From: Clostridia bacterium | Lineage (GTDB): Bacteria > Bacillota > Clostridia > Oscillospirales > CAG-272 | Length of the DNA: 64,000 nucleotides | NCBI GenBank assembly: GCA_900767415.1 | Contig: CAAFYZ010000028.1 | Coordinates: 22,987-86,986, forward strand | Direction: 5' to 3' | Shown: one piece after another, positions 1 to 64,000 of the stretch | Layout: each line of letters opens with the position of its first letter | Position numbering within the stretch: the stretch's first letter is position 1 | Program-made: the position numbers and the translations under genes | Notes under the pieces: model-generated | Seen by the model: only the letters and a program-made list of their open reading frames with translations | Told to the model about the DNA's origin: nothing | Database searches by the model: none

Positions 1-1494
1 CCGGTGCGAGAATTCGCCCTGTCTGTCGGCGGGAAGACCGAGGGAGAAAAATTCGGTTACGTTGCGGTTATAATCCCATTTGACGTAGTCGATGGCGTTT
101 TCGGAGAGCACTTTGTTGACCGAATCCACGATATAGTCGCGCACGTCCTTGCGCGTCAGGTCGAGCATACGCTGATGGCGGGCATAGCAGGGGAGTCTGC
201 CCGGTACGCCGATCGCATAGTCGGGGTGCGCACGGAAGAGGTCGGAGTCTTCGCTGATCATCTCCGGCTCGAACCAAAGACCGAACTTCATCCCGAGTGC
301 GTGTGCGTGTTCGATCACGGGGGTCAGTCCCTTCGGCATCTTCTCCGTATTGACGAACCAGTCGCCGAGTCCCGACAGCTCATTGTTGCGCACGCCGAAC
401 CAGCCGTCGTCGAGGACGAAGGTGTCGATCCCCGTGTCCTTCACCGCGTCCATGATAGCGATCAGTTTTTCGGGGGTGAAGTTGAAGTAGGTGCCTTCCC
501 AGTTGTTGATGAGAAGGGGACGGTGCGTGTGCACTTTGTCCGCGGGGATGAGGTGCGAGCGGAACGCGTCGTGGAAGGCACGGCTCATGCCGCCGAGTCC
601 CTCGTCGGAATAGGCGATGACCGCCTCCGGCGTCTCGAACCCGGCACCGGGGGCAAGCTCCCAGGAGAAGCCGAAGTCGTTGATACCGCCGAGGATCAGC
701 GACTCGCCGTTGGCAAGTCCCTGTGCCTTGAGAACGTAGGAGGAAGAATAGACGAGACTCACGCCGTATGCGTCACCCCGCGTCTCTGTCGTGTCCTTGC
801 CGAGAATCCCGAGGAAGGGATTCAGCACCGAAGAGGAGGTCGCGCGCTTCGAGTCGATCGAGCATACGCCGTGCCGCATGGGGGTGCGCTCGATCTTGCG
901 CTCCGCCGCCCACGCGCCTTCGAGCGAGAGAAGGTCGTAATGATTCTCCGGCAGGGTGAGTGCGAAGGAGTAGGCGCGGTCGAGACGGAGCGGGATCTCC
1001 GAAAGGTTGCGGTAGACGATCCGCCGCGCAATGACGGCGGCATCGTCATACACCGTATAATACAGGTCGGCGGCAAAGAGCGAAAAACGGTCGAGAAGGT
1101 GTAAAACGAGTGTCTCCCCGCCGGAGAGAGAGGGCATACCGGAGATGCGCGGCTTTTCGGGCAGGATCTCGTAGCCGTCGAAGAGAAGTTCCGTCAGCCG
1201 GTCTCCCGTCGGAGAGGTGACCGAGACGGTCGGCTCGCGGTAGTCGCTGTTGCCGAAGAAGGTCAGCTCGGCGGGGACGTTCAGATAGGTGACAAAGGGA
1301 TGGAAAGCCCCCGGTTTCGAAGGGGTGGAAGAAAGACCGCCGCTCGAACGGGTGAAGAAAAGGGGATCGTGCGCGATGGTTTTTCCGAAATACAGATGTT
1401 CGGGATAACCCGACGCGTTGACGGTGAAAGCATAGGTGATTCCTTTTCCGTCAAGGAAAAAAGTTTTGGAATTTTTGTCGAAAACAATAGCCAT
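1..1494 (-). CDS. alpha-galactosidase, GH36 family (partial; C-terminal part runs off window start, N-terminal 498 aa visible)
   Basis: Absent from the ORF track (no stop in window). My translation of the minus strand from ATG 1494-1492 (RBS GGAAAGGAG) gives MAIVFDKNSKTFFLDGKGITYAF...LDDGWFGVRNNELSGLGDW...KWDYNRN, typical GH36 motifs. ORF 4..1104(+) is its antisense shadow. Confidence 0.85.
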   Translation of the reverse strand, partial: MAIVFDKNSKTFFLDGKGITYAFTVNASGYPEHLYFGKTIAHDPLFFTRSSGGLSSTPSKPGAFHPFVTYLNVPAELTFFGNSDYREPTVSVTSPTGDRLTELLFDGYEILPEKPRISGMPSLSGGETLVLHLLDRFSLFAADLYYTVYDDAAVIARRIVYRNLSEIPLRLDRAYSFALTLPENHYDLLSLEGAWAAERKIERTPMRHGVCSIDSKRATSSSVLNPFLGILGKDTTETRGDAYGVSLVYSSSYVLKAQGLANGESLILGGINDFGFSWELAPGAGFETPEAVIAYSDEGLGGMSRAFHDAFRSHLIPADKVHTHRPLLINNWEGTYFNFTPEKLIAIMDAVKDTGIDTFVLDDGWFGVRNNELSGLGDWFVNTEKMPKGLTPVIEHAHALGMKFGLWFEPEMISEDSDLFRAHPDYAIGVPGRLPCYARHQRMLDLTRKDVRDYIVDSVNKVLSENAIDYVKWDYNRNVTEFFSLGLPADRQGEFSHR

Positions 1495-1782
1495 GATTCG
1501 GCTCCTTTCCGCCTGCCGGCGGATCTTTTCCGCCAAAGGTCGATGAAAGTATAGCACATTCCCGCAGCGTTGTCAATCGTCCGCGGGAATTTTTCGTCCG
1601 CATCGGATTCTAATAAATTAGACCGAAAGCGGGTTCTCCGTGACATCGCACAAAGAAACGAAGATTCTTTTGTGCAACACGAACAAAAAGTTTTCGTAAA
1701 AACCGTGATATTGCCCATGGAAAAACGCCGCGTGATCTGCTAAAATAAAATCAACCAAAAATTTTTCCAAGGAGACACAATC

Positions 1783-2916
1783 ATGGCAGGTCTTTCTCTC
1801 AGACACATCTACAAAAAATATCCGGGCGGCGTTACCGCCGTATCCGACTTCAACCTCGAAATCAAGGACAAAGAGTTCCTGATTTTCGTCGGTCCCTCCG
1901 GTTGCGGTAAGTCCACGACCCTTCGTATGATCGCGGGACTGGAAGAGATCACGGAAGGCGAGCTTTACATCGGCGACCGTTACGTCAACGACGTTGCCCC
2001 GAAGGACAGAGACATCGCGATGGTGTTCCAGAACTACGCGCTGTATCCCCACATGACCGTGTTCGACAACATGGCGTTCGGTCTGAAACTGCGCAAGGTA
2101 CCGAAAGAGGAGATCAAGCGCCGCGTCGAAGAGGCGGCACGTATCCTCGACATCAGCCACCTGCTCGAAAGACGTCCGAAGGCACTGTCCGGCGGTCAGA
2201 AACAGCGTGTCGCACTCGGTCGTGCGATCGTCCGTAACCCGAAGGTCTTCCTGCTTGACGAGCCGCTGTCCAACCTGGACGCGAAGCTGCGTGCCAGCAT
2301 GAGAACCGAGCTGACCAAACTTCATAACAAGGTTCAGACTACTTTTATTTACGTTACGCATGACCAGGTCGAGGCGATGACGATGGCGACCCGTATCGTC
2401 GTTATGAGAGACGGTATCATTCAGCAGGTAGATACGCCCCAGAACCTGTACGACAGCCCCTGCAATCTTTTCGTTGCCGGCTTCATCGGCACGCCGCAGA
2501 TGAACTTCATCAACGGCAAGCTGATCAAGAAAGAGAACGATCTCTTTGCGATGTTCGGCACGACGGAGATCAAGCTCCCCGCCGACAAGGCGAACAACCC
2601 CGCGCTGAAAGAATACGTCGGGCAGGACGTGATCTTCGGTATCCGTCCCGAGGCGATTCACGACGAGCCGATGTACCTGCAGACGCTCTCCGAGACGACG
2701 ATGGACGTCGATGTCGACGTTACCGAGCTGATGGGCGCGGAGATCTATCTGTACCTCAAGTTCGACGGTATGGAAGACGCCACCAACGGCCAGAATATCA
2801 TCGCGAGAGTCTCCTCCCGTTCGCAGGCGCGTGCCGGCGATAAGATTAAAGTCGCGATCGAAGCTTCCCGTATCCACATCTTCGATAAGGATACCGAGAA
2901 GTGCATCTGCCACTGA
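1783..2916 (+). CDS. msmX: sugar ABC transporter ATP-binding protein (MsmX/MsmK/MalK type)
   Basis: Walker A GPSGCGKST, signature LSGGQKQRVALGRA, Walker B FLLDEPLSNLD, MalK-like C-terminal regulatory domain; RBS AAGGAG; divergent from the alpha-galactosidase gene. Confidence 0.93.
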   Translation: MAGLSLRHIYKKYPGGVTAVSDFNLEIKDKEFLIFVGPSGCGKSTTLRMIAGLEEITEGELYIGDRYVNDVAPKDRDIAMVFQNYALYPHMTVFDNMAFGLKLRKVPKEEIKRRVEEAARILDISHLLERRPKALSGGQKQRVALGRAIVRNPKVFLLDEPLSNLDAKLRASMRTELTKLHNKVQTTFIYVTHDQVEAMTMATRIVVMRDGIIQQVDTPQNLYDSPCNLFVAGFIGTPQMNFINGKLIKKENDLFAMFGTTEIKLPADKANNPALKEYVGQDVIFGIRPEAIHDEPMYLQTLSETTMDVDVDVTELMGAEIYLYLKFDGMEDATNGQNIIARVSSRSQARAGDKIKVAIEASRIHIFDKDTEKCICH

Positions 2917-2983
2917 TCCCGCGTTCTTTTGGCAGGGATGTAAATTTTTGCGTGAAAATTCTTCGGAATTTTATAAAAAATAC

Positions 2984-3012
2984 TTGACGCGCGAAAATTT
3001 ATTTGCTATAAT
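2984..3012 (+). promoter_or_regulatory. sigma-A-type promoter for the coiled-coil protein gene
   Basis: TTGACG, 17 nt, TATAAT. Confidence 0.6.
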
Positions 3013-3062
3013 ATAAACAGTATATAATATTATCAGCCGGAAACGGAGAAAGAGGTAACGGT

Positions 3063-4685
3063 ATGAACGGTGAATCCATGAATGTCGCGGCGGAGAACAA
3101 CGTTCCGATGACGAAGCAGGAAAGCAAGGTCACCCTCGCGAATAAGAAGAAGACCATCGCGCAGAGTCAGAGAAGCGTTGTGATCGCTCTTGACGATTAC
3201 AAGAAAGCGGCAAAGAAACTGCAGAAAAAAGCAAACCTGAATGCGAAGATGCAGGCGGCTTCCGCTGCGAAACCGAGAAACTACGCAAAGAGAAACAAGG
3301 CGGAACTTGCACAGGCAGCGTATGATGCCGCGGATGCGGAAGTCAAGGCGATTGCCGAAGATATCCGTCTCAAGATGGAAGACATCGCGGCGCAGTATGC
3401 GGAACTTCGCGAGCTTCTTGCCGACAGACGGAAACTGGTTTTGAAGTCCGAGACCGAAGAGGCGGATTTTGTCCAGTACGTAGACGTACATAAGGCGAGA
3501 ATCGAGGGCACCTACGGTATCGTTCTCCCCGAAGAGCCGACTGCCGCACCGGAAGAGCCCGTGGAAGAAGCACCTGCGGAAGAAGAGAAGGCACCTGCGT
3601 TCCCGTTCCCGCCCTACGGCTTCCCGATGTATCCCCCGGTATATAATATTTATCAGCCCGCGGCACCCGCGCAGGCAGCACCTGCCGCCACCGCTTCCGA
3701 GACCCGTCCCGAGGTCAAGGTTCTTCCCGTCAACATCGACATCTCCAAGGCAGTGGAAAAGGCGGTCAACACCGCGCTCTCCCGCTTTGCGAGCGAGTTT
3801 GAGACGAAGCTGAATGATTACATCGCTTCCATGCCCGCACCGACCGGACTTTCTTCCGCAACCGTCAAGGCGTATGAGATGGAAGTTCAGGTTTCCGAAG
3901 ACGAGAAGTTCCTGATGGAAAAACTCGCTGCCATGGTCGAGAACGTCAAGTCGATCAACGAGAAGATGCTTGAGCTGAACGCGGCGTATGCCGACATCAC
4001 CGACAAGCAGAAGGAGATCTCCGAGCAGCAGAAGAAGACCAACGACATTCAGCGCTACACGCTTCGTGAACAGCAGGGCGTCCAGGTCAACCAGAAGGTC
4101 ATCGGTAAGGATCAGATCGCCGTTGTCGAAGAGCAGACCGCCGTTGCGGAACAGCAGAAGGCAGCCGTCGAGCGTCAGCAGGCGATTCTCGAGGCACAGA
4201 CCGAGGTCGCGAAGGAGCAGGCAATGCTGATCGACGCGCAGAGCGAGATCAGTGAAGCCATGAAGTCGATCGCCGCCGCACAGGGCGACATCGTTACCGC
4301 GCAGGAGAACCTCACCAAGAGCAACAACGAGAACATGGAAGCATGGAAGAACGTTGCCGATATGCAGAACGATCTCAACAACCAGCAGAAAGAAACCGCC
4401 AACGCGCAGAAGGCGCTCGCCCGCGATCAGAAAGCGATCAGCGAAAAGCAGAAGACGGCAGAAGAACTTCAGGCAGGCATTCTTGACGGCTTGAAGACCA
4501 TGCTGAAAGAGAATAAGTCTCTGTCGGATGCGCTGGAGAGAGAACGCGCAAAACTTCAGAAGAAAGCCGATAAAAAGGCAGAAGAGAAGAAGGCGGAAGA
4601 CGCTCCCGCGGCAGAACCCGTAACCCTTGAGGCGGCAGAGCCCGTCGAGGAGACTGCGGAGACGGAGACTGCACCCGAGGCATAA
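3063..4685 (+). CDS. hypothetical coiled-coil protein (Q/E/K/A-rich, central Pro-rich linker)
   Basis: 540-aa ORF with consensus promoter and RBS (AAGAGG, 7 nt before ATG) and an intrinsic terminator at 4765-4797. No signal peptide or TM. No recognisable enzymatic motif. Confidence 0.65.
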   Translation: MNGESMNVAAENNVPMTKQESKVTLANKKKTIAQSQRSVVIALDDYKKAAKKLQKKANLNAKMQAASAAKPRNYAKRNKAELAQAAYDAADAEVKAIAEDIRLKMEDIAAQYAELRELLADRRKLVLKSETEEADFVQYVDVHKARIEGTYGIVLPEEPTAAPEEPVEEAPAEEEKAPAFPFPPYGFPMYPPVYNIYQPAAPAQAAPAATASETRPEVKVLPVNIDISKAVEKAVNTALSRFASEFETKLNDYIASMPAPTGLSSATVKAYEMEVQVSEDEKFLMEKLAAMVENVKSINEKMLELNAAYADITDKQKEISEQQKKTNDIQRYTLREQQGVQVNQKVIGKDQIAVVEEQTAVAEQQKAAVERQQAILEAQTEVAKEQAMLIDAQSEISEAMKSIAAAQGDIVTAQENLTKSNNENMEAWKNVADMQNDLNNQQKETANAQKALARDQKAISEKQKTAEELQAGILDGLKTMLKENKSLSDALERERAKLQKKADKKAEEKKAEDAPAAEPVTLEAAEPVEETAETETAPEA

Positions 4686-4686
4686 G

Positions 4687-5865
4687 TCACTCTTCCGAGA
4701 GCTTTTGAACCCATTCCTCGAATCTTTCTTCTTCCGTCTTTCGGAACAGAGAGATCACATGAGAGAAACCGGAGATTCCGTCTCCGGTTTCTTTTTTGTC
4801 CGCGGTCGCGGGCCCTTCTTTTATCACGCCCTCCGCACCGGGGGAACGCCACGAGCCCGTCTTTTTTGCCTGCTCGGACGTGTACACGCCCCGTATGCGC
4901 TCCGTCACTTCACGATAGCTCCGAAAGGGGCGTAAAAGCCCGCCGTCGGGCGCAAACGCCCCGACCGTCTCACAGAGGCGTCGGCATTTGTCGCTCGCAC
5001 CGTGCAAAAAACAGGGCGTGTGGCAGAGGAGAGAAAACACCCCGCCGTGAAATCGCTCGGAGACCGAAAAGCGCGCCGCGGCGCACACGCGGGAGAACTC
5101 TTCGTAGGAGCGCGGCGCGAAGAAACCGACGCCGTACCTTGCCGCGAGACGGGAGAGCGCGGCACCGTCTTCCTTCGGGTGAAAGGCGGCGATGACGACC
5201 CTCCACTCCATCGCGTGAGCGGAGAGAATCAGCTCGTCAAGCCACGGATCCCCGACCGAACTTTTGCGAGGGATCAGCAAAAGGAGATTTTCTTTTTTTG
5301 CTTGTTTTTCGGGGAGGGAAAAGCACAGATCGGGTACAAAGCGGAGATCCTTCCCCTCGGGAAACATCGCGCGCAAAGCGGCAAGATCGCCCGCCGTGCG
5401 TGCTCCGAGACAGGAGAAGCCGTCGAGTGCCTTCCGCGCCGTTTTGCATGAGAGCCACCCGCGAAAGCCGCCGATCCCTCCGCCGTACATCATCAGCGGT
5501 TTCCCCGCGCGTGTCGCATACCGCAGGAGCAGGGTATAGAAGAGCAGGGAGGAAAAACTGCTCTCGCTTTGCAAAAGATTCCCCCCGACCAAGACCACGC
5601 ACCGACACGCACGGATTTTTTGAAAGAGGGCAAGCACCTTTCGCCGTGAAAAAGGCAGGACGAGGGGCGTATCGTCCGTGCGCTTCTCCCCGCGCGTATG
5701 CCGCCCCGCCGTCCGCTTCCCGACGGAACTTTCTTTATCGTCAGACAGGACGTGATAAGGGATCCCGCGGGCGTGCAAGCGGGCGGTGAAAATACGCAGC
5801 GTCTCCTCGTCTCCGAGGTTGCCGAAACCGAAATAGCCGAAAAGAAGCAGTGCTTTTTCTTCCAT
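4687..5865 (-). CDS. csaB: polysaccharide pyruvyl transferase (CsaB-like)
   Basis: Start chosen at MEEKALLLFGYFGFGNLGDEE (RBS GGAGGGGAG); GYxGxxNxGDE N-terminal motif and VLVGGNLLQ/GGGIG pattern of the pyruvyl-transferase family. The C-terminal ~60 aa are low-complexity and overlap the neighbour's terminator. Confidence 0.7.
   Translation of the reverse strand: MEEKALLLFGYFGFGNLGDEETLRIFTARLHARGIPYHVLSDDKESSVGKRTAGRHTRGEKRTDDTPLVLPFSRRKVLALFQKIRACRCVVLVGGNLLQSESSFSSLLFYTLLLRYATRAGKPLMMYGGGIGGFRGWLSCKTARKALDGFSCLGARTAGDLAALRAMFPEGKDLRFVPDLCFSLPEKQAKKENLLLLIPRKSSVGDPWLDELILSAHAMEWRVVIAAFHPKEDGAALSRLAARYGVGFFAPRSYEEFSRVCAAARFSVSERFHGGVFSLLCHTPCFLHGASDKCRRLCETVGAFAPDGGLLRPFRSYREVTERIRGVYTSEQAKKTGSWRSPGAEGVIKEGPATADKKETGDGISGFSHVISLFRKTEEERFEEWVQKLSEE
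4765..4797 (+). terminator. intrinsic terminator of the coiled-coil gene
   Basis: 11-bp stem GAAACCGGAGA/TCTCCGGTTTC, then T6. Lies inside the 3' tail of the convergent csaB-like ORF. Confidence 0.8.
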
Positions 5866-6050
5866 CCGCTCCCCTCCTTTTTTCTTATTTTTCCCGAAAA
5901 CGGGAAAAGCATGACCGAAGGGGAAGCAATCCGCCCTTTTCTTTTCAAAACATGGAAATTGCAAACAATCATAGTCAATCGTGCCGATTTTTCTGTTATA
6001 TTCGGCGAAAATGTCGGAAAACAGAAAGAAATCGGTTTGCCGATTTTACG

Positions 6051-6091
6051 AAAAAAGAGTGCCACGGCGATATACCGTGGCACTCTTTTTT
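6051..6091. terminator. bidirectional terminator downstream of spoVG
   Basis: 13-bp stem AAGAGTGCCACGG/CCGTGGCACTCTT flanked by A6 and T-run. Confidence 0.8.
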
Positions 6092-6103
6092 ATTTTTCGC
6101 CGA

Positions 6104-6409
6104 TCAGATAATAACGGCGTTTTCCGCAGCTTCCGCTTCGTCATGCTCCGCGGCAACGCGCTGAACATGGTAGGCATCGATGACGGCATTTTCGAGTTTG
6201 GCTCTGAATTCCGCGTTGATCGGGTGAACGATGTCGCGGTATGTTCCGTCGGGATTCTTGCGGGAAGGCATCACGATGAAATAACGGTCTCTCGCGAAAA
6301 TGACCTTGATGTCATGGACGGCGAGACAATCGTCAAAGGTGACGGAGACGACGGCTTTCATCGGTCCTTCGTCGAAAAATTTTCTGATTTTGATGTCTGT
6401 GATCTGCAT
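6104..6409 (-). CDS. spoVG: septation/sporulation regulator SpoVG
   Basis: MQITDIKIRKF...KAVVSVTFDDCLAVHDIKVI...FIVMPSRK..DGTYRDIVHPIN is near-canonical SpoVG. Confidence 0.95.
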   Translation of the reverse strand: MQITDIKIRKFFDEGPMKAVVSVTFDDCLAVHDIKVIFARDRYFIVMPSRKNPDGTYRDIVHPINAEFRAKLENAVIDAYHVQRVAAEHDEAEAAENAVII

Positions 6410-6632
6410 TTGAGAATTCCTTTCCTGCGTTGTAAACTTTTTTCAACTACTGCATATAGTATACAATATCCGCCCCGAAATATTCACCTTTTATTTTGAA
6501 TGATCCGTTTTGTTTTTGAAAATTATAAGTGTATAAATTTTGAACTTGAAGGAAAAGAGTTCAACCTTACGGAATCTTTTGGTTTTTCGTCGCATTTTTG
6601 AAGAAAGGACGCCGCCTTCGGCGACCGATGCC

Positions 6633-8093
6633 ATGCCGCTTACCCATTCTTCTTATCCTCCCGCCGTGCTTTGCGCTCTGCTCGAAGAGCGTACGCTCCC
6701 GATCTTCTTCGTCGGGATCGGCGGCGTCTCCGTCCGCACACTCGCCATGTACGCACACCGCCTCGGCTATCCCGTGCGCGGCTGTGACAGAGAAGAGAGC
6801 CCCGCACTCGACGCTCTGCGCGCCGTCGGAATCGAAGTCTTCCCCCGCCACGCGGCGGAGAACGCCCGCGGCGCGGGACTTGTCGTCTATACGCTCGCCG
6901 CGTCGGAGAATACCCCGGAACTTTGCTATGCGCGTGACCACGGGATCCCCGCCGTTTCGCGCGCCGAGTTCCTCGGTGCGCTCATGCTCCGCTTCGATAC
7001 GAGGATCGGCGTCTCCGGCTCTCACGGGAAGAGCGGCACGACGGCAAAACTCGCCGCCGCCCTTCGCCTCGCGGGCAGGCGTCCCACCGTCTTCTGCGGT
7101 GCCTCTCTCCCCGGGGGAGAGCCGTGGATTTTCGGCGGGGAGGAGACGCTGATTTACGAGGCGTGCGAATACCGCGACTCTTTTTTGCACTTTTTCCCGA
7201 CCGTTTCCGTCTTTTTGAATCTGGAGCTCGATCATACCGACTATTTTGCGGACATCGACGCGCTCGCGGCGTCCTTTCTCGCCGCCGCCGACCGTTCGCC
7301 CGTCTCGGTGCTGAATGCCGACGACGAACGTCTTCGCCGCATCGCACGGAAGACGAAGAGCCGCCCGATCCTCTTCGGAGAAGGGAAGGACTACGACTTC
7401 GGTTACCGCGTGACGGACGTCTCGCACGGCTACGTTACCTTCCGCGCCTACGAGGGCGGGGAAGCCCTCGGCGACGTGACTCTCGGGACACCGGGGCGTT
7501 TTCAGACGGTGAACGCCGTCGCCGCAATCGCCGCCGCCCGCACGACGGGGACGGATTTTTCGTATCTTCGGACGGCACTTTCCCGCGATACGGGGATCCC
7601 CCGTCGGATGGAACGGCTCGGCACGCTGTTCGGACGCCCTGTGTTTTACGACTATGCCCATCATCCGACCGAGATCCGCGCGGTTTTGTCCGCTCTGCGC
7701 GAGATGACGGGCGGGGGCGTTACCGTGATCTTTTCGCCGCACACCTATTCCCGCACGGCGTCGCTGTTTTCTTCCTTTGCCGACGCGCTCGCCGAGGCGT
7801 CGGACGTAATCCTTCTGCCGATTTTCGCGGCGAGAGAAGAGCCGATCCCCGGCGTGACGTCCGAACGTCTTGCGGAGGCGATCGGGAAAAAAGCCGTCGC
7901 CCTGTCGGCGGAAGACGCACTCGGCTATGTCGAAGAACATACCGAAGGGGCGATCGCCCTGCTCGGGGCGGGCGATCTTTCCGTTCCCCTTGCCGGGATT
8001 CGTGCCGCTCTCGACGGCAAAAGTCCCGGTTTTCCCGCCGAAAAAGAAAGAAAAAACGAAAAAACTCTTGACAATCCGCCCCGATCGGTGTAA
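6633..8093 (+). CDS. murC: UDP-N-acetylmuramate--L-alanine ligase
   Basis: FFVGIGGVSVRTLA Rossmann N-terminus, GVSGSHGKSGTT P-loop, Mur ligase central and C-terminal patterns. Start is uncertain (ATG 6633 chosen; the track ORF begins at an alternative start at 6540). Confidence 0.88.
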   Translation: MPLTHSSYPPAVLCALLEERTLPIFFVGIGGVSVRTLAMYAHRLGYPVRGCDREESPALDALRAVGIEVFPRHAAENARGAGLVVYTLAASENTPELCYARDHGIPAVSRAEFLGALMLRFDTRIGVSGSHGKSGTTAKLAAALRLAGRRPTVFCGASLPGGEPWIFGGEETLIYEACEYRDSFLHFFPTVSVFLNLELDHTDYFADIDALAASFLAAADRSPVSVLNADDERLRRIARKTKSRPILFGEGKDYDFGYRVTDVSHGYVTFRAYEGGEALGDVTLGTPGRFQTVNAVAAIAAARTTGTDFSYLRTALSRDTGIPRRMERLGTLFGRPVFYDYAHHPTEIRAVLSALREMTGGGVTVIFSPHTYSRTASLFSSFADALAEASDVILLPIFAAREEPIPGVTSERLAEAIGKKAVALSAEDALGYVEEHTEGAIALLGAGDLSVPLAGIRAALDGKSPGFPAEKERKNEKTLDNPPRSV

Positions 8094-8096
8094 AAT
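8068..8096 (+). promoter_or_regulatory. promoter of the mgtE leader (overlaps murC 3' end)
   Basis: TTGACA, 17 nt, TGt-TAAAAT. Confidence 0.6.
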
Positions 8097-8099
8097 ACC

Positions 8100-8320
8100 G
8101 ATGAATGAAACATACTGAAAGCGAGGTGAGACCGCATGATAGGGGATGACCGAAGTAGCAAGGTACACATATCGTATACCGACGCGCATTTTCCGCGGTC
8201 TCGCACCCGCGGAGCGGGACTCGGGGCGTAGTTTCCCCGAGGGAGATTTTTGCCCGGCTTTTGCCGTGCTCTGTCTTCTTTTTTCGCGCGCGTCGATGAT
8301 GCGCGCTTTTTCGTTTTTCC
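8100..8320 (+). promoter_or_regulatory. structured 5' leader with intrinsic terminator upstream of mgtE (candidate M-box Mg2+ riboswitch)
   Basis: Long-range stem GGTGAGACCGC (8125-8135) / GCGGTCTCGCACC (8195-8207). Hairpins CCCGC-gga-GCGGG and CTCGGGG-N8-CCCCGAG. Terminator 8285-8320. AGGUGAG start resembles the M-box 5' end, but the conserved 3' GCUAAAGC was not seen. Confidence 0.45.
8285..8320 (+). terminator. leader (attenuator) terminator before mgtE
   Basis: GC stem CGCGCGCG...GCGCGC followed by TTTTTCGTTTTT. Confidence 0.65.
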
Positions 8321-8356
8321 GCAGAAAACGAAATCCGAGAAAAGAGGAACCTACCC

Positions 8357-9772
8357 ATGCAGGACAACGAAAACCGCACGGACGACGTGCGTGAAGTACA
8401 TGAGACCCCGGACCTTGCCGAAGTGGCGGAGGAACTTCGGCAGAAGATCGACGAGAGAGATTTTGCCGGCTTCCGTGCCGAGATCTCGACGCTGAACCCG
8501 ACCGACATCGCCGAACTCTTCGATGAGATCCCCGAAGAGTACGAAGGTCGCTTTTTCCGCCTTCTTTCCAAAGAGGACGCGGCAAAAGCGTTTGTCGATA
8601 TGGACTCCGACAGACAGGAAAAAATCATCAACTCCTTCACCGACCGCGAACTTGCCGAGATTCTGGACGAGCTTTTCCTTGACGATACCGTCGATATCAT
8701 CGAGGAGATGCCCGCGAACGTCGTGAAGAGAATTCTCCGCAACTCCACACCCGAAAACCGCAATATCATCAATCAGCTTCTCCGTTATCCGAAGGACAGT
8801 GCCGGCACGATTATGACGACCGAGTACGTCCGCTTTACCAAGACGATGACGGTGGAGCAGGCACTCGCGCACATCCGTCGCGTCGCCATCGATAAGGAAA
8901 CCATCTATACCTGTTACGTGACCGATGCGGACAGACATCTGCTCGGCATCGTTACGGCAAAGGCCCTGATGATCTCTCCTCTCACCACCCGTCTTGAAGA
9001 TATCATGGAGGAGAACGTGATCTCGGTCGATACCGAAGAGGACAAAGAGGACGTCGCGAAGGTTTTCGACCGCTACGGATTCCTCGCGCTTCCCGTCGTT
9101 GACAAAGAGAACCGACTGGTCGGTATCATCACCATCGACGATGCCATGAGCGTCATGCACGACGAGACGGAAGAAGACTTCGCGAAGATCGCCGGTATGA
9201 CCCCCACCGAGACTTCCTATCTGAAGACCGGACCCTTCCGCCTCTTCCTTTCGAGAATCCCGTGGCTTCTTCTGCTGATGATCTCCGCGACCTTTTCGAG
9301 TACCATTCTGAACCGCTTCGAGGCGGCACTCCCCGCCGTTCTGATCCTCTTCGTCCCCATGCTGATGGATACGGGAGGGAACGCGGGCGGTCAGTCTTCC
9401 GTCACCGTGATCCGCGGCATTTCCCTCGGAGAACTCTCTTTTTCCGACCTTCTCGCCTCCGTCTGGAAGGAACTCCGGGTCGGTATCCTCTGCGGCGGTG
9501 CGCTTGCCGTCGTCTCGTTTTGCAAGGTGATGCTGGTCGACCATGTCATCATGCAGAATCCGAACGTTACCGTGACCGTCGCTCTCGCCGTTGCCATCTC
9601 GCTCGCTCTTACCGTTATCGTGGCGAAGCTGATCGGCTGCCTTCTTCCGCTTTTTGCCGCGAAGATCGGACTTGACCCTGCCGTGATGGCGTCTCCTTTC
9701 ATCACGACGATCGTAGACGCACTTTCTCTGCTTTTGTACTTCGTGATTGCGGCGAAAGTCTTCGGATTGTAA
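8357..9772 (+). CDS. mgtE: magnesium transporter MgtE
   Basis: N-domain (DIAELFDEIP), tandem CBS region and C-terminal TM domain with PMLMDTGGNAGGQSS motif. Confidence 0.95.
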   Translation: MQDNENRTDDVREVHETPDLAEVAEELRQKIDERDFAGFRAEISTLNPTDIAELFDEIPEEYEGRFFRLLSKEDAAKAFVDMDSDRQEKIINSFTDRELAEILDELFLDDTVDIIEEMPANVVKRILRNSTPENRNIINQLLRYPKDSAGTIMTTEYVRFTKTMTVEQALAHIRRVAIDKETIYTCYVTDADRHLLGIVTAKALMISPLTTRLEDIMEENVISVDTEEDKEDVAKVFDRYGFLALPVVDKENRLVGIITIDDAMSVMHDETEEDFAKIAGMTPTETSYLKTGPFRLFLSRIPWLLLLMISATFSSTILNRFEAALPAVLILFVPMLMDTGGNAGGQSSVTVIRGISLGELSFSDLLASVWKELRVGILCGGALAVVSFCKVMLVDHVIMQNPNVTVTVALAVAISLALTVIVAKLIGCLLPLFAAKIGLDPAVMASPFITTIVDALSLLLYFVIAAKVFGL

Positions 9773-9793
9773 AGTTATGTATGCAATTTTGAT

Positions 9794-9832
9794 AAAAAAT
9801 CCCGGTTCTTCCGATGAGAACCGGGATTTTTT
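9794..9832. terminator. bidirectional terminator between mgtE and the M23 peptidase gene
   Basis: Stem ATCCCGGTTCT/AGAACCGGGAT flanked by A-run and T-run. Confidence 0.85.
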
Positions 9833-9838
9833 ATCCTC

Positions 9839-10516
9839 TTACGCCTCCTTCTCTTCGATGCCGAGAGATGCCTTTTTCGACGCTTCGCTGATATAGTCGA
9901 GCGGGTTGACCGTCTCGCCGTTTACCCGCACGGCGAAGTGAAGGTGCGGCTCTTCGGCGATCTCCGAGACGGCGCTGTCGCCGACGGTGCCGATCTTTTC
10001 GCCCGCAGCGATCGCTTTTCCTTCCGCCATGCCGTCGGCGAGCGCCCGGTCGAGATTTGCATACACGGTGACGATCCCGCCCTCGTGCGTGATCTCCACG
10101 CTCGTGCCGAGCATCGGGTCGTCCGAGATCTTCGTGAGCGTGCCGGGTGCGCTTGCATAGACTTCGGCACCCTCGTCGGTCACAATGTCAATGCCGGTGT
10201 GCATTTTCCAGGCACCGAGCGTCGTCGAAAAGACGGGGACGGTGAGAGAATGCCCGGTCGATACCTTCCCGACCAGAGGCGAGACGAAGGTCAGAGGTTC
10301 CTTCGGCTTTTCTTCGGGGACGGGTTTTTTCTCGTCCGGCTTTCCGCCGTCGTCGACGACGGGCGGATTCTCGTCCGGTTTGATTTCCGTCGGCTTTCTG
10401 TTCGCGGCGGCGACGATACCGACGACGATGGCACTGATGCAGAGGATGGCGATGACCGCTCCGTAGACCACCTTGGAGGTCAGGGGCAGGTCGCTGAACT
10501 TGAATTTCTTTTCCAT
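9839..10516 (-). CDS. M23 family metallopeptidase, membrane-anchored
   Basis: N-terminal TM, Pro/Lys-rich linker, LytM motifs HTGIDI (HxxxD) and HLHF (HxH) intact. Confidence 0.88.
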   Translation of the reverse strand: MEKKFKFSDLPLTSKVVYGAVIAILCISAIVVGIVAAANRKPTEIKPDENPPVVDDGGKPDEKKPVPEEKPKEPLTFVSPLVGKVSTGHSLTVPVFSTTLGAWKMHTGIDIVTDEGAEVYASAPGTLTKISDDPMLGTSVEITHEGGIVTVYANLDRALADGMAEGKAIAAGEKIGTVGDSAVSEIAEEPHLHFAVRVNGETVNPLDYISEASKKASLGIEEKEA

Positions 10517-10705
10517 GATCCATTTCCTTTCCTGTTTTCTGTTGGTATTCTTTTCGGGAATCCCGCTTTTTATTCATATTTTTTCCGTTTTGTGCGGGAA
10601 AACGGAAAAAATCCGTTGCCCCCGCGGGAACTTTCGACAAAAATATTGACAAGCACTCTTTTTTGCGTTATAATTATGAGTACTTTATTTATTTTGGAGT
10701 CAGTC

Positions 10706-11530
10706 ATGAACAAGATTTCTCTTGCCGGTGACCTCGGCAGCGGAAAAAGTACCATTGCGAAAATTCTGATCGAACGCCTCGGCGCGGAGTATTATTCCAC
10801 CGGTGCGATTGTCCGCGAGATCGCGCAAAAGCACGGAATGACCGTCCTCGCGCTCAATGAGTATATGGAAACGCACCGGGAGATCGACAGGGAGATCGAC
10901 GACGGACTGCGCCGTCTCGGAGACGATCCGCGCGCGCTCGTCATCGATTCCCGCATGGCATGGCATTTTACCGCCGGCACGTTCAAGGTTTATCTTTCCA
11001 CCGACCCGGAGACGAGCGCGCTCCGCATTATGAAAGAGCATCGCACGGGAGAACACGCCGAGACGCTCGCCGCGACGATCGCCGAGACGGCGAGCCGCAG
11101 GGCAAGCGAGAAAAAACGGTATTTCGAGCTTTACGGCGTGAACATCAAGGACCTTTCCAATTACGACCTCGTAATCGACACGACGAAGGCGACGCCCGAG
11201 CGGATCGCCGCCGCCATTCTTGCCGCGTTTGAAAAGAAGAACGCGGGACAGGCGTATGCCCCTCTTCTCCTCTCGCCCGAGCGCATCTATTATGAAGACG
11301 ACGCCCCCGACGAAGAGAAGGTGCGTGCCCTCATCCGTGCGATGGAGCGCGGAGAGTCCCTCCCGCTCGCCGAAGTGTGCGAGTGCGACGGAGAATTCCG
11401 TCTGATCGGCGGCGCGGAGAGCGTGCTTGCCTACGTGCTCGGCGAAGAGGACTTTTTGCCCGCGCGCCTTGTCCCTATGCCGTCCGATACCGCGAAAAAA
11501 ACCTATGTCCGAATGAAAGACTCTCTCTGA
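10706..11530 (+). CDS. cytidylate-kinase-like P-loop protein with ParB/Srx-like C-terminal domain
   Basis: Start ATG 10706 (RBS GGAG). P-loop GDLGSGKST and CMP-kinase-like core in res 1-185. Res ~190-274 follow the ParB N-domain spacing pattern (see finding). The upstream part of track ORF 9938..11530 is antisense to the M23 gene. Confidence 0.75.
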   Translation: MNKISLAGDLGSGKSTIAKILIERLGAEYYSTGAIVREIAQKHGMTVLALNEYMETHREIDREIDDGLRRLGDDPRALVIDSRMAWHFTAGTFKVYLSTDPETSALRIMKEHRTGEHAETLAATIAETASRRASEKKRYFELYGVNIKDLSNYDLVIDTTKATPERIAAAILAAFEKKNAGQAYAPLLLSPERIYYEDDAPDEEKVRALIRAMERGESLPLAEVCECDGEFRLIGGAESVLAYVLGEEDFLPARLVPMPSDTAKKTYVRMKDSL

Positions 11531-11548
11531 GTGCCGAAAGGATCGTAT

Positions 11549-13297
11549 ATGCAAAAACTCAAACAGCAGATTGCCGAGGCGGTCTCCGCCTCCGCCGCCC
11601 GGAAGTTCGCCGGGGCGGCACTGACCCCCGCCGACATTGCGGCGAATCTCGAATACCCTCCCGACCCCGCGATGGGCGAGCTTGCCCTTCCGTGTTTCCG
11701 CCTGTCGAAGGTTCTTCGCCGTTCTCCGAAGGAGATCGCCGAGACGCTCGCCGCGGATTTTTCCTGCGACGGGATTGTCGGCGCCGACGCGGTGAACGGG
11801 TATCTGAACTTCCGTATTGACGGTACGGCACTTGCCGCGCGCATCGTCCCCGAGATTCTGACGAACGATTCTTACGGTTCGCCGATGAACGGCGTCGGCA
11901 AGACGGTCGTTCTCGATTATTCCTCGCCCAACGTCGCAAAGCCCTTTCACATCGGGCATCTCGGCACGACGGTGATCGGCCATTCGCTGAAACTTCTGCA
12001 CGAGTTCGCGGGGTATCGCTGTATCGGGATCAACTATCTCGGTGACTGGGGCACCCAGTTCGGAAAACTGATCGTCGCCTACAAGATGTGGGGCAGCAAA
12101 GAAGAAGTGGAGGCGGGCGGCGTCGATGCGCTGGTTGCCCTCTATGTGCGGATCAACAACGAGATCAAGGCGGAAGAAGATGCCTCGTCGGCAAAGAATC
12201 CGGAAGGGAAGAAGTCCTCGCACCTTGCCGATCTCGCCCGTGCCGAATTCAAAAAACTCGAAGAGCACGACGAAGAGAACATCGCGCTGTGGAAATGGTT
12301 CGTCTCGGTCAGTCTCAAAGAGTATGAGAAAACCTATCGTCTTCTCGGGATCGCCTTCGACAGTTATAAAGGCGAATCCTTCTATACCGATAAGATGCCC
12401 GCCGAGGTGGAAAAACTCCGCAGCATGGGTCTTCTCACGATTGACGACGGCGCGTCGATTGTCGATCTCTCGAAGTGGAATATGCCTCCCTGCCTGATTC
12501 TGAAGCGGGACGGCTCCACCCTCTACCCGACCCGCGATATTGCCGCCGCCGTCTATCGCTACGATACCTATCATTTTGACAAAGCGATTTATGTCACGAG
12601 TGCCGCACAGTCCCTTCACTTTGCCCAGTGGTTCAAGGTGGTGGAGCTGATGGGATACGACTGGTATGACCGTTTGGTTCACGTCCCCTACGGCACCGTC
12701 AGTATCAACGGGATGAAACTTGCGACCCGCACCGGCAACGTCATTTTGCTGAAAGATCTCTTTGCCGAGGCGATCTCCCGTGTCGAAGAGATTGCAAAAG
12801 AGAAGCACCCCGACCCCGCAGAGTGTCGTGCCATCGCCGAGAAGGTCGGCGTCGGCGCGATCGTCTTCTATTATCTTTCCAACAACCGGATGCGCGACAT
12901 CAACTTTATGATGGAAGACGCCCTCACCTTTGACGGGAACACGGGTCCCTATGCGCAGTATACGTATGCGCGCACCTGCTCGGTGCTTGAGAAAGCGCCC
13001 GGAGAGCATACGCCGACGGGAGTGCCCCTCTCGCCGAAAGAGTGCGATCTGGTCAGGACGCTTTCGCTCTTCCCCGAGAAGGTCGCGGCGGCGATCGCGG
13101 ATTACGAGCCGTCGGTCGTCACCCGGTATATTCTCGATCTTTGCGCGGCGTTCAACGGATTTTATCACGATTGCCCGATCCTGACGTCGGAGAATGCACA
13201 GGAGAGGGAGAACCGTCTCGCTCTGACTGCCGCGACCCGCCGCGTTCTCGGACGCGCCCTGCATCTCATCTGTATGCAGACCCCCGAGAAAATCTGA
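11549..13297 (+). CDS. argS: arginine--tRNA ligase
   Basis: SSPNVAKPFHIGHLGTT (HIGH), class I core, DALR-type anticodon-binding C-terminus; start MQKLKQQ with RBS AAAGGA. Confidence 0.95.
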   Translation: MQKLKQQIAEAVSASAARKFAGAALTPADIAANLEYPPDPAMGELALPCFRLSKVLRRSPKEIAETLAADFSCDGIVGADAVNGYLNFRIDGTALAARIVPEILTNDSYGSPMNGVGKTVVLDYSSPNVAKPFHIGHLGTTVIGHSLKLLHEFAGYRCIGINYLGDWGTQFGKLIVAYKMWGSKEEVEAGGVDALVALYVRINNEIKAEEDASSAKNPEGKKSSHLADLARAEFKKLEEHDEENIALWKWFVSVSLKEYEKTYRLLGIAFDSYKGESFYTDKMPAEVEKLRSMGLLTIDDGASIVDLSKWNMPPCLILKRDGSTLYPTRDIAAAVYRYDTYHFDKAIYVTSAAQSLHFAQWFKVVELMGYDWYDRLVHVPYGTVSINGMKLATRTGNVILLKDLFAEAISRVEEIAKEKHPDPAECRAIAEKVGVGAIVFYYLSNNRMRDINFMMEDALTFDGNTGPYAQYTYARTCSVLEKAPGEHTPTGVPLSPKECDLVRTLSLFPEKVAAAIADYEPSVVTRYILDLCAAFNGFYHDCPILTSENAQERENRLALTAATRRVLGRALHLICMQTPEKI

Positions 13298-13345
13298 TCG
13301 TTTCAACAGGAATTCAAAATCGCCGCACTGCGGCAGGAGGTATAT

Positions 13346-14071
13346 ATGTCCGGACATTCCAAGTGGAATAATATCAAACACAAGAAAGAAAAATCCGATG
13401 CCGCAAAGGCGAAGATCTTTACCAAGATCGGTAAAGAGATGGCGGTTGCCATCAAGGCGGGCGGCCCCGACCCCGCGGTCAATGGGAAACTGCGCGACCT
13501 GATCGCGAAGGCGAAGGCGAACAACGTCCCGAACGACAACATTCAGAGAACGATCAAGAAGTTCTCCGAGAACAACGACATCGTCTACGAAGAGATCAGC
13601 TATGAGGGCTACGGTCCTTCGGGCGTCGCTATCATCGTCGAGACCTCGACCGATAACCGCAACCGTACGGCGGGCAACGTGCGCGCCTGGTTCAACAAGT
13701 ACGGCGGCAACATGGGACAGAACGGATGCGTCTCCTTCATGTTTGAGGAGAAGGGTGTCATTACCATCCTTGACGAAGACGACGAGATCGACGAGGACAA
13801 AATCATGGAGGACGCGCTCGAATGTGGCGCCGAGGACATCAAGTCCGACGACGGCGAGTATTCCGTCTATACCGCTCCCGACGACCTTGACGCCGTCCGC
13901 GATGCCATTATTGCAAAGGGCTATAAGATCGACACCGCCGACCTTGCGAAGGTTCCGTCCACCTACGTTACCTTGGACAACCCCGACGACATCGAAAATA
14001 TGGAAAAAATGCTCGACAAGTTCAACGAAGACGACGACGTAACCGCCGTTTACACGAACTGGGACAACTGA
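13346..14071 (+). CDS. yebC: YebC/PmpR family DNA-binding transcriptional regulator
   Basis: MSGHSKWNNIKHKK...NVPNDNIQRTIKK canonical YebC N-terminus. Confidence 0.95.
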   Translation: MSGHSKWNNIKHKKEKSDAAKAKIFTKIGKEMAVAIKAGGPDPAVNGKLRDLIAKAKANNVPNDNIQRTIKKFSENNDIVYEEISYEGYGPSGVAIIVETSTDNRNRTAGNVRAWFNKYGGNMGQNGCVSFMFEEKGVITILDEDDEIDEDKIMEDALECGAEDIKSDDGEYSVYTAPDDLDAVRDAIIAKGYKIDTADLAKVPSTYVTLDNPDDIENMEKMLDKFNEDDDVTAVYTNWDN

Positions 14072-14080
14072 GATGAATCG

Positions 14081-14112
14081 AAAAAACGCTTCCGCCTCAC
14101 GGAAGCGTTTTT
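14081..14112 (+). terminator. terminator after yebC
   Basis: AAAAAACGCTTCCG-cctcac-GGAAGCGTTTTTT. Confidence 0.85.
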
Positions 14113-14119
14113 TCGATTC

Positions 14120-14199
14120 GTGATATCGCTTGCTTCGCTCACAGTGATATTTGTCTTCGACAAGAGAAGCGGTGAGAGGGAAGAATCGTATCGTACGAT
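14120..14199. repeat. smaller GTGATAT heptamer and mini-hairpin element next to the yebC terminator
   Basis: GTGATAT at 14120 and 14144 (24-nt spacing). Hairpins TTGTC-ttc-GACAA (14151-14163) and ATCGTA-tcg-TACGAT (14185-14199). Confidence 0.7.
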
Positions 14200-14260
14200 A
14201 TTTCGTCTTCCGCGCCCGGATTTATAATATAAAAATTTTTCAAAAATAAAAAGGTTTTTC

Positions 14261-14289
14261 TTGACAAATTTTCTGCGATATGATACACT
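14261..14289 (+). promoter_or_regulatory. promoter of the SPFH/zinc-ribbon/TPM operon
   Basis: TTGACA, 17 nt, TGa-TACACT. Confidence 0.55.
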
Positions 14290-14328
14290 GAAAGCAGAAA
14301 AATCTACCCGTTGAAGGAGGATATATTC

Positions 14329-15582
14329 ATGGGAATCATCAAGGCAACACTCTCCGCCATCGGAGGCGGTCTCGCCGATCAATGGATTGAGGCGTTCGAA
14401 GCGGATAATATGAGCGACACCACCGTCTTTACCAAAGGGGTGAAAGTCCGCAAAAACGATAAGAGAAACAGCAACAAAAAAGGCACGGAGGATTTTATCA
14501 CCGACGGTTCTCTTGTGCACGTTTATCCGAACCAGTTCATGATTCTGGTCGACGGCGGTAAAATCATCGACTACACTGCGGAAGAGGGATATTATAAAGT
14601 AGACAACAAGGCGGCGCCCTCGCTCTTTAACGGCAACCTCGGCGGTGCCATCAAGGAGAGCTTCTCCCGTATCAAATACGGCGGTATTCCGACGCAGAAG
14701 CAGAAGATCTTCTTCATCAACCTGCAGGAGATCAAGGGCATTCGTTTCGGCACCCGCACGCCCGTCAACTATTTTGACAATTTCTACAACTCCGAGCTTT
14801 TCCTGCGCGCGCACGGTACCTATTCGATCAAGATTACCGACCCCATCAAGTTCTATATGGAAGCCATTCCGAAGAACGCCGACCGTGTCGAGATCGACGC
14901 GATCAACGAGCAGTATCTCTCGGAATTTCTGGAGGCACTCCAGAGCGCGATCAACAGAATGTCCGCAGACGGAATCCGTATCTCTTACGTTACGTCGAAG
15001 TCACGGGAACTCTCCGACTACATGGCGACCGAACTTGACGAAGAGTGGAAGTCGATGCGCGGTTTCGAGGTACAGGCGGTCGGTATCGCCAGCATCTCCT
15101 ATGACGACGATTCCAAAGAACTCATCAATATGCGCAACAAGGGTGCGATGCTCGGCGACGCTTCGGTCAGAGAAGGGTATGTGCAGGGCAGTATCGCCCG
15201 CGGAATCGAAAATGCGGGGAGCAACGCCGGCGGTTCTACCGGTGCCTTCGTCGGTATGGGAATCGGCATGGGCGCGGCAGGGAACTTTATGGCGACCGCA
15301 TCCGAGACCAACCGTGAACAGATGAAAGCGCAGAAAGAAGCCGCGGCGGCAGGCGGTTGGGTCTGCTCCTGCGGTGCGAAGAACACGGGAAGATTCTGCG
15401 CCGAGTGCGGCAAGCCGAAGCCCGAGGAGGGCTGGACCTGCTCCTGCGGTGCGAAGAACACGGGTAAATTCTGCTCCGAATGCGGGAAACCCCGTCCCGC
15501 CGACAGCTGGGTCTGCTCCTGCGGCGCGAAGAATCCCGCTTCCGCGAAATTCTGCGGAGAATGCGGGAAAAAGCACGAATAA
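14329..15582 (+). CDS. SPFH/Band-7-like protein with three C-terminal zinc ribbons (YdjI/COG4260-like)
   Basis: Start MGIIKATL (RBS GGAGG). Body resembles B. subtilis YdjI; Gly/Met-rich linker, then 3x W-x-CSCGAKN-x5-FC-x-ECGK. Confidence 0.8.
   Translation: MGIIKATLSAIGGGLADQWIEAFEADNMSDTTVFTKGVKVRKNDKRNSNKKGTEDFITDGSLVHVYPNQFMILVDGGKIIDYTAEEGYYKVDNKAAPSLFNGNLGGAIKESFSRIKYGGIPTQKQKIFFINLQEIKGIRFGTRTPVNYFDNFYNSELFLRAHGTYSIKITDPIKFYMEAIPKNADRVEIDAINEQYLSEFLEALQSAINRMSADGIRISYVTSKSRELSDYMATELDEEWKSMRGFEVQAVGIASISYDDDSKELINMRNKGAMLGDASVREGYVQGSIARGIENAGSNAGGSTGAFVGMGIGMGAAGNFMATASETNREQMKAQKEAAAAGGWVCSCGAKNTGRFCAECGKPKPEEGWTCSCGAKNTGKFCSECGKPRPADSWVCSCGAKNPASAKFCGECGKKHE
15358..15582 (+). repeat. 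3 x 75-nt in-frame tandem repeat encoding zinc ribbons
   Basis: TGG-codon-anchored units start at 15358, 15433 and 15508. Each encodes W-x-CSCGAKN...FC-x-ECGK. Confidence 0.9.
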
Positions 15583-16632
15583 ATGGCAACCGTAACCTAC
15601 CGTTGCCCGAACTGCGACGCCGGTCTTGTCTTTGACGCGAACAAGCAGAAATTCGTCTGTGAATTCTGCCTTTCCGAGTTTACGAAGGAAGAACTCGACA
15701 AGACCGCGAGCGCAGAGCGGGCGGAGAAACAGGCAGAGGCGGACGCCGCCTTTTCCGATGCCGTCAGAGAATACCATTGTCCCTCCTGCGGAGCGGAGGT
15801 TGTGACGGATAAGGAGACGGTGGCGAACTTCTGCTATTATTGCCACAACCCCGTGGTTCTGACCGACCGCGTCAGCGGTATGATGCGCCCCTCGAAGGTC
15901 ATTCCTTTCAAGTTCGATAAGCAGGGCGCGATCGACGCTTTTCTCGCTTATACGAAGAAAAAGCACTTTCTTCCGACAAACTACTTTGACGACGCGCAGA
16001 TCGACAAGATGTCGGGCGTCTACTTTCCCTATTGGGTGACCGATGCGGACACGACGGGGCACTACCATGCGCGCGGTCATCGCGTCCGTACATGGCGCGC
16101 CGGCGACTATCAGTATACCGAGGTTAAGGATTACGATATTTACCGTCGCGGAGAGATTCACTTCGAGGACATCACCACCTCGGCACTTTCCACCGCGGAT
16201 AAGAAGATGCTCGAGGGCATTCTCCCGTATCCGACTGAGGCGCACATCGACTTCGATATGCCCTATCTGCTCGGCTATCAGGCGAAAAAAAGGGACATCG
16301 ACCGCGAGGCGCTGAACGGGGAAGTGCGCGGAAAAATGCAGGGGTATGCGCAGACGCTCCTTGCCGCTACCGCAAACGACTATACGTCCAAAGACAACGA
16401 AAGGTGCGATCTGCTTGTCGGACACGCCGCGTGGGAATACACGCTGTTGCCCGTCTGGATTCTGACCTATCGCGACAAAAAGGACAAGATTTTCACCTAT
16501 GCGATGAACGGCTACACGGGGAAAATTTACGGTGAACTTCCCGTCAGTTTCTGGAAGATTCTCCTCCTTGCGCTCGGCACGTTTGCCGCCGCATTTTTGA
16601 TCTTTTTCCTGATGGGGAGGTTTCTTCTCTGA
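15583..16632 (+). CDS. double zinc-ribbon membrane protein (YdjG-like)
   Basis: CPNC...CEFC and CPSC...CYYC ribbons at the N-terminus, single C-terminal TM; ATG directly abuts the upstream stop. Confidence 0.75.
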   Translation: MATVTYRCPNCDAGLVFDANKQKFVCEFCLSEFTKEELDKTASAERAEKQAEADAAFSDAVREYHCPSCGAEVVTDKETVANFCYYCHNPVVLTDRVSGMMRPSKVIPFKFDKQGAIDAFLAYTKKKHFLPTNYFDDAQIDKMSGVYFPYWVTDADTTGHYHARGHRVRTWRAGDYQYTEVKDYDIYRRGEIHFEDITTSALSTADKKMLEGILPYPTEAHIDFDMPYLLGYQAKKRDIDREALNGEVRGKMQGYAQTLLAATANDYTSKDNERCDLLVGHAAWEYTLLPVWILTYRDKKDKIFTYAMNGYTGKIYGELPVSFWKILLLALGTFAAAFLIFFLMGRFLL

Positions 16633-17384
16633 TGAAAAGACAACATCTGTTTGCATTTTTGCTTGTTTTTACCCTGCTTTTTGCCGTTTTTTCTCTTTCC
16701 GTCTTTGCTTATGATTCGGAATCGACTACCATCGGCGAACCGGTTTTTCATGACGACGGCTTCCTTACGGTGTCGGAGCGGGCGCGCGTGATCCGTGCGC
16801 TTACCGACGCACAGGAGAAGAGCGGGGTGCACTTCGGTGCGCTCCTCTACCGCACGGCGTACGACGGCGGTGCGTACCATAACCGTATGAAAGGTGAGGA
16901 CAGTGTCCTCCTTATCGTCTGGCAGGAGAACGGTGTGTACCGCTACGAACTCTTCACCTACGGGACGGCGAACGACGAGATGACCGACCGGGAGGCGGAT
17001 GCCGTTCTGGACGCCGACGACGTGTATAACAATATCAAGGGCGGGCGTCTTGCCGACGGCATCTGCGCTTTTGCCACGCGCGCGGCGGACGCGGTGATCC
17101 CCGATCCGAATGCGGCGGCGAAAAAGACCGCACGCACGGTACTGTTTTCCGTTCTTCTTGCGCTTTCCTGCGCATTGGCTGTTTCGGGTGCGGTGGTGTA
17201 TCGGTATAAGAAGAAACTGAAAGCGCCGATCTACCCGCTTGACCGCTATGCCCGTTTGAACCTCGTCGACCGCGGCGACACCTTCCTTACCGCGCACGTC
17301 ACGCGCGTGCGGGTTTCCTCTCCCTCGAATTCTTCGGGCGGAGGAGGCGGCGGGGGTGGCGGAGGCAGTCGCGGCAGCCGCTGA
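16632..17384 (+). CDS. TPM-domain membrane protein (YdjH/YgcG-like) with poly-Gly tail
   Basis: Signal/TM, TPM-like FLTVSERARVIRALTDAQEKSG, C-terminal TM, then GGGGGGGGGSRGSR. TGATG overlap with the upstream gene. Confidence 0.75.
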   Translation: MKRQHLFAFLLVFTLLFAVFSLSVFAYDSESTTIGEPVFHDDGFLTVSERARVIRALTDAQEKSGVHFGALLYRTAYDGGAYHNRMKGEDSVLLIVWQENGVYRYELFTYGTANDEMTDREADAVLDADDVYNNIKGGRLADGICAFATRAADAVIPDPNAAAKKTARTVLFSVLLALSCALAVSGAVVYRYKKKLKAPIYPLDRYARLNLVDRGDTFLTAHVTRVRVSSPSNSSGGGGGGGGGGSRGSR

Positions 17385-17409
17385 GTTCCGAATATTGCGA
17401 TTTATGCCG

Positions 17410-17438
17410 AAGGGCTGTCATTCCGACAGCCCTTTTTT
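17410..17438 (+). terminator. terminator after the TPM gene
   Basis: AAGGGCTGTC-attcc-GACAGCCCTT, then T-run. Confidence 0.8.
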
Positions 17439-17650
17439 GTCCTCGCTGTCATTTCTTCTTTTTTCGGAAAAACGACGGCGGGATTGTTTTCTGTCTTCTG
17501 CCTTTTCCTTGTCTTCTGACGGGCGCGCTTTCCCCGGCGGCATAACCTTCCGAAAATTCTCCGTCGATCTCTTTACTTTTGATAAAAATCGGTGTATAAT
17601 AAGGTATATGATTTATAATTAAGTAAGAATTCATTCTGCGGAGGTGTACC

Positions 17651-19612
<1,962 letters not shown>

Positions 19613-19632
19613 ACCACCGTATAGGAAAAATC

Positions 19633-22467
19633 ATGGCAAAGAATATCGTTATCAAAGGTGCCCGCGTCAACAATCTGAAAAACATCGACCTTGTCGTTCC
19701 GCGGGACAAACTCGTTATTTTCACCGGACTTTCGGGAAGCGGAAAGTCCTCTCTCGCGTTTGATACCCTCTACGCGGAAGGACACCGCCGCTTTGTCGAG
19801 AGTCTGTCCTCTTACGCAAGAATGTTCATCGGACAGATGGACAAGCCCGACGTCGATCTCATCGAAGGGCTCTCTCCCGCGATCTCCATCGATCAGAAAA
19901 CCACGTCGAAGAACCCGCGTTCCACCGTCGGCACGGTCACGGAGATCTATGATTATCTCCGTCTGCTGTATGCCCGCGTAGGGATTCCGCATTGCCCGAT
20001 CTGCGGAAAAGAAATCCGTCAGCAGTCCCTCGATCAGATCGTCGAGAAGATTTCGGCACTTCCCGAAGGGACGCGCTTTTTGGTTCTCGCCCCCGTCGTC
20101 CGGGCACAGAAGGGAACGCAGGAGAAGGTTTTCGCCGACGCGAAGAAGAGCGGCTACACCCGCGTCCGTGTCGACGGGATCATGTACGATCTCTCCGAGG
20201 AGATCCGCCTTGACAAAAATCAGAAACATACCGTCGATATCGTCCTTGACCGACTGGTCCTGCGTGGCGATATCCGCTCCCGCCTCTCCGACTCGGTCGA
20301 GAGTGCTCTGCGTGCCGCCGACGGACGGGTGACGATAGCCACCGTGCCCCGCGACGGAGAAGAGGGGGAAGAATTCGGCTTTTCGCAGAAATACGCCTGC
20401 GAGGAGCATCAGATCGACTTCCCGGAGCTGGAACCCCGGATGTTCTCCTTCAACAATCCGATCGGTGCCTGCCCCGAGTGCGCCGGCATCGGCAACAAGC
20501 AGCGCATCTCCACCGAAAAGCTCGTGCCGCATCCCGAACTTTCCCTGCGGGAAGGGGGCATCGCCGCGAACGGCTTCCGCACCATGACGGAGGATTCCTG
20601 GACGGGACCTCTCGTCGCCGCGGTCGGCGCGGATTACGGCTTCACGCTGGATACTCCGCTCGCCGACTTCACCGAAGAGCAGATGCACGTCCTCATGTAC
20701 GGCGCCGGGGATAAAAAATACCGCGTGACCCGTTACTTCGGAAAAGAGGGAAAAGAGCAGCTCACCACCTACGACGGTATCGTTCACATCATCGAAAAGC
20801 GTATGCGTATGCAGGGCGGAGACTATTATCAGGAATTTGTCGAAGAGGTTCCGTGTCCTCGCTGCAAGGGACGCCGCCTCTCGGATGCCGTCCTTTCGGT
20901 CACGGTGGGCGGATTGAATATTGACGAGATCTGCCGTCTTTCCATCACGAAAATGATTGATTTTGTAAACAATCTTTCACTTTCCGAGCAGGAAATGACG
21001 ATTGCCAAAGAAGTTTTGAAGGAGATCAAAGCCCGTTTGAATTTCCTTCGCAGTGTCGGTTTGGATTATCTGAATCTTGCGCGCACCGCCGGGACTCTCT
21101 CGGGCGGGGAGGCGCAGAGAATCCGTCTTGCGACGCAGATCGGCTCCGCCCTTACGGGTGTCCTCTATATCCTTGACGAACCGAGCATCGGTTTACACCA
21201 AAGGGACAACGGAAAACTGATCCGCACGCTGAAAAATCTGCGCGACATCGGCAACAGCGTCATCGTCGTCGAGCACGACGAAGAAACCATGCGGGAGGCG
21301 GACTATATCGTCGACATCGGACCGGGCGCCGGGATCCACGGCGGCGAGGTCGTTGCCGCGGGTACGCCGGACGAGGTCGCCGCGTGTGAGCGGTCGATCA
21401 CGGGAGCATATCTTTCCGGGCGAAAGTGTATTCCCGTCCCGAAGACCCGCCGCCCGGGGAACGGACATTTTCTCACGGTACACGGTGCCGCGGAAAACAA
21501 TCTCAAGCATATCGACGTCTCCTTCCCCCTCGGCACGTTCACCGCTGTGACGGGCGTTTCGGGCAGCGGGAAATCCTCTCTCGTCAATTCCGTTCTTTAT
21601 AAGACCCTCGCGAAGACACTGAACCGTTCCACCACCTACCCCGGGAAGTGCGACGGCGTCACCGGGACGGAATACCTCGACAAGGTGATTGCCATCGACC
21701 AGAGTCCCATCGGACGCACCCCTCGGTCGAATCCAGCCACCTATACCGGTCTGTTCACCGACATCCGCGAGCTTTTTGCCCGTACGCAGGACGCAAAGGC
21801 GCGCGGCTACGACGCCGGCAGATTCTCGTTCAACGTGCGGGGAGGTCGGTGCGAGGCGTGTCAGGGGGACGGCGTCATGTGCATCGAAATGAACTTTTTG
21901 CCGGACGTCTACGTCAAGTGCGAGGTCTGTAAAGGAAAACGCTATAACCGCGATACGCTGGAAGTCAGATACAAAGGGAAGAGCATCTACGACGTTCTCG
22001 AGATGAGCGTCGAAGAAGGGCTGACCTTCTTCTCGGATCTGCCGAGACTGAAAAAGAAACTGCAGACGCTCTATGACGTCGGACTCGGCTATATCAAAAT
22101 CGGGCAGTCCTCCACCACTCTCTCGGGCGGTGAAGCACAGAGGGTAAAACTCGCGACGGAGCTTGCCCGACATTCCACCGGCAAGACCATCTATATTCTC
22201 GACGAACCCACCACTGGACTGCATACCGAAGACGTATCCAAACTGATTACCATTCTCGACCGTCTCGCCGACGCGGGGAACACGGTCATCGTCATCGAGC
22301 ATAACCTCGATCTTATCAAGACCGCCGACTATATCATCGACCTCGGACCCGAGGGCGGAGACGCGGGCGGTACGGTGATTGCCGAGGGCACGCCCGAAGA
22401 GGTCGCCGCGTGCGAAAACTCATATACCGGGCAGTACCTTCGCGAAAAGCTGAATATGAAAAACTGA
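19633..22467 (+). CDS. uvrA: excinuclease ABC subunit A
   Basis: Two ABC modules ([18 protein letters not shown]), zinc-finger CxxC pairs, LSGGEAQR signatures. Confidence 0.97.
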
Positions 22468-22486
22468 ACGGGAAGGAGAGAAAAAA

Positions 22487-23041
22487 ATGTATTACGGAAC
22501 GATCAAAAAGAACGACATCGCCAACGGCGAGGGGGTACGCACCTCTCTCTTTGTCAGCGGTTGCCGAAACGCCTGTAAGAACTGCTTCAATCGGGAGACG
22601 TGGGCGTTCGATTACGGCACGCCCTTTACCGCCGAGACCGAAGAGGAGATCTTCGCAACCTTCGAGAACCCCGTCATCGCCGGGCTGACCGTCCTCGGCG
22701 GAGAGCCGATGGAACCCGAGAATCAGCGCGCCCTGTTACCGTTTCTTCGCGAGATGCGCCGCCGCTTCCCGAAAAAGAGCATCTGGATCTATACGGGGAA
22801 TCTCTACGAAGAACTGATCGGGCTGTGCGGCGACAGTCCGAAGCATCTCGACATCACCGAAGAACTTCTCTCTTACGCCGACATTCTGGTCGACGGACGC
22901 TATATCGAAGAGCAGAAGAGCATCGGACTTCGCTTCCGCGGCTCGGCGAATCAGCGGATCATCGACCTGAACAAGACCCGTGCCGCGGGAGAGGTCGTTA
23001 TCTGGGACGGCTGCCGCGAAGACCGGATTTATCAAAAATAA
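22487..23041 (+). CDS. nrdG: anaerobic ribonucleoside-triphosphate reductase activating protein
   Basis: NDIANGEGVRTSLFVSGCRNACKNCFN radical-SAM CxxxCxxC cluster of NrdG. Confidence 0.9.
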   Translation: MYYGTIKKNDIANGEGVRTSLFVSGCRNACKNCFNRETWAFDYGTPFTAETEEEIFATFENPVIAGLTVLGGEPMEPENQRALLPFLREMRRRFPKKSIWIYTGNLYEELIGLCGDSPKHLDITEELLSYADILVDGRYIEEQKSIGLRFRGSANQRIIDLNKTRAAGEVVIWDGCREDRIYQK

Positions 23042-23055
23042 AAGGGAGAACCGAT

Positions 23056-23493
23056 ATGAAAGTAAGATTTATAAAACTGGACGACCGCGCCGTCGTCCCG
23101 ACCTACGGCTCCGCCTCGGCGGCGGGCGCCGACCTCTACGCTCTCGCGGGGGAGGACATCGTGATCCCGCCGCACAAGACCGTCATGATTCATACGGGAC
23201 TCGCCATGGAATTGCCCGAAGGGTATTGCGGTCTGATCTTCGCCCGCTCGGGCATCGCGACAAAACGCGGACTCGCCCCGGCGAACAAGGTCGGCGTGGT
23301 CGATTCCGACTATCGCGGCGAATTTATGGTTGCCCTGCATAACCATTCGGACGAGAGCGCGACGATCGCCGGGGGAGAGCGTATCGCACAGCTTGTGATC
23401 ACGCCATACCTCCGTGCGGAATTTACCGAGAGCGATTCTCTGACCGATACCGACCGCGGTGCGGGCGGCTTCGGCTCTACGGGGAGAAAATAA
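23056..23493 (+). CDS. dut: dUTP diphosphatase
   Basis: Start MKVRFIKL (RBS AGGGAG). Motifs AGADLYA, GLIFARSG, VVDSDYRGE, RGAGGFGSTG. Confidence 0.95.
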   Translation: MKVRFIKLDDRAVVPTYGSASAAGADLYALAGEDIVIPPHKTVMIHTGLAMELPEGYCGLIFARSGIATKRGLAPANKVGVVDSDYRGEFMVALHNHSDESATIAGGERIAQLVITPYLRAEFTESDSLTDTDRGAGGFGSTGRK

Positions 23494-23564
23494 GCACCGG
23501 AACGCTCCGTCTCTTTATCTTTTTGTGCTTGAAAAAACGACAAAAAGAAACAGATACATAAAAA

Positions 23565-23607
23565 CAAGAATCCCCCGTGTCGGAAAGACCGACACGGGGG
23601 ATTCTTG
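23565..23607. terminator. bidirectional terminator between dut and the rlu gene
   Basis: 19-bp stem CAAGAATCCCCCGTGTCGG/CCGACACGGGGGATTCTTG; A/T runs on both sides. Confidence 0.8.
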
Positions 23608-23660
23608 TTAAAAAACGCAAACAATTCTTTGCAAAATGAGCAATTGTTCCGAAAGTTTCG

Positions 23661-24623
23661 TTAACTTTCAAAGAACTCTTTGACGAAATAGATTTTTTCC
23701 TTCGGAACGGAGAATTCTTTTCCGGACAGATAATCAAGCGGGGACGGCTCTCCGTGAAAAGAAAAGCGCAGGCGATAAGAATACAGTGCCTGATAGCGGT
23801 AGCCGTGCGCTCTGTCGTCGCGGTTGACACCGTATTTTCCGTCGCCGAGCAGGGGATGACCGATGAAGGCGAGGTGGGAGCGGATCTGGTGCGTCCGACC
23901 GGTCAGAAGTTCCACTTCGAGGAGAGCGAGATCTCCCTTTGTCGCTACGGTGCGATACTTCGTGCGGATTTCTTTTGCTCCCTTTGGCGGGAACTTTTCA
24001 TAGACCTTGACGCGGTTGTTCTTCTCGTCTTTCAGAAGATAGCCCGTGAGGAGTGCCTCCCGCGGCGCGGGAATCCCGTGCACGGCACAGAGATAGTATT
24101 TGTCGATCTCACGGTCGCGGATCTTCTCGTTCATGACGCGCAGGGTCATCGCGTCCTTCGCCGCGATCACGATCCCGCCCGTGTTACGGTCGATGCGGTT
24201 GCACAGTGCGGGGGCAAAACTTTGTTCGTCCTTTGGGACATACTCGCCCTTTTGATAAAGGTACGCCTGAATCCTCGTGATCAGCGTGTCGGTCGCCGTG
24301 TGCTCGTCCTCGTGCACGGTCAGACCGGGACGCTTGTTGACAAGGAGAAGATGTTCGTCCTCGTAAAGAATATCGAGGTTCGGCGTTACGCGGGCGAGCG
24401 AGACGTTCTCCGCCTTCCCGGTGAAAAATTCGTCGGGAAGAAAGCATTGGAGTGTGTCCCCTTCTGCGAGAATCGCGGACGGCTCGGTTCTCTTACGGTT
24501 GCATTTGATTTTTTTCGTGCGGATCGCTTTGTAAAGAAGTCCCGTCGGCAGACCGAGGGACTTCGTGAGAAATTTATCGACGCGCTGTCCCGCGTCGTTC
24601 TTTCCGATCTGTATCTCGTGCAT
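23661..24623 (-). CDS. RluA-family 23S rRNA pseudouridine synthase (S4 domain + catalytic domain)
   Basis: Start MHEIQIG (RBS GAAAGGAG). S4-like GQRVDKFL; catalytic NRIDRNTGGIV; HQIRSH motif. Confidence 0.88.
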   Translation of the reverse strand: MHEIQIGKNDAGQRVDKFLTKSLGLPTGLLYKAIRTKKIKCNRKRTEPSAILAEGDTLQCFLPDEFFTGKAENVSLARVTPNLDILYEDEHLLLVNKRPGLTVHEDEHTATDTLITRIQAYLYQKGEYVPKDEQSFAPALCNRIDRNTGGIVIAAKDAMTLRVMNEKIRDREIDKYYLCAVHGIPAPREALLTGYLLKDEKNNRVKVYEKFPPKGAKEIRTKYRTVATKGDLALLEVELLTGRTHQIRSHLAFIGHPLLGDGKYGVNRDDRAHGYRYQALYSYRLRFSFHGEPSPLDYLSGKEFSVPKEKIYFVKEFFES

Positions 24624-24688
24624 ACGGCTCCTTTCGGAAGAGGGACGGGACGCCGCACACGACATCGCGCGGCGGTGGCTCGGAAGTC

Positions 24689-24736
24689 AGGAAGAAGGAA
24701 AAAGAAAAAAGAAAAAAGAAAAAAGAAAAAAGAAAA
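24689..24736. repeat. polypurine simple-sequence repeat, about five AGAAAAA units
   Basis: GGAAGAAGGAAAAAGAAAAAAGAAAAAAGAAAAAAGAAAAAAGAAAA, between the upp terminator and the rlu start. Confidence 0.9.
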
Positions 24737-24766
24737 CGGAGCCGTCGCAATACACCGACGGCTCCG
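24737..24766 (-). terminator. terminator after upp
   Basis: Stem CGGAGCCGTCG/CGACGGCTCCG. On the minus strand it is followed by a long T-rich tract. Confidence 0.8.
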
Positions 24767-24780
24767 AAAAGAGCAAAAAC

Positions 24781-25410
24781 TTACTTCGTTCCGAAAATAC
24801 GGTCGCCGGCGTCGCCGAGACCGGGGACGATATAAGCGTGCTCGTTCAGGCATTTGTCGAGTGCGGCACAATAGATATCGACATCGGGGTGATCTTTCTG
24901 TACCTTTGCGACACCTTCGGGGGCGGCGACAAGGCACATGAGGAGAATGTTTTTGGCACCTCTTTTCTTTACCATGGAGATAGCGTCGGAAGAAGAACCG
25001 CCGGTTGCCAGCATCGGGTCTACGATGATGACAAGACGCTCGCCGATGTCAAGGGGCATCTTGCAGTAGTACTCCACGGGAGTGTGCGTTTCGGGATCAC
25101 GGTAAAGACCGATGTGACCGACACGGGCAGAGGGAATCAGCTTGAGAAGACCGTCCACCATGCCGAGACCGGCACGAAGGATCGGGACGATGGCAAGTTT
25201 CTTGCCGGAGAGTTTTTTCAGCGTGGCGGTAGCGACGGGTGTCTCTACGGTGACGTCTTTCAGCGGGAGGTCACGGGTGATTTCGTAACCCATCAGCATG
25301 GAGATCTCGTTGAGCAGCTCGCGAAAGTCCTTCGTCGAGGTGTTCTTGTTTCTCATGATGGTGAGTTTGTGCTGGATCAGGGGGTGGTCGATCAGATGAA
25401 ATTGGCTCAT
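24781..25410 (-). CDS. upp: uracil phosphoribosyltransferase
   Basis: Start [16 protein letters not shown]; 209 aa; [34 protein letters not shown]. The upstream part of the track ORF is non-coding. Confidence 0.95.
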
Positions 25411-25544
25411 GTTTCTTCTTCCTTCCATATTTTGTTCCTGTATATTATAACGCATTCCGCCTCGGTTTTCAAGTCTTTTTGCAAGATTTTTCGGAGAAAA
25501 AGAGCCAAAGCCGGAAAAGAAAAAGGAGAAGCGTCGGATTCTAT

Positions 25545-25704
25545 CGAAAAACGGTAGAAAACAAAGATGATGTGAAAAAATAAAGGTCATACGTCGCAGT
25601 TTTTTTCGGAAGAAAGCAGAAAAGACACGGGAAAAGGCGGAAAATCCCGTGCAGGAAGACAATAAAAGCGTGAAAACGACGAAAATCGGTAGAAAACAAT
25701 GATA
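25545..25704. repeat. pair of ~25-nt direct repeats in the upp / nucleotidyltransferase intergenic region
   Basis: CGAAAAACGGTAGAAAACAAAGATGA (25545-25570) versus CGAAAATCGGTAGAAAACAATGATA (25680-25704). Confidence 0.8.
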
Positions 25705-25796
25705 ACGGTCAAAAATCCTGCCGGATTGCGGAACTTTACATTTTGGTAAAAACGAACGGGAATTTGGTACTATTTTCCCAAAATTCTTCCCGCCTC

Positions 25797-25825
25797 TTGC
25801 ATTTTTTCGCGGGGTGTGATAAAAT
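25797..25825 (+). promoter_or_regulatory. promoter of the nucleotidyltransferase gene
   Basis: TTGCAT, 17 nt, TGa-TAAAAT. Confidence 0.55.
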
Positions 25826-25870
25826 GAGGGTAAAAGCAGGAAAATATCCTGTAAAATAAGGAGAAATTCT

Positions 25871-26782
25871 ATGAAGAACCCCGAACTTGTGATCATGGCT
25901 GCCGGTATGGGGAGCCGTTACGGCGGTCTGAAACAGATCGATCCCGTCGACGATGCGGGACATATTATCATTGATTTTTCGATCTACGACGCGATCCGCG
26001 CCGGTTTTCGCGATGTGACCTTCATCATCAAGCACGAGATCGAGCACGAATTCCGCGAGGTCATGGACCGCCATCTCGCAGGGAAGAATATCAACGTCAA
26101 GTATGTTTTCCAAGAACTTGACAAACTGCCCGAGGGCTTTACCGTTCCCGAAGGACGCAAAAAGCCGTGGGGGACCGCACACGCCATCCTCTGTACTCTC
26201 GGCACGGTGGACGCTCCCTTTGCCGTCATCAACGCCGACGACTATTACGGCGCACACGCCTTCACGAAGATTTATGATTTTCTGAAAAATACAAACGACG
26301 AGGGCAAATATCATTATGCCATGGTCGGTTATCGGATCAAAAACACCGTGACCGAGCAGGGCACGGTCTCCCGCGGCATCTGCTCGCAGAATGCGGACGG
26401 TATGCTGACCGAGATCGTCGAGCGCACGAAGATCGGCGTCCGCGGCGACAGCATTTATTACGTCGAGGGTGACACCGAGACGCCGCTGGATCCCGAGACG
26501 CTCGTTTCCATGAACCTCTGGGGCTTCACTCCTTCCTACATCCGCGAGTGCCGCGACCGTTTCCCCGCCTTCCTGCGCGAGAATCTGCCGAAGAATCCGG
26601 AAAAATGCGAGTTTTTCCTTCCGAGTGTCGTCTCCGATCTGATCGGGGAAGGACGCGCCGATGTCCGCGTCCTGGACAATACCGACAAATGGTACGGCGT
26701 CACCTACAAAGAGGACAAAGAAGCCGTTGTGGAAGCGTTCCGCCGTCTGAAGGCGGAGGGCGTCTACCCCGAGAACTTCTGA
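25871..26782 (+). CDS. sugar-phosphate nucleotidyltransferase family protein
   Basis: [15 protein letters not shown]-terminal NTP-transferase loop, PWGTAHA, NADDYYG. Confidence 0.8.
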
Positions 26783-26797
26783 TCCGCCGAAAAACGA

Positions 26798-26842
26798 GGG
26801 CGGCGCGATGGTTTCCGACCGCCGCGCCGCCCGTTTTGTTCT
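26798..26842 (+). terminator. terminator after the nucleotidyltransferase gene
   Basis: GGGCGGCGCG/CGCGCCGCCC stem, then GTTTTGTTCTTT. Confidence 0.65.
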
Positions 26843-26846
26843 TTCG

Positions 26847-27479
26847 TTATTTCTCTTCCGTTTTCTTCTTTGCGAACGCGGCGATCAGTTGTGCCGCGCC
26901 TTCGATCCCGACCGTGGAGGAATTGATGGCAAGATCGTAGTTGTCATATTTTCCCCACTTGCCCCCGGTATAAAAATTATAGTAGGAGGAGCGACGCTTA
27001 TCGGTTTTGCTGATGGCGTCGATGACCTGCGAGGATTTCAACTCCGGGTGACGCTCTGCGACACGCGCCTTTCTGTGTTCGAGATCTCCGTAGATAAAGA
27101 TGCGGAGCAGATCCGGATCTTCCCGCAGGACATAGTCGGCGCAACGCCCGATGATCACACAGCTGCCTTCTTTGGCATACCGCTTGATGACGTCCGATTG
27201 CAGAATGAAGAGTTTGTCGTTGAGAGGCATCTTATAGCCGAATGCCATCGAGGTGCCGAGAACGTTGGAGCCCATGGCGAGCGTGTAGAGAAGACTGTTC
27301 GCCGCCGTCTCGTCCGCCTTTTTCGCAACATCGATGTGGAGGTCGCCCTCTGCGGCGGCATCCTTGATGATTTCTTTGTCGTAGAGAGGAATTCCGAGAA
27401 GTTCGGCGACCCTTCCGCCGATTTCGCGTCCGCCGCTCCCGTATTGTCTCGCAATGGTAATGATAAGTTTCTGTGCCAT
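26847..27479 (-). CDS. cytidylate kinase-like family protein
   Basis: ITIARQYGSGGREIG start typical of the cytidylate-kinase-like (non-Cmk) family; 210 aa. Confidence 0.8.
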   Translation of the reverse strand: MAQKLIITIARQYGSGGREIGGRVAELLGIPLYDKEIIKDAAAEGDLHIDVAKKADETAANSLLYTLAMGSNVLGTSMAFGYKMPLNDKLFILQSDVIKRYAKEGSCVIIGRCADYVLREDPDLLRIFIYGDLEHRKARVAERHPELKSSQVIDAISKTDKRRSSYYNFYTGGKWGKYDNYDLAINSSTVGIEGAAQLIAAFAKKKTEEK

Positions 27480-27608
27480 GGTACCTGACCGTTCCTTTCG
27501 CCCTTGGTATTATTCATTATATCAAAAAAAATCCGATTTGTAAATAGGTTTTGTTGCATTTTTTCCAAAAAAATCAATGTTTTTCGGAAAAATCAGGGAG
27601 GAAAAACC

Positions 27609-29147
27609 GTGAAACTCGCAAAATCAACCGATATTCGCAAAATCGACGCCTACGCGGCGGACACGCTCGGGATTCCCGAGGAAGAACTCATGCGTCGGAG
27701 CGGGCACGCCGTCGCGGAGGCGGTAAGCACCCGTACGACACGCGGGGCGCGGGTAAAAATATTCGTCGGGGAAGGGAACAACGGCGGCGACGGCTATGCC
27801 GCCGCGTGCGAACTTTTGCCCGCGTATGCCGTCACGGTATACGATGTGTTCGGTGAGGGGACGAAGAGCGCCGGTGCGCGCCGCTTCGCCGATGCGTTCC
27901 GTGCGGCGGGCGGAGAGATCCGCATTTTCTCCGGCGATGCCGACAGCGTCGCGGACGCCGAGTGCCTTGTCGATGCGGTTTTCGGCACCGGCTTTCACGG
28001 GACGATGCCGGAGGAGGCACGCACCCTCGCCCGTCTTTTCCGCCACGCCGTCGCGGAAAAGATCGCGGTCGACGTGCCCCTCGGCGTGAACCCGGACGAC
28101 GGAAGCGTCTCCCCCGACGCCGTCACCGTCGGGAAGACGGTCTGCCTTTCGTTTGTCAAGGCGGGGCTTTTGTCCTATCCCGCGCGCGGGTACGTCGGCG
28201 AGATCGTCTGCGATACGCTCGGACTCCCCGTCGATCTGCTGTCCGAAAAATTCCCCATGCCCTGCGAGATGATCGACGCCGATTTTGCCCGTCGGCACCT
28301 GCCGAAAAGAAAAGAGAATTCGAGCAAGGGGGATTTCGGTCGCCTTCTTTTGCTGACGGGGAGCGAGGTCTTTCGCGGTGCGGCGGCTCTCTCTTTGGAG
28401 GCGGCGTTGCGCGGCGGCGTCGGCTATGTCACCTATCTCGGCACCGAGTCGCAGGTGCACGACCTTTCGGAAAGATTTCCCGAGGCAATCTATCGGAAAT
28501 TTCCTCCGCTCTCCGACCTGACCGAAGAGGAGATCCGCTCGGTCGTCGCCCTGTCGGAAAAGCAGAGTGCGACGCTCGTCGGTTGCGGCTCGGAAGACAC
28601 GGCGGGACTTCTTCGGCTTGTGCGTGCGCTGTTGTGCGCCGAGGGCGGCACCTTGATTCTGGATGCCGACGCGCTGAACGCCCTGTCGCATGACCGTGAC
28701 GCGGCGGCAGAACTTTTCCTTCACGCAAAGCGGAAGGTCATCCTTACCCCTCACCCGTTGGAGTTTTCCCGCCTGTCGGGGGAGGACGTGGAAGAGGTGC
28801 AACTGCACCGTATGGAAAAAGCCGCAGACTATGCGAAGAAGACCGGCACGACCCTCGTCCTCAAGGGCGCGGGCACCGTCGTCACCGACGGGAACGCCTG
28901 TTATCTGAACGTCACCGGCTCGTCCGCCCTTGCGAAGGCGGGGAGCGGAGACGTGCTCGCGGGGCTTCTCGCCGCGCTCACAGCACAAGGGGTCAGGGCG
29001 ACGGACGCCGCCGCACTCGCCGTCTATTGCCACGGACTGGCGGCGGATACGCTCGCCCGCGAGTTTTCCACCTTCGGCGTTACCCCCTCCGATCTCCCGA
29101 AACAGATCGGAAGAGAGATTGCCCGACTGCAAAAGGATAATATGTAA
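27609..29147 (+). CDS. nnr: bifunctional NAD(P)H-hydrate epimerase / ADP-dependent dehydratase
   Basis: GTG start after RBS GGGAGG. YjeF-N (GNNGGDGY) and carbohydrate-kinase-like C domain (GSGDVLAG). Confidence 0.9.
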   Translation: MKLAKSTDIRKIDAYAADTLGIPEEELMRRSGHAVAEAVSTRTTRGARVKIFVGEGNNGGDGYAAACELLPAYAVTVYDVFGEGTKSAGARRFADAFRAAGGEIRIFSGDADSVADAECLVDAVFGTGFHGTMPEEARTLARLFRHAVAEKIAVDVPLGVNPDDGSVSPDAVTVGKTVCLSFVKAGLLSYPARGYVGEIVCDTLGLPVDLLSEKFPMPCEMIDADFARRHLPKRKENSSKGDFGRLLLLTGSEVFRGAAALSLEAALRGGVGYVTYLGTESQVHDLSERFPEAIYRKFPPLSDLTEEEIRSVVALSEKQSATLVGCGSEDTAGLLRLVRALLCAEGGTLILDADALNALSHDRDAAAELFLHAKRKVILTPHPLEFSRLSGEDVEEVQLHRMEKAADYAKKTGTTLVLKGAGTVVTDGNACYLNVTGSSALAKAGSGDVLAGLLAALTAQGVRATDAAALAVYCHGLAADTLAREFSTFGVTPSDLPKQIGREIARLQKDNM

Positions 29148-29163
29148 ATAATTCTTTTCATAA

Positions 29164-29207
29164 CGGACGCAGAACGAAGGAATGCTTCGCTCTGCGTCCG
29201 CTTTTTT
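29164..29207 (+). terminator. terminator after nnr
   Basis: Stem CGGACGCAGA...TCTGCGTCCG, then T6. Confidence 0.75.
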
Positions 29208-29210
29208 GTC

Positions 29211-30485
29211 TTACGTTTTGTCCGCGATTCGGCAAAGCCAAACGGCGGTTTCCGCGCGCGTCACCTTGGCATCGGCACCGATCTTCCCGTCCGTCGTACG
29301 GAAGATGCCGCCGCTTATCATGGCGAGCACGCCGGGACGCGCCCATGCGGGCACCGTGTCCGCATCGGCAAAGGCGGCGGTATCTCCGTCCGCTTTTGCC
29401 CCCGTCAGGGCGGCGAGAATACTTGCCGCCTCGTATTTTGTCACGGGATCGTTCGGTCGGAAGAGCAGTTTCCCGCCCGAGAACGAGCCGTTGACGACGC
29501 CTATTCTCTGTGCCGTTGCCACATAGCCGCGCAGGGAGGCGGGGATCTCCCCGTCATCGTCAAAGCAGGTGGCGGTGAGCGTCGTATCCCGACGTACGCC
29601 GACGTTTTTCAGTGCCATCGCGACGAATTCCGCTCGCGTCACCGTCCCGTCGGGAGAGAAGAGCGTGTCGTCTCCGACGGGGACACCCGCCATAATCCCT
29701 TTCGCGGTCATGACCAGTGCCGCACCGTATTCCGGCCGGTCGGTCATATCGGTATAGCAGACATCGCTCGCACGGCGGTCGATGCGGATCTCCACCGTCG
29801 CGGGATAGGAGTAGTTGCCGTATTCGTCGCGTGCGACATAGCGGAAACTGTCTTCGCCCGTGTAGGTCGCGTCGGGCGTATAGCGGTATTCGCCGCTCGC
29901 TTTATCCGTTACCGAGAGCGTGCCGCGCGTCGGGTAGGAGACGACGATATATTCGAGTGCGTCCCCTTCGGGATCGGCGGCGGACATCGTGCCGAAGAGC
30001 GAGACGTTCTTCTGCGTGCTGACCGAGAGCGCGGCACTTTCCGCTCCGTCGATCTTCGGGGCGTAATTTACCTTGTCGATAAATTTCAGCGTGCAGAGAA
30101 TCTGCGCACCGCCGGCAAGACCGTCGCAGGTAAAGGAAAATTTACATTCCGTCACATTTTTCGTGGCGGGGACGAAAGCGAGCGCGGCGATGTTCTTTCG
30201 TTTGATCTTCTGCCCGACGCCGACTCTGCGCCCGGCGAAGAGGAGCGTCCCTTCGGTCGATTTCGGCAGACTTTCGACGGTCACGGAGGAGAAGTCGGGG
30301 ACGGCGAGTGCCTCCTTGAAGTCCGTGTCGGAGAACTTGATATTTTCTCCGCGCAGTCCCGTTTTGATGAGGGTGACGTCTTCGGCGAGGACGGGTGCCG
30401 CCCCGCCGAGAAAGGCGGCGCCGACGCCGACGGTAGTGCAGAGCAGCAGGGTCAGAGCAGTCAGGGTAAATAGCAGTTTTTTCAT
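29211..30485 (-). CDS. secreted SLH-domain protein with cadherin/VCBS-like Ig module
   Basis: Signal peptide, DPEGDALEY...YTP...GEDSFRY module, C-terminal S-layer-homology repeats (TRAEFVAMAL, TKYEAASIL, TRAETAVWL). Confidence 0.85.
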   Translation of the reverse strand: MKKLLFTLTALTLLLCTTVGVGAAFLGGAAPVLAEDVTLIKTGLRGENIKFSDTDFKEALAVPDFSSVTVESLPKSTEGTLLFAGRRVGVGQKIKRKNIAALAFVPATKNVTECKFSFTCDGLAGGAQILCTLKFIDKVNYAPKIDGAESAALSVSTQKNVSLFGTMSAADPEGDALEYIVVSYPTRGTLSVTDKASGEYRYTPDATYTGEDSFRYVARDEYGNYSYPATVEIRIDRRASDVCYTDMTDRPEYGAALVMTAKGIMAGVPVGDDTLFSPDGTVTRAEFVAMALKNVGVRRDTTLTATCFDDDGEIPASLRGYVATAQRIGVVNGSFSGGKLLFRPNDPVTKYEAASILAALTGAKADGDTAAFADADTVPAWARPGVLAMISGGIFRTTDGKIGADAKVTRAETAVWLCRIADKT

Positions 30486-30627
30486 TCCGTTTTCCGATTC
30501 CTTTCTTGGTTACTGTTCCTCATTTTTCCCCGAAACGCCTGCCTTATACGGAAAAGGAAAAAGAAGGAGACGCTTTTTCTCCATTTGTAAATGTTTCGCG
30601 AACCGCGGAAAAACTCTCGCTATGCGG

Positions 30628-30657
30628 TTGACAACTCTCCCGCGCGTGTGCTATAAT
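30628..30657 (+). promoter_or_regulatory. promoter of the LRR/HprK-like/PqqD operon
   Basis: TTGACA, 18 nt, TGc-TATAAT. Confidence 0.6.
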
Positions 30658-30695
30658 CAGTAAGGTAAAATCAAAGCCGAACGAAAGGACAGGAT

Positions 30696-33674
30696 ATGAA
30701 AAAAGAGGTGACCGCAGAACAGAAGGTATCGAAAGAGCCGAGAGAAGCGAAAAAACCGAAGAAGCCCCTCTCCCGCAAAGGGAAGATCGTTCTTTTCGCG
30801 GTGCTGATTGCCGCACTGCTTGCCGCCCTCGGTGTCGGTTTGTACTTTCTTTTGCGCGACGGGGAAAAACCCGCACCCGCCCCGACCGTTTTCTATACGG
30901 ACGAGTATCGCTATTCTTTTCGCGAGGACGGCTCCGTGCGCATCGTCGCATACCTCGGACGCGATCAGGAAGTGACGATCCCTGCCACCATCGACGGCAG
31001 GGCGGTCAGTGCCATCGGCACGCAGGCGTTCGCCTCTTCCTCCGTGCGGAAGATCACGCTCGGTTCTTTTCTTCGCGAGATCGGCGACTTCGCCTTTTCC
31101 GGTGCGTCCCTCCGCACCGTGGTGACGGACGACGTGCCGTTGCGCTCGCTCGGCGAGGGGGCGTTTTACGGCTGTCAGTCGCTCACCGCGATCACCCTGC
31201 CCGACACGATCACGTCCTTCGGCGACGGCGTGTTCGCGTATTGCACTTCGCTTGAGGAGATCGCGCTTCCCGACGGGATGACGTCGATCCCCGCCCACTT
31301 TTTTGAAAACTCCGGGATCAAAGATATGAGTCTCCCCGCCACCGTTTCCGCGATCGGAGACTCCGCTTTTTACGGTTGCATCGATTTGAAAAAGGTCGTA
31401 CTGCCCGCCGCCTGCACCTCGCTCGGCAAACAGGCGTTTTACGGGTGCAAGACGCTTGAGAGCGCGGATCTTTCTTCCGTCCGTTCGATCGGGGAAAACG
31501 CTTTTCTCCTTTGCGACGCACTTGCCGAATTCCGCCTTGCGGAAGACAACCCCGCCTTCGCTCTCGTGAGCGGTGCGCTGATCGATCGGGAGCGGGGGAT
31601 CGTCCTTCGCCTGCCGGGCAAGGGGACGACCACGACCCTGACGCTTCCGTCCTATGTCCGTGCGATCGCGCCCTATGCCTTCTCCGAATGTACGACGCTG
31701 ATCGCCGTCAATCTGCCCGATACCCTGACCGAGATCGGCACGTATGCGTTTTACGGCTGTACCTCTCTTTCGTCGGTGAACATTCCGTCGGCGGTCCGCG
31801 AGATCGGCGCGCTCGCCTTTATCGGTACGCCCTATTATCGGGGGCTTACCGATGAGTTTACGGTGGTCGGCGACGGAATTCTTCTGCGTTACACGCCGCA
31901 AAAGGATGCCGGCGGCACCCTGGTCGCGACGGCACACGCCACCCCCGTCCTCTCGGAGACGACGGGGAAGCCGATCGGCGTTTCGGTGACGCTCCCCGAC
32001 GGGATCCGCACCGTTTCCTCCGCTTTTTATAACACGCTCGACGCGGTGTCCGTCCGTGTACCGGAAGGGGTTACCTCCCTTTCCGCGTATGCGTTCGCGT
32101 CTTCCGTCTACCTCTCCTCCCTGACTCTGCCGTCGACTCTGACTTCGATTGGGGAGAACGCGTTCGATTCCTGCTCCCTTCTTTCGGAGGTCCGTCTTCC
32201 CGCCGCCCTTTCTTCGCTCGGCGGATATGCCTTTCTGAACTGCGTTTCGCTGACCTCGGTGAGTGTACCCGGTACCGTCGCCGAGCTTTCCCCCTATACC
32301 TTCTCCGGCTGTACCCGCCTTTCTTCCGTTACGCTGGAAGAGGGCGTGCGTCGGGTCGGCGCGTATGCTTTTTCCGAAGACGGTGCCCTTACCGAAATTT
32401 CTTTCCCGTCGACGCTGACCTCTCTCGGTGAGGGAGCGTTCCTCGCCTGCGGCTTCACTTCCTTTACCGTTCCCGACAGCGTTACCGAGGTCGGAACGAA
32501 TCTTCTCGCCGCCTGTGCTTCGCTTACCTCTCTCACCCTCGGAAAAGGGCTCTCCGCCGTTCCTTACGGCATCTGCCGCGATGCGACCGCACTGACTTCG
32601 GTTCTGATTCCCGAGGGATATATCTCCGTCGGACAGAGCGCGTTTTACGGTTGCACCGCTCTGACCTCCGTCCGCCTGCCGGACAGCGTTACCGAGGTGT
32701 CGAGTGCCGCTTATTACGGGTGTACGAAACTGACGGAGTTTCGGGCGGACAAACTCGTGAGCATCGGCGTCGAAGTTTTTCGCGGTGATGTCGCCCTTGA
32801 GAACTTCCGCCTTCCCGCCACGCTCCGCACCGTCGGGATGCAGGCGTTCTACGGTTGCAAAGCATGGAAAGATCCTGATCTTTCCCGCCTGACCGAGGTC
32901 GGGAAACAGGCGTTTTACGGTTGCGACGGCATCCGTACCGCCGACGTTTCGGGCATCGGACAGTACCTGCCCGAAGGCATCTTCGCCTCCTGCGAAGGAT
33001 TGGAAGACATTCGCTTCCCGAAGGAACTTACGCATATCGGTTACGGTGCCTTTACCAACTGCACCGCCTTGCAGAGCATCACTCTCCCGCAGCATCTGTG
33101 CAGTATCGGCGGCAGTGCCTTCGTCGGTTGCGTCTCGCTCTCCGACATCACATGGAACAAAGAACTCGTCACCGTCGGCGAGAGCGCCTTCGCCTTCGCC
33201 AACTCCCTGCGGGAAGTCCATCTTCCGAACGGCGTCAGAACCGTCGGGAAGAAGGCGTTCCAGAACTCCGACTCTCTTCTGATCGTCACCCTGCCGGACA
33301 GCGTGGAGACGGTCGGGAGTGCCGCCTTTTCGGACTGCCCCAGACTGTTCGGCGTTACACTGCCGAAAACGCTCACCGAGCTTGCCGACAACCTGTTCGC
33401 CGGCTGCGTCGACCTTACCCGACTGACGATTCCCGACACCGTCGAGACGATCGGTTCTTCCGCGTTTGACGGGTGCGAGTCTCTCTCTTCGGTCACACTG
33501 CCTCTTTCCCTGAATTATGTGAAAAAAAGTGCTTTCAACGCCTGTGCCGAGACGCTGACCGTCTCTTACGGCGGCACAGCCGACCGCCTTCTTGCCGCGT
33601 ATGTCGAAGAGGACGGCAACATCCTGCTGATCAACGCGATTCTTACGTTCGCGGAGAAGGAGGGGGCATCATGA
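30696..33674 (+). CDS. BspA-type (LRR_5) leucine-rich-repeat membrane/surface protein
   Basis: Lys-rich cytoplasmic N-terminus, one TM (IVLFAVLIAALLAALGVGLYFLL), then many ~23-aa repeats of the form I-G-x-x-AF-x-GC-x-x-L-x-x-I-x-LP. No LPXTG or SLH anchor. Confidence 0.88.
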   Translation: MKKEVTAEQKVSKEPREAKKPKKPLSRKGKIVLFAVLIAALLAALGVGLYFLLRDGEKPAPAPTVFYTDEYRYSFREDGSVRIVAYLGRDQEVTIPATIDGRAVSAIGTQAFASSSVRKITLGSFLREIGDFAFSGASLRTVVTDDVPLRSLGEGAFYGCQSLTAITLPDTITSFGDGVFAYCTSLEEIALPDGMTSIPAHFFENSGIKDMSLPATVSAIGDSAFYGCIDLKKVVLPAACTSLGKQAFYGCKTLESADLSSVRSIGENAFLLCDALAEFRLAEDNPAFALVSGALIDRERGIVLRLPGKGTTTTLTLPSYVRAIAPYAFSECTTLIAVNLPDTLTEIGTYAFYGCTSLSSVNIPSAVREIGALAFIGTPYYRGLTDEFTVVGDGILLRYTPQKDAGGTLVATAHATPVLSETTGKPIGVSVTLPDGIRTVSSAFYNTLDAVSVRVPEGVTSLSAYAFASSVYLSSLTLPSTLTSIGENAFDSCSLLSEVRLPAALSSLGGYAFLNCVSLTSVSVPGTVAELSPYTFSGCTRLSSVTLEEGVRRVGAYAFSEDGALTEISFPSTLTSLGEGAFLACGFTSFTVPDSVTEVGTNLLAACASLTSLTLGKGLSAVPYGICRDATALTSVLIPEGYISVGQSAFYGCTALTSVRLPDSVTEVSSAAYYGCTKLTEFRADKLVSIGVEVFRGDVALENFRLPATLRTVGMQAFYGCKAWKDPDLSRLTEVGKQAFYGCDGIRTADVSGIGQYLPEGIFASCEGLEDIRFPKELTHIGYGAFTNCTALQSITLPQHLCSIGGSAFVGCVSLSDITWNKELVTVGESAFAFANSLREVHLPNGVRTVGKKAFQNSDSLLIVTLPDSVETVGSAAFSDCPRLFGVTLPKTLTELADNLFAGCVDLTRLTIPDTVETIGSSAFDGCESLSSVTLPLSLNYVKKSAFNACAETLTVSYGGTADRLLAAYVEEDGNILLINAILTFAEKEGAS

Positions 33675-34417
33675 TGACGATCGGAATCGCCGGTTTGCCG
33701 ATCGGGATCGATAACCGTTATCCCTATCTGACGAACCTTTGTGAGGACTATCTGACGGACGAGCCGCCGCTCTTCACCGTCCGTGCGGACGACGACGAGA
33801 TCCGCGAGGAATCCCGCGTTTCCGGAATTCGGGACCCCGGCTGTCTCGAAAGCACCGTGGTCTATCGCGCCATCGCGCGGAAATTGCCTTATTACGACGC
33901 TCTTGTCTTTCACGGCGCCGTTCTTGCCGCGGAGGGCGGCGCGTATGCCTTCACCGCGAAGAGCGGGACGGGGAAGACCACGCACCTTCGTCTCTGGCTC
34001 TCCGAGTTCGGGGACAAGGTTCATATTCTGAACGGAGACAAGCCGATTCTTCGTTTCATCGACGGCACGCTGTATGCCGCGGGGACGCCGTGGAGAGGGA
34101 AAGAGAATTACGGAAGACGCGAGATGCTCCCCCTCCGTGCGATCACCTTCCTCTCCCGAGGAGAGGAGAACCGTATGACAGCCGCCACCCCTTCCGATAT
34201 GCTCTTTTCCTTCTTCGGACAGATTTTCCTGCCCGAAGAACAGGAGGCGACGGAGCGGACGCTCGCTTTGTCCGAGCGGATTCTCACGGAGACAAAACTT
34301 TTTCGTCTCTTCTGCAACATGGACCCCGAGGCGGCGCACGTCGCGCGGCGCGCACTGGAAGACGGGTGCATCGGAGAAATATCGGAGAAAACACAGGAAA
34401 AGGAGTCAAAAGCATGA
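33671..34417 (+). CDS. HPr-kinase-C-terminal-like P-loop protein (HprK-related, RiPP-accessory type)
   Basis: ATG 33671 overlaps the LRR stop (ATGA). FHGAVLA..GGAYAFTAKSGTGKTTH..NGDKP..GTPW pattern as in HprK-related kinases. Confidence 0.7.
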   Translation: MMTIGIAGLPIGIDNRYPYLTNLCEDYLTDEPPLFTVRADDDEIREESRVSGIRDPGCLESTVVYRAIARKLPYYDALVFHGAVLAAEGGAYAFTAKSGTGKTTHLRLWLSEFGDKVHILNGDKPILRFIDGTLYAAGTPWRGKENYGRREMLPLRAITFLSRGEENRMTAATPSDMLFSFFGQIFLPEEQEATERTLALSERILTETKLFRLFCNMDPEAAHVARRALEDGCIGEISEKTQEKESKA

Positions 34418-34686
34418 AAATCATTGACGGATTCGTCGTCCGCACCGTGGCAGGGAAATGCGTTGCCGTCGCGGTGGGAAAAGAAGCGCGCCGCGTCGGC
34501 GCGATGATCTCGCTGAACGAGGCGGGAAAGGACATTTTCGAACTTTTGCAAAAAGAAGATCTGACCGAGGAAGAAGTGGCACGCCGCCTCTCAAAGATTT
34601 ATGACGCCCCTTACGACACGCTTCTTTCCGATACGAAAGAATTTGTCGCAAAACTGCGCGAGGCGGGCGCTCTCGCGGAAAACTGA
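34414..34686 (+). CDS. PqqD-family protein (RiPP recognition element-like)
   Basis: ATG 34414 overlaps the upstream stop (ATGA). 90 aa: MKIIDGFVVRTVAGKCVAV...ISLNEAGKDIFELL...EEVARRLSKIYDAPYDTLLSDTKEFVAKLREAGAL, the typical PqqD pattern. Confidence 0.8.
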   Translation: MKIIDGFVVRTVAGKCVAVAVGKEARRVGAMISLNEAGKDIFELLQKEDLTEEEVARRLSKIYDAPYDTLLSDTKEFVAKLREAGALAEN

Positions 34687-34724
34687 AAAAGCAAATCAAA
34701 AAGAAGGAAAGATAGATTACCGTT

Positions 34725-36137
34725 ATGAACAGATCCTATGACATCGTTATCGTCGGCGCAGGTCCTGCCGGCATTTTCACCGCGATCGAGATGCTTCGCC
34801 GCGGCACCGAAAAGAAGATCCTGATCGTCGAAAAGGGGAAGGCGATCGAAAAGCGCGTCTGCCCCAAAGTGAAAACCAAAAAGTGCATGAACTGCAAGCC
34901 CTGTCACATCACGACGGGATTCTCGGGTGCCGGCGCATTCTCGGACGGCAAACTCTCGCTCTGCGAAGAGGTCGGCGGCGATCTGCCGAGTCTCATCGGC
35001 GCGGAGTACGCCAAGAAGATGATCGACTACACCGACTCCATCTACCTTGAGTTCGGTGCCGATACCCATATCGAAGGACTGGAGCACGAAGAGGAGAAGA
35101 AGGAGATCCGCCGCAATGCCATTAAGGCGGGGCTGAAACTCGTCGACTGCCCGATCCGCCACCTCGGCACGGAAAAGGCGCAGGAGATCTATTACGCCAT
35201 CGAGCAGTATCTTCTGAAGGGCGGGGTCGAGATTCTCTTCGATACCGAGTGCCGCGATCTGCTCATTACCGAAGACGAGGTCTGCCGCGGTATCGTCATC
35301 GCTACCAAGGACGGCGAAGAACGGATTGAGGCGGAAGAGGTTATCGTCGCGACCGGACGCCGCGGCGCGGAATGGCTGGAGAAACTCTGCGCCGAGCACC
35401 ACATCGCCCATCAGCCGGGCACCGTCGATATCGGCGTGCGCGTCGAAGTGCGTAACGAGATCATGGAGAAGATCAACACCGTCCTCTATGAGTCAAAACT
35501 CGTCGGACACCCTGCTCCCTTCAAGAACAAGGTGCGCACCTTCTGTCAGAACCCCGGCGGCTTCGTCAGCCAGGAGAACTACGACCACGGACTTGCCGTC
35601 GTCAACGGACATTCCTACAAGGATTTGAAGAGCAGTAACACGAACCTTGCGATTCTCGTCTCGCACAACTTCTCCACCCCCTTCAATCAGCCGATCGAAT
35701 ATGCGCAGAAGGTCGGTGAACTTACCAATATGCTCGGCGCCGGGCATATCCTCGTTCAGCGGTTCGGCGATATTCTGGACGGGAAACGCACCTGGCCGAA
35801 AGAACTTGCCGAGTCGAACGTCCGTCCCACCCTTCCCGATGCGGAGGCGGGCGACATCACGGCGGCGATGCCTTACCGCGCCATGATGAATATCATCAAC
35901 TTTATCAAAGCGGTCGATCACGTCGTCCCCGGCTTTGCGTCTTATGAGACGCTTCTGTATTCTCCCGAGCTGAAATTCTATTCCAACCGGGTGAAAATGG
36001 ACGAGAACTTTACCACCAGCGTCAGAGGTCTGCATTGTCTCGGCGACTCTTCGGGCTGGACACGCGGTCTGATGATGGCGTCCGTCATGGGTGTCATCAT
36101 GGGAAGAAAACTCATGGAAAAGGAGCAGGGGAAGTGA
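34725..36137 (+). CDS. FAD-dependent oxidoreductase (COG2509-type)
   Basis: DIVIVGAGPAGIF dinucleotide-binding start, Cys cluster CPKVKTKKCMNCKPC, GDSSGWTRG near the C-terminus. Confidence 0.82.
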   Translation: MNRSYDIVIVGAGPAGIFTAIEMLRRGTEKKILIVEKGKAIEKRVCPKVKTKKCMNCKPCHITTGFSGAGAFSDGKLSLCEEVGGDLPSLIGAEYAKKMIDYTDSIYLEFGADTHIEGLEHEEEKKEIRRNAIKAGLKLVDCPIRHLGTEKAQEIYYAIEQYLLKGGVEILFDTECRDLLITEDEVCRGIVIATKDGEERIEAEEVIVATGRRGAEWLEKLCAEHHIAHQPGTVDIGVRVEVRNEIMEKINTVLYESKLVGHPAPFKNKVRTFCQNPGGFVSQENYDHGLAVVNGHSYKDLKSSNTNLAILVSHNFSTPFNQPIEYAQKVGELTNMLGAGHILVQRFGDILDGKRTWPKELAESNVRPTLPDAEAGDITAAMPYRAMMNIINFIKAVDHVVPGFASYETLLYSPELKFYSNRVKMDENFTTSVRGLHCLGDSSGWTRGLMMASVMGVIMGRKLMEKEQGK

Positions 36138-36198
36138 GTGTTGCGCATGTGCGCGCGCCCCTCTTCCGTTGCCCTTCGGACGGCGGGGCGGATGCCGT

Positions 36199-36945
36199 AT
36201 GATGTGCGACGATGAGATCCGTCGGAATTTTGCCGCGGCGCGCCTTCTCTGCCTTTCGCAACTTCCCGCGCATGACGGCGGGATCGGCACGCTCGGGGAG
36301 AAGATACAGCACAGGATTCTGAAATATACCTTCGCACCGGACGACACCTGCCATGAGATCCCCTATCTCGGCAGTGTCGCGGATATTAAAAACGAAGAGG
36401 GAATTTTCGAGATTCAGACCCGCTCATTCGGCAGTCTTGTGCCGAAACTTGAAAAATTCCTGCCGAAAACCCGCGTTACCGTCGTCTATCCTCTCCCGCA
36501 TGAAAAAGTGCTTCATAACGTGGATCCCGTGAGCGGTGAGATTGGAAAAGGGCGGAAAAGTCCGAAGAAATGTAAAGTATACGATGCATTTTGGGAACTT
36601 TATCGCATTCGTCCCTTTCTTTCTCATCCGAATTTTCGTCTGATTCTCGCCTTTTTCGACGTTGACGAATACCGAAAAAAGACGTCGCGCACCCGCCGCG
36701 GCAGTGAGCGGGTCGAGCGGATTCCCGCCCGCTTTTGCGGGACGGTCTCCCTTGCGGGGAAAGAGGATTACGCGCGTGTCTTTCTGCCTGCGACGCTTGC
36801 CGACCCCTTCACCGTAAAAGCGTATGCGAAAGAGACGGGCATCGCCCCGCGGTATGCCGCCCTCGGCATTTCGATTCTTTCCTCTCTCGGGATTCTTTCC
36901 CACGACGGAAAAGAGGGAAGAGCATACCTTTACCGTAAACTCTGA
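36199..36945 (+). CDS. hypothetical protein, possible RecB/Cas4-like PD-(D/E)xK fold
   Basis: G-TLGEKIQHRILKY ... VADIKNEEGIFEIQTRS motif order resembles nuclease motifs I-III. Start uncertain (ATG 36199 or 36202). Followed by terminator 36951-36987. Confidence 0.55.
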   Translation: MMCDDEIRRNFAAARLLCLSQLPAHDGGIGTLGEKIQHRILKYTFAPDDTCHEIPYLGSVADIKNEEGIFEIQTRSFGSLVPKLEKFLPKTRVTVVYPLPHEKVLHNVDPVSGEIGKGRKSPKKCKVYDAFWELYRIRPFLSHPNFRLILAFFDVDEYRKKTSRTRRGSERVERIPARFCGTVSLAGKEDYARVFLPATLADPFTVKAYAKETGIAPRYAALGISILSSLGILSHDGKEGRAYLYRKL

Positions 36946-36950
36946 ACGCA

Positions 36951-36987
36951 AAAAGCCCTGCGCCAAAGACGCAGGGCTTTTGCTTTG
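36951..36987. terminator. terminator closing the LRR operon (convergent with the ARH gene)
   Basis: AAAAGCCCTGCG-ccaaaga-CGCAGGGCTTTT. Confidence 0.8.
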
Positions 36988-37006
36988 TCGATTCGGTTTT
37001 TTCGGT

Positions 37007-38464
37007 TTACCCGATCATGACGACCGGAACATATCCCGCGGTAAAGCGATCTTCTGCCGTGATTTCGAGCACGGCGCGGTTTACCGCCGCGACGGTCTCG
37101 CCGGCGTGAAGGGTGAATTCCGTCTCCGCCATGGCGGGGTCATGCGCGTTGAAGTGCGGGAGACGAAGGGCGCGGGAGCCGCCTGAGACGGTGAATCCGT
37201 CGGGGAGGAACCAGCGCAACTTCAGATTGTACGGTGCGTTGCCGTAGTCTCTCCAGTTGTTGCGGACGATGAGTTTGACCTTCACTTCGCCGCCGGGCGT
37301 GATGTCGGGCGTCGTCTCATAGATCAGGGTCGCCGACGCGTAGGCGAAATCGACGGTAAAAGAGAAGGGAAGAAGGTGACGGAGCCGTTCTTTTGTCTCC
37401 GTACCTTTCGACAGCTTTGCGGGTGCGTCGGCGGGGATCTCGCTCTCGCCATCCGTGAGCCATATATCCGCATGGTTTGCCGCGAGCAACAGGGGGGTCT
37501 GATGAGCCACTCTGTCGGTCAGCTGGGCGCAGGTTGTCGGCAGACCGTAGAGAAGACCGCGATTGATGGAGATGGTGACGATCGACTCGCCGATATGGGC
37601 TTTCCAGTCGTCGGGGATTCCTGCCATGCCGCCGAGGATGCCGAGCGTCGCGCCCACCGTCGCACCCGTGCAGTCGGTGTCGTCGCCGCAGTTGATTGCC
37701 GTAATCATGGACTTTTTGAAATCGCCTTCGCCGAAAAGAAGACCGAGGACGGTATATGCCACGTTCGAGGGGGCTTCAAACCAGCCGTCGCCGATATCCG
37801 CATTCAGCTTCAGTATGAGATCGCGCGTCTCACGCGGCGTCTTTTTGCCTTCGTAACACTCGATGACAAAGCGCACGCTCCTCGCGACGCGGCTCTCTTC
37901 GGGGATCTTGGTCAGCGCGATGTCGATGGCTTCTCTGGCAGTCTTCACGACATAGGCGGAAGACTGCATGGCGGCGACAAACGCCGCGGCAATCGTGCCT
38001 TCGCCTGCACCGTGGTCGACCGTTGCGTCCTCGATCGCGTACTTCACCGCAATATCGGGTGCGCCGGGGGCGAGAGATGCCCAGATCTCGGTACGGATCC
38101 ACGCACCGTTCGAGTGCCGCCACGTGTTGCGATAATCTCCCGAAAGGGGCGGGAACATCCCGAGCCGCATATTCGTTTTTCCGATGCCGTATTCGTTCCA
38201 GTACGGGACGATATAACTCAGCCAGAATTCGCCGAGATCCGCGGCGGTGAGACGGTAAGGACCGCGCGCTTCTAGGGCGGAGAGCCAGACGAGCTGAAGA
38301 TCGAGGTCGTCGTTCGGGAGCACGACGCTCGCGTCGGTCACAAACCCTTTGATGTCGAGATATTCCCGCCCGCCTTCATAAGGCGTACCCATGGTTCCGC
38401 CGATATTTTTTCCGATCCATGCGGCATGGAGCTTGTCGCGATAGAGGTTTTGATTCAGTTTCAT
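37007..38464 (-). CDS. ADP-ribosylglycohydrolase family protein with C-terminal beta-rich extension
   Basis: GKNIGGTMGTPYEG, DDLDLQL, INCGDDTDCTGATVGATLG motifs of the ARH/DraG family; about 150 extra C-terminal residues. Confidence 0.88.
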   Translation of the reverse strand: MKLNQNLYRDKLHAAWIGKNIGGTMGTPYEGGREYLDIKGFVTDASVVLPNDDLDLQLVWLSALEARGPYRLTAADLGEFWLSYIVPYWNEYGIGKTNMRLGMFPPLSGDYRNTWRHSNGAWIRTEIWASLAPGAPDIAVKYAIEDATVDHGAGEGTIAAAFVAAMQSSAYVVKTAREAIDIALTKIPEESRVARSVRFVIECYEGKKTPRETRDLILKLNADIGDGWFEAPSNVAYTVLGLLFGEGDFKKSMITAINCGDDTDCTGATVGATLGILGGMAGIPDDWKAHIGESIVTISINRGLLYGLPTTCAQLTDRVAHQTPLLLAANHADIWLTDGESEIPADAPAKLSKGTETKERLRHLLPFSFTVDFAYASATLIYETTPDITPGGEVKVKLIVRNNWRDYGNAPYNLKLRWFLPDGFTVSGGSRALRLPHFNAHDPAMAETEFTLHAGETVAAVNRAVLEITAEDRFTAGYVPVVMIG

Positions 38465-38535
38465 GATGAGGTATCCTTCCTTTCACGCCTTTCGGCAGGA
38501 AAAGTCTTTTGAGCCGAAAGTGTTGTGCTGTCTTT

Positions 38536-38564
38536 ATTATAGAGGACGGCGGGAACGGTTGCAA
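38536..38564 (-). promoter_or_regulatory. promoter of the ADP-ribosylglycohydrolase gene
   Basis: Minus strand TTGCAA, 17 nt, TATAAT. Confidence 0.55.
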
Positions 38565-38629
38565 GCACTTTTTTCTACTTTTTGGTGTCAGATTTTTACA
38601 TCTTCGAAAGTAAGAAGGTGAAATTACCC

Positions 38630-38658
38630 TTGACAGTGAAAGAACATTGTGCTATTAT
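38630..38658 (+). promoter_or_regulatory. promoter of the exonuclease-HNH islet gene
   Basis: TTGACA, 17 nt, TGc-TATTAT. GTGAAAT at 38618-38624 lies just upstream of the -35. Confidence 0.6.
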
Positions 38659-38720
38659 CGACTTGTAAAGTTTTTATCAATATCTAAGGCAAAAGATCAT
38701 ACAAACGAGGGGCGTCAATA

Positions 38721-40271
38721 ATGTTAAGCAATCAGAAGGTTAAAAAAATTAAATTTGAAGATGCTTTGAAGTATTTAGATCATAAAAATATTACTAATGA
38801 AACTGATATTGTCAGATTGGAATGTTGTTGTGATATATTGCAATTAGATAGTATTATTAGAAAATACAAGTTAAAATTATGGTCTGATTATCAACCTGTT
38901 TGCGGCAGTCTTCTCCCATACGGCTATTGGACATGGGCGGGGCCAAGTTCTGACGATGGTTCATATGTTTATTATGTGGCAAAGTCGAATGCTTATGGAC
39001 ATATGAAATATCTTTATTGTATGGATAATGTATATATGTTTTTTACTGTTGCAAGCAATAAAAGTCCTAAAATTGATTTTCTTTTTGATACTTACCGATA
39101 TGATGTGAATGATATTTTTATCGACATAGAAACAACAGGATTGAATCCAATTGTTGATGATATTTTAAGTATTGGACTTTATCAACTTTCTACCGGCAAA
39201 ACTTTTCATAAATACCTTCCTCTCGAAAAGCAAAAAAATATTCCAAAAGAAATCACCGATATAAATGGAATAACAGAAAAAGACTTGATAAATTCAACCG
39301 CATTGACACAAAAAGATATTGATGAAATTATTAAAGTTTTTCAAATAGGCGAAAATCGATTAACCATGTGGGTCGGAAAAAACTTATTTGATGCGGCGTT
39401 TTTAACCTGCTATTTTAGAGAACACAATTTAACAGATTATGGAAAATTTTTATTTCAAAACGCAACAGAATTTGCAAAACTGTATTTAACGCCATATAAT
39501 GTTCGCGATTTTTCAAAGGATCATGTAGCGAAAATGTTTCTGCTTGATCTGCCGGAACATCATGGCGCATTATCTGATTGTAAAACGGAAGCGCAAATAT
39601 GCGAAAAAATTCATAGTGAGACTGTACCAGTAGTACCAAATGTGGGATTCATATGTAGCGAATTGAAAAAAAGTTATATTGTAATGACGAAGGAAAGGGC
39701 TTTTGAATTATATGAAACAATGTGTTTATATTGCAAAGTGATATATGGTAAAGTGAATCAAGATTATGATGATCACCCAAGAACAAGAGGGGCTGAAAAC
39801 ATAGATATCCATCATATTGACGAATTAACTTTAGATAATATTGCAATAAGAACAAACCGCGCACAAAAAGAGGGGGATATTAAGGAACTTGAAAGATTGA
39901 AACCGTATAATAAAAAAGAGCGTCTTGTCTATGCAGACAAGGAAGACCACTTTCTCCTTCATTGTTTGATTGAAAAAATTAGACCCGGGTTGGGGGGTGG
40001 ACCTCATTATTTATATGCTTATATAATCAATCAAAACATGCCATATATTGAAATGCTTCGAGAAATATATGTAAATCTTATTTGTTTTCAAGATCTTGAT
40101 ATAGAGAGCATATATCCTTTTTGGGAAACCGTCTTTCAACAACACAATTTCGATTTTTCAAAATTGCAAAAAGAAAAAGAGACAATTAAAGTTTTGCTTG
40201 ATGAATCGAAAAGTCAAATGCAAGCAAATGAGCGGAAAATTTTCAACGATCTAAATTGCAATATTGACTAG
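38721..40271 (+). CDS. fusion protein: unassigned N-domain + DEDDh (DnaQ-like) 3'-5' exonuclease + HNH-like module
   Basis: ExoI FIDIETTG (D135/E137), ExoII NLFDAAFL (D224), ExoIII HHGALSD (H281/D286). CLYC(335-338)...IDIHHID(361-367)...N373/N379...DHFLLH(409-414). AT-rich codon usage; own promoter and terminator. Confidence 0.8.
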   Translation: MLSNQKVKKIKFEDALKYLDHKNITNETDIVRLECCCDILQLDSIIRKYKLKLWSDYQPVCGSLLPYGYWTWAGPSSDDGSYVYYVAKSNAYGHMKYLYCMDNVYMFFTVASNKSPKIDFLFDTYRYDVNDIFIDIETTGLNPIVDDILSIGLYQLSTGKTFHKYLPLEKQKNIPKEITDINGITEKDLINSTALTQKDIDEIIKVFQIGENRLTMWVGKNLFDAAFLTCYFREHNLTDYGKFLFQNATEFAKLYLTPYNVRDFSKDHVAKMFLLDLPEHHGALSDCKTEAQICEKIHSETVPVVPNVGFICSELKKSYIVMTKERAFELYETMCLYCKVIYGKVNQDYDDHPRTRGAENIDIHHIDELTLDNIAIRTNRAQKEGDIKELERLKPYNKKERLVYADKEDHFLLHCLIEKIRPGLGGGPHYLYAYIINQNMPYIEMLREIYVNLICFQDLDIESIYPFWETVFQQHNFDFSKLQKEKETIKVLLDESKSQMQANERKIFNDLNCNID

Positions 40272-40412
40272 AATCTCTTGGATACAAAATATAACGTCTT
40301 GAAATATAAAATCTCCTAGAGAAGGCCGTAATCGGTTTCCATAAGGTCTTCCTCAAAAATGGTGAGACAAAGAAACTCACCATTCAGGATGCCGAGTGAT
40401 ATCCCAAGTGAC

Positions 40413-40463
40413 AATCCTCCCCAAAAGCCAAATGCGTGGTTTTTCGGGAGGATTCTTCTTTTT
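40413..40463 (+). terminator. probable terminator at the right edge of the low-GC islet
   Basis: AATCCTCCC...GGGAGGATT stem with imperfect inner pairing, then CTTCTTTTT. Confidence 0.5.
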
Positions 40464-40478
40464 CGATGATTCCGCCCC

Positions 40479-40507
40479 TTGACTTTATCAAAATAAAGTG
40501 CTATACT
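40479..40507 (+). promoter_or_regulatory. promoter of the YerC-HisZ fusion gene
   Basis: TTGACT, 17 nt, TGc-TATACT. Confidence 0.6.
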
Positions 40508-40539
40508 ATTGGCAATGACCTTTTGCGAGGTGTTTTTTT

Positions 40540-41664
40540 ATGACGGATCCACAGACTTCGGCGCTGATCGGCGCCATTCTTTCGCTCGGTACGCCGGAGG
40601 AGTGCAAGGCGTTTCTTACCGACCTTTGTACGGTAAAAGAGATTGACGAGTTTTCCGCCCGGCTGGAAGTTGCCCGACTTCTGAGCAGCGGCGTCAACTA
40701 TCACGACATCGTGGAACGCACGGGAGCATCGACTGCCACCATCAGCCGTGTCTCCAAGGCACTCTCCGGCTCGTCGGGCGGCTATCGCACCGCCCTCTCC
40801 CGCCTCGGAATGCCGCGGGTGCGCGACGGCGTGCCGACGGACAAACTGCCGCTTCTCCCATCGGAGCGGGCGGCGTATTCTCTGATGGCGCATTTTGAAG
40901 AGCGGGGCTATCACCGCTATGCGCGTTCCACCTTCCCGGAAGGCGCGGAAAAAGAGACGCTCGGCGATGTCACACTCTCCCTTATCGACACGGTGCCCAC
41001 GGCACCCGGCACGTATAAGTATTGCTACTTTGAGAACCTTCTCCGCCCGGATGAAAAACGGCGGCTTTTGCGTCGCATCTCGCAGACGGGGATCGAATGT
41101 ATCGGCAACGTCACGGGAGAAGAGGAGAAGGAAGTCCTCTCTCTTGCCGCCGTCGCGCTGTCTTTGCTTGCCGGGAAGTTCGAGATTTCCGTAGCGCCGC
41201 TCGCATATTCCGACGCACTTTTTGCCCGTTACGGGATTTACGGCACCTATCGCAGGGAGGCATATCGTCTTTTGCGCACGTCCCCTGCCGAATTGCGCGA
41301 CTTTCTCCTTACCAAAGGAGAGGAAAAGAGGAGCGCGGACGCCGTCGCCGATCTTTTATGCGTCAAGCGAAAGGCAGACGAAGGGCTTTCCGAGATGCGC
41401 TTTTTCGCCGCGAGCGATGCGGAGCGGTCGGCGTGCGAGGAGTTGCGCACGGCTCTTTCGGGGATCACGAGCGGGAATCTGACGATAGATTTTACCCTGA
41501 CGCCCGGTATGGAGTATTACGACGATCTTTTCTTCGTCGGACGCACGGGGCGCACGACGGAGGTGCTCCGCGGCGGACGCTATGACGCGCTGATGCGCCG
41601 CCGCGGACACGACGGCGGTGCCGTCGGCTTCGCCGTTTATCTCGATGCTCTGACAAAAAAATAA
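40540..41664 (+). CDS. YerC/YecD (TrpR-like) HTH fused to HisZ/HisRS-like class-II core
   Basis: Res 1-90 closely resemble B. subtilis YerC (CTVKEIDEFSARLEVARLL...TGASTATISRV). Res ~105-374 align by eye to HisZ (QTGIECIG, MEYYDDLFF, GGRYDALM, GFAVYLDAL). Confidence 0.8.
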   Translation: MTDPQTSALIGAILSLGTPEECKAFLTDLCTVKEIDEFSARLEVARLLSSGVNYHDIVERTGASTATISRVSKALSGSSGGYRTALSRLGMPRVRDGVPTDKLPLLPSERAAYSLMAHFEERGYHRYARSTFPEGAEKETLGDVTLSLIDTVPTAPGTYKYCYFENLLRPDEKRRLLRRISQTGIECIGNVTGEEEKEVLSLAAVALSLLAGKFEISVAPLAYSDALFARYGIYGTYRREAYRLLRTSPAELRDFLLTKGEEKRSADAVADLLCVKRKADEGLSEMRFFAASDAERSACEELRTALSGITSGNLTIDFTLTPGMEYYDDLFFVGRTGRTTEVLRGGRYDALMRRRGHDGGAVGFAVYLDALTKK

Positions 41665-41675
41665 AACCACCCGAG

Positions 41676-41721
41676 AAAAATCGGTCTTCCGATGCCAAAG
41701 AGCGTCGAAAGACCGATTTTT
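41676..41721. terminator. bidirectional terminator between the YerC-HisZ and SDR genes
   Basis: AAAAATCGGTCTT...AAGACCGATTTTT. Confidence 0.7.
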
Positions 41722-41733
41722 GTATAGAATAGT

Positions 41734-42537
41734 TTACTTTGCGTACATCTTATAGAGAACGGCATCGATCAGTCTGCGGGGCAAAAACTTGGCAAGGCAG
41801 AGCAGAAAACGGTAAGAAATCCCGACACCGACCGTCGGCGGCGGATTTTTTCGCTTTGCCGTGCGGACAATCGCCCGTGCCACTGCTTCGGCTTTCATTC
41901 CGTGCGTCTCGTCGTGCTCCATGCGTGTGACACTGCGCACGATCCGTTCGTCGTAAGCGGCATCGTCCGCGGGGTTCTTCACTCTCGCGGCGGTAAAGCC
42001 CGTGCGGGTGTCCCCGGGGAGCATACACACGACCCGAATACCGAAGGGCTTTACCTCCATCGCCAGTGCGCGGGAGTAACTGCCGATGGCACTTTTTGTG
42101 GCACTGTAAAAGGTCTGGAAGGGGATCGGCAACTCGCCGGCGACGCTTCCGAGATTGATGATCCGACCGCTCCCCTGCGCCCGCATGGTGGGCAGGACGG
42201 CGCGGCACATGGCTGCCGTGCCGTAGACGTTGACGCGGAAGATGGCTTCCATGCTTTCTTCGGACGTGTTTTCCGCACTGCCGGAGATTCCCATTCCCGC
42301 CGAATTGACGAGAAGGTCGATCCGCCCGTTTTCCGCGATGACCCGCGCGACGCACGCGGTGACCGCCGTGCGGTCGGTGACATCACAGCGCAGGGAACGG
42401 AAGTTCTCTCCCTTACAGCCGTGCCGCGAGATCCCGTAAACGGTATATCCGCGTTTTTTCAGAGCCCGTGCGACGGCAAGACCGATTCCGCTCGACGCAC
42501 CGGTTACAATCGCAACTTTTACCGCCTTTTCTTTCAT
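41734..42537 (-). CDS. SDR family oxidoreductase
   Basis: TGASSGIG cofactor motif, YSATKSA catalytic motif, 267 aa. Confidence 0.9.
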   Translation of the reverse strand: MKEKAVKVAIVTGASSGIGLAVARALKKRGYTVYGISRHGCKGENFRSLRCDVTDRTAVTACVARVIAENGRIDLLVNSAGMGISGSAENTSEESMEAIFRVNVYGTAAMCRAVLPTMRAQGSGRIINLGSVAGELPIPFQTFYSATKSAIGSYSRALAMEVKPFGIRVVCMLPGDTRTGFTAARVKNPADDAAYDERIVRSVTRMEHDETHGMKAEAVARAIVRTAKRKNPPPTVGVGISYRFLLCLAKFLPRRLIDAVLYKMYAK

Positions 42538-42673
42538 CGTGTTCTCCTTTCAGATCGTGAACTTGGAAAGGTGGGGCGACCATCGACCGCCCACGGATTT
42601 TTTAAGAGCTATGGCAGACCCTCTGCCCAAAATAGTAAAAAACGCCTTGACATACATTAAATAAAGTCAAAAA

Positions 42674-42843
42674 GTGAAATATCTCGCAGTCGCTCAATGT
42701 GAAATAATGTGCTACGCACATTGTGAAATTTTCTGCTATGCAGAAAGTGAAATGAAATAAATTCCCTAACCGCCGTGAGGGTTTCACATGCCGAAGGCAT
42801 ATTTCACGCGCGAAGCGCATTTCACAAATTCCGCAAGGAATTT
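42674..42843. repeat. array of 4 direct and 3 inverted GTGAAAT heptamers interleaved with mini-hairpins
   Basis: GTGAAAT at 42674, 42699, 42723 and 42747. (G/A)TTTCAC at 42781, 42801 and 42819. Each interval holds a 4-7-bp hairpin with a 3-4-nt loop. Confidence 0.85.
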
Positions 42844-42852
42844 ATTCCGTTG

Positions 42853-42884
42853 AAAAAGGCACCTGTTTTCACAGGTGCCTTTTT
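42853..42884. terminator. bidirectional terminator downstream of tRNA-Arg
   Basis: AAAAAGGCACCTGT-tttc-ACAGGTGCCTTTTT. Confidence 0.85.
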
Positions 42885-42886
42885 CT

Positions 42887-42963
42887 TGGCCTACCCGACA
42901 GGATTCGAACCTGCGACCTTGAGAGTCGGAGTCTCACGCGCTATCCAGCTGTGCCACGGGTAG
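42887..42963 (-). tRNA. tRNA-Arg (anticodon CCG), CCA encoded
   Basis: Hand-folded cloverleaf: acceptor CTACCCG/CGGGTAG, anticodon stem TGAGA/TCTCA, loop CT-CCG-AC, T-arm GCAGG-TTCGAAT-CCTGT, D-loop AGCTGGATA. One A-C mismatch in the D-stem and an unusual C1-G72 pair. Confidence 0.8.
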
Positions 42964-43104
42964 ATGTTTTGACTTAACCATTATAGCACCCGAGACATGG
43001 TTTGTCAAGATAAAATGCCGAAATTCTTTTATGTTTCACCGGAAAGAGTTTTTGAAAAACTAACAGGAAAAGAGCGAAAAAGCGCGGCGGCGGCCGTCAT
43101 TCCG

Positions 43105-43497
43105 TCAGAGGGTGGGCGGTTGAGAGATTTTGCGCTTCGGGAGGGCGGGCTTTGTCACCTCGCGGCTGACATTCGTCAGAAATTCGACGGTGTCGTCCGT
43201 CGCGTCGGAGAGAAAGAGGGAGATCCAGTGCGCCTTGTTCATGTGATAGGCGGGATAAACGCCGTCCTCCCGTCCGAACGAGCCGAACATCTCCGTCGGC
43301 AGTTTCAGGTTTACGATGTCGGTCGGCTCGTCGGTATCGTAGCCGAATTTTCGCTTCGATACCCGCATGACAAGGGCGAACCACTTGCGGTTTCCCGCAT
43401 GGCGAAGTACCGCCGTTTCAAAGTCGTCGCGAAACGGGTAGTCTGCCTCCGTGCCGAAGGACGAACGGCAAAAAGCCAGGAACGATTCTCGTGTCAT
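43105..43497 (-). CDS. MmcQ/YjbR family DNA-binding protein
   Basis: GTEADYPFRDDFETAVLRH..NRKWFALVM...YHMNKAHWISL, the typical YjbR pattern. Confidence 0.88.
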   Translation of the reverse strand: MTRESFLAFCRSSFGTEADYPFRDDFETAVLRHAGNRKWFALVMRVSKRKFGYDTDEPTDIVNLKLPTEMFGSFGREDGVYPAYHMNKAHWISLFLSDATDDTVEFLTNVSREVTKPALPKRKISQPPTL

Positions 43498-43631
43498 AAT
43501 ACCTCCGACGCCGCCCCGAGAGAACGGCGCATATCGTTTTTTTCATTATAACACGGACGTCCCCGTTTTGCAAGAGCGGACGGAAAAACGAAGAGGGCGG
43601 CGGCAGAATAGAGAAAAGCCGTCGGAAAGTA

Positions 43632-43660
43632 TTGATTTCTTTTTCAAAATATGATATGAT
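43632..43660 (+). promoter_or_regulatory. promoter of the SBP / hybrid kinase pair
   Basis: TTGATT, 17 nt, TGa-TATGAT, followed by a ~90-nt leader with two hairpins. Confidence 0.5.
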
Positions 43661-43749
43661 GAAAACGAACTGCCGATGCCGGAGGTTGCATCGGCAAATG
43701 CGTTTTACGGTCGCACCGTTACGGGCGGTTGCCGACCGATGGGAGAGGT

Positions 43750-44589
43750 ATGGAAGGCGGAAGATTTTTTCGGGTCATAGCGCGGGCGCGGCGGGGGATT
43801 GCCCTTCTTTGCGTTTTGTGTACGATAGGCACGGTTCTTTTCGGTTGCGGACAACCGGACGACGGGAGAGAAGACCTGCCGACGCTGATCGTCGGCAGTG
43901 ACAATTATCCGCCGTTCAACTATGAGGACGCAGACGGGAAGCCGACAGGGATCGACGTGGATCTCGCGACGGAAGCATTTTCCCGCATGGGGTATCGCCC
44001 GGTATTTGTTACGATTGACTGGGAAGAGAAAAAAGAACTGGTCGAGAGCGGAGAGATCGACTGTATCTGGGGCAGTTTTTCCATCAACGGGCGGGAAGAC
44101 CAGTACAACTGGACCGTGCCGTATATGTACAGCCGACAGGTGGTTGCCGTGCAGCAGGACAGCGATATTTATACCTTTTCCGATCTTGAGGGGAAGCGGA
44201 TCGCGGTGCAGTCCACGACAAAACCGGAAGAGATTTTCCTTTCCGGGAAGGATGCGCGGATTCCGAAGATCGACAAGCTCTTCTCCCTTCAGAACAGAGA
44301 GTTGATTTATCCGTATCTGAGCAAAGGGTATGCGGACGCCATCGCGGCACACGAGACGTCAATTCTGCAATGTATGGAAGACTACGGTTTTGAGTACCGG
44401 ATTCTTGACGAGCCGCTTCTGACCGTCGGGCTGGGCGTCGCTTTTTCTAAAGGGGACGGGCGCGGACTCGCGGAAAGACTGTCCGAGGCATTCCTTGAGA
44501 TGAGGCGGGACGGAACGATGGAGAGGATCATCGGAAAATACCTCTCCGCTCCCGAAAAGTACACGGAGGGCGGAATCTATGCAAACTAA
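43750..44589 (+). CDS. family-3 solute-binding lipoprotein (amino-acid-type SBP)
   Basis: Lipobox LFGC; PPFNYED..GKPTGIDVDL..IDCIWGSFS pattern of SBP_bac_3. Start at MEGGRFF (RBS GGGAGAGG). Confidence 0.82.
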   Translation: MEGGRFFRVIARARRGIALLCVLCTIGTVLFGCGQPDDGREDLPTLIVGSDNYPPFNYEDADGKPTGIDVDLATEAFSRMGYRPVFVTIDWEEKKELVESGEIDCIWGSFSINGREDQYNWTVPYMYSRQVVAVQQDSDIYTFSDLEGKRIAVQSTTKPEEIFLSGKDARIPKIDKLFSLQNRELIYPYLSKGYADAIAAHETSILQCMEDYGFEYRILDEPLLTVGLGVAFSKGDGRGLAERLSEAFLEMRRDGTMERIIGKYLSAPEKYTEGGIYAN

Positions 44590-46768
44590 AGGTTACAAAA
44601 AGAAGAATTCACTCTGCCGTTTTCTGACTTATATTTCCATCGGGGTCGTTATTATGGCGATCGCACTGTTCATCTCCGTCAGTGTGGATATGGCGGAGGC
44701 ACAGCACACATTACGCACGACGACGGCGTATATTAAGGAGCGGTGTAACCGCTACGCGCGTACGGAACTTGCGTCGGAAACCAAGAGTCTTATGCGTATC
44801 ACGGAGAGTTGCGAGCAGGTCGCACGCGACCTTGCGGCAAAGGGGGGACTTTCTTCTCCCGAGGCGATGGAGACGTACACGCAGGAGAACTATCTCTCGG
44901 GTGTCCTCCTTTTGGACGCGGAGGGGAAGATTCTCGCACAGTACTACACCGAAGGCGCCATGCCGCAGACGCTTGCCGAGGTGCTCACATCTCCCGCTCT
45001 TGTCGAAACGGCAGAACACCCGCAAAAAAGATATATCGTCAGAACCCGTTGTACGGATGGGAGCGAACTGGATATTTCCGCCGCCGCCAGAGAAGACGCG
45101 GAGGGGATCGTGGTCGCGTATTATCACACTTCGGCAAAATACAAAGATTCTTTCGGTCTCTCCATCGCATCTCTTCTGACCGGCTATCGCATGGAGAACG
45201 GCGGGACGGTAGTGGTCAGCAACGGGGAAAAGATCGTCGCGTGCAACGACGAGTCGCTTCTCGGCGTCGCGACCGCCGACCTGCCTGTTTTGCAAAAAAT
45301 CAAAACCTCGCCGGGGGAAGATCGATTGATTCACGCCAAAGACGAGTCATTGCTCGGCTGTTACGGTCTGTTGGATCGCGGGCGGGATGTGTATGTTTAC
45401 GGTTATGTACCGGCGAGTGGCGTCTTTTATAACACGCCGTGGACGCTTTTATTTACATTTGTCGCATATATCATGATTCTGATCGGAATCGGTATGGTGC
45501 GGTGGAAGACGGCACAGCGGTACCGTGAGGAACAACTTTCGGCGCAAAAGCAATACGCCGCACAGCTGCAAAGCAAAAACGAAGAACTGCATGCTGCCGT
45601 GGAGAGGGCAGACCGTGCCGCCGCCGCGAAAACCGGATTTTTGTCCCGTATGAGCCATGATATCCGAACGCCGCTGAACGGCATTGTGGGCTTGCTCGAG
45701 ATCAATTCGGCACACCCGAATGACACGGCACTCGTCAGTGCCAACCGCAGAAAAATGTGGGTGGCGGCAGACCATCTTCTTTCTCTGATCAACGACGTTT
45801 TGCAAATGAGCAAACTGGAAAGCGGTAGTGTGACACTTGCGCATGAGCCGCTCGATCTTTCCCGCCTTTTGCGGGACGTTTCCGCGATCGTGGAGTCACG
45901 GGCGGCGGAGGCGGGGGTTACCATGACGGAGGACGACCGCTCCGACCCCATGACGATCGCGTGGGTATACGGCAGTCCTTTGCATTTAAGGCAGATCTTT
46001 TTGAATATTTACAGCAACTGTATCAAGTACAACAAAAAGGGCGGCAGGATCACGACGTGCGTCCACTGTCTCGAAAGCGACGGAGAGCACGTTATCTATC
46101 GGTGGGAGATCGCGGATACGGGCATCGGCATGAGCGAAGAATTTTTGCACCGCATTTTCGACCCCTTCGCGCAGGCGAGCTCCGACGCGCGGAGTATATA
46201 CCAGGGGACGGGACTCGGTATGACGATCGTTAAAAAACTGCTCGATTGCATGAACGGAACGATCGAAGTCCGAAGCAAAGAAGGCGAGGGCTCTGTCTTT
46301 ACGATCACCATTCCTTTTGAGATCGCCGAGAAAAAAGAATCGGATTCTTCCGCGGAGGCGTCGGAAGAGATGTCGATCCGCGGGGTGCGCCTGCTCCTTG
46401 CCGAGGACAACGAACTGAACGCCGAAATCGCCGTCACTCTCCTCACCGACGCGGGTGCCGAGGTTACGACGGTGACGGACGGGCAGCAGGTCGTGGATCT
46501 GTTCCGTCGGTGCCCTCCGGGGACGTTCGATGCCATTCTCATGGACATTATGATGCCGGTGTTAGACGGCATCGGTGCGACGGAGGAGATCCGCAAGAGC
46601 GATCGCCCGGATGCTAAGACGATTCCGATCATTGCAATGACCGCCAACGCATTTGAAGAAGACGCGCAAAAGTGCTTTGCCGCGGGCATGAGTGCCCATC
46701 TTCCGAAGCCGCTGGATATGCGGAAACTGATTCGCACGATCCGTCAATTTACCGACCGAAAGGCGTAA
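44579..46768 (+). CDS. hybrid sensor histidine kinase / response regulator
   Basis: Two TMs flanking an extracytoplasmic domain, H-box SRMSHDIRTPLN, HATPase (GTGLGM), C-terminal REC (LLAEDNELN...ILMDIMMP). Overlaps the SBP gene by 11 nt. Confidence 0.9.
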   Translation: MQTKGYKKKNSLCRFLTYISIGVVIMAIALFISVSVDMAEAQHTLRTTTAYIKERCNRYARTELASETKSLMRITESCEQVARDLAAKGGLSSPEAMETYTQENYLSGVLLLDAEGKILAQYYTEGAMPQTLAEVLTSPALVETAEHPQKRYIVRTRCTDGSELDISAAAREDAEGIVVAYYHTSAKYKDSFGLSIASLLTGYRMENGGTVVVSNGEKIVACNDESLLGVATADLPVLQKIKTSPGEDRLIHAKDESLLGCYGLLDRGRDVYVYGYVPASGVFYNTPWTLLFTFVAYIMILIGIGMVRWKTAQRYREEQLSAQKQYAAQLQSKNEELHAAVERADRAAAAKTGFLSRMSHDIRTPLNGIVGLLEINSAHPNDTALVSANRRKMWVAADHLLSLINDVLQMSKLESGSVTLAHEPLDLSRLLRDVSAIVESRAAEAGVTMTEDDRSDPMTIAWVYGSPLHLRQIFLNIYSNCIKYNKKGGRITTCVHCLESDGEHVIYRWEIADTGIGMSEEFLHRIFDPFAQASSDARSIYQGTGLGMTIVKKLLDCMNGTIEVRSKEGEGSVFTITIPFEIAEKKESDSSAEASEEMSIRGVRLLLAEDNELNAEIAVTLLTDAGAEVTTVTDGQQVVDLFRRCPPGTFDAILMDIMMPVLDGIGATEEIRKSDRPDAKTIPIIAMTANAFEEDAQKCFAAGMSAHLPKPLDMRKLIRTIRQFTDRKA

Positions 46769-46789
46769 CGCACTTTTCGCTTTCGGTAT

Positions 46790-46818
46790 AGGGGCTGTCA
46801 CCCGACAGCCCCTTTTTT
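46790..46818 (+). terminator. terminator after the hybrid kinase gene
   Basis: AGGGGCTGTC-accc-GACAGCCCCT, then T5. Confidence 0.8.
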
Positions 46819-46873
46819 GCGTTTCACTTAAAAAAGCGCGGAGAATACGCCGCGCGCCTGTCGAAAATTTTTC

Positions 46874-46902
46874 TTGACAAGACCGCCGTTTTTTGCTATG
46901 AT
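46874..46902 (+). promoter_or_regulatory. promoter of the lipoprotein gene
   Basis: TTGACA, 17 nt, TGc-TATGAT; about 145-nt leader. Confidence 0.55.
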
Positions 46903-47051
46903 AAAAACAGAACATCGTATCGTTTCGGCGTTTTTTCACATTCTCACAGAGAACAGGAATTTGAAAGGGAGGTATCCGCCGATGCAGAACCGAGCCGCCC
47001 CGCGCGTTTCGTTTATAAAATACAATCCGATTTTTGAAAGGCGGTGAACGC

Positions 47052-47891
47052 ATGAGAAAAATTCTTTCTTTTCTGCTTCTTTTCGCACTTCTCCTGCTGT
47101 CGCTGTCCGCCTGCGCGGATTCCGACGACGGACACGGAAAACCTACCGTGTTGGGAGAAGAGAGCAGCGAGCTGATCTCGGCGTTGAGTGAACACTTGCA
47201 GTCGCTTTTGATCAGTTACAGCAGGCCGGAAGTTATTCTTGCGAACCAGATAGATAAGATAAAAAACGGCGCGCAACCGTTGCTTGTTACATTCGATCCG
47301 TCGGAATTTTACTATGTGTGCGGCTATTATAAGGGAACAAACAAAGATGAATCCTCATTCTATCGGAATGCCTCCGATTATGTATGGCTTCGGTACGAAA
47401 AAGCGGAAGACATTCGCGAAACCTATCGCGGGCGCACCTGCATTGCGGCGTTCCAACTGAATCCGGCGTCTACGGTTACGGATATTCGCTCGGGCAGCGC
47501 AAAAGTGCCGGTCTTTGAGCACTTTACGATGGTTCGTCCAGAATTCGGTGGCGGTTATAACACGGCGACCTTTGATGCGTTTGATGATACCTTTATTTAT
47601 CTGAAACCCAAGGAGAAGGGCGCGGTATATACGGCGTCGACGCATTTTGATTCCCGGAACACATGGGTGTATGTTACCCTTGAGGGAGAGAGGTTTATTC
47701 CGGTATCGCTTTATCAGATCCGCTCGACCGGTGAGCGTGATGACTACGATCTCGAGAAGGAATTCGGCAAGTATTACGATGCTTTGATGAGCATCATGAT
47801 AACGGACAGATATAGTGCTCCGTTTGGAATTGACATGATGTATTACGGGCTTTTTTCCATCGAAGATTTTGCGGAGATATTGAAAGAATAA
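47052..47891 (+). CDS. hypothetical lipoprotein
   Basis: MRKILSFLLLFALLLLSLSAC lipobox; no other motif recognised; GC somewhat lower than surroundings. Confidence 0.7.
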   Translation: MRKILSFLLLFALLLLSLSACADSDDGHGKPTVLGEESSELISALSEHLQSLLISYSRPEVILANQIDKIKNGAQPLLVTFDPSEFYYVCGYYKGTNKDESSFYRNASDYVWLRYEKAEDIRETYRGRTCIAAFQLNPASTVTDIRSGSAKVPVFEHFTMVRPEFGGGYNTATFDAFDDTFIYLKPKEKGAVYTASTHFDSRNTWVYVTLEGERFIPVSLYQIRSTGERDDYDLEKEFGKYYDALMSIMITDRYSAPFGIDMMYYGLFSIEDFAEILKE

Positions 47892-47930
47892 AAAACGGCA
47901 GAGAAGAGAATCCTCGCCGCATAAAAATAA

Positions 47931-47975
47931 GCAAAACCGTGCGTTTTTGCCAAAAGGCAGGACGCACGGTTTTGC
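47931..47975. terminator. terminator between the convergent lipoprotein and recombinase genes
   Basis: 14-bp stem GCAAAACCGTGCGT/ACGCACGGTTTTGC. Confidence 0.7.
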
Positions 47976-48000
47976 TTTGCCGAGAGAAAAAGACGAACCG

Positions 48001-48648
48001 TCAAATAATATCGGGTACGTGAAGGCGGGCGACGCGCTCATAGTTTTCACTTTCGGTCTGCATACACCTGTCCATGTGGTAATAGAAGTTCGAGCGGCTC
48101 ATCCGCGACTGTTTCAGCACTTCCCGCATCGGGATCTCGCGGCGGCGGTAGGCACAGACAAGGCGGAGAAAAGTGTCGGGATAGCCGCGTTCGGGTCTGC
48201 CGAAGCGGACGCCGTTTTTCTTCGCGACGGCGATCCCTTCCGCCTGACGGGCGCGGATGTTCGCTCGCTCGTTCTCGGCGACGAAAGAGAGGACCTGCAG
48301 GACGATGTCAGAGATGAATTTGCCGACGAGATTTTCGCTTTTCGTGCGGGTGTCGAGCAGGGGCATATCGAGGACGAGAATGTCCACCTGCAATTTTCCC
48401 GTGATGCGGCTCCACTCTTCGATAATCATATCGTAGTTTCTGCCGAGACGGTCGATGGACTTGATAATAAGAAGGTCGCCCGGTTGCAGGATTTCCAGCA
48501 TACGGATGTAGGCGGTGCGGATAAAATCCTTGCCGCTTTTCTTGTCGGCGTAGATTCGGTTTTCGGGCACACCGGCTTCACGAAAGGCGGCGAGCTGTCG
48601 CTCGAGATTCTGGTCGGTGCCGGATACTCTGGCATAAGCGTAGGTCAT
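48001..48648 (-). CDS. small serine recombinase (resolvase/invertase family)
   Basis: YARVSGTDQNLERQ catalytic-Ser motif, SIDRLGRN, C-terminal HTH; 215 aa. Confidence 0.9.
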   Translation of the reverse strand: MTYAYARVSGTDQNLERQLAAFREAGVPENRIYADKKSGKDFIRTAYIRMLEILQPGDLLIIKSIDRLGRNYDMIIEEWSRITGKLQVDILVLDMPLLDTRTKSENLVGKFISDIVLQVLSFVAENERANIRARQAEGIAVAKKNGVRFGRPERGYPDTFLRLVCAYRRREIPMREVLKQSRMSRSNFYYHMDRCMQTESENYERVARLHVPDII

Positions 48649-48852
48649 GATGTTCTCCTTTTCGGTTACAGATAGTTTTTCCGTCGGTCTTGTTTTCTTT
48701 ATCGACAGATTTCGGGGGAAGAGGAAAAAAACTCCGAAACCACTATAACATAAACGAAAAGAGGAAGAAAGGGCAAAAGAAAAGGCGGACGGCGTTTGGC
48801 GGGCGGTTCGCTTTTCTTTTCCTCTGTTTTTAAAGAATTAAAATATTTACTC

Positions 48853-48881
48853 TTTACAAAAAGAGGAAAATATGATACAAT
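48853..48881 (+). promoter_or_regulatory. promoter of the rsuA-like gene
   Basis: TTTACA, 17 nt, TGa-TACAAT. Confidence 0.5.
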
Positions 48882-48913
48882 AAAAAGCAACACGGAAAAG
48901 GGAGATGTACGGT

Positions 48914-49621
48914 ATGCGAATCGACAAAATGATTTCCGACCTCGGGGTTGCCTCTCGCCGCACGGCGGCGGCGACTGCCGCACGCGGGGGCGTTCTCGTG
49001 AACGGCGTGCCCGTGCGCGACCTCTCCCGCCATATCGACCCGACGAAGGACAAAGTGTGCTATCTCGGGGAAGAGCTCGTCTACCGCCGCTTCGTCTACT
49101 ATATGCTGAACAAACCCGCAGGGTATGTCAGTGCGACGGAGGACAGGCGATATCCCTGCGTGACCGAACTGTTGCCCGAGCGGATCCGTCACATGGATCT
49201 TTTTCCTGTCGGACGGCTTGACCGTGATACGCTCGGACTGATGATTCTGACAAACGACGGTGCCTTAGCACACCGACTGCTGACGCCGAAGCACCATGTG
49301 GAAAAAGAATACGCCTTTACGGTGGATCTGCCGTTGCCGCCCGATGCGGAAGAACGGTTTTTCGCAGGGGTGACGATTGACGGCGGCGAAGTGTGCAAGA
49401 GCGCGCGTCTCTTTCCCTCTCCCGACCGCCTATCGGGGCGTATCGTTCTGACGGAAGGGAAGTATCATCAGGTAAAGCGCATGACCGAGACGGTCGGGTG
49501 TCGTATCACCTCGCTTGAGCGTGTGCGCTTTGCCGATATTCCTCTCGACCCGTCGCTCGCCCGCGGAGAATTCCGCCCGCTGACGGAAGAGGAGATCGAA
49601 GGGCTCCGTGCCGCCCCGTAA
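48914..49621 (+). CDS. RsuA/RluB-family pseudouridine synthase
   Basis: S4 domain (RIDKMISDLGVASRR), catalytic VGRLDRDTLGLMILTNDG. Second ATG chosen for RBS spacing. Confidence 0.88.
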   Translation: MRIDKMISDLGVASRRTAAATAARGGVLVNGVPVRDLSRHIDPTKDKVCYLGEELVYRRFVYYMLNKPAGYVSATEDRRYPCVTELLPERIRHMDLFPVGRLDRDTLGLMILTNDGALAHRLLTPKHHVEKEYAFTVDLPLPPDAEERFFAGVTIDGGEVCKSARLFPSPDRLSGRIVLTEGKYHQVKRMTETVGCRITSLERVRFADIPLDPSLARGEFRPLTEEEIEGLRAAP

Positions 49622-49678
49622 TACAAAAATCAAGTGAAAAACTGCCCGCCTCTGCGGGCGTACACAAAAGGAGAACCC

Positions 49679-51853
49679 ATGGACATTCTGAAAACACTGG
49701 CAAAAGAACTGTCTCTGAAAGAAGAGCAGGTGGAAAAGACCGTTGCGTTGATCGACGAGGGGAATACCATTCCTTTTATCTCCCGATACCGTAAAGAGGT
49801 GACGGGGAGTCTTGACGATACGATATTGCGTGAACTTTACGACAGACTGCAATATCTGCGCAAACTCAACGAGCGTAAGGAGGAGATCTCCGCGCTGATC
49901 GCCGCGCAGGAGAAGCTGACACCCGAGATCACCTTCGCCCTTGAAAATGCGAAGACGCTGGTCGAACTGGAAGATATTTACCGCCCCTTCAAGCCGAAGC
50001 GTACGACCCGCGCCTCCATCGCCCGCGCCAAAGGGCTGGAGCCGCTGGCAAATTATATTATGGAACAGCGGGACAGTTATGACCCGACGATCGAAGTCTA
50101 TGCCGAGCAGTTCCTCTCGACGGAAGAAGGGAAAGAAGTCCCCGACGTCGCCGCGGCGCTTGCCGGTGCGTCCGACATCATCGCGGAGGACGTCTCCAAC
50201 GATGCCGAGATCCGTAAACTTCTGCGCGCCTTTACCTTCGAGCACGGAACCCTCGACGCGAAGGGGACGAAGGACGAGACGTCGGTTTACGAGACCTATT
50301 ACGATTTTTCCGAGCCGATCAAAAAACTGAAAGGACATCGGATTCTTGCTATCAACCGCGGAGAAAAAGAAGACTTCCTCAAAGTATCGGTGAACGTCCC
50401 GGAAGAAGACGCCGTCGCACAGCTCGTCTCGCGCGTGATCACCAACAAAAAGTCGCCCGCTCTGCCGTACCTGATGGCGACGCTGACCGACGCATACGAG
50501 CGTCTGCTCTTCCCGGCGATCGAGAGGGAAGTGCGCACCGCACTCTTCGACGACGCCTCGGAGGGGGCGTTGAAGGTCTTCGCGGAGAACCTCAGAAATC
50601 TTTTGCTCGTCTCTCCGCTGAAAGGCAAGACGGTGCTCGGTTATGACCCCGGTTTTCGTACCGGATGTAAACTGGCGGTTGTCGATAAGACGGGAAAAGT
50701 ACTGGATACGGGCGTGATCTATCCGACCGAGCCGCGCCGCGACATCGAAGGGTCGAGACGAAAAGTCCTCGCTCTGATCGAAAAATACAAAGTCGACGTG
50801 ATCTCTATCGGCAACGGCACGGCGTCGCGGGAATCGGAGCGGTTTATCGCCGATACTCTGCGTGATGCGCATTGCCCGAAGGGAGTGAAGTATACCATCG
50901 TGTCCGAGGCGGGGGCGTCGGTGTATTCCGCGTCGAAGCTCGGTGCCGAAGAATTCCCCGACTTCGATGTGACGCAGAGAAGTGCGGTGTCGATCGCAAG
51001 ACGTCTGCAGGACCCTCTCGCAGAGCTTGTCAAGATCGAGCCGAAAGCCATCGGTGTCGGACAGTATCAGCACGATATGAAGCAGGCGCGTCTCTCCGAG
51101 GCACTCGGCGGCGTCGTGGAGGATTGCGTGAACGGTGTCGGTGTCGACATCAACACGGCGTCCTATTCGCTCCTTTCCTATGTGTCGGGAATCAACGCGA
51201 CCGCGGCAAAGAACATTGTCGCCTTCCGTGAGGCGAACGGAGAATTCAAAACGAGAAAGCAGATTCTCAAAGTACCGAAGATCGGCGAAAAGGCGTTTGT
51301 CCAGTGCGCGGGATTCCTCAGAATCCCCGGGGCAAAGGACGTGCTCGATTCTACCGGCGTGCATCCCGAATCCTATCCGATCGCGGAGGCACTGCTCGCG
51401 AAGTTCGGCTATACCGACGCCGACGTCAGAGCGAACAACCTTGCGCTCCTTCGCTTCAAGGCGGAGCAGTACGGGAAGGCAAAACTCGCCAAAGAACTCG
51501 GTTGCGGCGAGCCGACGCTCGAAGATATTATCAAAGAACTGGAAAAACCGGGACGCGACATTCGTGACGACGCACCGGCACCCGTCCTTTCGACCGACGT
51601 GTTGGAAATTACCGACCTGAAGCCGGATATGCAGTTGAAAGGTACGGTACGCAACGTGGTCGATTTCGGCTGTTTTGTTGACATCGGCGTGCACCATGAC
51701 GGCTTGCTCCACATTTCCGAGATGAGTGATAAATTCGTCAAGCGGGCGTCCGACCTCTTCTCGGTCGGCGACGTCATCGAAGTGAAGATCAAGGACGTCG
51801 ATGTGGCAAAGCACCGCATCGCCCTGACAAGAAAGGGCATGAAGACCGAATAA
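49679..51853 (+). CDS. tex: Tex-like RNA-binding transcription accessory protein
   Basis: N-terminus TIPFISRYRKEVTG, YqgF/HhH regions, C-terminal S1 domain (GTVRNVVDFGCFVDIG). Confidence 0.93.
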   Translation: MDILKTLAKELSLKEEQVEKTVALIDEGNTIPFISRYRKEVTGSLDDTILRELYDRLQYLRKLNERKEEISALIAAQEKLTPEITFALENAKTLVELEDIYRPFKPKRTTRASIARAKGLEPLANYIMEQRDSYDPTIEVYAEQFLSTEEGKEVPDVAAALAGASDIIAEDVSNDAEIRKLLRAFTFEHGTLDAKGTKDETSVYETYYDFSEPIKKLKGHRILAINRGEKEDFLKVSVNVPEEDAVAQLVSRVITNKKSPALPYLMATLTDAYERLLFPAIEREVRTALFDDASEGALKVFAENLRNLLLVSPLKGKTVLGYDPGFRTGCKLAVVDKTGKVLDTGVIYPTEPRRDIEGSRRKVLALIEKYKVDVISIGNGTASRESERFIADTLRDAHCPKGVKYTIVSEAGASVYSASKLGAEEFPDFDVTQRSAVSIARRLQDPLAELVKIEPKAIGVGQYQHDMKQARLSEALGGVVEDCVNGVGVDINTASYSLLSYVSGINATAAKNIVAFREANGEFKTRKQILKVPKIGEKAFVQCAGFLRIPGAKDVLDSTGVHPESYPIAEALLAKFGYTDADVRANNLALLRFKAEQYGKAKLAKELGCGEPTLEDIIKELEKPGRDIRDDAPAPVLSTDVLEITDLKPDMQLKGTVRNVVDFGCFVDIGVHHDGLLHISEMSDKFVKRASDLFSVGDVIEVKIKDVDVAKHRIALTRKGMKTE

Positions 51854-51893
51854 AAAGCGGTGCGCCCCCAAAAATCAAAAGAGAGGAGACGGT

Positions 51894-52790
51894 ATGTTCG
51901 GCTATGTGAAACCCGACAGCGCGGAACTGCGCGTCAAGGATTACGACTTTTACCGCGCGACCTATTGCGGGATCTGCCGTGAGACGGGACGCGTCACGGG
52001 AAACGCATCGCGCGTGACGCTCAGTTATGATGCCGTCTTTCTCGCCTTGGTACGGATGCTGTTCATCGGGGAGGAAGAGTTTTCTTCCCGGATGCGCCGC
52101 TGTGCCGTCCATCCGCTGAAAAAGCGGAATATGCTGAATCAAAACGCCGCCCTCACCTACACCGCGCGTGTTTTCGCCCTGCTGTCTTATCACAAGATGC
52201 GGGACGATCTCGCCGACGAGGGGAGAGCGGTGCGCGCGGCGATGCTCCCTCTCCGTCCGATCCTGTCCCGTGCGAGACGGCGGGCGGGATATGCGGAGCT
52301 TGATCGCCTGATGAAAGAAAAACTCGCCGAGATTTCAGAGATGGAGCGTGCCTCTCTTCCTTTGGTAGATCCGCCGGCATCGGCGTTCGGCGATCTGCTC
52401 GGCGCGGTGTTCGCACAAGGGCTGTCCGAAAAGGATGCGCGCATCACGCGGGAGATCGGTTACCGTCTCGGAAAGTTTATTTACGCCGCCGACGCCGCGG
52501 AAGATTACGAAAAAGACGCGGCGCGCGGACGGTACAATCCGTATGTCCTCTCCTACGGCAAAAAGACGCTGTCGCGGGAAAATCGGGAGACGATCCGCAC
52601 GGCTCTTCTGCTCGAAGCGTCGCGCATGGCGTCCGCCGTAGAACTTCTGCCGTTCGGCAATCGGAGGATCCTTGAGAATCTGATAAAGAACATCACCTAT
52701 CGCGGACTGGTCCGCCGTATCGCCTTTTTAACGGACGGAGAGGGCGACGCAAAATCACAAATATCCGAAGAAAGGACTCCCGGCTCATGA
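51894..52790 (+). CDS. DUF5685-like protein
   Basis: [29 protein letters not shown] start typical of this uncharacterised Clostridia family. Confidence 0.7.
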
Positions 52791-53404
52791 AAGATCCGTA
52801 TACCGTACTCGGCGTATCGAGGAACGCAACCGACGACGAGATCAAGGAGGCATATCGCGCGCTCGCGAGAAAATACCATCCCGACAATTACGGCGACAAC
52901 CCGCTCAAAGACCTCGCGGAAGAAAAAATGCAGGAGGTCAACGCCGCCTACGAGCAGATCCGCAAAGAGCGTGCGGACGGGAACCGTCAAAGCTCCGCTT
53001 CGGGTGGGGGCACCTCGGCGGGCGGCATCTATACCGAGATCCGAAAAGCACTGAACGCGCATCGCTTCGGCGAGGCGGCGCGCATGATCTCCTCCGTCCC
53101 CGAAGGGGAGAGGATCGCCGAGTGGCATTATCTGAACAGTATCCTGATCATGCGCCGCGGCAATGTCAACGACGCGATGCGGGAACTTGAGATCGCGTGC
53201 GACATGGAGCCCGGGAACATGGAATATCAGAAGGCAAAAGAGATGTTCAACAATTCCGCGCGCGGGTACGGCAGCACCTATTACGGCGGGACGGGGAACA
53301 CGACGCGCGACTCCTCTTCCGACTGTTGCGAGATCTGCGTGACGATCAAACTCTGCGACTGCCTTTGCGAATGTTGCGGCGGGGATCTGGTTCCTTGCAT
53401 TTAA
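52787..53404 (+). CDS. J-domain protein with TPR-like middle and Cys-rich tail
   Basis: [32 protein letters not shown] (HPD motif). Nine Cys in the last 30 residues. ATGA overlap with the upstream gene. Confidence 0.88.
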
Positions 53405-53408
53405 GGTT

Positions 53409-53933
53409 ATGAAAGAGACAAAGAAAATCACGCTCAGTGCTATGATGGCGGCGCTCGCCGTCGCCCTGATGGTGCTCGGCGCCGTTATCGAGACGCTGGA
53501 TATGTCGATCGTCGCAGTCGCCTCGTTTACCGTGGTATTCGTGCAGATCGAGATCGGGAAGCCGTACAATTTCTGCACGTGGCTTGCGGCGTCCCTTCTG
53601 TCCTTTATCTTCTTCCCGCACAGTTTCGTGTGGGCGGAGTTCCTTTTGGTCTTCGGGGTTTACCCGATTCTGAAAGGGTACATCGAGCGTCTGCCTCGTC
53701 CGCTTTGGCTACCGGTGAAACTCCTGCTTTTCAATGTGCAGTTCGGCGCGCTTTACGCCGTCGTGCGGTTCGTCATCGGCATGGAACAGATCGGATACGA
53801 CAGTTTTTATCTGAACCTTCTCTTATACCTGCTCGCCAACGTCACGCTCTTTGCGTATGATTGGCTGATTACCGTCGTGGTACGCCTGTATTTCTTCAAA
53901 TACAGAGAAAAGTTCAAAAAATTTCTGAAATAA
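53409..53933 (+). CDS. multi-pass membrane protein (ECF S-component-like N-terminus)
   Basis: 174 aa, about 5 hydrophobic helices; KKITLSAMMAALAVAL start. No firm family call. Confidence 0.55.
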   Translation: MKETKKITLSAMMAALAVALMVLGAVIETLDMSIVAVASFTVVFVQIEIGKPYNFCTWLAASLLSFIFFPHSFVWAEFLLVFGVYPILKGYIERLPRPLWLPVKLLLFNVQFGALYAVVRFVIGMEQIGYDSFYLNLLLYLLANVTLFAYDWLITVVVRLYFFKYREKFKKFLK

Positions 53934-53956
53934 CCGAAAGGAACGATCGGAATCTT

Positions 53957-55279
53957 ATGACAAAAGTCGGCTTTATCTCCCTCGGCTGCTCCAAGAACCT
54001 TGTCGACACCGAGGTGATGCTCCGTTCTCTGCATGACGCGGGATACGAGATCACACCGGACGAGAGCGAGGCAGAGGTTATTGTTGTAAACACCTGCGGC
54101 TTTATCGAAAGTGCAAAGAAAGAGTCCATTGACAACATTCTCGACGTCGCATGGCTGAAAAAGCACGGAAAATGTAAACATATCATAGCAACCGGTTGCC
54201 TTGTGGAACGGTATCGCGAAGAAGTGATGAAAGAAATGCCCGAGGTGGACGCGCTTCTCGGCGTCGGCAGTCTTTCTCACATCGTCGACGCCCTTCGTGC
54301 GGTGGAACGCGGGGAAAAGTATATGTCCTTTGAAGATAAGGAGACCTCTCCCCTCGGGGGCGAACGCCTTTTGACGACGCCGGAATACAGTGCGTATCTG
54401 AAGATCGGTGAGGGGTGCGACAACCGCTGTACCTATTGTGCGATCCCCCTGATCCGCGGTCATTTCCGCTCCCGCCCGATGGAATCTCTGGTCGCGGAGG
54501 CGAAGGAGCTGGAAGCCCTCGGGGTGAAGGAGATCAATCTGATCGCCCAGGACAGCTCGCGCTACGGACTGGACCTTTACGGAGAGTATAAGCTCGCCGC
54601 CCTCGTCCGTCGGCTCACCGAGGAGACGACGATTCCGTGGATACGGATCCTCTATTGCTATCCCGACAAGATCACCGACGAGTTGATTGAAGAGTACCGC
54701 ACGAACGACCGTCTCGTGAAGTACATGGACATTCCGATCCAGCACATCTCGGATACGGTATTGGAAAGAATGAACCGCCACGGAAGAAAAAAACTGATCG
54801 TCGATACGGTCAATAAACTGCGCGAGCGCGTGCCGGGTGTTGTGCTCCGCACGACGGCGATGGTCGGATTCCCCGGGGAGACGGAAGAGGAGTTTTCCGA
54901 GCTTTGCGAGTATGTCAAGGCGGCGAAGTTCGACCGTTTCGGCGCGTTTACCTTCTCGCCCGAGGAGGGGACGGTCGCCGCGACGATGGATGGTCAGATC
55001 GACGAACAGACGAAACAGGATCGCTACGATACTCTCATGCAGATGCAACTGACCGTAACGGAAGAGCTGAACGCACGTCGGATCGGCAGTACGCTGACCG
55101 TCCTGACCGAAGGGTACGACAGTGCCGCGGGGATTCATTACGGACGCTCGTTCGCCGATGCGCCCGATGTGGACGGCAAGGTATATTTCCGCGCGAAGGA
55201 GCGTATTCCCGAGGGCACTTTCGTCAAAGTGAAGATTGAGGAAGCACTGGATTATGATCTTGTCGGAAGCGCGATATAA
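53957..55279 (+). CDS. rimO: ribosomal protein S12 methylthiotransferase
   Basis: MTKVGFISLGCSKNLVDTE UPF0004 domain, radical-SAM CDNRCTYC, TRAM C-terminus. Confidence 0.93.
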   Translation: MTKVGFISLGCSKNLVDTEVMLRSLHDAGYEITPDESEAEVIVVNTCGFIESAKKESIDNILDVAWLKKHGKCKHIIATGCLVERYREEVMKEMPEVDALLGVGSLSHIVDALRAVERGEKYMSFEDKETSPLGGERLLTTPEYSAYLKIGEGCDNRCTYCAIPLIRGHFRSRPMESLVAEAKELEALGVKEINLIAQDSSRYGLDLYGEYKLAALVRRLTEETTIPWIRILYCYPDKITDELIEEYRTNDRLVKYMDIPIQHISDTVLERMNRHGRKKLIVDTVNKLRERVPGVVLRTTAMVGFPGETEEEFSELCEYVKAAKFDRFGAFTFSPEEGTVAATMDGQIDEQTKQDRYDTLMQMQLTVTEELNARRIGSTLTVLTEGYDSAAGIHYGRSFADAPDVDGKVYFRAKERIPEGTFVKVKIEEALDYDLVGSAI

Positions 55280-55398
55280 CCTTGCATCTCCCATAACCCT
55301 CCGAGATCGTGAGAAACGACGCCGGGAACCAATAAAAACCTTCGATAATTCAGATTTTTGCCGTCGGTGAATCGACGGCGGAACGGAGACAATAAAAG

Positions 55399-56001
55399 AT
55401 GAAAAAGAAAAGCATGAATTTACCGAACACACTCTCGCTTTTGCGGGTGGCACTGGTGCCCGTGTTCGTCGTTACGTTGCTCTTCCTGCGGGAGATTCCC
55501 GTATGGGGAAAGGTGGTCCCCGCGCTGATCTATGTATTGACGGCGTTTACCGATATGCTGGACGGGAAGATCGCCAGAAAATACAATCTGATTACCGATT
55601 TCGGGAAATTCATCGACCCGCTCGCGGATAAATTCATGGTGCTCGCCTCCATGATCTCTATCGACGCTTTGATGTTCCTCGAAGGACAGACGACGGAGGC
55701 GATCGTCTTCATGTTCGTCGTGCTTGTGATTCTGCTCCGTGAACTCGGCGTGACGAGTCTGCGCCTTGTCGTGGCAGGGAAGAGCGGCATCGTGGTCGCC
55801 GCAAGTATGCTCGGAAAAGCGAAGACCGTCTCGCAGATGGTCGGCACGGTGGTGATTCTGTTAGAGAGCACGATCTTCCCGTTCAGTGCCGGGACGCATA
55901 TCGTCGCCTATGTGATGATGGCGATCATGGTAATCACGACGCTCTTTTCCGGTATCGACTATCTGAAGAGTTATCTTCCATATATCGACACGAACGAATA
56001 A
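55399..56001 (+). CDS. pgsA: CDP-diacylglycerol--glycerol-3-phosphate 3-phosphatidyltransferase
   Basis: NTLSLLRV..., DMLDGKIARKYN...GKFIDPLADK CDP-alcohol phosphatidyltransferase motif. Confidence 0.9.
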   Translation: MKKKSMNLPNTLSLLRVALVPVFVVTLLFLREIPVWGKVVPALIYVLTAFTDMLDGKIARKYNLITDFGKFIDPLADKFMVLASMISIDALMFLEGQTTEAIVFMFVVLVILLRELGVTSLRLVVAGKSGIVVAASMLGKAKTVSQMVGTVVILLESTIFPFSAGTHIVAYVMMAIMVITTLFSGIDYLKSYLPYIDTNE

Positions 56002-56086
56002 TCGAAAGACAGTGTTTGCGGGGGGAGTCTTTTCATTCTTCGGACACCGCCCCGTCCCCCACTGCCGCTTTACAAAAACGGGAACA

Positions 56087-56133
56087 AAATAACCCGAAGG
56101 GGTCTCCGACACGGAGACCCCTTCGGGTTTTAT
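56087..56133. terminator. bidirectional terminator between pgsA and ppiB
   Basis: 17-bp stem AACCCGAAGGGGTCTCC/GGAGACCCCTTCGGGTT. Confidence 0.8.
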
Positions 56134-56182
56134 GCGACGCGGAAATGCAAAACCGCGACGGAGAACAAAGAGAAAAAACGGA

Positions 56183-56659
56183 TCACGCCTCGTCGGTGGT
56201 AACCTTCTTCATGCGGACGGCGATCTTCGGACGGTCGCGAAAATCGGTGGGGATCGACGCGATCTCGTCGACGGCGTGCATACCGGAGACGACTTTACCG
56301 AAGGCGGCGTAAGCACCGTCAAGATGCGGGGCGTCCGCGTGCATGATAAAGAACTGAGAGGAGGCGGAGTTCGGATCGGCGGCACGCGCCATGGAGATGA
56401 CGCCGCGGGTGTGGCGGATCGGATTGTCGACGCCGTTCTGACGGAACTCACCTTTGATCGTGTGTTCGGCACCGCCCATACCGTTGCCGAGCGGGTCGCC
56501 CCCCTGAATCATGAAGCCGGGAATGACGCGGTGAAAGGTCAGTCCGTCATAAAAACCGGATCTGACGAGGGAGAGAAAGTTTTTGACCGTTTCGGGCGCT
56601 GCCTCGGGGTAAAGCTCGATCTCGATCTTCTGTCCGTTTTCCATTTCGATGGTAACCAT
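56183..56659 (-). CDS. ppiB: peptidylprolyl isomerase, cyclophilin type
   Basis: FHRVIPGFMIQGGDP, SQFFI motifs. Confidence 0.93.
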   Translation of the reverse strand: MVTIEMENGQKIEIELYPEAAPETVKNFLSLVRSGFYDGLTFHRVIPGFMIQGGDPLGNGMGGAEHTIKGEFRQNGVDNPIRHTRGVISMARAADPNSASSQFFIMHADAPHLDGAYAAFGKVVSGMHAVDEIASIPTDFRDRPKIAVRMKKVTTDEA

Positions 56660-56756
56660 TTGTTTTTCTTCCTTTCGGTTTTTTGAAATATACTCATATT
56701 TTCTGACGAAAAAGAATATAATAATGTAAATAACTGTTAGAAATACGGAGTTTTTT

Positions 56757-57812
56757 ATGAACCGCGAGAAACTTTCCGCCTGCGCGCACCTTGTCGTTTG
56801 CGTCGCGGGGGCGGTACTTCTTTGCTATCTGATTGCAAAATATCTGCTGCTCCTGTTTTTGCCGTTTCTGATTGCGTGGGGAGCGGCGTTTGCCGTCCGG
56901 CCGCTTGCCGAAGGGGTGGCAAGGCGTACCTGCCTTTCCGTGCGGCTTTGCCGCGTTCTCTTTACCGTGCTTTGCCTGCTGTTGCTTTTTGCCGCGGTCG
57001 GCACACTGGTCGCGGGCGCGGTGTCGGAGGCGTGGCGCTTTTTTTCGGGGATCGGCGACGGGGAGGAGATCGCGAAAAAGGTTCTTGCCGTTCTGCGCCT
57101 GCCGATCGGTTGGTTCGGTGACGGAGAGGCGGGGGCGGCGATTGCCGAGCAGATCACGCTCGCCTTCGGGAACGCGCTGTCTTCTCTTTTCTCGGGGGCA
57201 GTCTCTTTTCTCACCGGGGTGATCGCCTTCGTGCCGAAAATCTTCCTTTTTCTTCTTGTATGCGCGATCTCTTCGATCTATTTTTCATGGGACCTTGAGC
57301 GGATCAATGCTGCCGTGCGCGGACTCCTGCCGAAAAAAGCAGAGGCGGCTCTGATCCGATTCAAAGACGGGTTTCTCGATACGTCGGTTCGCTATCTCCG
57401 CTCGTATCTGATTCTGATGGCGATCACCTTCGTCATCATGCTGACGGGATTTTTGCTTCTCGGGATTCCGTACGCGCTCCTTGTCGCACTCGTCGTCGCC
57501 CTTTTGGACCTTCTGCCCGTCATCGGGGTCGGCACGGTGCTGGTGCCGTGGAGCGTGGTTTCTCTCCTGTCGGGGAAGGGGGGACTTGCACTCGGTCTTT
57601 TCCTTCTCTTTGCGGCAAATGAGGTGATCCGTCAGTTCGCCGAGCCGAAGATCGTCGGGCGACACCTCGGGATTCACCCGCTTCTGACCCTCTTCTTTCT
57701 CTATGTCGGTTATGCACTTTTCGGCGTGACGGGACTGCTTTTCATTCCGATCGCCGTCGTCGCCTATCAGGCGATCGCGGGGCGGGGGAAGACGGAGATA
57801 AAAGAAAAATAA
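56757..57812 (+). CDS. ytvI: AI-2E family transporter (sporulation membrane protein YtvI-like)
   Basis: About 8 TM helices; LLDLLPVIGVGTVLVPW motif of the PerM/AI-2E family. Confidence 0.7.
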   Translation: MNREKLSACAHLVVCVAGAVLLCYLIAKYLLLLFLPFLIAWGAAFAVRPLAEGVARRTCLSVRLCRVLFTVLCLLLLFAAVGTLVAGAVSEAWRFFSGIGDGEEIAKKVLAVLRLPIGWFGDGEAGAAIAEQITLAFGNALSSLFSGAVSFLTGVIAFVPKIFLFLLVCAISSIYFSWDLERINAAVRGLLPKKAEAALIRFKDGFLDTSVRYLRSYLILMAITFVIMLTGFLLLGIPYALLVALVVALLDLLPVIGVGTVLVPWSVVSLLSGKGGLALGLFLLFAANEVIRQFAEPKIVGRHLGIHPLLTLFFLYVGYALFGVTGLLFIPIAVVAYQAIAGRGKTEIKEK

Positions 57813-57834
57813 CTCCGCAAAAGGCGGAAAGAGA

Positions 57835-57869
57835 ATAGAAAACGGTGCCTCACGGGCACCGTTTTCTAT
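57835..57869. terminator. bidirectional terminator between ytvI and rpmB
   Basis: ATAGAAAACGGTGCC-tcacg-GGCACCGTTTTCTAT. Confidence 0.8.
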
Positions 57870-57878
57870 TTCGGCGAC

Positions 57879-58064
57879 TTACGCGCGCTCAACCTTGCCC
57901 GAACGAAGGCAACGGGAGCAGACATAAACCGTCTTGTGAGAGCCGTTTACGACCGCTTTGACACGGCGGATGTTCGGCTTCCATGTTCTGTTCGTCTTAC
58001 GGTTGGAGTGAGAGACATTGTGTCCGAACGTCACGCCCTTGCCGCAAATGCTGCAGTTTGCCAT
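57879..58064 (-). CDS. rpmB: 50S ribosomal protein L28
   Basis: CSICGKG..FGHNVSHSNRKTNRTWKPN canonical L28. Confidence 0.95.
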   Translation of the reverse strand: MANCSICGKGVTFGHNVSHSNRKTNRTWKPNIRRVKAVVNGSHKTVYVCSRCLRSGKVERA

Positions 58065-58131
58065 TTTGATACCTCCTGTTCTTCCGCTTTTATGGGAAGA
58101 TACTTATCTCAATCATAAATCGACAACCGAT

Positions 58132-58160
58132 ATTATAGCATACCTTTCCGAAAAATGCAA
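58132..58160 (-). promoter_or_regulatory. promoter of rpmB
   Basis: Minus strand TTGCAT, 17 nt, TATAAT. Confidence 0.55.
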
Positions 58161-58331
58161 GACTTTTTTTAAGTTTTTTTGCTTTTCGGAAAAATAATTT
58201 TGAAAAAGAGGGGGAAAAAGAAAAAAATCACGGCTTTTCGGAGAAAAAACGGGAGCGGCGGGGAAGGACGCGGGCACAGCACGCAGAGCACGACCGTCGC
58301 GTGCGCGGGTACGGTTTCTTTGAAATATCTG

Positions 58332-58360
58332 TTGACAACTTCCGCGCAGTGTGATAGAAT
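58332..58360 (+). promoter_or_regulatory. promoter of rdgB
   Basis: TTGACA, 17 nt, TGa-TAGAAT. Confidence 0.6.
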
Positions 58361-58438
58361 ACCCTTCGGACAGGAAGGGCTTTTCTGTCCGAGGGCGACC
58401 CGCACGGCAGAAAGTGTGCGGCACCCGGAGGAGACGGC

Positions 58439-59017
58439 TTGAAACTGATATTGGCAACCAACAATAAAAACAAAATACGGGAGATCCGCGAGATTCTCGG
58501 CGGGCATTTTGAAGAGATCCTCTCTCTTGCCGAGGCGGGGATCGTCCACGAGACGGTGGAGGACGGCTCGACCTTCGTCGAGAACGCCGTGAAAAAGGCG
58601 GAGGAGATCGCAAAGATCTCGGGCATGGCGGCACTCGCCGACGACAGCGGCATTTCGGTCGACACCCTCGGCGGCGCACCGGGCGTATACAGCGCGCGCT
58701 TCGCCGGAGAGCACGGCGACGATAAAAAGAATACCGCCCTCCTTCTTGAAAAACTCGAAGGAGAGAGCGACCGCGGGGCGCATTATACCGCCGCCGTCGC
58801 CCTCGTCTATCCCGACGGACGCACCCTTACGGCAGAGGGGTATCTGTTCGGCAGGATCGCCGACGCCCCCCGCGGGACGGGCGGATTCGGCTACGATCCC
58901 GTTTTCGTCCCGGAGGGCGGGACGCGCACGCTTGCGGAATATACGGAAGAAGAAAAGAACGCGATCAGCCATCGTGCGAGGGCGCTTGCCGCTCTTCTCG
59001 GTCGGCTCGGCGCATAG
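58439..59017 (+). CDS. rdgB: XTP/dITP diphosphatase (RdgB/HAM1)
   Basis: TTG start after RBS GGAGGAG. ILATNNKNKIREI, ADDSGI, GGAPGVYSAR, GFGYDPVF. Confidence 0.92.
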   Translation: MKLILATNNKNKIREIREILGGHFEEILSLAEAGIVHETVEDGSTFVENAVKKAEEIAKISGMAALADDSGISVDTLGGAPGVYSARFAGEHGDDKKNTALLLEKLEGESDRGAHYTAAVALVYPDGRTLTAEGYLFGRIADAPRGTGGFGYDPVFVPEGGTRTLAEYTEEEKNAISHRARALAALLGRLGA

Positions 59018-59025
59018 GAGAGAGC

Positions 59026-59727
59026 ATGGACGTTTTTTTCTTTGTACTTCAGATTCTCGGTACCATCGGCTTTTCCGTTTCGGGGGCGATGGTCGCCATC
59101 CGTCGGGAGACGGATATCGCCGGGGTCGTGATTCTCGCGCTGACGACGACCTTCGGCGGCGGCATCATGCGCGATCTTTGCATCTCTTCCGCGCCGCCGC
59201 GCTTTTTCACGATGTATACCGAGATCGCGGTGTCGGTGGCGACGGCACTTCTCGTCTTTTTTCTTGCCCGCCATTATAAAGAAAAATACCTCGAAAAAGA
59301 AGGGGCACTGCTCGCCGTGGACAACGTCTTCGACGCGATCGGCATCGGCGTCTTCGCGGTCATCGGGACCGAGATCGCCCTGGATGCGGGACACACCGCC
59401 CCCCTGCTCGCCATTCTGATGGGGACGGTCTCCGGTGTCGGCGGCGGCGTGGTGCGCGACGTGCTCGTGCGGGACATTCCGTTCATTCTGAAAAAACGGA
59501 TTTACGTGGTCGCCGTGCTTGCCGGGGCGACGGTATACTATCTTCTTTGGCTTTTCGGCGCGCCGGATATGCTCTCGCTCTCCGTCGGGGCGGCGACCGT
59601 TTTCACCCTCCGTATGCTCGCCACCGTCTTCAAATGGAATCTGCCGAAGGCAATCGTTTTTTCTTCTCTCCGCCCGGAAGAAAAGAAAAAACCGTCGTCG
59701 GACGAAAAAAACAAAAAAGTTTCGTAA
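59026..59727 (+). CDS. trimeric intracellular cation channel (UPF0126/YadS) family protein
   Basis: Duplicated G-x-GGG-x-RD motifs (FGGGIMRD, VGGGVVRD). Confidence 0.85.
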   Translation: MDVFFFVLQILGTIGFSVSGAMVAIRRETDIAGVVILALTTTFGGGIMRDLCISSAPPRFFTMYTEIAVSVATALLVFFLARHYKEKYLEKEGALLAVDNVFDAIGIGVFAVIGTEIALDAGHTAPLLAILMGTVSGVGGGVVRDVLVRDIPFILKKRIYVVAVLAGATVYYLLWLFGAPDMLSLSVGAATVFTLRMLATVFKWNLPKAIVFSSLRPEEKKKPSSDEKNKKVS

Positions 59728-59890
59728 AACTCTTTACTTTTAATAAAAAGTATGTTATAATACTACGGTACCCGTACCGAGGGGTCGGTGGTTGACCTTG
59801 CTCCGTCGTCGGCATTGCCGCGGCGTGGTTTGCGTATTCACCCGCACCGACAGCTTTGATTCGGGAATAAGAAAAGAAAGGTGAGAACAG

Positions 59891-60157
59891 ATGATTTCCA
59901 AGGAGACAAAAACCGCCATCATCTCGGAGTACAAGATCAACGAGAAGGACACCGGTTCGCCCGAAGTGCAGATCGCGATTCTGACGGACAGAATCAACGC
60001 GCTGACCGAGCACATGAAGAAGAACCCGAAGGACTTCCACTCGCAGAGAGGTCTTTCCAAGATGGTCGGTCACAGAAAGCAGCTTCTGAACTATCTTGCG
60101 AAGAAAGATATCGAAAGATACAGAGCTGTCATCAAGAAGCTCGGTCTCAGAAAGTAA
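59891..60157 (+). CDS. rpsO: 30S ribosomal protein S15
   Basis: [36 protein letters not shown] canonical S15. Confidence 0.96.
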
Positions 60158-60186
60158 TTTTCGCTTTCCCACGACCGCTATAAGAG

Positions 60187-60218
60187 ACGGGAACGGGACT
60201 TTTTCGTTCCCGTTTCTT
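60187..60218 (+). terminator. terminator/attenuator after rpsO, before pnp
   Basis: ACGGGAACG/CGTTCCCGT stem, then TTCTT. Confidence 0.65.
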
Positions 60219-60335
60219 ATGAAAAAGAAAAAACGAAACGGAGCGGCGGAAGTAGCAGTTAAATACGCGTTCGGCAGAAGGCGAGCGTGTATTTAAGTGC
60301 TATGTTCGCGGCTCCCGAAAAAAAGGAGAAAGAAA

Positions 60336-62441
60336 ATGGTAGAAAGATTCAAAACATTCGAAAACTACAAAAAGTTCACGTACGATTTTGCCGGCAGACC
60401 GCTCGTCATCGAGACGGGTAAGATCGCGGGACTTGCCAACGGCTCGGCTCTGATCCGTTACGGCGAGACGACCGTACTTGCCTGCGCGACGGCATCCGCC
60501 GCTCCCCGCGAGGGCATCGACTTCCTTCCGCTGTCCGTCGACTACGACGAGAAGATGTATTCCGTCGGTAAGATTCCCGGCGGATTCCTGAAAAGAGAAG
60601 GGAAGCCGACCGAGAAGGCGATCCTGACGAGCCGTGTCATCGACCGTCCCGTCCGTCCCCTTTTCCCGAAGGATCTGCGCAACGATGTTTCTCTGATTCT
60701 GACCGTGATGTCGGTCGATCCCGACTGCTCGCCCGAGATCACCGCGATGATCGGCGCGTCGGTCGCTCTTTCCATCTCCGACATTCCGTGGAACGGACCG
60801 ATCGGCGGTGTCTTCATGGGTCTTGTCGACGGCAAGCCCGTGGTCAACCCGACGGCGGAGCAGAGAAAGGTCAGCACCCTTGAGCTGACGGTCGCGGCGA
60901 CCGAGAAGAAGGTCGTTATGATCGAGGCGGGGGCGAAGGAAGTATCCGACGAGGATATGTTCGGTGCGATCATGCTCGCACACGAAGAGATCAAAAAACT
61001 TGTGAAGTTCATCGACGGTATCGTCGCCGAGGTAGGAAAACCGAAGTTCTCTTATCCTTCGGGCGAGCTGAATCACGAGATGTTCGACGAGATCTTCGCC
61101 TATTGCGAAAAGGACGTGATGGAAGCACTCGACACCGACGACAAGACCGTCCGTGACGCGAAGATGCAGCCCATCATGGAAGATATCGTCGCGAAGTTCG
61201 AAGAAAAATACCCCGACATCAAGGTGGTTCTTCCCGAGCTGATCTATAAGATTCAGAAGAAGATCGTGCGTCGCTGGCTCCTCGTGGACAAGAAGCGTGT
61301 GGACGGTCGTCGCATGGACGAGATCCGCCCGCTCGCCGCAGAAGTCGGTCTGATCCCGAGAGTTCATGGTTCGGGTCTCTTTACGAGAGGTCAGACACAG
61401 GTTCTGACGGTAGCCACCCTCGGCACGCTCTCCGATGCACAGAGACTCGAGGGCATCGACGACGAAGATTCCAAGAGATATATGCACCATTACAATATGC
61501 CCGGCTATTCGACCGGTGAGGCGAAGTCGCTTCGTTCTCCCGGCAGACGCGAGATCGGACACGGTGCTCTCGCCGAGCGTTCGCTTCTTCCCGTTCTTCC
61601 GAGCGAAGAGGAGTTCCCCTACGCGATCCGTCTTGTCTCCGAGGTTGTCAGCTCGAACGGCTCGACCTCGCAGGGCTCTGTCTGCGGTTCGACCCTTGCG
61701 CTGATGGACGCCGGTGTGCCGATCAAGGCACCGGTTGCCGGTATCTCCTGCGGTCTGATCACCGCGGAGGACGGTTCGTGGGATACCATGATCGACATTC
61801 AGGGTCTCGAAGACTTCTACGGCGATATGGACTTCAAGGTCGCCGGTACGCATAAGGGTATCACCTCCATTCAGATGGACCTGAAGATCGACGGTCTGAC
61901 CCCCGAGATCATCAAGAACGCCCTTGAAACCACGCACAAGGGAAGAGACGAAATCATCGACAAGATTCTTCTTGCCGCGATTCCCGCGCCCCGTGCGGAA
62001 GTTTCCGAGTTCGCACCGAAGATGATCACCATGCACATCAACCCCGAGAAGATCCGTGAGGTCATCGGTTCGGGCGGAAAGGTGATTCAGAAGATCGTTG
62101 CCGACACCGGCGCGAAGATCGACATCAACGATGACGGAAGCGTGTTTATCGCCGCCGTCGACCGTGCGAGCGCCGACCGTGCGAAGGAGATCATCGACGC
62201 GATCGTCTTCGAGCCCGTCGTAGGCGAGACGTATGAAGGTACCGTTACCCGTATCATTCCGATCGGTGCGTTCGTCGAGTACGCCCCCGGCAAAGAGGGA
62301 ATGGTTCACATCTCGAAACTGCAGAAAGTGCGCACCGAGAAGGTCGAGGACGCCGTTCAGATCGGCGACCGCGTCCGCGTGAAGTTCCTCGGCACCGATG
62401 AAAAGGGAAGACAGAACCTTTCGATGAAAGACGCCGACTGA
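60336..62441 (+). CDS. pnp: polyribonucleotide nucleotidyltransferase
   Basis: Start MVERFKTF (RBS AAGGAG). Two RNase PH domains, KH and S1 C-terminus. Confidence 0.96.
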   Translation: MVERFKTFENYKKFTYDFAGRPLVIETGKIAGLANGSALIRYGETTVLACATASAAPREGIDFLPLSVDYDEKMYSVGKIPGGFLKREGKPTEKAILTSRVIDRPVRPLFPKDLRNDVSLILTVMSVDPDCSPEITAMIGASVALSISDIPWNGPIGGVFMGLVDGKPVVNPTAEQRKVSTLELTVAATEKKVVMIEAGAKEVSDEDMFGAIMLAHEEIKKLVKFIDGIVAEVGKPKFSYPSGELNHEMFDEIFAYCEKDVMEALDTDDKTVRDAKMQPIMEDIVAKFEEKYPDIKVVLPELIYKIQKKIVRRWLLVDKKRVDGRRMDEIRPLAAEVGLIPRVHGSGLFTRGQTQVLTVATLGTLSDAQRLEGIDDEDSKRYMHHYNMPGYSTGEAKSLRSPGRREIGHGALAERSLLPVLPSEEEFPYAIRLVSEVVSSNGSTSQGSVCGSTLALMDAGVPIKAPVAGISCGLITAEDGSWDTMIDIQGLEDFYGDMDFKVAGTHKGITSIQMDLKIDGLTPEIIKNALETTHKGRDEIIDKILLAAIPAPRAEVSEFAPKMITMHINPEKIREVIGSGGKVIQKIVADTGAKIDINDDGSVFIAAVDRASADRAKEIIDAIVFEPVVGETYEGTVTRIIPIGAFVEYAPGKEGMVHISKLQKVRTEKVEDAVQIGDRVRVKFLGTDEKGRQNLSMKDAD

Positions 62442-62442
62442 T

Positions 62443-62490
62443 AAAAAGGCGGTATCAAATGCAAAAAACGCATTTGATACCGCCCTTTTT
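62443..62490 (+). terminator. terminator after pnp
   Basis: 15-bp stem GGCGGTATCAAATGC/GCATTTGATACCGCC, then T5. Confidence 0.85.
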
Positions 62491-62582
62491 CTGTTTTCTT
62501 TACCATGCAAAGAAAAAACGGTATAGCACTCTGCTCGTCGGGAGAAACTATCGGTAGCATCTGACGAAAGGAGATGATACCG

Positions 62583-62765
62583 ATGGAGAAAAAACACGAA
62601 AAGAAAAAATTCCCTCCGGTCGAAATTCCGACGCCCGTCGTACCTGCGACGGATCCGCCGGTGCCGAACCGCGCGTGGACGGAGATGAAACTCGGGCGCG
62701 ACATCGAAGAACTCAGCGAAGAAGAAAAAGCCGAGCTTTACCTCGGGCACGATCATTTTCTTTGA
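62583..62765 (+). CDS. small hypothetical protein (60 aa, Lys/Pro-rich N-terminus, acidic C-terminus)
   Basis: RBS AAAGGAG with good spacing to ATG 62583; structured region and terminator follow. No homology recognised. Confidence 0.4.
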   Translation: MEKKHEKKKFPPVEIPTPVVPATDPPVPNRAWTEMKLGRDIEELSEEEKAELYLGHDHFL

Positions 62766-62860
62766 GCAATCGGTAAAGAGACACCGTCCATAACCGCCCG
62801 TCCGCTTGCGGGGCGGGCGGACGGGAATGCGGTGTCCGACTTTCGGATTTCGAAAAACGT

Positions 62861-62909
62861 CCTGCCCTTTGTCCGACGAACAAAGGGCAGGGTGTTTGCT
62901 TTTCTTTTT
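62861..62909 (+). terminator. terminator after the small ORF 62583-62765
   Basis: 12-bp stem CCTGCCCTTTGT/ACAAAGGGCAGG, then a T-rich run. Confidence 0.7.
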
Positions 62910-63042
62910 AACATATTGTGAATTCGACAAAAATATGTAACCTTTTTTCTCCCGCTCCTGTCTTTATGGATAAGCGGGTGAAAAATCAGATGCCCGACCT
63001 TCGTGTCGGGTTCCGCACGGAGAAAAAAGAAAGGAAACCGAT

Positions 63043-63189
63043 ATGGAGATTGCAAGAGGCGTGGTCGGTGTGCTCCTCGCTCTGACTTTGATCGTCGGGG
63101 TGTTTGTTGCCGGCTCCTACGCGCCGAAACCGATGGAAAATTCTCCCGCAGAAGGGTATTTTGACTTCTTCCCCGCGGAGATTTCGTGA
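63043..63189 (+). CDS. small single-TM protein (48 aa)
   Basis: Not in the track (<60 aa). RBS GAAAGGAAA 6 nt before the ATG. MEIARGVVGVLLALTLIVGVFVAG hydrophobic helix. Terminator at 63233-63267. Confidence 0.45.
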   Translation: MEIARGVVGVLLALTLIVGVFVAGSYAPKPMENSPAEGYFDFFPAEIS

Positions 63190-63232
63190 TTTTCTTCCGA
63201 AAGGAAAAAGAAAATCATCGGCGGCGGAGAAT

Positions 63233-63267
63233 AAAAAGAGGGACGCGAGAGCGTCCCTCTTTTTTTG
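63233..63267. terminator. bidirectional terminator between the small TM ORF and the antiporter gene
   Basis: AAAAAGAGGGACGC-gaga-GCGTCCCTCTTTTTTT. Confidence 0.85.
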
Positions 63268-63290
63268 CGATGACGAAAACGAGAGAAGGG

Positions 63291-64000
63291 TCAGTCGATC
63301 AGGGCGAGCCCTTTTTTCTCATCGTGCTTATAGGATTTTTGCAGGAGAATCGGGGTGATGAAACTGGTAATCAGAATCAAAAGAACGACGAAGGGCATGA
63401 TCGTCGTGTCGATAATCCCGCTTTCGACGCCCTTCTGCGCACACACGAGGGCGACCTCGGCGCGTGCCATCATACCGACGCCGATCTTGAAAGAATCGCT
63501 CGGCGTATAGCGACAGCAGAGCGCGGTCGTACCGCAACCGACCAGTTTCCCGACGATGCCGGCGACGATAAAGGCAAGACCGAAGGCGAGCGTCTCGACG
63601 TTGATCCCGCTGAAATCCGTCGAGATGCCGATATTACCGAAGAAGATCGGGACAAAAAACATATAGGAGAGAATATCCGACTTTTCGTCGATATAGTCGG
63701 TGTCGGGGTTGGTCGAAAGAATCAGACCGACGATATACGCCCCCGTGATGTCCGCGATGCCGAAGAAACGCTCGCTGACATACGCGATAAGGAAGCAGAA
63801 GGCGAGACTGAAAATAGGGATCAGACGGTGATGCGGGAACTTCTTATCCAGTGCACGAAACGCCTTGGAAGCGAAGAAAGCCAGGACAGCAATGACGATA
63901 AAGTAAACAACAGTGCGCAAAACGACGATCCAAGGGTTGACGGCTTCTGCTCCGGACGCCGCATCGTTCTTCAGTGCAAGAACGACGGAAAGGACGATAA
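63291..64000 (-). CDS. cation:proton antiporter (CPA family), 5' end outside window
   Basis: Multi-TM C-terminal half (GIADITGAYIVGL, GMMARAEVALV). The reading frame stays open upstream of the track's TTG to position 64000. Confidence 0.8.
   Translation of the reverse strand, partial: IVLSVVLALKNDAASGAEAVNPWIVVLRTVVYFIVIAVLAFFASKAFRALDKKFPHHRLIPIFSLAFCFLIAYVSERFFGIADITGAYIVGLILSTNPDTDYIDEKSDILSYMFFVPIFFGNIGISTDFSGINVETLAFGLAFIVAGIVGKLVGCGTTALCCRYTPSDSFKIGVGMMARAEVALVCAQKGVESGIIDTTIMPFVVLLILITSFITPILLQKSYKHDEKKGLALID

Follow-up and report, generated by a model that had tools for sequence, protein, structure and literature searches.

In the SynChlorMet (SCM) cassette, ScmC (TIGR04249/PF27840) is found together with the PqqD-like ScmD and the radical-SAM/SPASM proteins ScmE and ScmF; we know of no precursor named in the TIGRFAM text that describes this cassette. 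Also among the closest described systems are the HprK-like kinases of Firmicutes lasso-peptide clusters (for example, paeninodin PadeK and the pseudomycoidin kinase, which occurs with the nucleotidyltransferase PsmN), which are P-loop HprK-fold enzymes encoded beside a PqqD-type RRE (B1), often together with an NTP_transf-type nucleotidyltransferase and an ABC exporter. In such clusters, an HprK-like kinase phosphorylates a Ser of the precursor (PMC7533575). Further comparisons are offered by the radical-SAM/SPASM thioether RiPPs (sactipeptides and ranthipeptides) and, for surface proteins, by the BspA-type LRR_5 proteins (HupY/LrrG-like adhesins).

The window analysed here, a 64-kb stretch of DNA from a Clostridia bacterium, contains five adjacent genes (genes 1 to 5 below), the second and third of which recall parts of these systems. 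As in the SCM cassette, the family of gene 2 carries the Pfam label ScmC, a PqqD-like gene adjoins it, and complete Clostridial relatives of the pair continue with one or two ScmE-like radical-SAM/SPASM genes; however, the window protein has no TIGR04249 match at all (its homologues reach 22 bits, where the cut-off is 125), radical-SAM genes are missing from the window, and the Clostridial clusters contain, beyond the SCM set, a SipW-like peptidase, NTP_transf_5, an ABC exporter and a precursor family that can be identified. As with the lasso-cluster kinases, gene 2 homologues adjoin or are fused to NTP_transf_5 and PqqD, but the peptidase of ScmC loci is S24/SipW-like, their core enzyme is a radical-SAM protein, and neither a lasso cyclase nor a B2 protease was seen near the ScmC loci examined. 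Complete relatives resemble thioether RiPP clusters in having Cys-containing precursors, an RRE, an exporter and an StsB/ScmE-like radical-SAM/SPASM maturase (of putative chemistry); they differ in a precursor leader family that has no NCBIfam model or Pfam label, and the window itself has neither a Cys-containing precursor nor such a maturase.

Five co-directional genes between a promoter and a terminator

The genes, overlaps, promoter and terminator described in the earlier note were borne out. A sigma-70-type promoter (30628..30657, forward strand; TTGACA-18-TATAAT with an extended -10 TG) lies upstream of gene 1; it agrees with the consensus at 12 of 12 positions, and no other site in the 28-40 kb region scores as well. 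At the other end, an intrinsic terminator (36948..36990, forward strand) consists of a GC-rich imperfect hairpin (36948-36983; ~14 pairs, 7-nt loop) followed by UUUUGCUUUG; although missing from the output of a consensus terminator scan, the hairpin folds at -23 kcal/mol (z = -4.0), and none of 200 shuffles was equally stable. Terminator-like matches inside the block do not rise above shuffle level (15 observed in the whole scanned region versus 16.2 expected from shuffles), in keeping with the claimed absence of an internal terminator. All five open reading frames are present, ATGA overlaps join gene 1 to gene 2 (33671-33674) and gene 2 to gene 3 (34414-34417), each junction has a Shine-Dalgarno sequence of its own (GGAGG and AAGGAG, respectively), and gene 4 starts 38 nt after gene 3. 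That the five genes share one transcript is plausible.

Gene 1 (30696..33674, forward strand) encodes a 992-aa BspA-type LRR_5 surface protein (Pfam LRR_5, E 1.2e-178, 8 stretches) with the architecture previously proposed, namely 30 Lys-rich residues at the N-terminus, a single hydrophobic span at residues 31-53, and LRRs that run to the C-terminus. Its partial match to the HupY/LrrG-like model of NCBIfam (242 bits) falls far under the 1250-bit equivalog cut-off, and the protein is anchored by an N-terminal signal-anchor (orthologues also use a lipobox) rather than by LPXTG or SLH. Its dN/dS against close relatives is 0.18-0.21.

Gene 2 (33671..34417, forward strand) encodes a P-loop protein of 248 aa that belongs to the ScmC family and has an HprK/PEPCK-like fold. 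The earlier description of it as HprK-C-like holds at the level of fold and fails at the level of sequence profiles: the AlphaFold2 model (pLDDT 93) retrieves, among the Foldseek matches listed against the PDB, only PEPCK and HprK/P (E 5e-6 to 7e-4), whereas the sequence gave no Pfam, NCBIfam or PDB profile match even at E = 10, including to Hpr_kinase_C and the HprK-related kinase A/B models. Family membership comes from a precomputed Pfam label (PF27840, ScmC), which is faint for the window protein itself, and homologues show weak matches to TIGR04249 ScmC and HprK_rel_A. The family comprises 10,094 representatives at E <= 1e-3, with fusion partners that include PqqD, NTP_transf_5, Peptidase_S24 and Y_phosphatase3. 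The motifs noted earlier, AKSGTGKTT (96-104), NGDKP (121-125) and GTPW (138-141), are all present and are mostly invariant or nearly so across the family, in which the invariant residues are H81, G99, G101, K102, T104, H105, W109, NGDKP, R128, GTPW, G143 and E145; dN/dS is 0.15. We infer from fold, motifs and analogy that the protein is a putative ATP-dependent peptide-modifying phosphotransferase; a literature search found no ScmC-family member with demonstrated activity.

Gene 3 (34414..34686, forward strand) encodes a 90-aa PqqD-family RiPP recognition element, as had been proposed (PF05402, E 1.7e-13; 51.1 bits versus a cut-off of 23.4), with a weak lasso-PqqD match and 35% identity (E 1e-12) to the PqqD of a complete cluster (locus L084). 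Its dN/dS is 0.09-0.16.

The remaining two genes appear to stand apart from this pair. Gene 4 (34725..36137, forward strand) encodes a 470-aa COG2509-like FAD protein, an assignment of the earlier note that FAD-depend_C and FAD_binding_2 matches corroborate. Clade loci that have it near gene 2 show 83-98% identity, with a varying distance between the two genes, and it was undetected in the remaining clade loci; with a dN/dS of 0.02-0.03, it is probably a conserved neighbour outside the ScmC/PqqD module. Gene 5 (36199..36945, forward strand) encodes a 248-aa DUF8091 protein (PF26351 label), the model of which (AlphaFold2 pLDDT 92.6) has an N-terminal alpha-beta-beta-beta-alpha-beta core with conserved D62, E71, Q73 and K83 and a C-terminal winged helix. 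The suggested RecB/Cas4-like fold is unproven, because Foldseek returned weak winged-helix matches only and nothing significant in the PDB outside the C-terminal winged helix. DUF8091 genes occur without gene 2 at L089, at L090 and at all 80 metagenome loci anchored on DUF8091; gene 5 is thus part of a conserved backbone and has no tie to gene 2, and L090 shows the ScmC block to be an insert into that backbone.

ScmC and PqqD in complete clusters of gut Clostridia

ScmC and PqqD begin a peptide-natural-product cluster that is widespread in gut Clostridia but has no name. In its complete form elsewhere it runs, in a fixed order, ScmC, PqqD, a SipW/S24-like peptidase of ~150 aa, one precursor or two, a radical-SAM/SPASM maturase of ~470 aa, the nucleotidyltransferase NTP_transf_5 and an ABC exporter. 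The succession from ScmC to Radical_SAM is found at L070, L081, L055 and L046, three of which also have NTP_transf_5, with the ABC exporter shown for L081; a search anchored on the precursors instead led back to this cluster in each of three contexts (L091-L093). The precursors combine a leader of the form YEKAxAEVxxFDNSDVITTSG (generalised, xYEK(A/P)xxE(V/I)xxFxxxDVI(T/A)(T/A)SG) with a variable core that mostly has 2-3 Cys. A leader HMM found 11 ORFs (E 2e-13 to 4e-11), after which the next match had E > 5, and a wider search gave 414 precursor clusters, for which 'hypothetical protein' was the only name among the matches listed.

None of these further parts is present in the window: across the whole 64 kb there was no match to the leader, radical-SAM, S24, NTP_transf_5, BY-kinase or Rce1, and the absence of a precursor and RiPP core enzyme stated in the earlier note extends to all six frames of the 64 kb. 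In two sister genomes of the LRR clade (L034 and L060), stand-alone precursors of the leader family lie 4-8 kb from gene 2. At the 22 more distant gene 2 loci, gene 2 and PqqD sit inside RiPP clusters of the ordinary kind, which include precursors and radical-SAM maturases, and the window ScmC, at 37-48% identity to such cluster-embedded homologues, has every invariant residue in common with them; genes 2 and 3 thus make up a RiPP module minus its neighbours. The non-RiPP use of an RRE that had been proposed finds no support in this comparison, and the gene 2/3 pair does not demonstrably represent a new way of using an RRE.

The LRR linkage and the role of the pair

The census of relatives upheld the linkage itself: a tight LRR-gene 2 junction is kept at 58 related loci, the distance from LRR stop to gene 2 start being mostly -4, -8, -1 or +1 nt. 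Together with the ATGA overlap at both junctions, and with the combination of a long Lys-rich tail and PqqD in the window as well as in L004-L006, its closest relatives, this would suit the earlier proposal that PqqD binds the cytoplasmic tail of the LRR protein and that ScmC phosphorylates or otherwise modifies that protein, with coupling fixing their stoichiometry. However, the tail is unconserved, and among LRR orthologues that share this junction, most have either 3-10 residues ahead of the hydrophobic segment or a lipoprotein-type signal (...AIGC at L001, ...ATGC at L028, ...LSGC at L059). PqqD follows ScmC in only 8 of ~63 clade loci, irrespective of tail length (at L030 and L051 it accompanies a short tail), and ScmC also occurs without the LRR gene, occupying the same position in 5 clade loci that lack it and having no LRR gene in 22 of 22 distant ones. 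The leader HMM matches no LRR ORF, and both downstream genes have separate Shine-Dalgarno sequences. On this evidence we consider it very unlikely that the LRR protein is the substrate. We give still less credence to genes 2 and 3 being non-functional remains of a deleted RiPP cluster, kept by their position in the LRR transcription unit: the remainder of the cluster is indeed absent from the 64 kb and PqqD is gone from most sister genomes, but both frames are intact with all family-invariant residues, dN/dS is 0.09-0.16 at dS ~0.6-1.0, and ScmC is kept, at 45-58% identity, in dozens of species-level genomes.

Doubtful, yet deserving of more weight, is the possibility that the ScmC of this clade was recruited from a RiPP cluster to a cell-envelope role with the LRR protein and a BY-kinase (that is, a protein with a Wzz domain, P-loop and Tyr cluster, encoded after ScmC in most sister genomes), PqqD being a leftover that persists in a few lineages. 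The ~63 clade loci keep ScmC with its motifs intact and have no peptidase, radical-SAM or NTP_transf_5 gene within +/-8 kb, and a Wzz-domain gene is directly downstream in ~40 of them, the copy at L060 combining a P-loop with a Tyr cluster at its C-terminus. The complete clusters L055 and L081 likewise have Wzz/BY-kinase genes immediately upstream, and ABC-2/Wzt_C exporters are found at L072 and L084. Yet the BY-kinase is absent from the window, the window PqqD is under purifying selection, and ScmC shares its invariant residues with RiPP-embedded homologues and so gives no pointer to a new substrate. Adjacency within one clade may moreover be inherited synteny. L090 shows the block to be an insert in a conserved backbone.

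We suggest, as a reading with about an even chance of being correct, that the phosphotransferase and the RRE of genes 2 and 3 form an orphan pair, still under selection and driven by the LRR promoter, which works in trans on a precursor from another locus. Against this reading, the search for a precursor of the window genome, which covered the 64 kb, found none, and PqqD is lost from ~55 of 63 related loci while ScmC stays, so that ScmC in most of the clade either works without a dedicated RRE or has another role. The LRR-ScmC junction in ~58 species-level genomes also exceeds what is expected of a purely accidental neighbour. In the window lineage all parts past PqqD are absent, and the pair lies between a BspA-type LRR gene and the conserved FAD/DUF8091 neighbours. 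Under the suggested reading, PqqD would bind the leader of a precursor whose gene lies at another place in the genome and hand this precursor to ScmC, which would modify the core using ATP, most likely by Ser/Thr phosphorylation, as a counterpart to the HprK-like kinases found in lasso-peptide clusters. By overlapping the LRR gene, the ScmC/PqqD pair would ride on the strong LRR promoter, and the association of the two would then be an expression linkage rather than an enzyme-substrate relation.

Gene block with an ScmC-like protein and PqqD

The block of five co-directional genes described in the earlier note was located in full, with its open reading frames, ATGA overlaps, promoter and closing hairpin, and comprises, all on the forward strand, genes for a 992-aa LRR protein (gene 1, 30696–33674), a 248-aa ScmC-like protein (gene 2, 33671–34417, counted from the ATG at 33671), a 90-aa PqqD protein (gene 3, 34414–34686), a 470-aa FAD protein (gene 4, 34725–36137) and a 248-aa DUF8091 protein (gene 5, 36199–36945). 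The start codons of genes 2 and 3 both overlap the preceding TGA stop (that is, ATGA), and each gene has a Shine–Dalgarno sequence of its own 7–8 nt upstream. Ahead of the block lies a perfect TTGACA-18-TATAAT promoter with an extended −10 TG (30628–30657, forward strand), and behind it a forward-strand hairpin (36948–36983; −23 kcal/mol, z = −4.0) that is followed by a U-rich tract and is missing from the list of the consensus terminator scan. Terminator-like matches occur within the block no more often than in shuffled sequence, in agreement with the earlier view that no terminator interrupts it. Given the perfect promoter, the hairpin at the end and the lack of excess internal matches, it is plausible that the five genes share one transcript. 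Gene 1 matches the BspA-type LRR_5 profile (PF13306; E = 1.2e-178) over eight stretches, and its product begins with 30 Lys-rich residues followed by one hydrophobic span. An Arg/Gly-rich antisense ORF of 854 aa (30657–33221, reverse strand) crosses this gene and looks like a by-product of GC-rich repeats, not a gene.

The proposed HprK likeness of gene 2 held for the fold and failed for sequence profiles. Gene 2 matched no Pfam or NCBIfam profile at E ≤ 10, Hpr_kinase_C (PF07475) and the HprK-related kinases A and B included, and no PDB sequence at E = 10. A profile built from 31 sequences likewise found no HprK in the PDB; weak matches limited to the P-loop were seen in homologues (Hpr_kinase_C in protein P0138, E = 1e-3; HprK_rel_A in protein P0135 and locus L070, E = 0.01–0.02). 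The AlphaFold2 model built on the 31-sequence alignment has a pLDDT of 93 and a pTM of 0.88, and among the Foldseek matches listed, all are PEP carboxykinases or HprK/P C-terminal domains (E = 5e-6 to 7e-4, probability 0.98–1.00, TM-score only 0.3–0.55). The motifs FHG (80–82), SGTGKTT (98–104) and NGDKP (121–125) are largely invariant or nearly so in the family, and the protein shows the HG motif, GxSGxGK(S/T) loop and downstream acidic motif of a PEP-carboxykinase-like fold. Because the model is confident and its listed fold matches are PEP carboxykinase and HprK only, the HprK likeness is predicted to be real at the fold level; judged by its sequence, gene 2 is not a member of HprK. Its precomputed Pfam label is PF27840 (ScmC), graded only ‘faint’, and PF27840.1 is assigned to many close homologues; TIGR04249 (ScmC) is not matched by gene 2 itself and is matched by homologues under the cut-off (E = 5e-5 to 8e-5). 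The family comprises 10,094 representatives (50% clustering, E ≤ 1e-3), among which the ScmC domain is found fused to PqqD, NTP_transf_5, Peptidase_S24 or Y_phosphatase3. We know of no ScmC-family activity that has been demonstrated.

The 90-aa protein is indeed PqqD: its match to PF05402 scores 51.1 bits, well over the gathering score of 23.4, at E = 1.7e-13, and spans 64 of the 67 profile positions. Its gene overlaps the stop codon of gene 2, which places ScmC and PqqD in direct adjacency. The window PqqD is 35% identical to that of L084, a relative outside the window’s clade. The nearest described entity to the pair is the SynChlorMet cassette, which consists of ScmC, the PqqD-like ScmD and two radical-SAM/SPASM proteins, and the original description of which (TIGRFAM text) names, to our knowledge, no precursor. 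The window shares the PqqD adjacency with this cassette but has a faint ScmC label and lacks the radical-SAM component.

Complete clusters and a precursor family in other gut Clostridia

Beyond the window’s own clade, 22 loci with gene 2 homologues were considered, none with an LRR gene upstream and including those of Faecalibacterium gallinarum JCM 17207 and Clostridiales bacterium CHKCI001. In 11 of the 22, PqqD directly follows gene 2, and is succeeded by a ~150-aa protein that is S24-like in Pfam and SipW/archaeal signal-peptidase-I-like in NCBIfam, under the cut-off in both. An Rce1-like (CPBP) intramembrane protease adjoins ScmC in three distant loci (L058, L066 and L077), replacing PqqD and the S24-like peptidase.

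When small ORFs were screened for conservation, a clear precursor family emerged, with the leader xYEK(A/P)xxE(V/I)xxFxxxDVI(T/A)(T/A)SG (also given as YEKAxAEVxxFDNSDVITTSG) and a variable core behind it. The leader HMM recovers 11 ORFs in 9 loci at E = 2e-13 to 4e-11, with the next best match anywhere at E > 5. In L046, L055, L070 and L081 a gene for a ~470-aa Radical_SAM protein comes after each precursor; the L070 protein is StsB/ScmE-like in NCBIfam, and three of the four loci have NTP_transf_5 further downstream. The L081 cluster adds an ABC exporter along with a GT4 glycosyltransferase. In L072 and L084 the radical-SAM gene is missing and ABC-2/Wzt_C exporters take its place. Searching databases with the precursor alignment yielded 414 clusters, the cores of which mostly hold 2–3 Cys; among the matches listed, none has a name beyond ‘hypothetical protein’ or a Pfam label, and there is no NCBIfam model for the family. 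Three of these precursors, picked for their long contigs, led to loci L091–L093, all three of which show the order ScmC, PqqD, 149–154-aa protein, precursor(s), Radical_SAM, NTP_transf_5 and ABC. Clusters of this family, with 1–2 precursors, occupy 8001–13021 of L070 and 8001–15710 of L081 and occur in L091–L093, L046, L055, L072, L084 and L086. Separate Wzz/BY-kinase genes lie just 5′ of the complete clusters in L055 and L081 (Faecalibacterium-type loci). On this gene content and order, the ScmC/PqqD/peptidase/precursor/radical-SAM set is a predicted RiPP cluster family, and a coherent one, of gut Clostridia. Our literature search found the cluster family not described in the searchable literature, and both it and the precursor family, which lie outside the window, appear to be undescribed so far.

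The window ScmC is 37–48% identical to the cluster-embedded homologues and keeps all of their invariants (H81, G99, G101, K102, T104, H105 and W109, with NGDKP, R128, GTPW, G143, E145, N167 and Q184 also shared). As the earlier note had observed, neither a RiPP precursor nor a radical-SAM enzyme accompanies it, and this extends to all 64 kb in six frames: the leader HMM gives nothing under E = 50 (family members score 2e-13 to 4e-11), and searches by tblastn and HMM detect no radical-SAM homologue (tblastn E > 0.09), S24-like peptidase, NTP_transf_5, ABC-2/Wzt, Wzz/BY-kinase or Rce1-like protease. Pfam and precomputed labels reveal no radical-SAM, S24-like peptidase or NTP_transf_5 gene at ~29.2–44 kb, the small ORFs at 30486–30695 are without the leader motif, and the 38-nt spacer at 34687–34724 is too short for a peptide. 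The adjacent radical-SAM/SPASM gene expected of an SCM cassette is present in L046, L055, L070, L081 and L091–L093 and absent from the window. A Wzz-like protein, also considered as a partner, is absent from the window.

Conservation of the block among relatives

Scanning GTDB at one genome per species gave 461 relatives, the best 80 of which were fetched. Approximately 63 of these 80 share the window’s backbone (that is, a cytidylate kinase gene on the reverse strand, YjeF on the forward strand and an SLH/Big_9 protein gene on the reverse strand) and form what we call the LRR clade. An LRR_5 gene lies immediately 5′ of gene 2 in 58 loci of the best 80 of the 461 relatives, with a gap between LRR stop and gene 2 start of mostly −4, −8, −1 or +1 nt, and the tight junction noted in the window is thus kept among relatives. 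The gene right after gene 2 differs within the clade: it is PqqD in 8 loci and encodes a Wzz-domain protein in ~40, with DUF8091 or the FAD gene in that position in others. Five clade loci have gene 2 straight after the SLH gene and no LRR gene, which suggests that the LRR gene is dispensable for keeping gene 2, and the backbone of L090, which is the same as that of the window, is without both, which points to the LRR/gene 2 block being an insert in a conserved backbone. Such synteny would fit selection for co-expression or simple inheritance alike. Most LRR orthologues have 3–10 residues ahead of the hydrophobic segment; apart from the window and its closest relatives, only a few have the long Lys-rich tail, and its occurrence does not track with that of PqqD. 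Several orthologues carry lipoprotein-type signals that replace the signal-anchor (...AIGC in L001, ...ATGC in L028 and ...LSGC in L059), suggesting that the mode of surface attachment switches within the clade.

Two further kinds of gene were seen around gene 2 in the clade. One is the Wzz-domain gene, the commonest immediate follower of gene 2 (at +0.7 kb). At least in L060 (8739–10316) its product is a complete BY-kinase, which has both a MinD-like P-loop and a Tyr cluster at the C-terminus; the copy in L003 looks degenerate. The other consists of stand-alone ORFs in L034 (16352–16483, reverse strand) and L060 (12046–12213, reverse strand) that resemble the precursors and share their leader but have cores without Cys (..PPHIFGKSSSTDAL and ..PPYIIGGSGSNGQTY). 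Each lies 4–8 kb from gene 2 and next to a pseudouridine synthase gene (plus dapA and dapB in L060); no maturase is found near either. These ORFs indicate that dispersed precursor systems exist, as predicted from sequence, in the LRR clade.

Genes 4 and 5 do not appear to belong to a five-gene functional unit. The assignment of gene 4 as an FAD protein is confirmed by FAD-depend_C and FAD_binding_2 matches, and its counterparts in the vicinity of gene 2 across the clade, at varying distance from gene 2, are 83–98% identical; its dN/dS is 0.02–0.03. Gene 5 encodes a DUF8091 protein. In its model (pLDDT 92.6) an alpha-beta-beta-beta-alpha-beta core, on which the pattern D62-x8-E71-x-Q73 plus K83 is conserved, precedes a C-terminal winged helix; the family has 523 homologues and turns up in many unrelated contexts. 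This pattern and modelled core would fit a BglII/DpnI-like variant of PD-(D/E)XK. The RecB/Cas4-like nuclease fold suggested earlier for gene 5 found no support, as Foldseek returned nothing at E ≤ 1e-3 and weak winged-helix matches only (DpnI was 36th, probability 0.14), and neither Pfam nor PADLOC gave a nuclease match. Gene 5 was also rejected as a member of the system: DUF8091 is present and gene 2 absent in L089, in L090 and in each of the 80 metagenome loci that were anchored on DUF8091, which belong to lineages other than that of the window, and it therefore looks like part of the backbone, with the FAD gene a conserved neighbour.

Downstream of the block, an ADP-ribosylglycohydrolase gene (37007–38464, reverse strand; 485 aa with a ~200-aa C-terminal extension), also present in the closely related locus L004, converges on the block terminator. 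PADLOC defence models match neither its product nor genes 2, 3 and 5. A low-GC island follows (38500–40300; GC 0.31–0.35 against ~0.58) with many promoter-like sites and a single gene (38721–40271), whose 516-aa product has at its centre an exonuclease domain of the DEDDh/RNase_T kind (E = 6e-16 to the PADLOC DEDDh model); the island was probably acquired horizontally and may be defence-related. Next to it, a 374-aa protein (40540–41664) bears precomputed Pfam labels for a Trp_repressor-like N-terminal domain and tRNA-synt_His (HisZ-like).

Origin and role of the ScmC/PqqD pair

We suggest that the window holds an orphaned, LRR-coupled ScmC/PqqD RiPP module acting in trans, a joint reading to which we give about an even chance. 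PqqD would bind the YxxP/AxxE...DVIxTS-type leader of a precursor whose gene lies elsewhere in the genome, ScmC would then modify the precursor core using ATP, and the overlap with the LRR gene would be an expression linkage. The chemistry of ScmC is probably Ser/Thr phosphorylation, given the HprK/PEPCK fold and P-loop, the phosphatase and NTP_transf_5 fusions and the analogy to the kinases and nucleotidyltransferases of lasso clusters. Firmicutes lasso clusters pair an HprK-like kinase with a nucleotidyltransferase (PMC7533575). The window ScmC and PqqD may work like the HprK-type kinase and RRE of such clusters, although the window protein is no HprK by sequence.

A rather unlikely alternative is that ScmC has been exapted to an envelope role together with the LRR protein and a BY-kinase. 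Spelled out, and in this form about as unlikely, it would have a RiPP-type ScmC captured into a stop–start-overlapping operon with a ~1000-aa BspA-type LRR gene throughout a clade of uncultured gut Clostridia (at least 58 species-level genomes), a BY-kinase following ScmC in most of them, and the RRE, peptidase, radical-SAM enzyme and precursor lost from the locus; ScmC would then modify a protein or a component of the envelope rather than a small peptide, and the window would be an intermediate that keeps PqqD. The earlier note had genes 2 and 3 modifying the cytoplasmic N-terminal tail of the LRR protein under guidance of the RRE. A motif search found no leader-like motif inside the LRR proteins, and the variable downstream gene, the LRR-free loci, the insert-like block (as read from L090) and the unconserved tail remove the comparative support for this proposal, which we now regard as improbable. 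Equally hard to credit is the notion that genes 2 and 3 are non-functional relics, since both are under purifying selection (dN/dS = 0.15 for gene 2 and 0.09–0.16 for PqqD, from relatives at dS ~0.6–1.0) and so are not decaying pseudogenes.

What had looked like an RRE acting on a surface protein thus gains, as an orphaned RiPP module, an ordinary and testable explanation. The cluster and precursor families, by-products of this analysis, are the more useful result: the ScmC family (10,094 representatives) is now linked to a concrete cluster architecture and to a recognisable precursor family (414 clusters), which provides defined substrates for tests of ScmC. The persistence of ScmC alone, coupled to the LRR gene, across the clade also raises the question of whether tailoring enzymes of RiPP pathways can survive the loss of their clusters.

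Follow-up and report, generated by a model that had tools for sequence, protein, structure and literature searches.

Where did a single AT-rich gene in the chromosome of a gut Clostridia bacterium come from, how is it expressed, and what might its product do? These questions arise in the window, the whole 64,000-nucleotide stretch of DNA that was analysed, at positions 38668-40280, where G+C content was 0.317 compared to a mean of ~0.558 in the window's other 1.6-kb stretches (sd 0.026, minimum 0.488). Against the remainder of the 64-kb window (55.9% G+C) this amounts to z = -9.2, and no second AT-rich trough of this kind was found anywhere within it. GC3 was 0.25 in the foreign ORF and 0.73 and 0.69 in the two adjoining genes. 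The base composition of the islet has not shifted towards that of the host. Only one long ORF lies in the trough (38721..40271, plus strand); it is intact and encodes 516 aa. The first-pass annotation, which was made from these letters alone, had placed a low-GC islet at 38565-40465. Its local G+C figures were reproduced (25.0% at 38761-38820, 40.0% at 39601-39660 and 63.3% at 38041-38100) and the islet is real, but its edges were set too wide: alignment with sister genomes confines the foreign DNA to ~38668-40280. As that annotation had also reported, no integrase, transposase or partner gene was seen and no flanking direct repeats were found; the check for integrases and transposases covered the ORFs within ~3 kb on either side. 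No other mobility gene, terminal repeats or target duplication were found around the islet either.

Lateral acquisition, which had been proposed at the outset, was supported by the absence of the gene from 80 related-species loci, by an empty site in a sister genome (L014) and by the extreme base composition. These results indicated that the islet is a laterally acquired single foreign gene. Its origin is phage-like.

The DNA on either side of the insertion was defined by comparison with L014 and a second sister genome, L015. The native divergent intergenic region (38465..38667), which aligns with L015 to ~38667-38680, contains the ADP-ribosylglycohydrolase promoter (38564-38536, minus strand) and a plus-strand promoter, TTGACA-17-TGcTATTAT (38630-38658), which now drives the foreign ORF. 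The latter is TG-extended, matched 11/12 in the promoter scan and scored best of the promoter-like sites in the region. It had been described as the foreign gene's own promoter. This did not hold up, as the TTGACA...TATTAT element sits in native DNA conserved in L015, where the equivalent promoter precedes other cargo, a gene for a 323-aa membrane protein; in L014 the intergenic DNA around the promoter is partly conserved and degenerate. An imported promoter was rejected on the basis of the L015 alignment, which indicated that the foreign ORF captured a native promoter. Homology to both L015 and L014 ends at ~38668, the left insertion junction, where a foreign 5' leader of ~53 nt begins (38668..38720, plus strand; G+C 0.34). 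Within this leader, a GAGGGG ribosome-binding site lies ~7 nt ahead of the ATG.

The right junction is marked by a GH3 beta-glucosidase-type pseudogene remnant (40281..40399, plus strand), which begins 9 nt past the ORF stop codon. Of the native gene it keeps the final 40 codons, interrupted by a 1-nt frameshift. In tblastn searches with the L015 GH3 protein, residues 609-638 of the query matched at 53% identity (E = 5e-7), and residues 599-607 matched at 78% identity in a shifted frame. The hairpin with T-run that had been noted downstream is present at 40413..40463 (plus strand; inverted repeat I6) and is a candidate terminator. Its 18-nt arms are 89% complementary and enclose a 6-nt loop (40413-40454), ahead of the T-run. 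A stricter terminator scan did not list the hairpin at 40413-40454; analogous hairpins lie at the equivalent position in L014 and L015. The hairpin is native, formerly ended the GH3 cassette and now likely serves as terminator for the foreign ORF.

Taken together, the alignments indicated that ~1.6 kb of foreign DNA, leader plus ORF, replaced a native cassette of a transporter gene and a GH3 gene, with ADP-ribosylglycohydrolase on one side and TrpR-HisZ on the other, so that the foreign ORF now lies between that cassette's near-consensus native promoter and its terminator. L014 represents the empty site, L015 carries alternative cargo, and the gene is present in the window and in a second genome, L113, where the insertion is equivalent and the gene is intact and 98% identical. 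Between the window and L113, dN/dS of the foreign gene was 0.37, compared to 0.11-0.21 for the flanking genes, and its dS was not above that of the flanks. The value of 0.37 is a weak sign of constraint because it is based on only 13 substitutions. The locus is a clean natural example of a foreign ORF gaining expression by precise cassette replacement, with promoter and terminator inherited.

The ORF encodes a three-part protein, composed of an N-terminal domain, a DEDDh exonuclease and a SAV1803-like module, for which 40 full-length relatives were found. The AlphaFold model of the full-length protein had a pLDDT of 88.7 and a pTM of 0.81. All residue positions given by the first-pass annotation were recovered, including CCC 35-37, CLYC 335-338, IDIHHID 361-367, N373/N379 and DHFLLH 409-414. 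The N-terminal domain (residues 1-126; 38721..39098, plus strand) is predicted from the model to be alpha/beta. Only Y67, Y92 and G93 are near-invariant in this domain, and it had no match in Pfam, NCBIfam, PHROGs, PADLOC or a PDB profile search. A predicted helical bundle with a long terminal helix (residues 431-516; 40011..40268, plus strand) closes the protein and is conserved solely within the exonuclease-fusion family. When the full-length model was compared to the PDB with Foldseek, only DEDDh matches were returned. Searches of PHROGs with the N-terminal part, the C-terminal part and stand-alone relatives gave no match, and alignment profiles of the C- and N-terminal parts matched PDB sequences at chance level only (McbR, fibrinogen, an antibody).

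The central part, residues 132-300 (39114..39620, plus strand), had been read as a DnaQ/RNase T-type 3'-5' exonuclease of the DEDDh class, and profiles, fold and invariant residues all agree with this. The catalytic residues D135 and E137 (Exo I, FIDIETTG), D224 (the Exo II Asp) and H281 and D286 (Exo III, H-x4-D) are invariant in 40 of 40 relatives. Pfam RNase_T (PF00929) matched at 1.7e-14 with 55.1 bits, compared to a gathering cut-off of 24; the PADLOC DEDDh match through this domain reached 6e-16, and the best PHROG was PHROG_192, "DNA polymerase exonuclease subunit" (2e-24). PDB entry 2p1j was matched at 1e-10, and Foldseek returned 2p1j, 1j53, 2gui and RNase T, which represent epsilon, PolC-exo and RNase T folds, with E values of 1e-7 to 1e-6. 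These results, from sequence and model, indicated that residues 132-300 form a bona fide DEDDh 3'-5' exonuclease domain. A housekeeping Pol III epsilon or PolC paralogue was rejected, as the protein scored 47.7 bits against the PolC cut-off of 873 and 28.6 bits against the dnaQ_proteo cut-off of 222.7; absence from the 80 related-species loci and the empty site in L014 also exclude it. The possibility raised with the first description, a syntenic and conserved housekeeping paralogue of equally low G+C, was thus not borne out.

The third part, residues 340-430 (39738..40010, plus strand), is an HNH-reminiscent core similar to NCBIfam SAV1803_dom (NF053682), as judged from this profile, from invariant residues and from the model. 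The profile matched 40 of 40 family members at E <= 0.01 over residues ~341-421, with a best E value of 4.2e-10. The window protein itself matched at 4.6e-6 with 26.5 bits, which is under the curated cut-off of 40, and by sequence it is related to the SAV1803_dom family, not a formal member of it. Residues G343, H364, H365, E368, L402, H410 and H414 are invariant throughout the wider family, with H364, H365, E368, H410 and H414 unchanged in 45 diverse relatives. All 40 exonuclease fusions have N397, which most wider relatives replace with Gln. The model of the C-terminal module (pLDDT 94.7) predicts a strand at 361-365 (IDIHH), two inserted helices, a second strand at 402-406 and a helix at 407-420 (DHFLLH). 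This predicted strand-strand-helix puts the conserved histidines and E368 where HNH enzymes have their equivalents. The SAV1803-like family comprises 144 representative clusters and is without a solved structure. Its partners across these clusters are helicases, NUMOD/Myb DNA-binding arrays, LRRs and DEDDh exonucleases. Proteins other than the one studied here join the module to SF2/SNF2 helicases, I-HmuI NUMOD-like/NUMOD1 domains or Myb DNA-binding domains, by analogy a position that a nuclease domain usually takes.

The first proposal, that this module resembles a degenerate HNH, was weakly supported. The HNH-like segment failed in both profile and structure matching: Pfam HNH models matched 0 of 40 members and 0 of 105 distant relatives, no PADLOC HNH model matched the window protein, and Foldseek with the C-terminal model found no fold match in the PDB (best E = 2.1) and only sub-threshold HNH matches in BFVD (best E = 0.21). 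These sub-threshold matches were enriched in phage HNH and homing endonucleases. Alignment to a true HNH family (PF01844) with hhalign gave a probability of only 7.5%, and its two top segments, the HH strand and the (N/R)LV strand, were co-linear. The spacing of H364/H365 and H410/H414 equals that of VHHI...NLVTLCVNCHKDIH in an HNH protein at locus L005, in sequence and predicted structure. One match of the C-terminal module to a Staphylococcus "phage" was rejected as evidence of phage carriage because the segment of that record is vSa-beta chromosomal DNA. Overall, invariant residues, a predicted beta-beta-alpha topology and fusion partners still point to a nuclease-type module, one that resembles HNH at the motif level only. 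It could instead be a non-catalytic metal-binding or DNA-binding module.

The exonuclease-fusion family is rare (~40 clusters), and intact full-length copies occur in many lineages. The window gene is, judging from these comparisons, a horizontally acquired member of a family common to large gut/rumen phages and Clostridia. Its nearest members lie on phage-type contigs of 79-169 kb, with those of L013 and L099 on contigs of 167-169 kb. The nearest clade is 49-51% identical, and there the gene immediately follows type II R-M cassettes, which are interchangeable: EcoRI-like MTases with REase_II (4e-97) in L008-10, and an N6/N4 MTase with an IceA-type REase in L013. At L097 and L100, the gene comes after a type II-A CRISPR array. 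At L001, L006 and L095, it comes after tRNA genes, which are known hotspots for MGE cargo, and tRNA-fragment repeats lie upstream of it in L006. At L005, which is a phage region, the gene adjoins a PD-(D/E)XK nuclease gene, a DnaE-type polymerase lies ~4-7 kb off, and Lar and Tad8 genes are present as well. Insertion sites occupy different intergenic positions in different genomes, and members are AT-richer than their flanks at nearly every locus examined. At L094, a 51-nt leader, the ORF and 1 nt lie between copies of a duplicated 36-nt terminator hairpin, and at L001 a 50-bp direct repeat, perfect in both copies, flanks the gene. No flanking DNA motif was common to the loci, except for the flanks within one phage lineage (L008/L013), and in no locus seen did the family lie inside an intron or intein. 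Full-length homologues were absent from 50,697 GenBank phages and 72,556 plasmids, in which only exonuclease domains of ~28% identity were found.

Co-localisation with defence genes was partial. By raw count, defence systems lay beside homologues in 3 of 9 distinct contexts. A single phage lineage supplied two of these, each with a different type II R-M cassette, and a type II-A CRISPR-Cas locus was the third; the other six, the window included, had no adjacent defence genes. The protein had been assigned to no named defence family, in agreement with PADLOC-DB v2, which gave no system-specific model match. Its generic CRISPR-associated DEDDh and 'Effector exonuclease' models did match, both via the exonuclease domain.

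The reading that we favour, at a probability somewhat short of even, is that the gene encodes a stand-alone "nick-and-resect" nuclease for phage-host or phage-phage conflict. The SAV1803-like module, through H364/H365 and H410/H414, would act as a metal-dependent endonuclease or nickase of the His-Me-finger type. Starting at the 3'-OH left by this cut, the fused DEDDh domain would degrade the strand in the 3'->5' direction. Nicks would thereby become gaps or breaks, and the target DNA would be destroyed. The N-terminal domain and C-terminal bundle may supply target choice or regulation, and the whole could serve as a single-gene weapon in defence or superinfection exclusion. A conflict role is supported by the R-M cassettes of L008-10 and L013, the CRISPR array of L097 and L100, the tRNA sites and the Lar/Tad8 region of L005. 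As a counterpoint to a weapon, strong expression of an unregulated nuclease would be expected to harm the cell, yet no gene for an immunity partner was seen. The missing HNH profile or fold match of the module, the purely generic PADLOC matches and the six contexts without adjacent defence genes also count against it.

The main rival is a homing-endonuclease-like selfish gene without host benefit, which we consider unlikely but far from negligible. In an allele that lacks the gene, the HNH-like module would nick or cut close to the insertion point and the exonuclease would enlarge the damage. The ORF would then be copied in during repair, with a co-infecting phage or transformed DNA that carries the gene as template. 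The mobile unit is indeed close to a bare ORF, composed in the window of a 53-nt leader, the ORF and <=9 nt and similarly compact at L094 and L001, and it is polymorphic for presence or absence at a defined intergenic site (window and L113 versus L014 and L015). The varied intergenic sites, the AT-richness relative to flanks, the closest relatives on large phage-type contigs, the I-HmuI-type NUMOD domains of C-terminal-module relatives and the homing endonucleases among the weak BFVD matches fit as well. However, NUMOD domains occur only in other module-bearing proteins, and neither NUMOD, IENR nor any further type of HEG DNA-binding module could be recognised in the window protein. Chromosomal homing requires two alleles per cell, which is rare outside phages, and does not normally yield duplications of 36-50 bp, while a 3'-5' exonuclease strips the 3' ends needed for recombination. 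Copies are few, with none in introns or inteins at the loci seen, and sites by tRNA genes, the CRISPR array and R-M slots equally fit MGE or defence cargo. If the gene is of this type, homing systems would have gained an unusual component in the fused exonuclease.

Two further explanations receive less weight than homing. It is improbable that the gene encodes an accessory enzyme for replication or repair that originated in phages and is present in bacteria incidentally. Such an enzyme could serve a phage DnaE-type polymerase as a proofreading or 3'-end-processing exonuclease, or could be a repair nuclease of the Cho-epsilon-like kind. This would account for PHROG_192 as the best PHROG, for PolC-exo and epsilon as the closest solved relatives, and for the DnaE-type polymerase and PD-(D/E)XK nuclease near the L005 gene. 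All epsilon and PolC equivalog cut-offs lie far above the score, though, and the other phage clade and the chromosomal loci have no polymerase nearby, with the exception of L094, where host dnaE is a coincidental housekeeping gene. Such an enzyme leaves the conserved histidine module and the R-M and CRISPR neighbourhoods unexplained, and 80 related species lack the gene, which is therefore dispensable. We give still less credence, and consider it very improbable, that a degraded phage or mobile element left the ORF behind as an inert relic, carried along without current host function. Missing mobility and partner genes, a G+C content not moved towards the host value, the dN/dS of 0.37 above that of the flanking genes and the tRNA-fragment repeats in L006 all suit a relic. 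Against it, two diverged genomes both retain an intact ORF while the adjacent GH3 remnant is frameshifted, every catalytic residue is retained, a near-consensus promoter and a good RBS precede the gene, and full-length intact copies recur across many lineages.

A wider and more doubtful proposal, to which we give a modest chance, is that the SAV1803-like module would be an unrecognised nuclease domain, a strongly diverged His-Me finger without a solved relative, serving as the catalytic head in at least 144 clusters, and that the three-domain protein would be a new single-gene anti-phage or exclusion system. In the same speculative proposal, large phages would carry the gene beside R-M cassettes and gut Clostridia would repeatedly have captured it. 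If the activity proposed for the protein is real, a compact one-gene, two-nuclease architecture would be added to the systems of phage-bacterium conflict, and a function would be assigned to the unannotated SAV1803-like family, including the conserved gene at the vSa-beta edge of S. aureus.

Among known proteins, DnaQ/epsilon, PolC-exo and RNase T (PF00929) share with residues 132-300 their fold and three Exo motifs, with motif III of the H-x4-D form; unlike them, the window protein has two additional conserved domains and scores below equivalog cut-offs. SAV1803, a conserved hypothetical gene, likewise borders a mobile island, as it marks the 5' end of vSa-beta in S. aureus, beside hsdS/hsdM (PMC6805111). 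Its proteins have neither the exonuclease nor the N-terminal domain of the window protein. With HNH/His-Me finger nucleases (phage HNH, I-HmuI and the colicin E9-type HH...N...H-x3-H), the module shares an invariant HH dyad at a strand end and a second strand that starts (R/N)LV and leads into a helix with H-x3-H, and NUMOD domains and SF2/SNF2 helicases are among its fusion partners, as they are for HNH heads. In contrast to HNH, the module has a 36-residue, two-helix insert between its strands, has no CxxC zinc-ribbon pairs, mostly carries Gln for the canonical Asn in relatives, and has no significant profile or fold match.

Cas2-DEDDh and CRISPR-associated DEDDh proteins and exonuclease effectors are represented by PDLC01247 and PDLC00753, matched at 6e-16 and 4.8e-5, respectively. 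PDB entries 8fy9/8fyc weakly matched the exonuclease domain, and one clade of the family adjoins a type II-A CRISPR array. Unlike Cas2-DEDDh, the protein is not fused to Cas2 or Cas1 and its gene lies past the array, outside the cas operon; most family copies do not lie near CRISPR loci. A precedent for the proposed design is given by the fusions of a Cho/UvrC-like GIY-YIG domain with an epsilon-like domain (PRK07883, 'DEDD exonuclease domain-containing protein'), which likewise combine a small endonuclease module with a DEDDh exonuclease and reportedly follow a nick-then-3'-5'-exonuclease logic (Moolenaar et al. 2002). NCBIfam PRK07883 models matched the window protein weakly, through its exonuclease part. 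The module of the window protein is not GIY-YIG, and domain order and accessory domains differ. Cho/UvrC-like fusions are chromosomal repair enzymes, whereas the window gene is mobile cargo.

A sharp drop in G+C holds a single long ORF, the exonuclease-fusion gene (38721..40271, plus strand; 516 aa), and no second such trough was found within the 64-kb window. The G+C content of 38668-40280 was 0.317 compared to 0.558 +/- 0.026 in other 1.6-kb windows (z = -9.2), and GC3 was 0.25 in the foreign ORF and 0.73 and 0.69 in its two neighbours. The figures and residue positions of the first-pass annotation were all reproduced on recomputation, and the hairpin with T-run that it had reported is present, with the hairpin at 40413-40454. 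The top promoter-like site of the region lies at 38630-38658 (11/12, extended -10).

The flanking ADP-ribosylglycohydrolase gene was used to retrieve 80 loci of related uncultured Clostridia, two of which were syntenic with the window. The exonuclease gene was present in 0 of the 80, and the idea of a housekeeping paralogue is refuted. The site was empty in one syntenic locus, L014 (flanking protein 88% identical), where 406 bp separate the ADP-ribosylglycohydrolase and TrpR-HisZ genes. In the other, L015 (86% identical), the same interval holds two genes, for a membrane protein of 323 aa and a GH3 glycosidase of 637 aa. The left intergenic DNA of the window, including the TTGACA...TATTAT promoter, aligned with L015 to ~38667, and in L015 this promoter stands before the membrane-protein gene; it is therefore native, and not the gene's own promoter as had been proposed. 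Nine nt past the exonuclease stop codon begins a GH3 remnant (40281-40399) comprising the last 40 GH3 codons, frameshifted (53-78% identity, E = 5e-7), followed by the native terminator and then the TrpR-HisZ promoter. These results demonstrated that the exonuclease gene is of foreign origin, and that ~1.6 kb of foreign DNA, made up of a 53-nt leader with RBS and the ORF, precisely replaced a native two-gene cassette, capturing its promoter and inheriting its terminator. The GH3 remnant has a G+C content of 0.39, well under that of native genes, suggesting either quick decay or a more complex history of 40281-40399. L015 (CAVEOF010000027.1) is labelled 'Coriobacteriaceae bacterium' yet shows synteny to both the window and MAG loci of Clostridia (69-88% nucleotide identity), and its bin is probably mislabelled or contaminated.

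The same insertion was found in L113, a genome from an independent sample, with a protein 98% identical to that of the window. The dS of the exonuclease gene between the two was no higher than in the flanks, indicating that the gene is older than their split and has stayed intact. Its dN/dS was 0.37 (8 non-synonymous and 5 synonymous changes) compared to 0.11-0.21 in the flanks, a weak indication of selective constraint. The downstream neighbour (40540-41664, plus strand) joins a TrpR/YerC-like repressor domain (residues 7-89) to a HisZ-like, class-II-synthetase-like domain (residues 155-371), and this unusual regulator-plus-HisZ architecture is kept in L014, L015 and L113. Elsewhere in the window, a 284-aa ORF (36091-36945, plus strand) had no match in Pfam or PADLOC.

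Residues 132-300 form a DEDDh exonuclease domain, in agreement with the first-pass annotation. This region matched Pfam RNase_T (55.1 bits, cut-off 24), PADLOC DEDDh (6e-16), PHROG_192 (2e-24) and the PolC exonuclease structure 2p1j (1e-10), and a full-length AlphaFold model (pLDDT 88.7) matched epsilon, PolC-exo, RNase T and the S. thermophilus DnaQ domain (8h2f) at E ~1e-7. A search of 5.8 billion proteins returned ~40 full-length relatives (510-560 aa, 33-51% identity), nearly all metagenomic. D135, E137, D224, H281 and D286 were invariant in their alignment, by which the active site is judged intact. The exonuclease itself is ordinary. The N-terminal 126 residues had no match in Pfam, NCBIfam, PHROGs, PADLOC or a PDB profile search, and no full-length homologue was present in 50,697 GenBank phage records or 72,556 plasmids.

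The C-terminal region had been read as a degenerate HNH, and formal profile and fold tests failed to support this. Pfam HNH models matched 0 of 40 family members; residues 318-516, modelled separately with very high confidence (pLDDT 94.7), resembled no fold in the PDB (best E = 2.1), and their best BFVD hit fell short of significance (E = 0.21); and profiles of the module retrieved nothing from PDB sequences. The resemblance to HNH proteins lies in motifs, topology and domain context. When the module was aligned by hhalign with the HNH family of L005, a phage locus, the best segment was exactly the HH strand (P = 0.0047, probability 7.5%) and the second best was the co-linear (N/R)LV strand. 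The full-length relatives share an invariant block (D362-I-H364-H365, E368, N397, H410-F-x-L-H414, G427-x-H429), and G343, H364, H365, E368, L402, H410 and H414 were invariant across 45 diverse relatives of the module. In its predicted topology, a first strand terminates in HH and is followed by an insert of two helices, the strand RLVY and a helix with (E/D)H-x3-H; VHHI...ENLVTLCVNCHKDIH of the genuine L005 phage HNH protein has identical order and spacing. Phage HNH and homing endonucleases were over-represented among the weak BFVD hits. Profile searches of 1.84 billion representative proteins yielded 144 clusters with the module, many of other architectures: in SF2 helicases (ResIII/Helicase_C) that bear Myb repeats and a NUMOD domain of the I-HmuI type it forms the N-terminal part, other fusions join it to SNF2 helicases or to BspA-type LRRs, and in proteins of ~200 aa it occurs alone. 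The conserved histidine module is therefore common to helicase and NUMOD fusions. It is probably nuclease-type and His-Me-finger-derived, on the basis of motifs, topology and domain context and not of a significant profile or fold match.

NCBIfam SAV1803_dom matched 40 of 40 members, the window protein at 26.5 bits, under the cut-off of 40. The conserved hypothetical gene SAV1803 lies at the 5' border of vSa-beta, an island of S. aureus (PMC6805111). A match to the C-terminal module was obtained in two records deposited as Staphylococcus phage genomes, MG543995.1 (48422-56823) and OR844996.1. MG543995.1 holds vSa-beta chromosomal DNA, with the SAV1803-like region followed by splA-D, which probably reflects mis-assembly or host contamination.

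The nearest clade (44-51% identity) occupies three phage-type settings. L005, a 79-kb Logan contig, encodes a DnaE-type Pol III alpha, PD-(D/E)XK, HNH, Lar (restriction alleviation), YopX, Tad8 and a RecD2-like helicase, and represents a large uncultured phage whose replicase is of bacterial type; it also holds a CapR/DUF4379 protein and a T4 endoV-like Pyr_excise. L013 comes from an IMG/VR viral contig of 169 kb and L099 from a metagenome contig of 167 kb; the contigs of L008-L012 are shorter. L008 and L013 share immediate flanks and so represent one lineage, in which a slot directly upstream of the family gene holds varying type II R-M cassettes: EcoRI-like methylases with a DUF262-HNH REase_II (PADLOC 4e-97) in L008-L010, and an N6/N4 methylase with an IceA (NlaIII-like) endonuclease in L013. 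The slot resembles a defence hotspot carried by phages, in which one cassette is exchanged for another. Its flanks are otherwise similar between L008-L010 and L013/L099.

Members of the distant clade (33-37% identity) are lone genes on Clostridia chromosomes, located after tRNA-Lys, tRNA-Trp or tRNA-Gln (L001, L006, L095) or after the greA terminator (L094). In L097 the gene follows cas9-cas1-cas2-csn2 and a type II-A CRISPR array (7048-7950; at least 13 repeats, 66-nt period), ~50-100 nt past the last repeat. By its ORF sizes alone, L100 (gene 7848-9401) has this gene order too, and there the family gene is followed by one for a subtilase-dockerin protein. A 294-aa ORF (11601-12485) adjoining the L006 homologue matched neither Pfam nor PADLOC. 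Placement in cargo and defence hotspots thus recurs across the family, and the gene was AT-richer than its flanks in nearly all loci examined, the difference being negligible in L005. A perfect 50-bp direct repeat (9839-9888 / 11622-11671) brackets the gene in L001, and a duplicated 36-nt terminator hairpin (7914-7949 / 9631-9666) does so in L094; both exceed the length expected of target duplications made by an ordinary transposase. No such bracketing repeats were found around the window's islet.

We class the gene with stand-alone multi-nuclease genes of the conflict or selfish type; its function is putative and its HNH assignment tentative. A putative dual nuclease that serves defence or exclusion in phage-host conflict has, in our estimate, a little short of an even chance of being correct. 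A homing-endonuclease-like selfish gene, which we regard as rather unlikely, would account for the bare-ORF mobility, the repeats bracketing the gene and its residence in phages, but the window protein lacks an HEG DNA-binding module and family members occupy chromosomal sites. The gene may otherwise be an accessory enzyme of phage replication or repair, which appears improbable, or an inert relic, which appears more improbable still.

The locus is a clear example of promoter capture, and the gene is a good experimental candidate. No description of the three-domain architecture or of the SAV1803-like module was found in the libraries and literature searched. As a dual nuclease in phage-host conflict, the protein would nick or cut DNA with its SAV1803-like module, and the DEDDh domain would then resect the cut strand 3'->5'. 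This putative sequence of events would be analogous to the nick-then-resect logic proposed for Cho-epsilon fusions.
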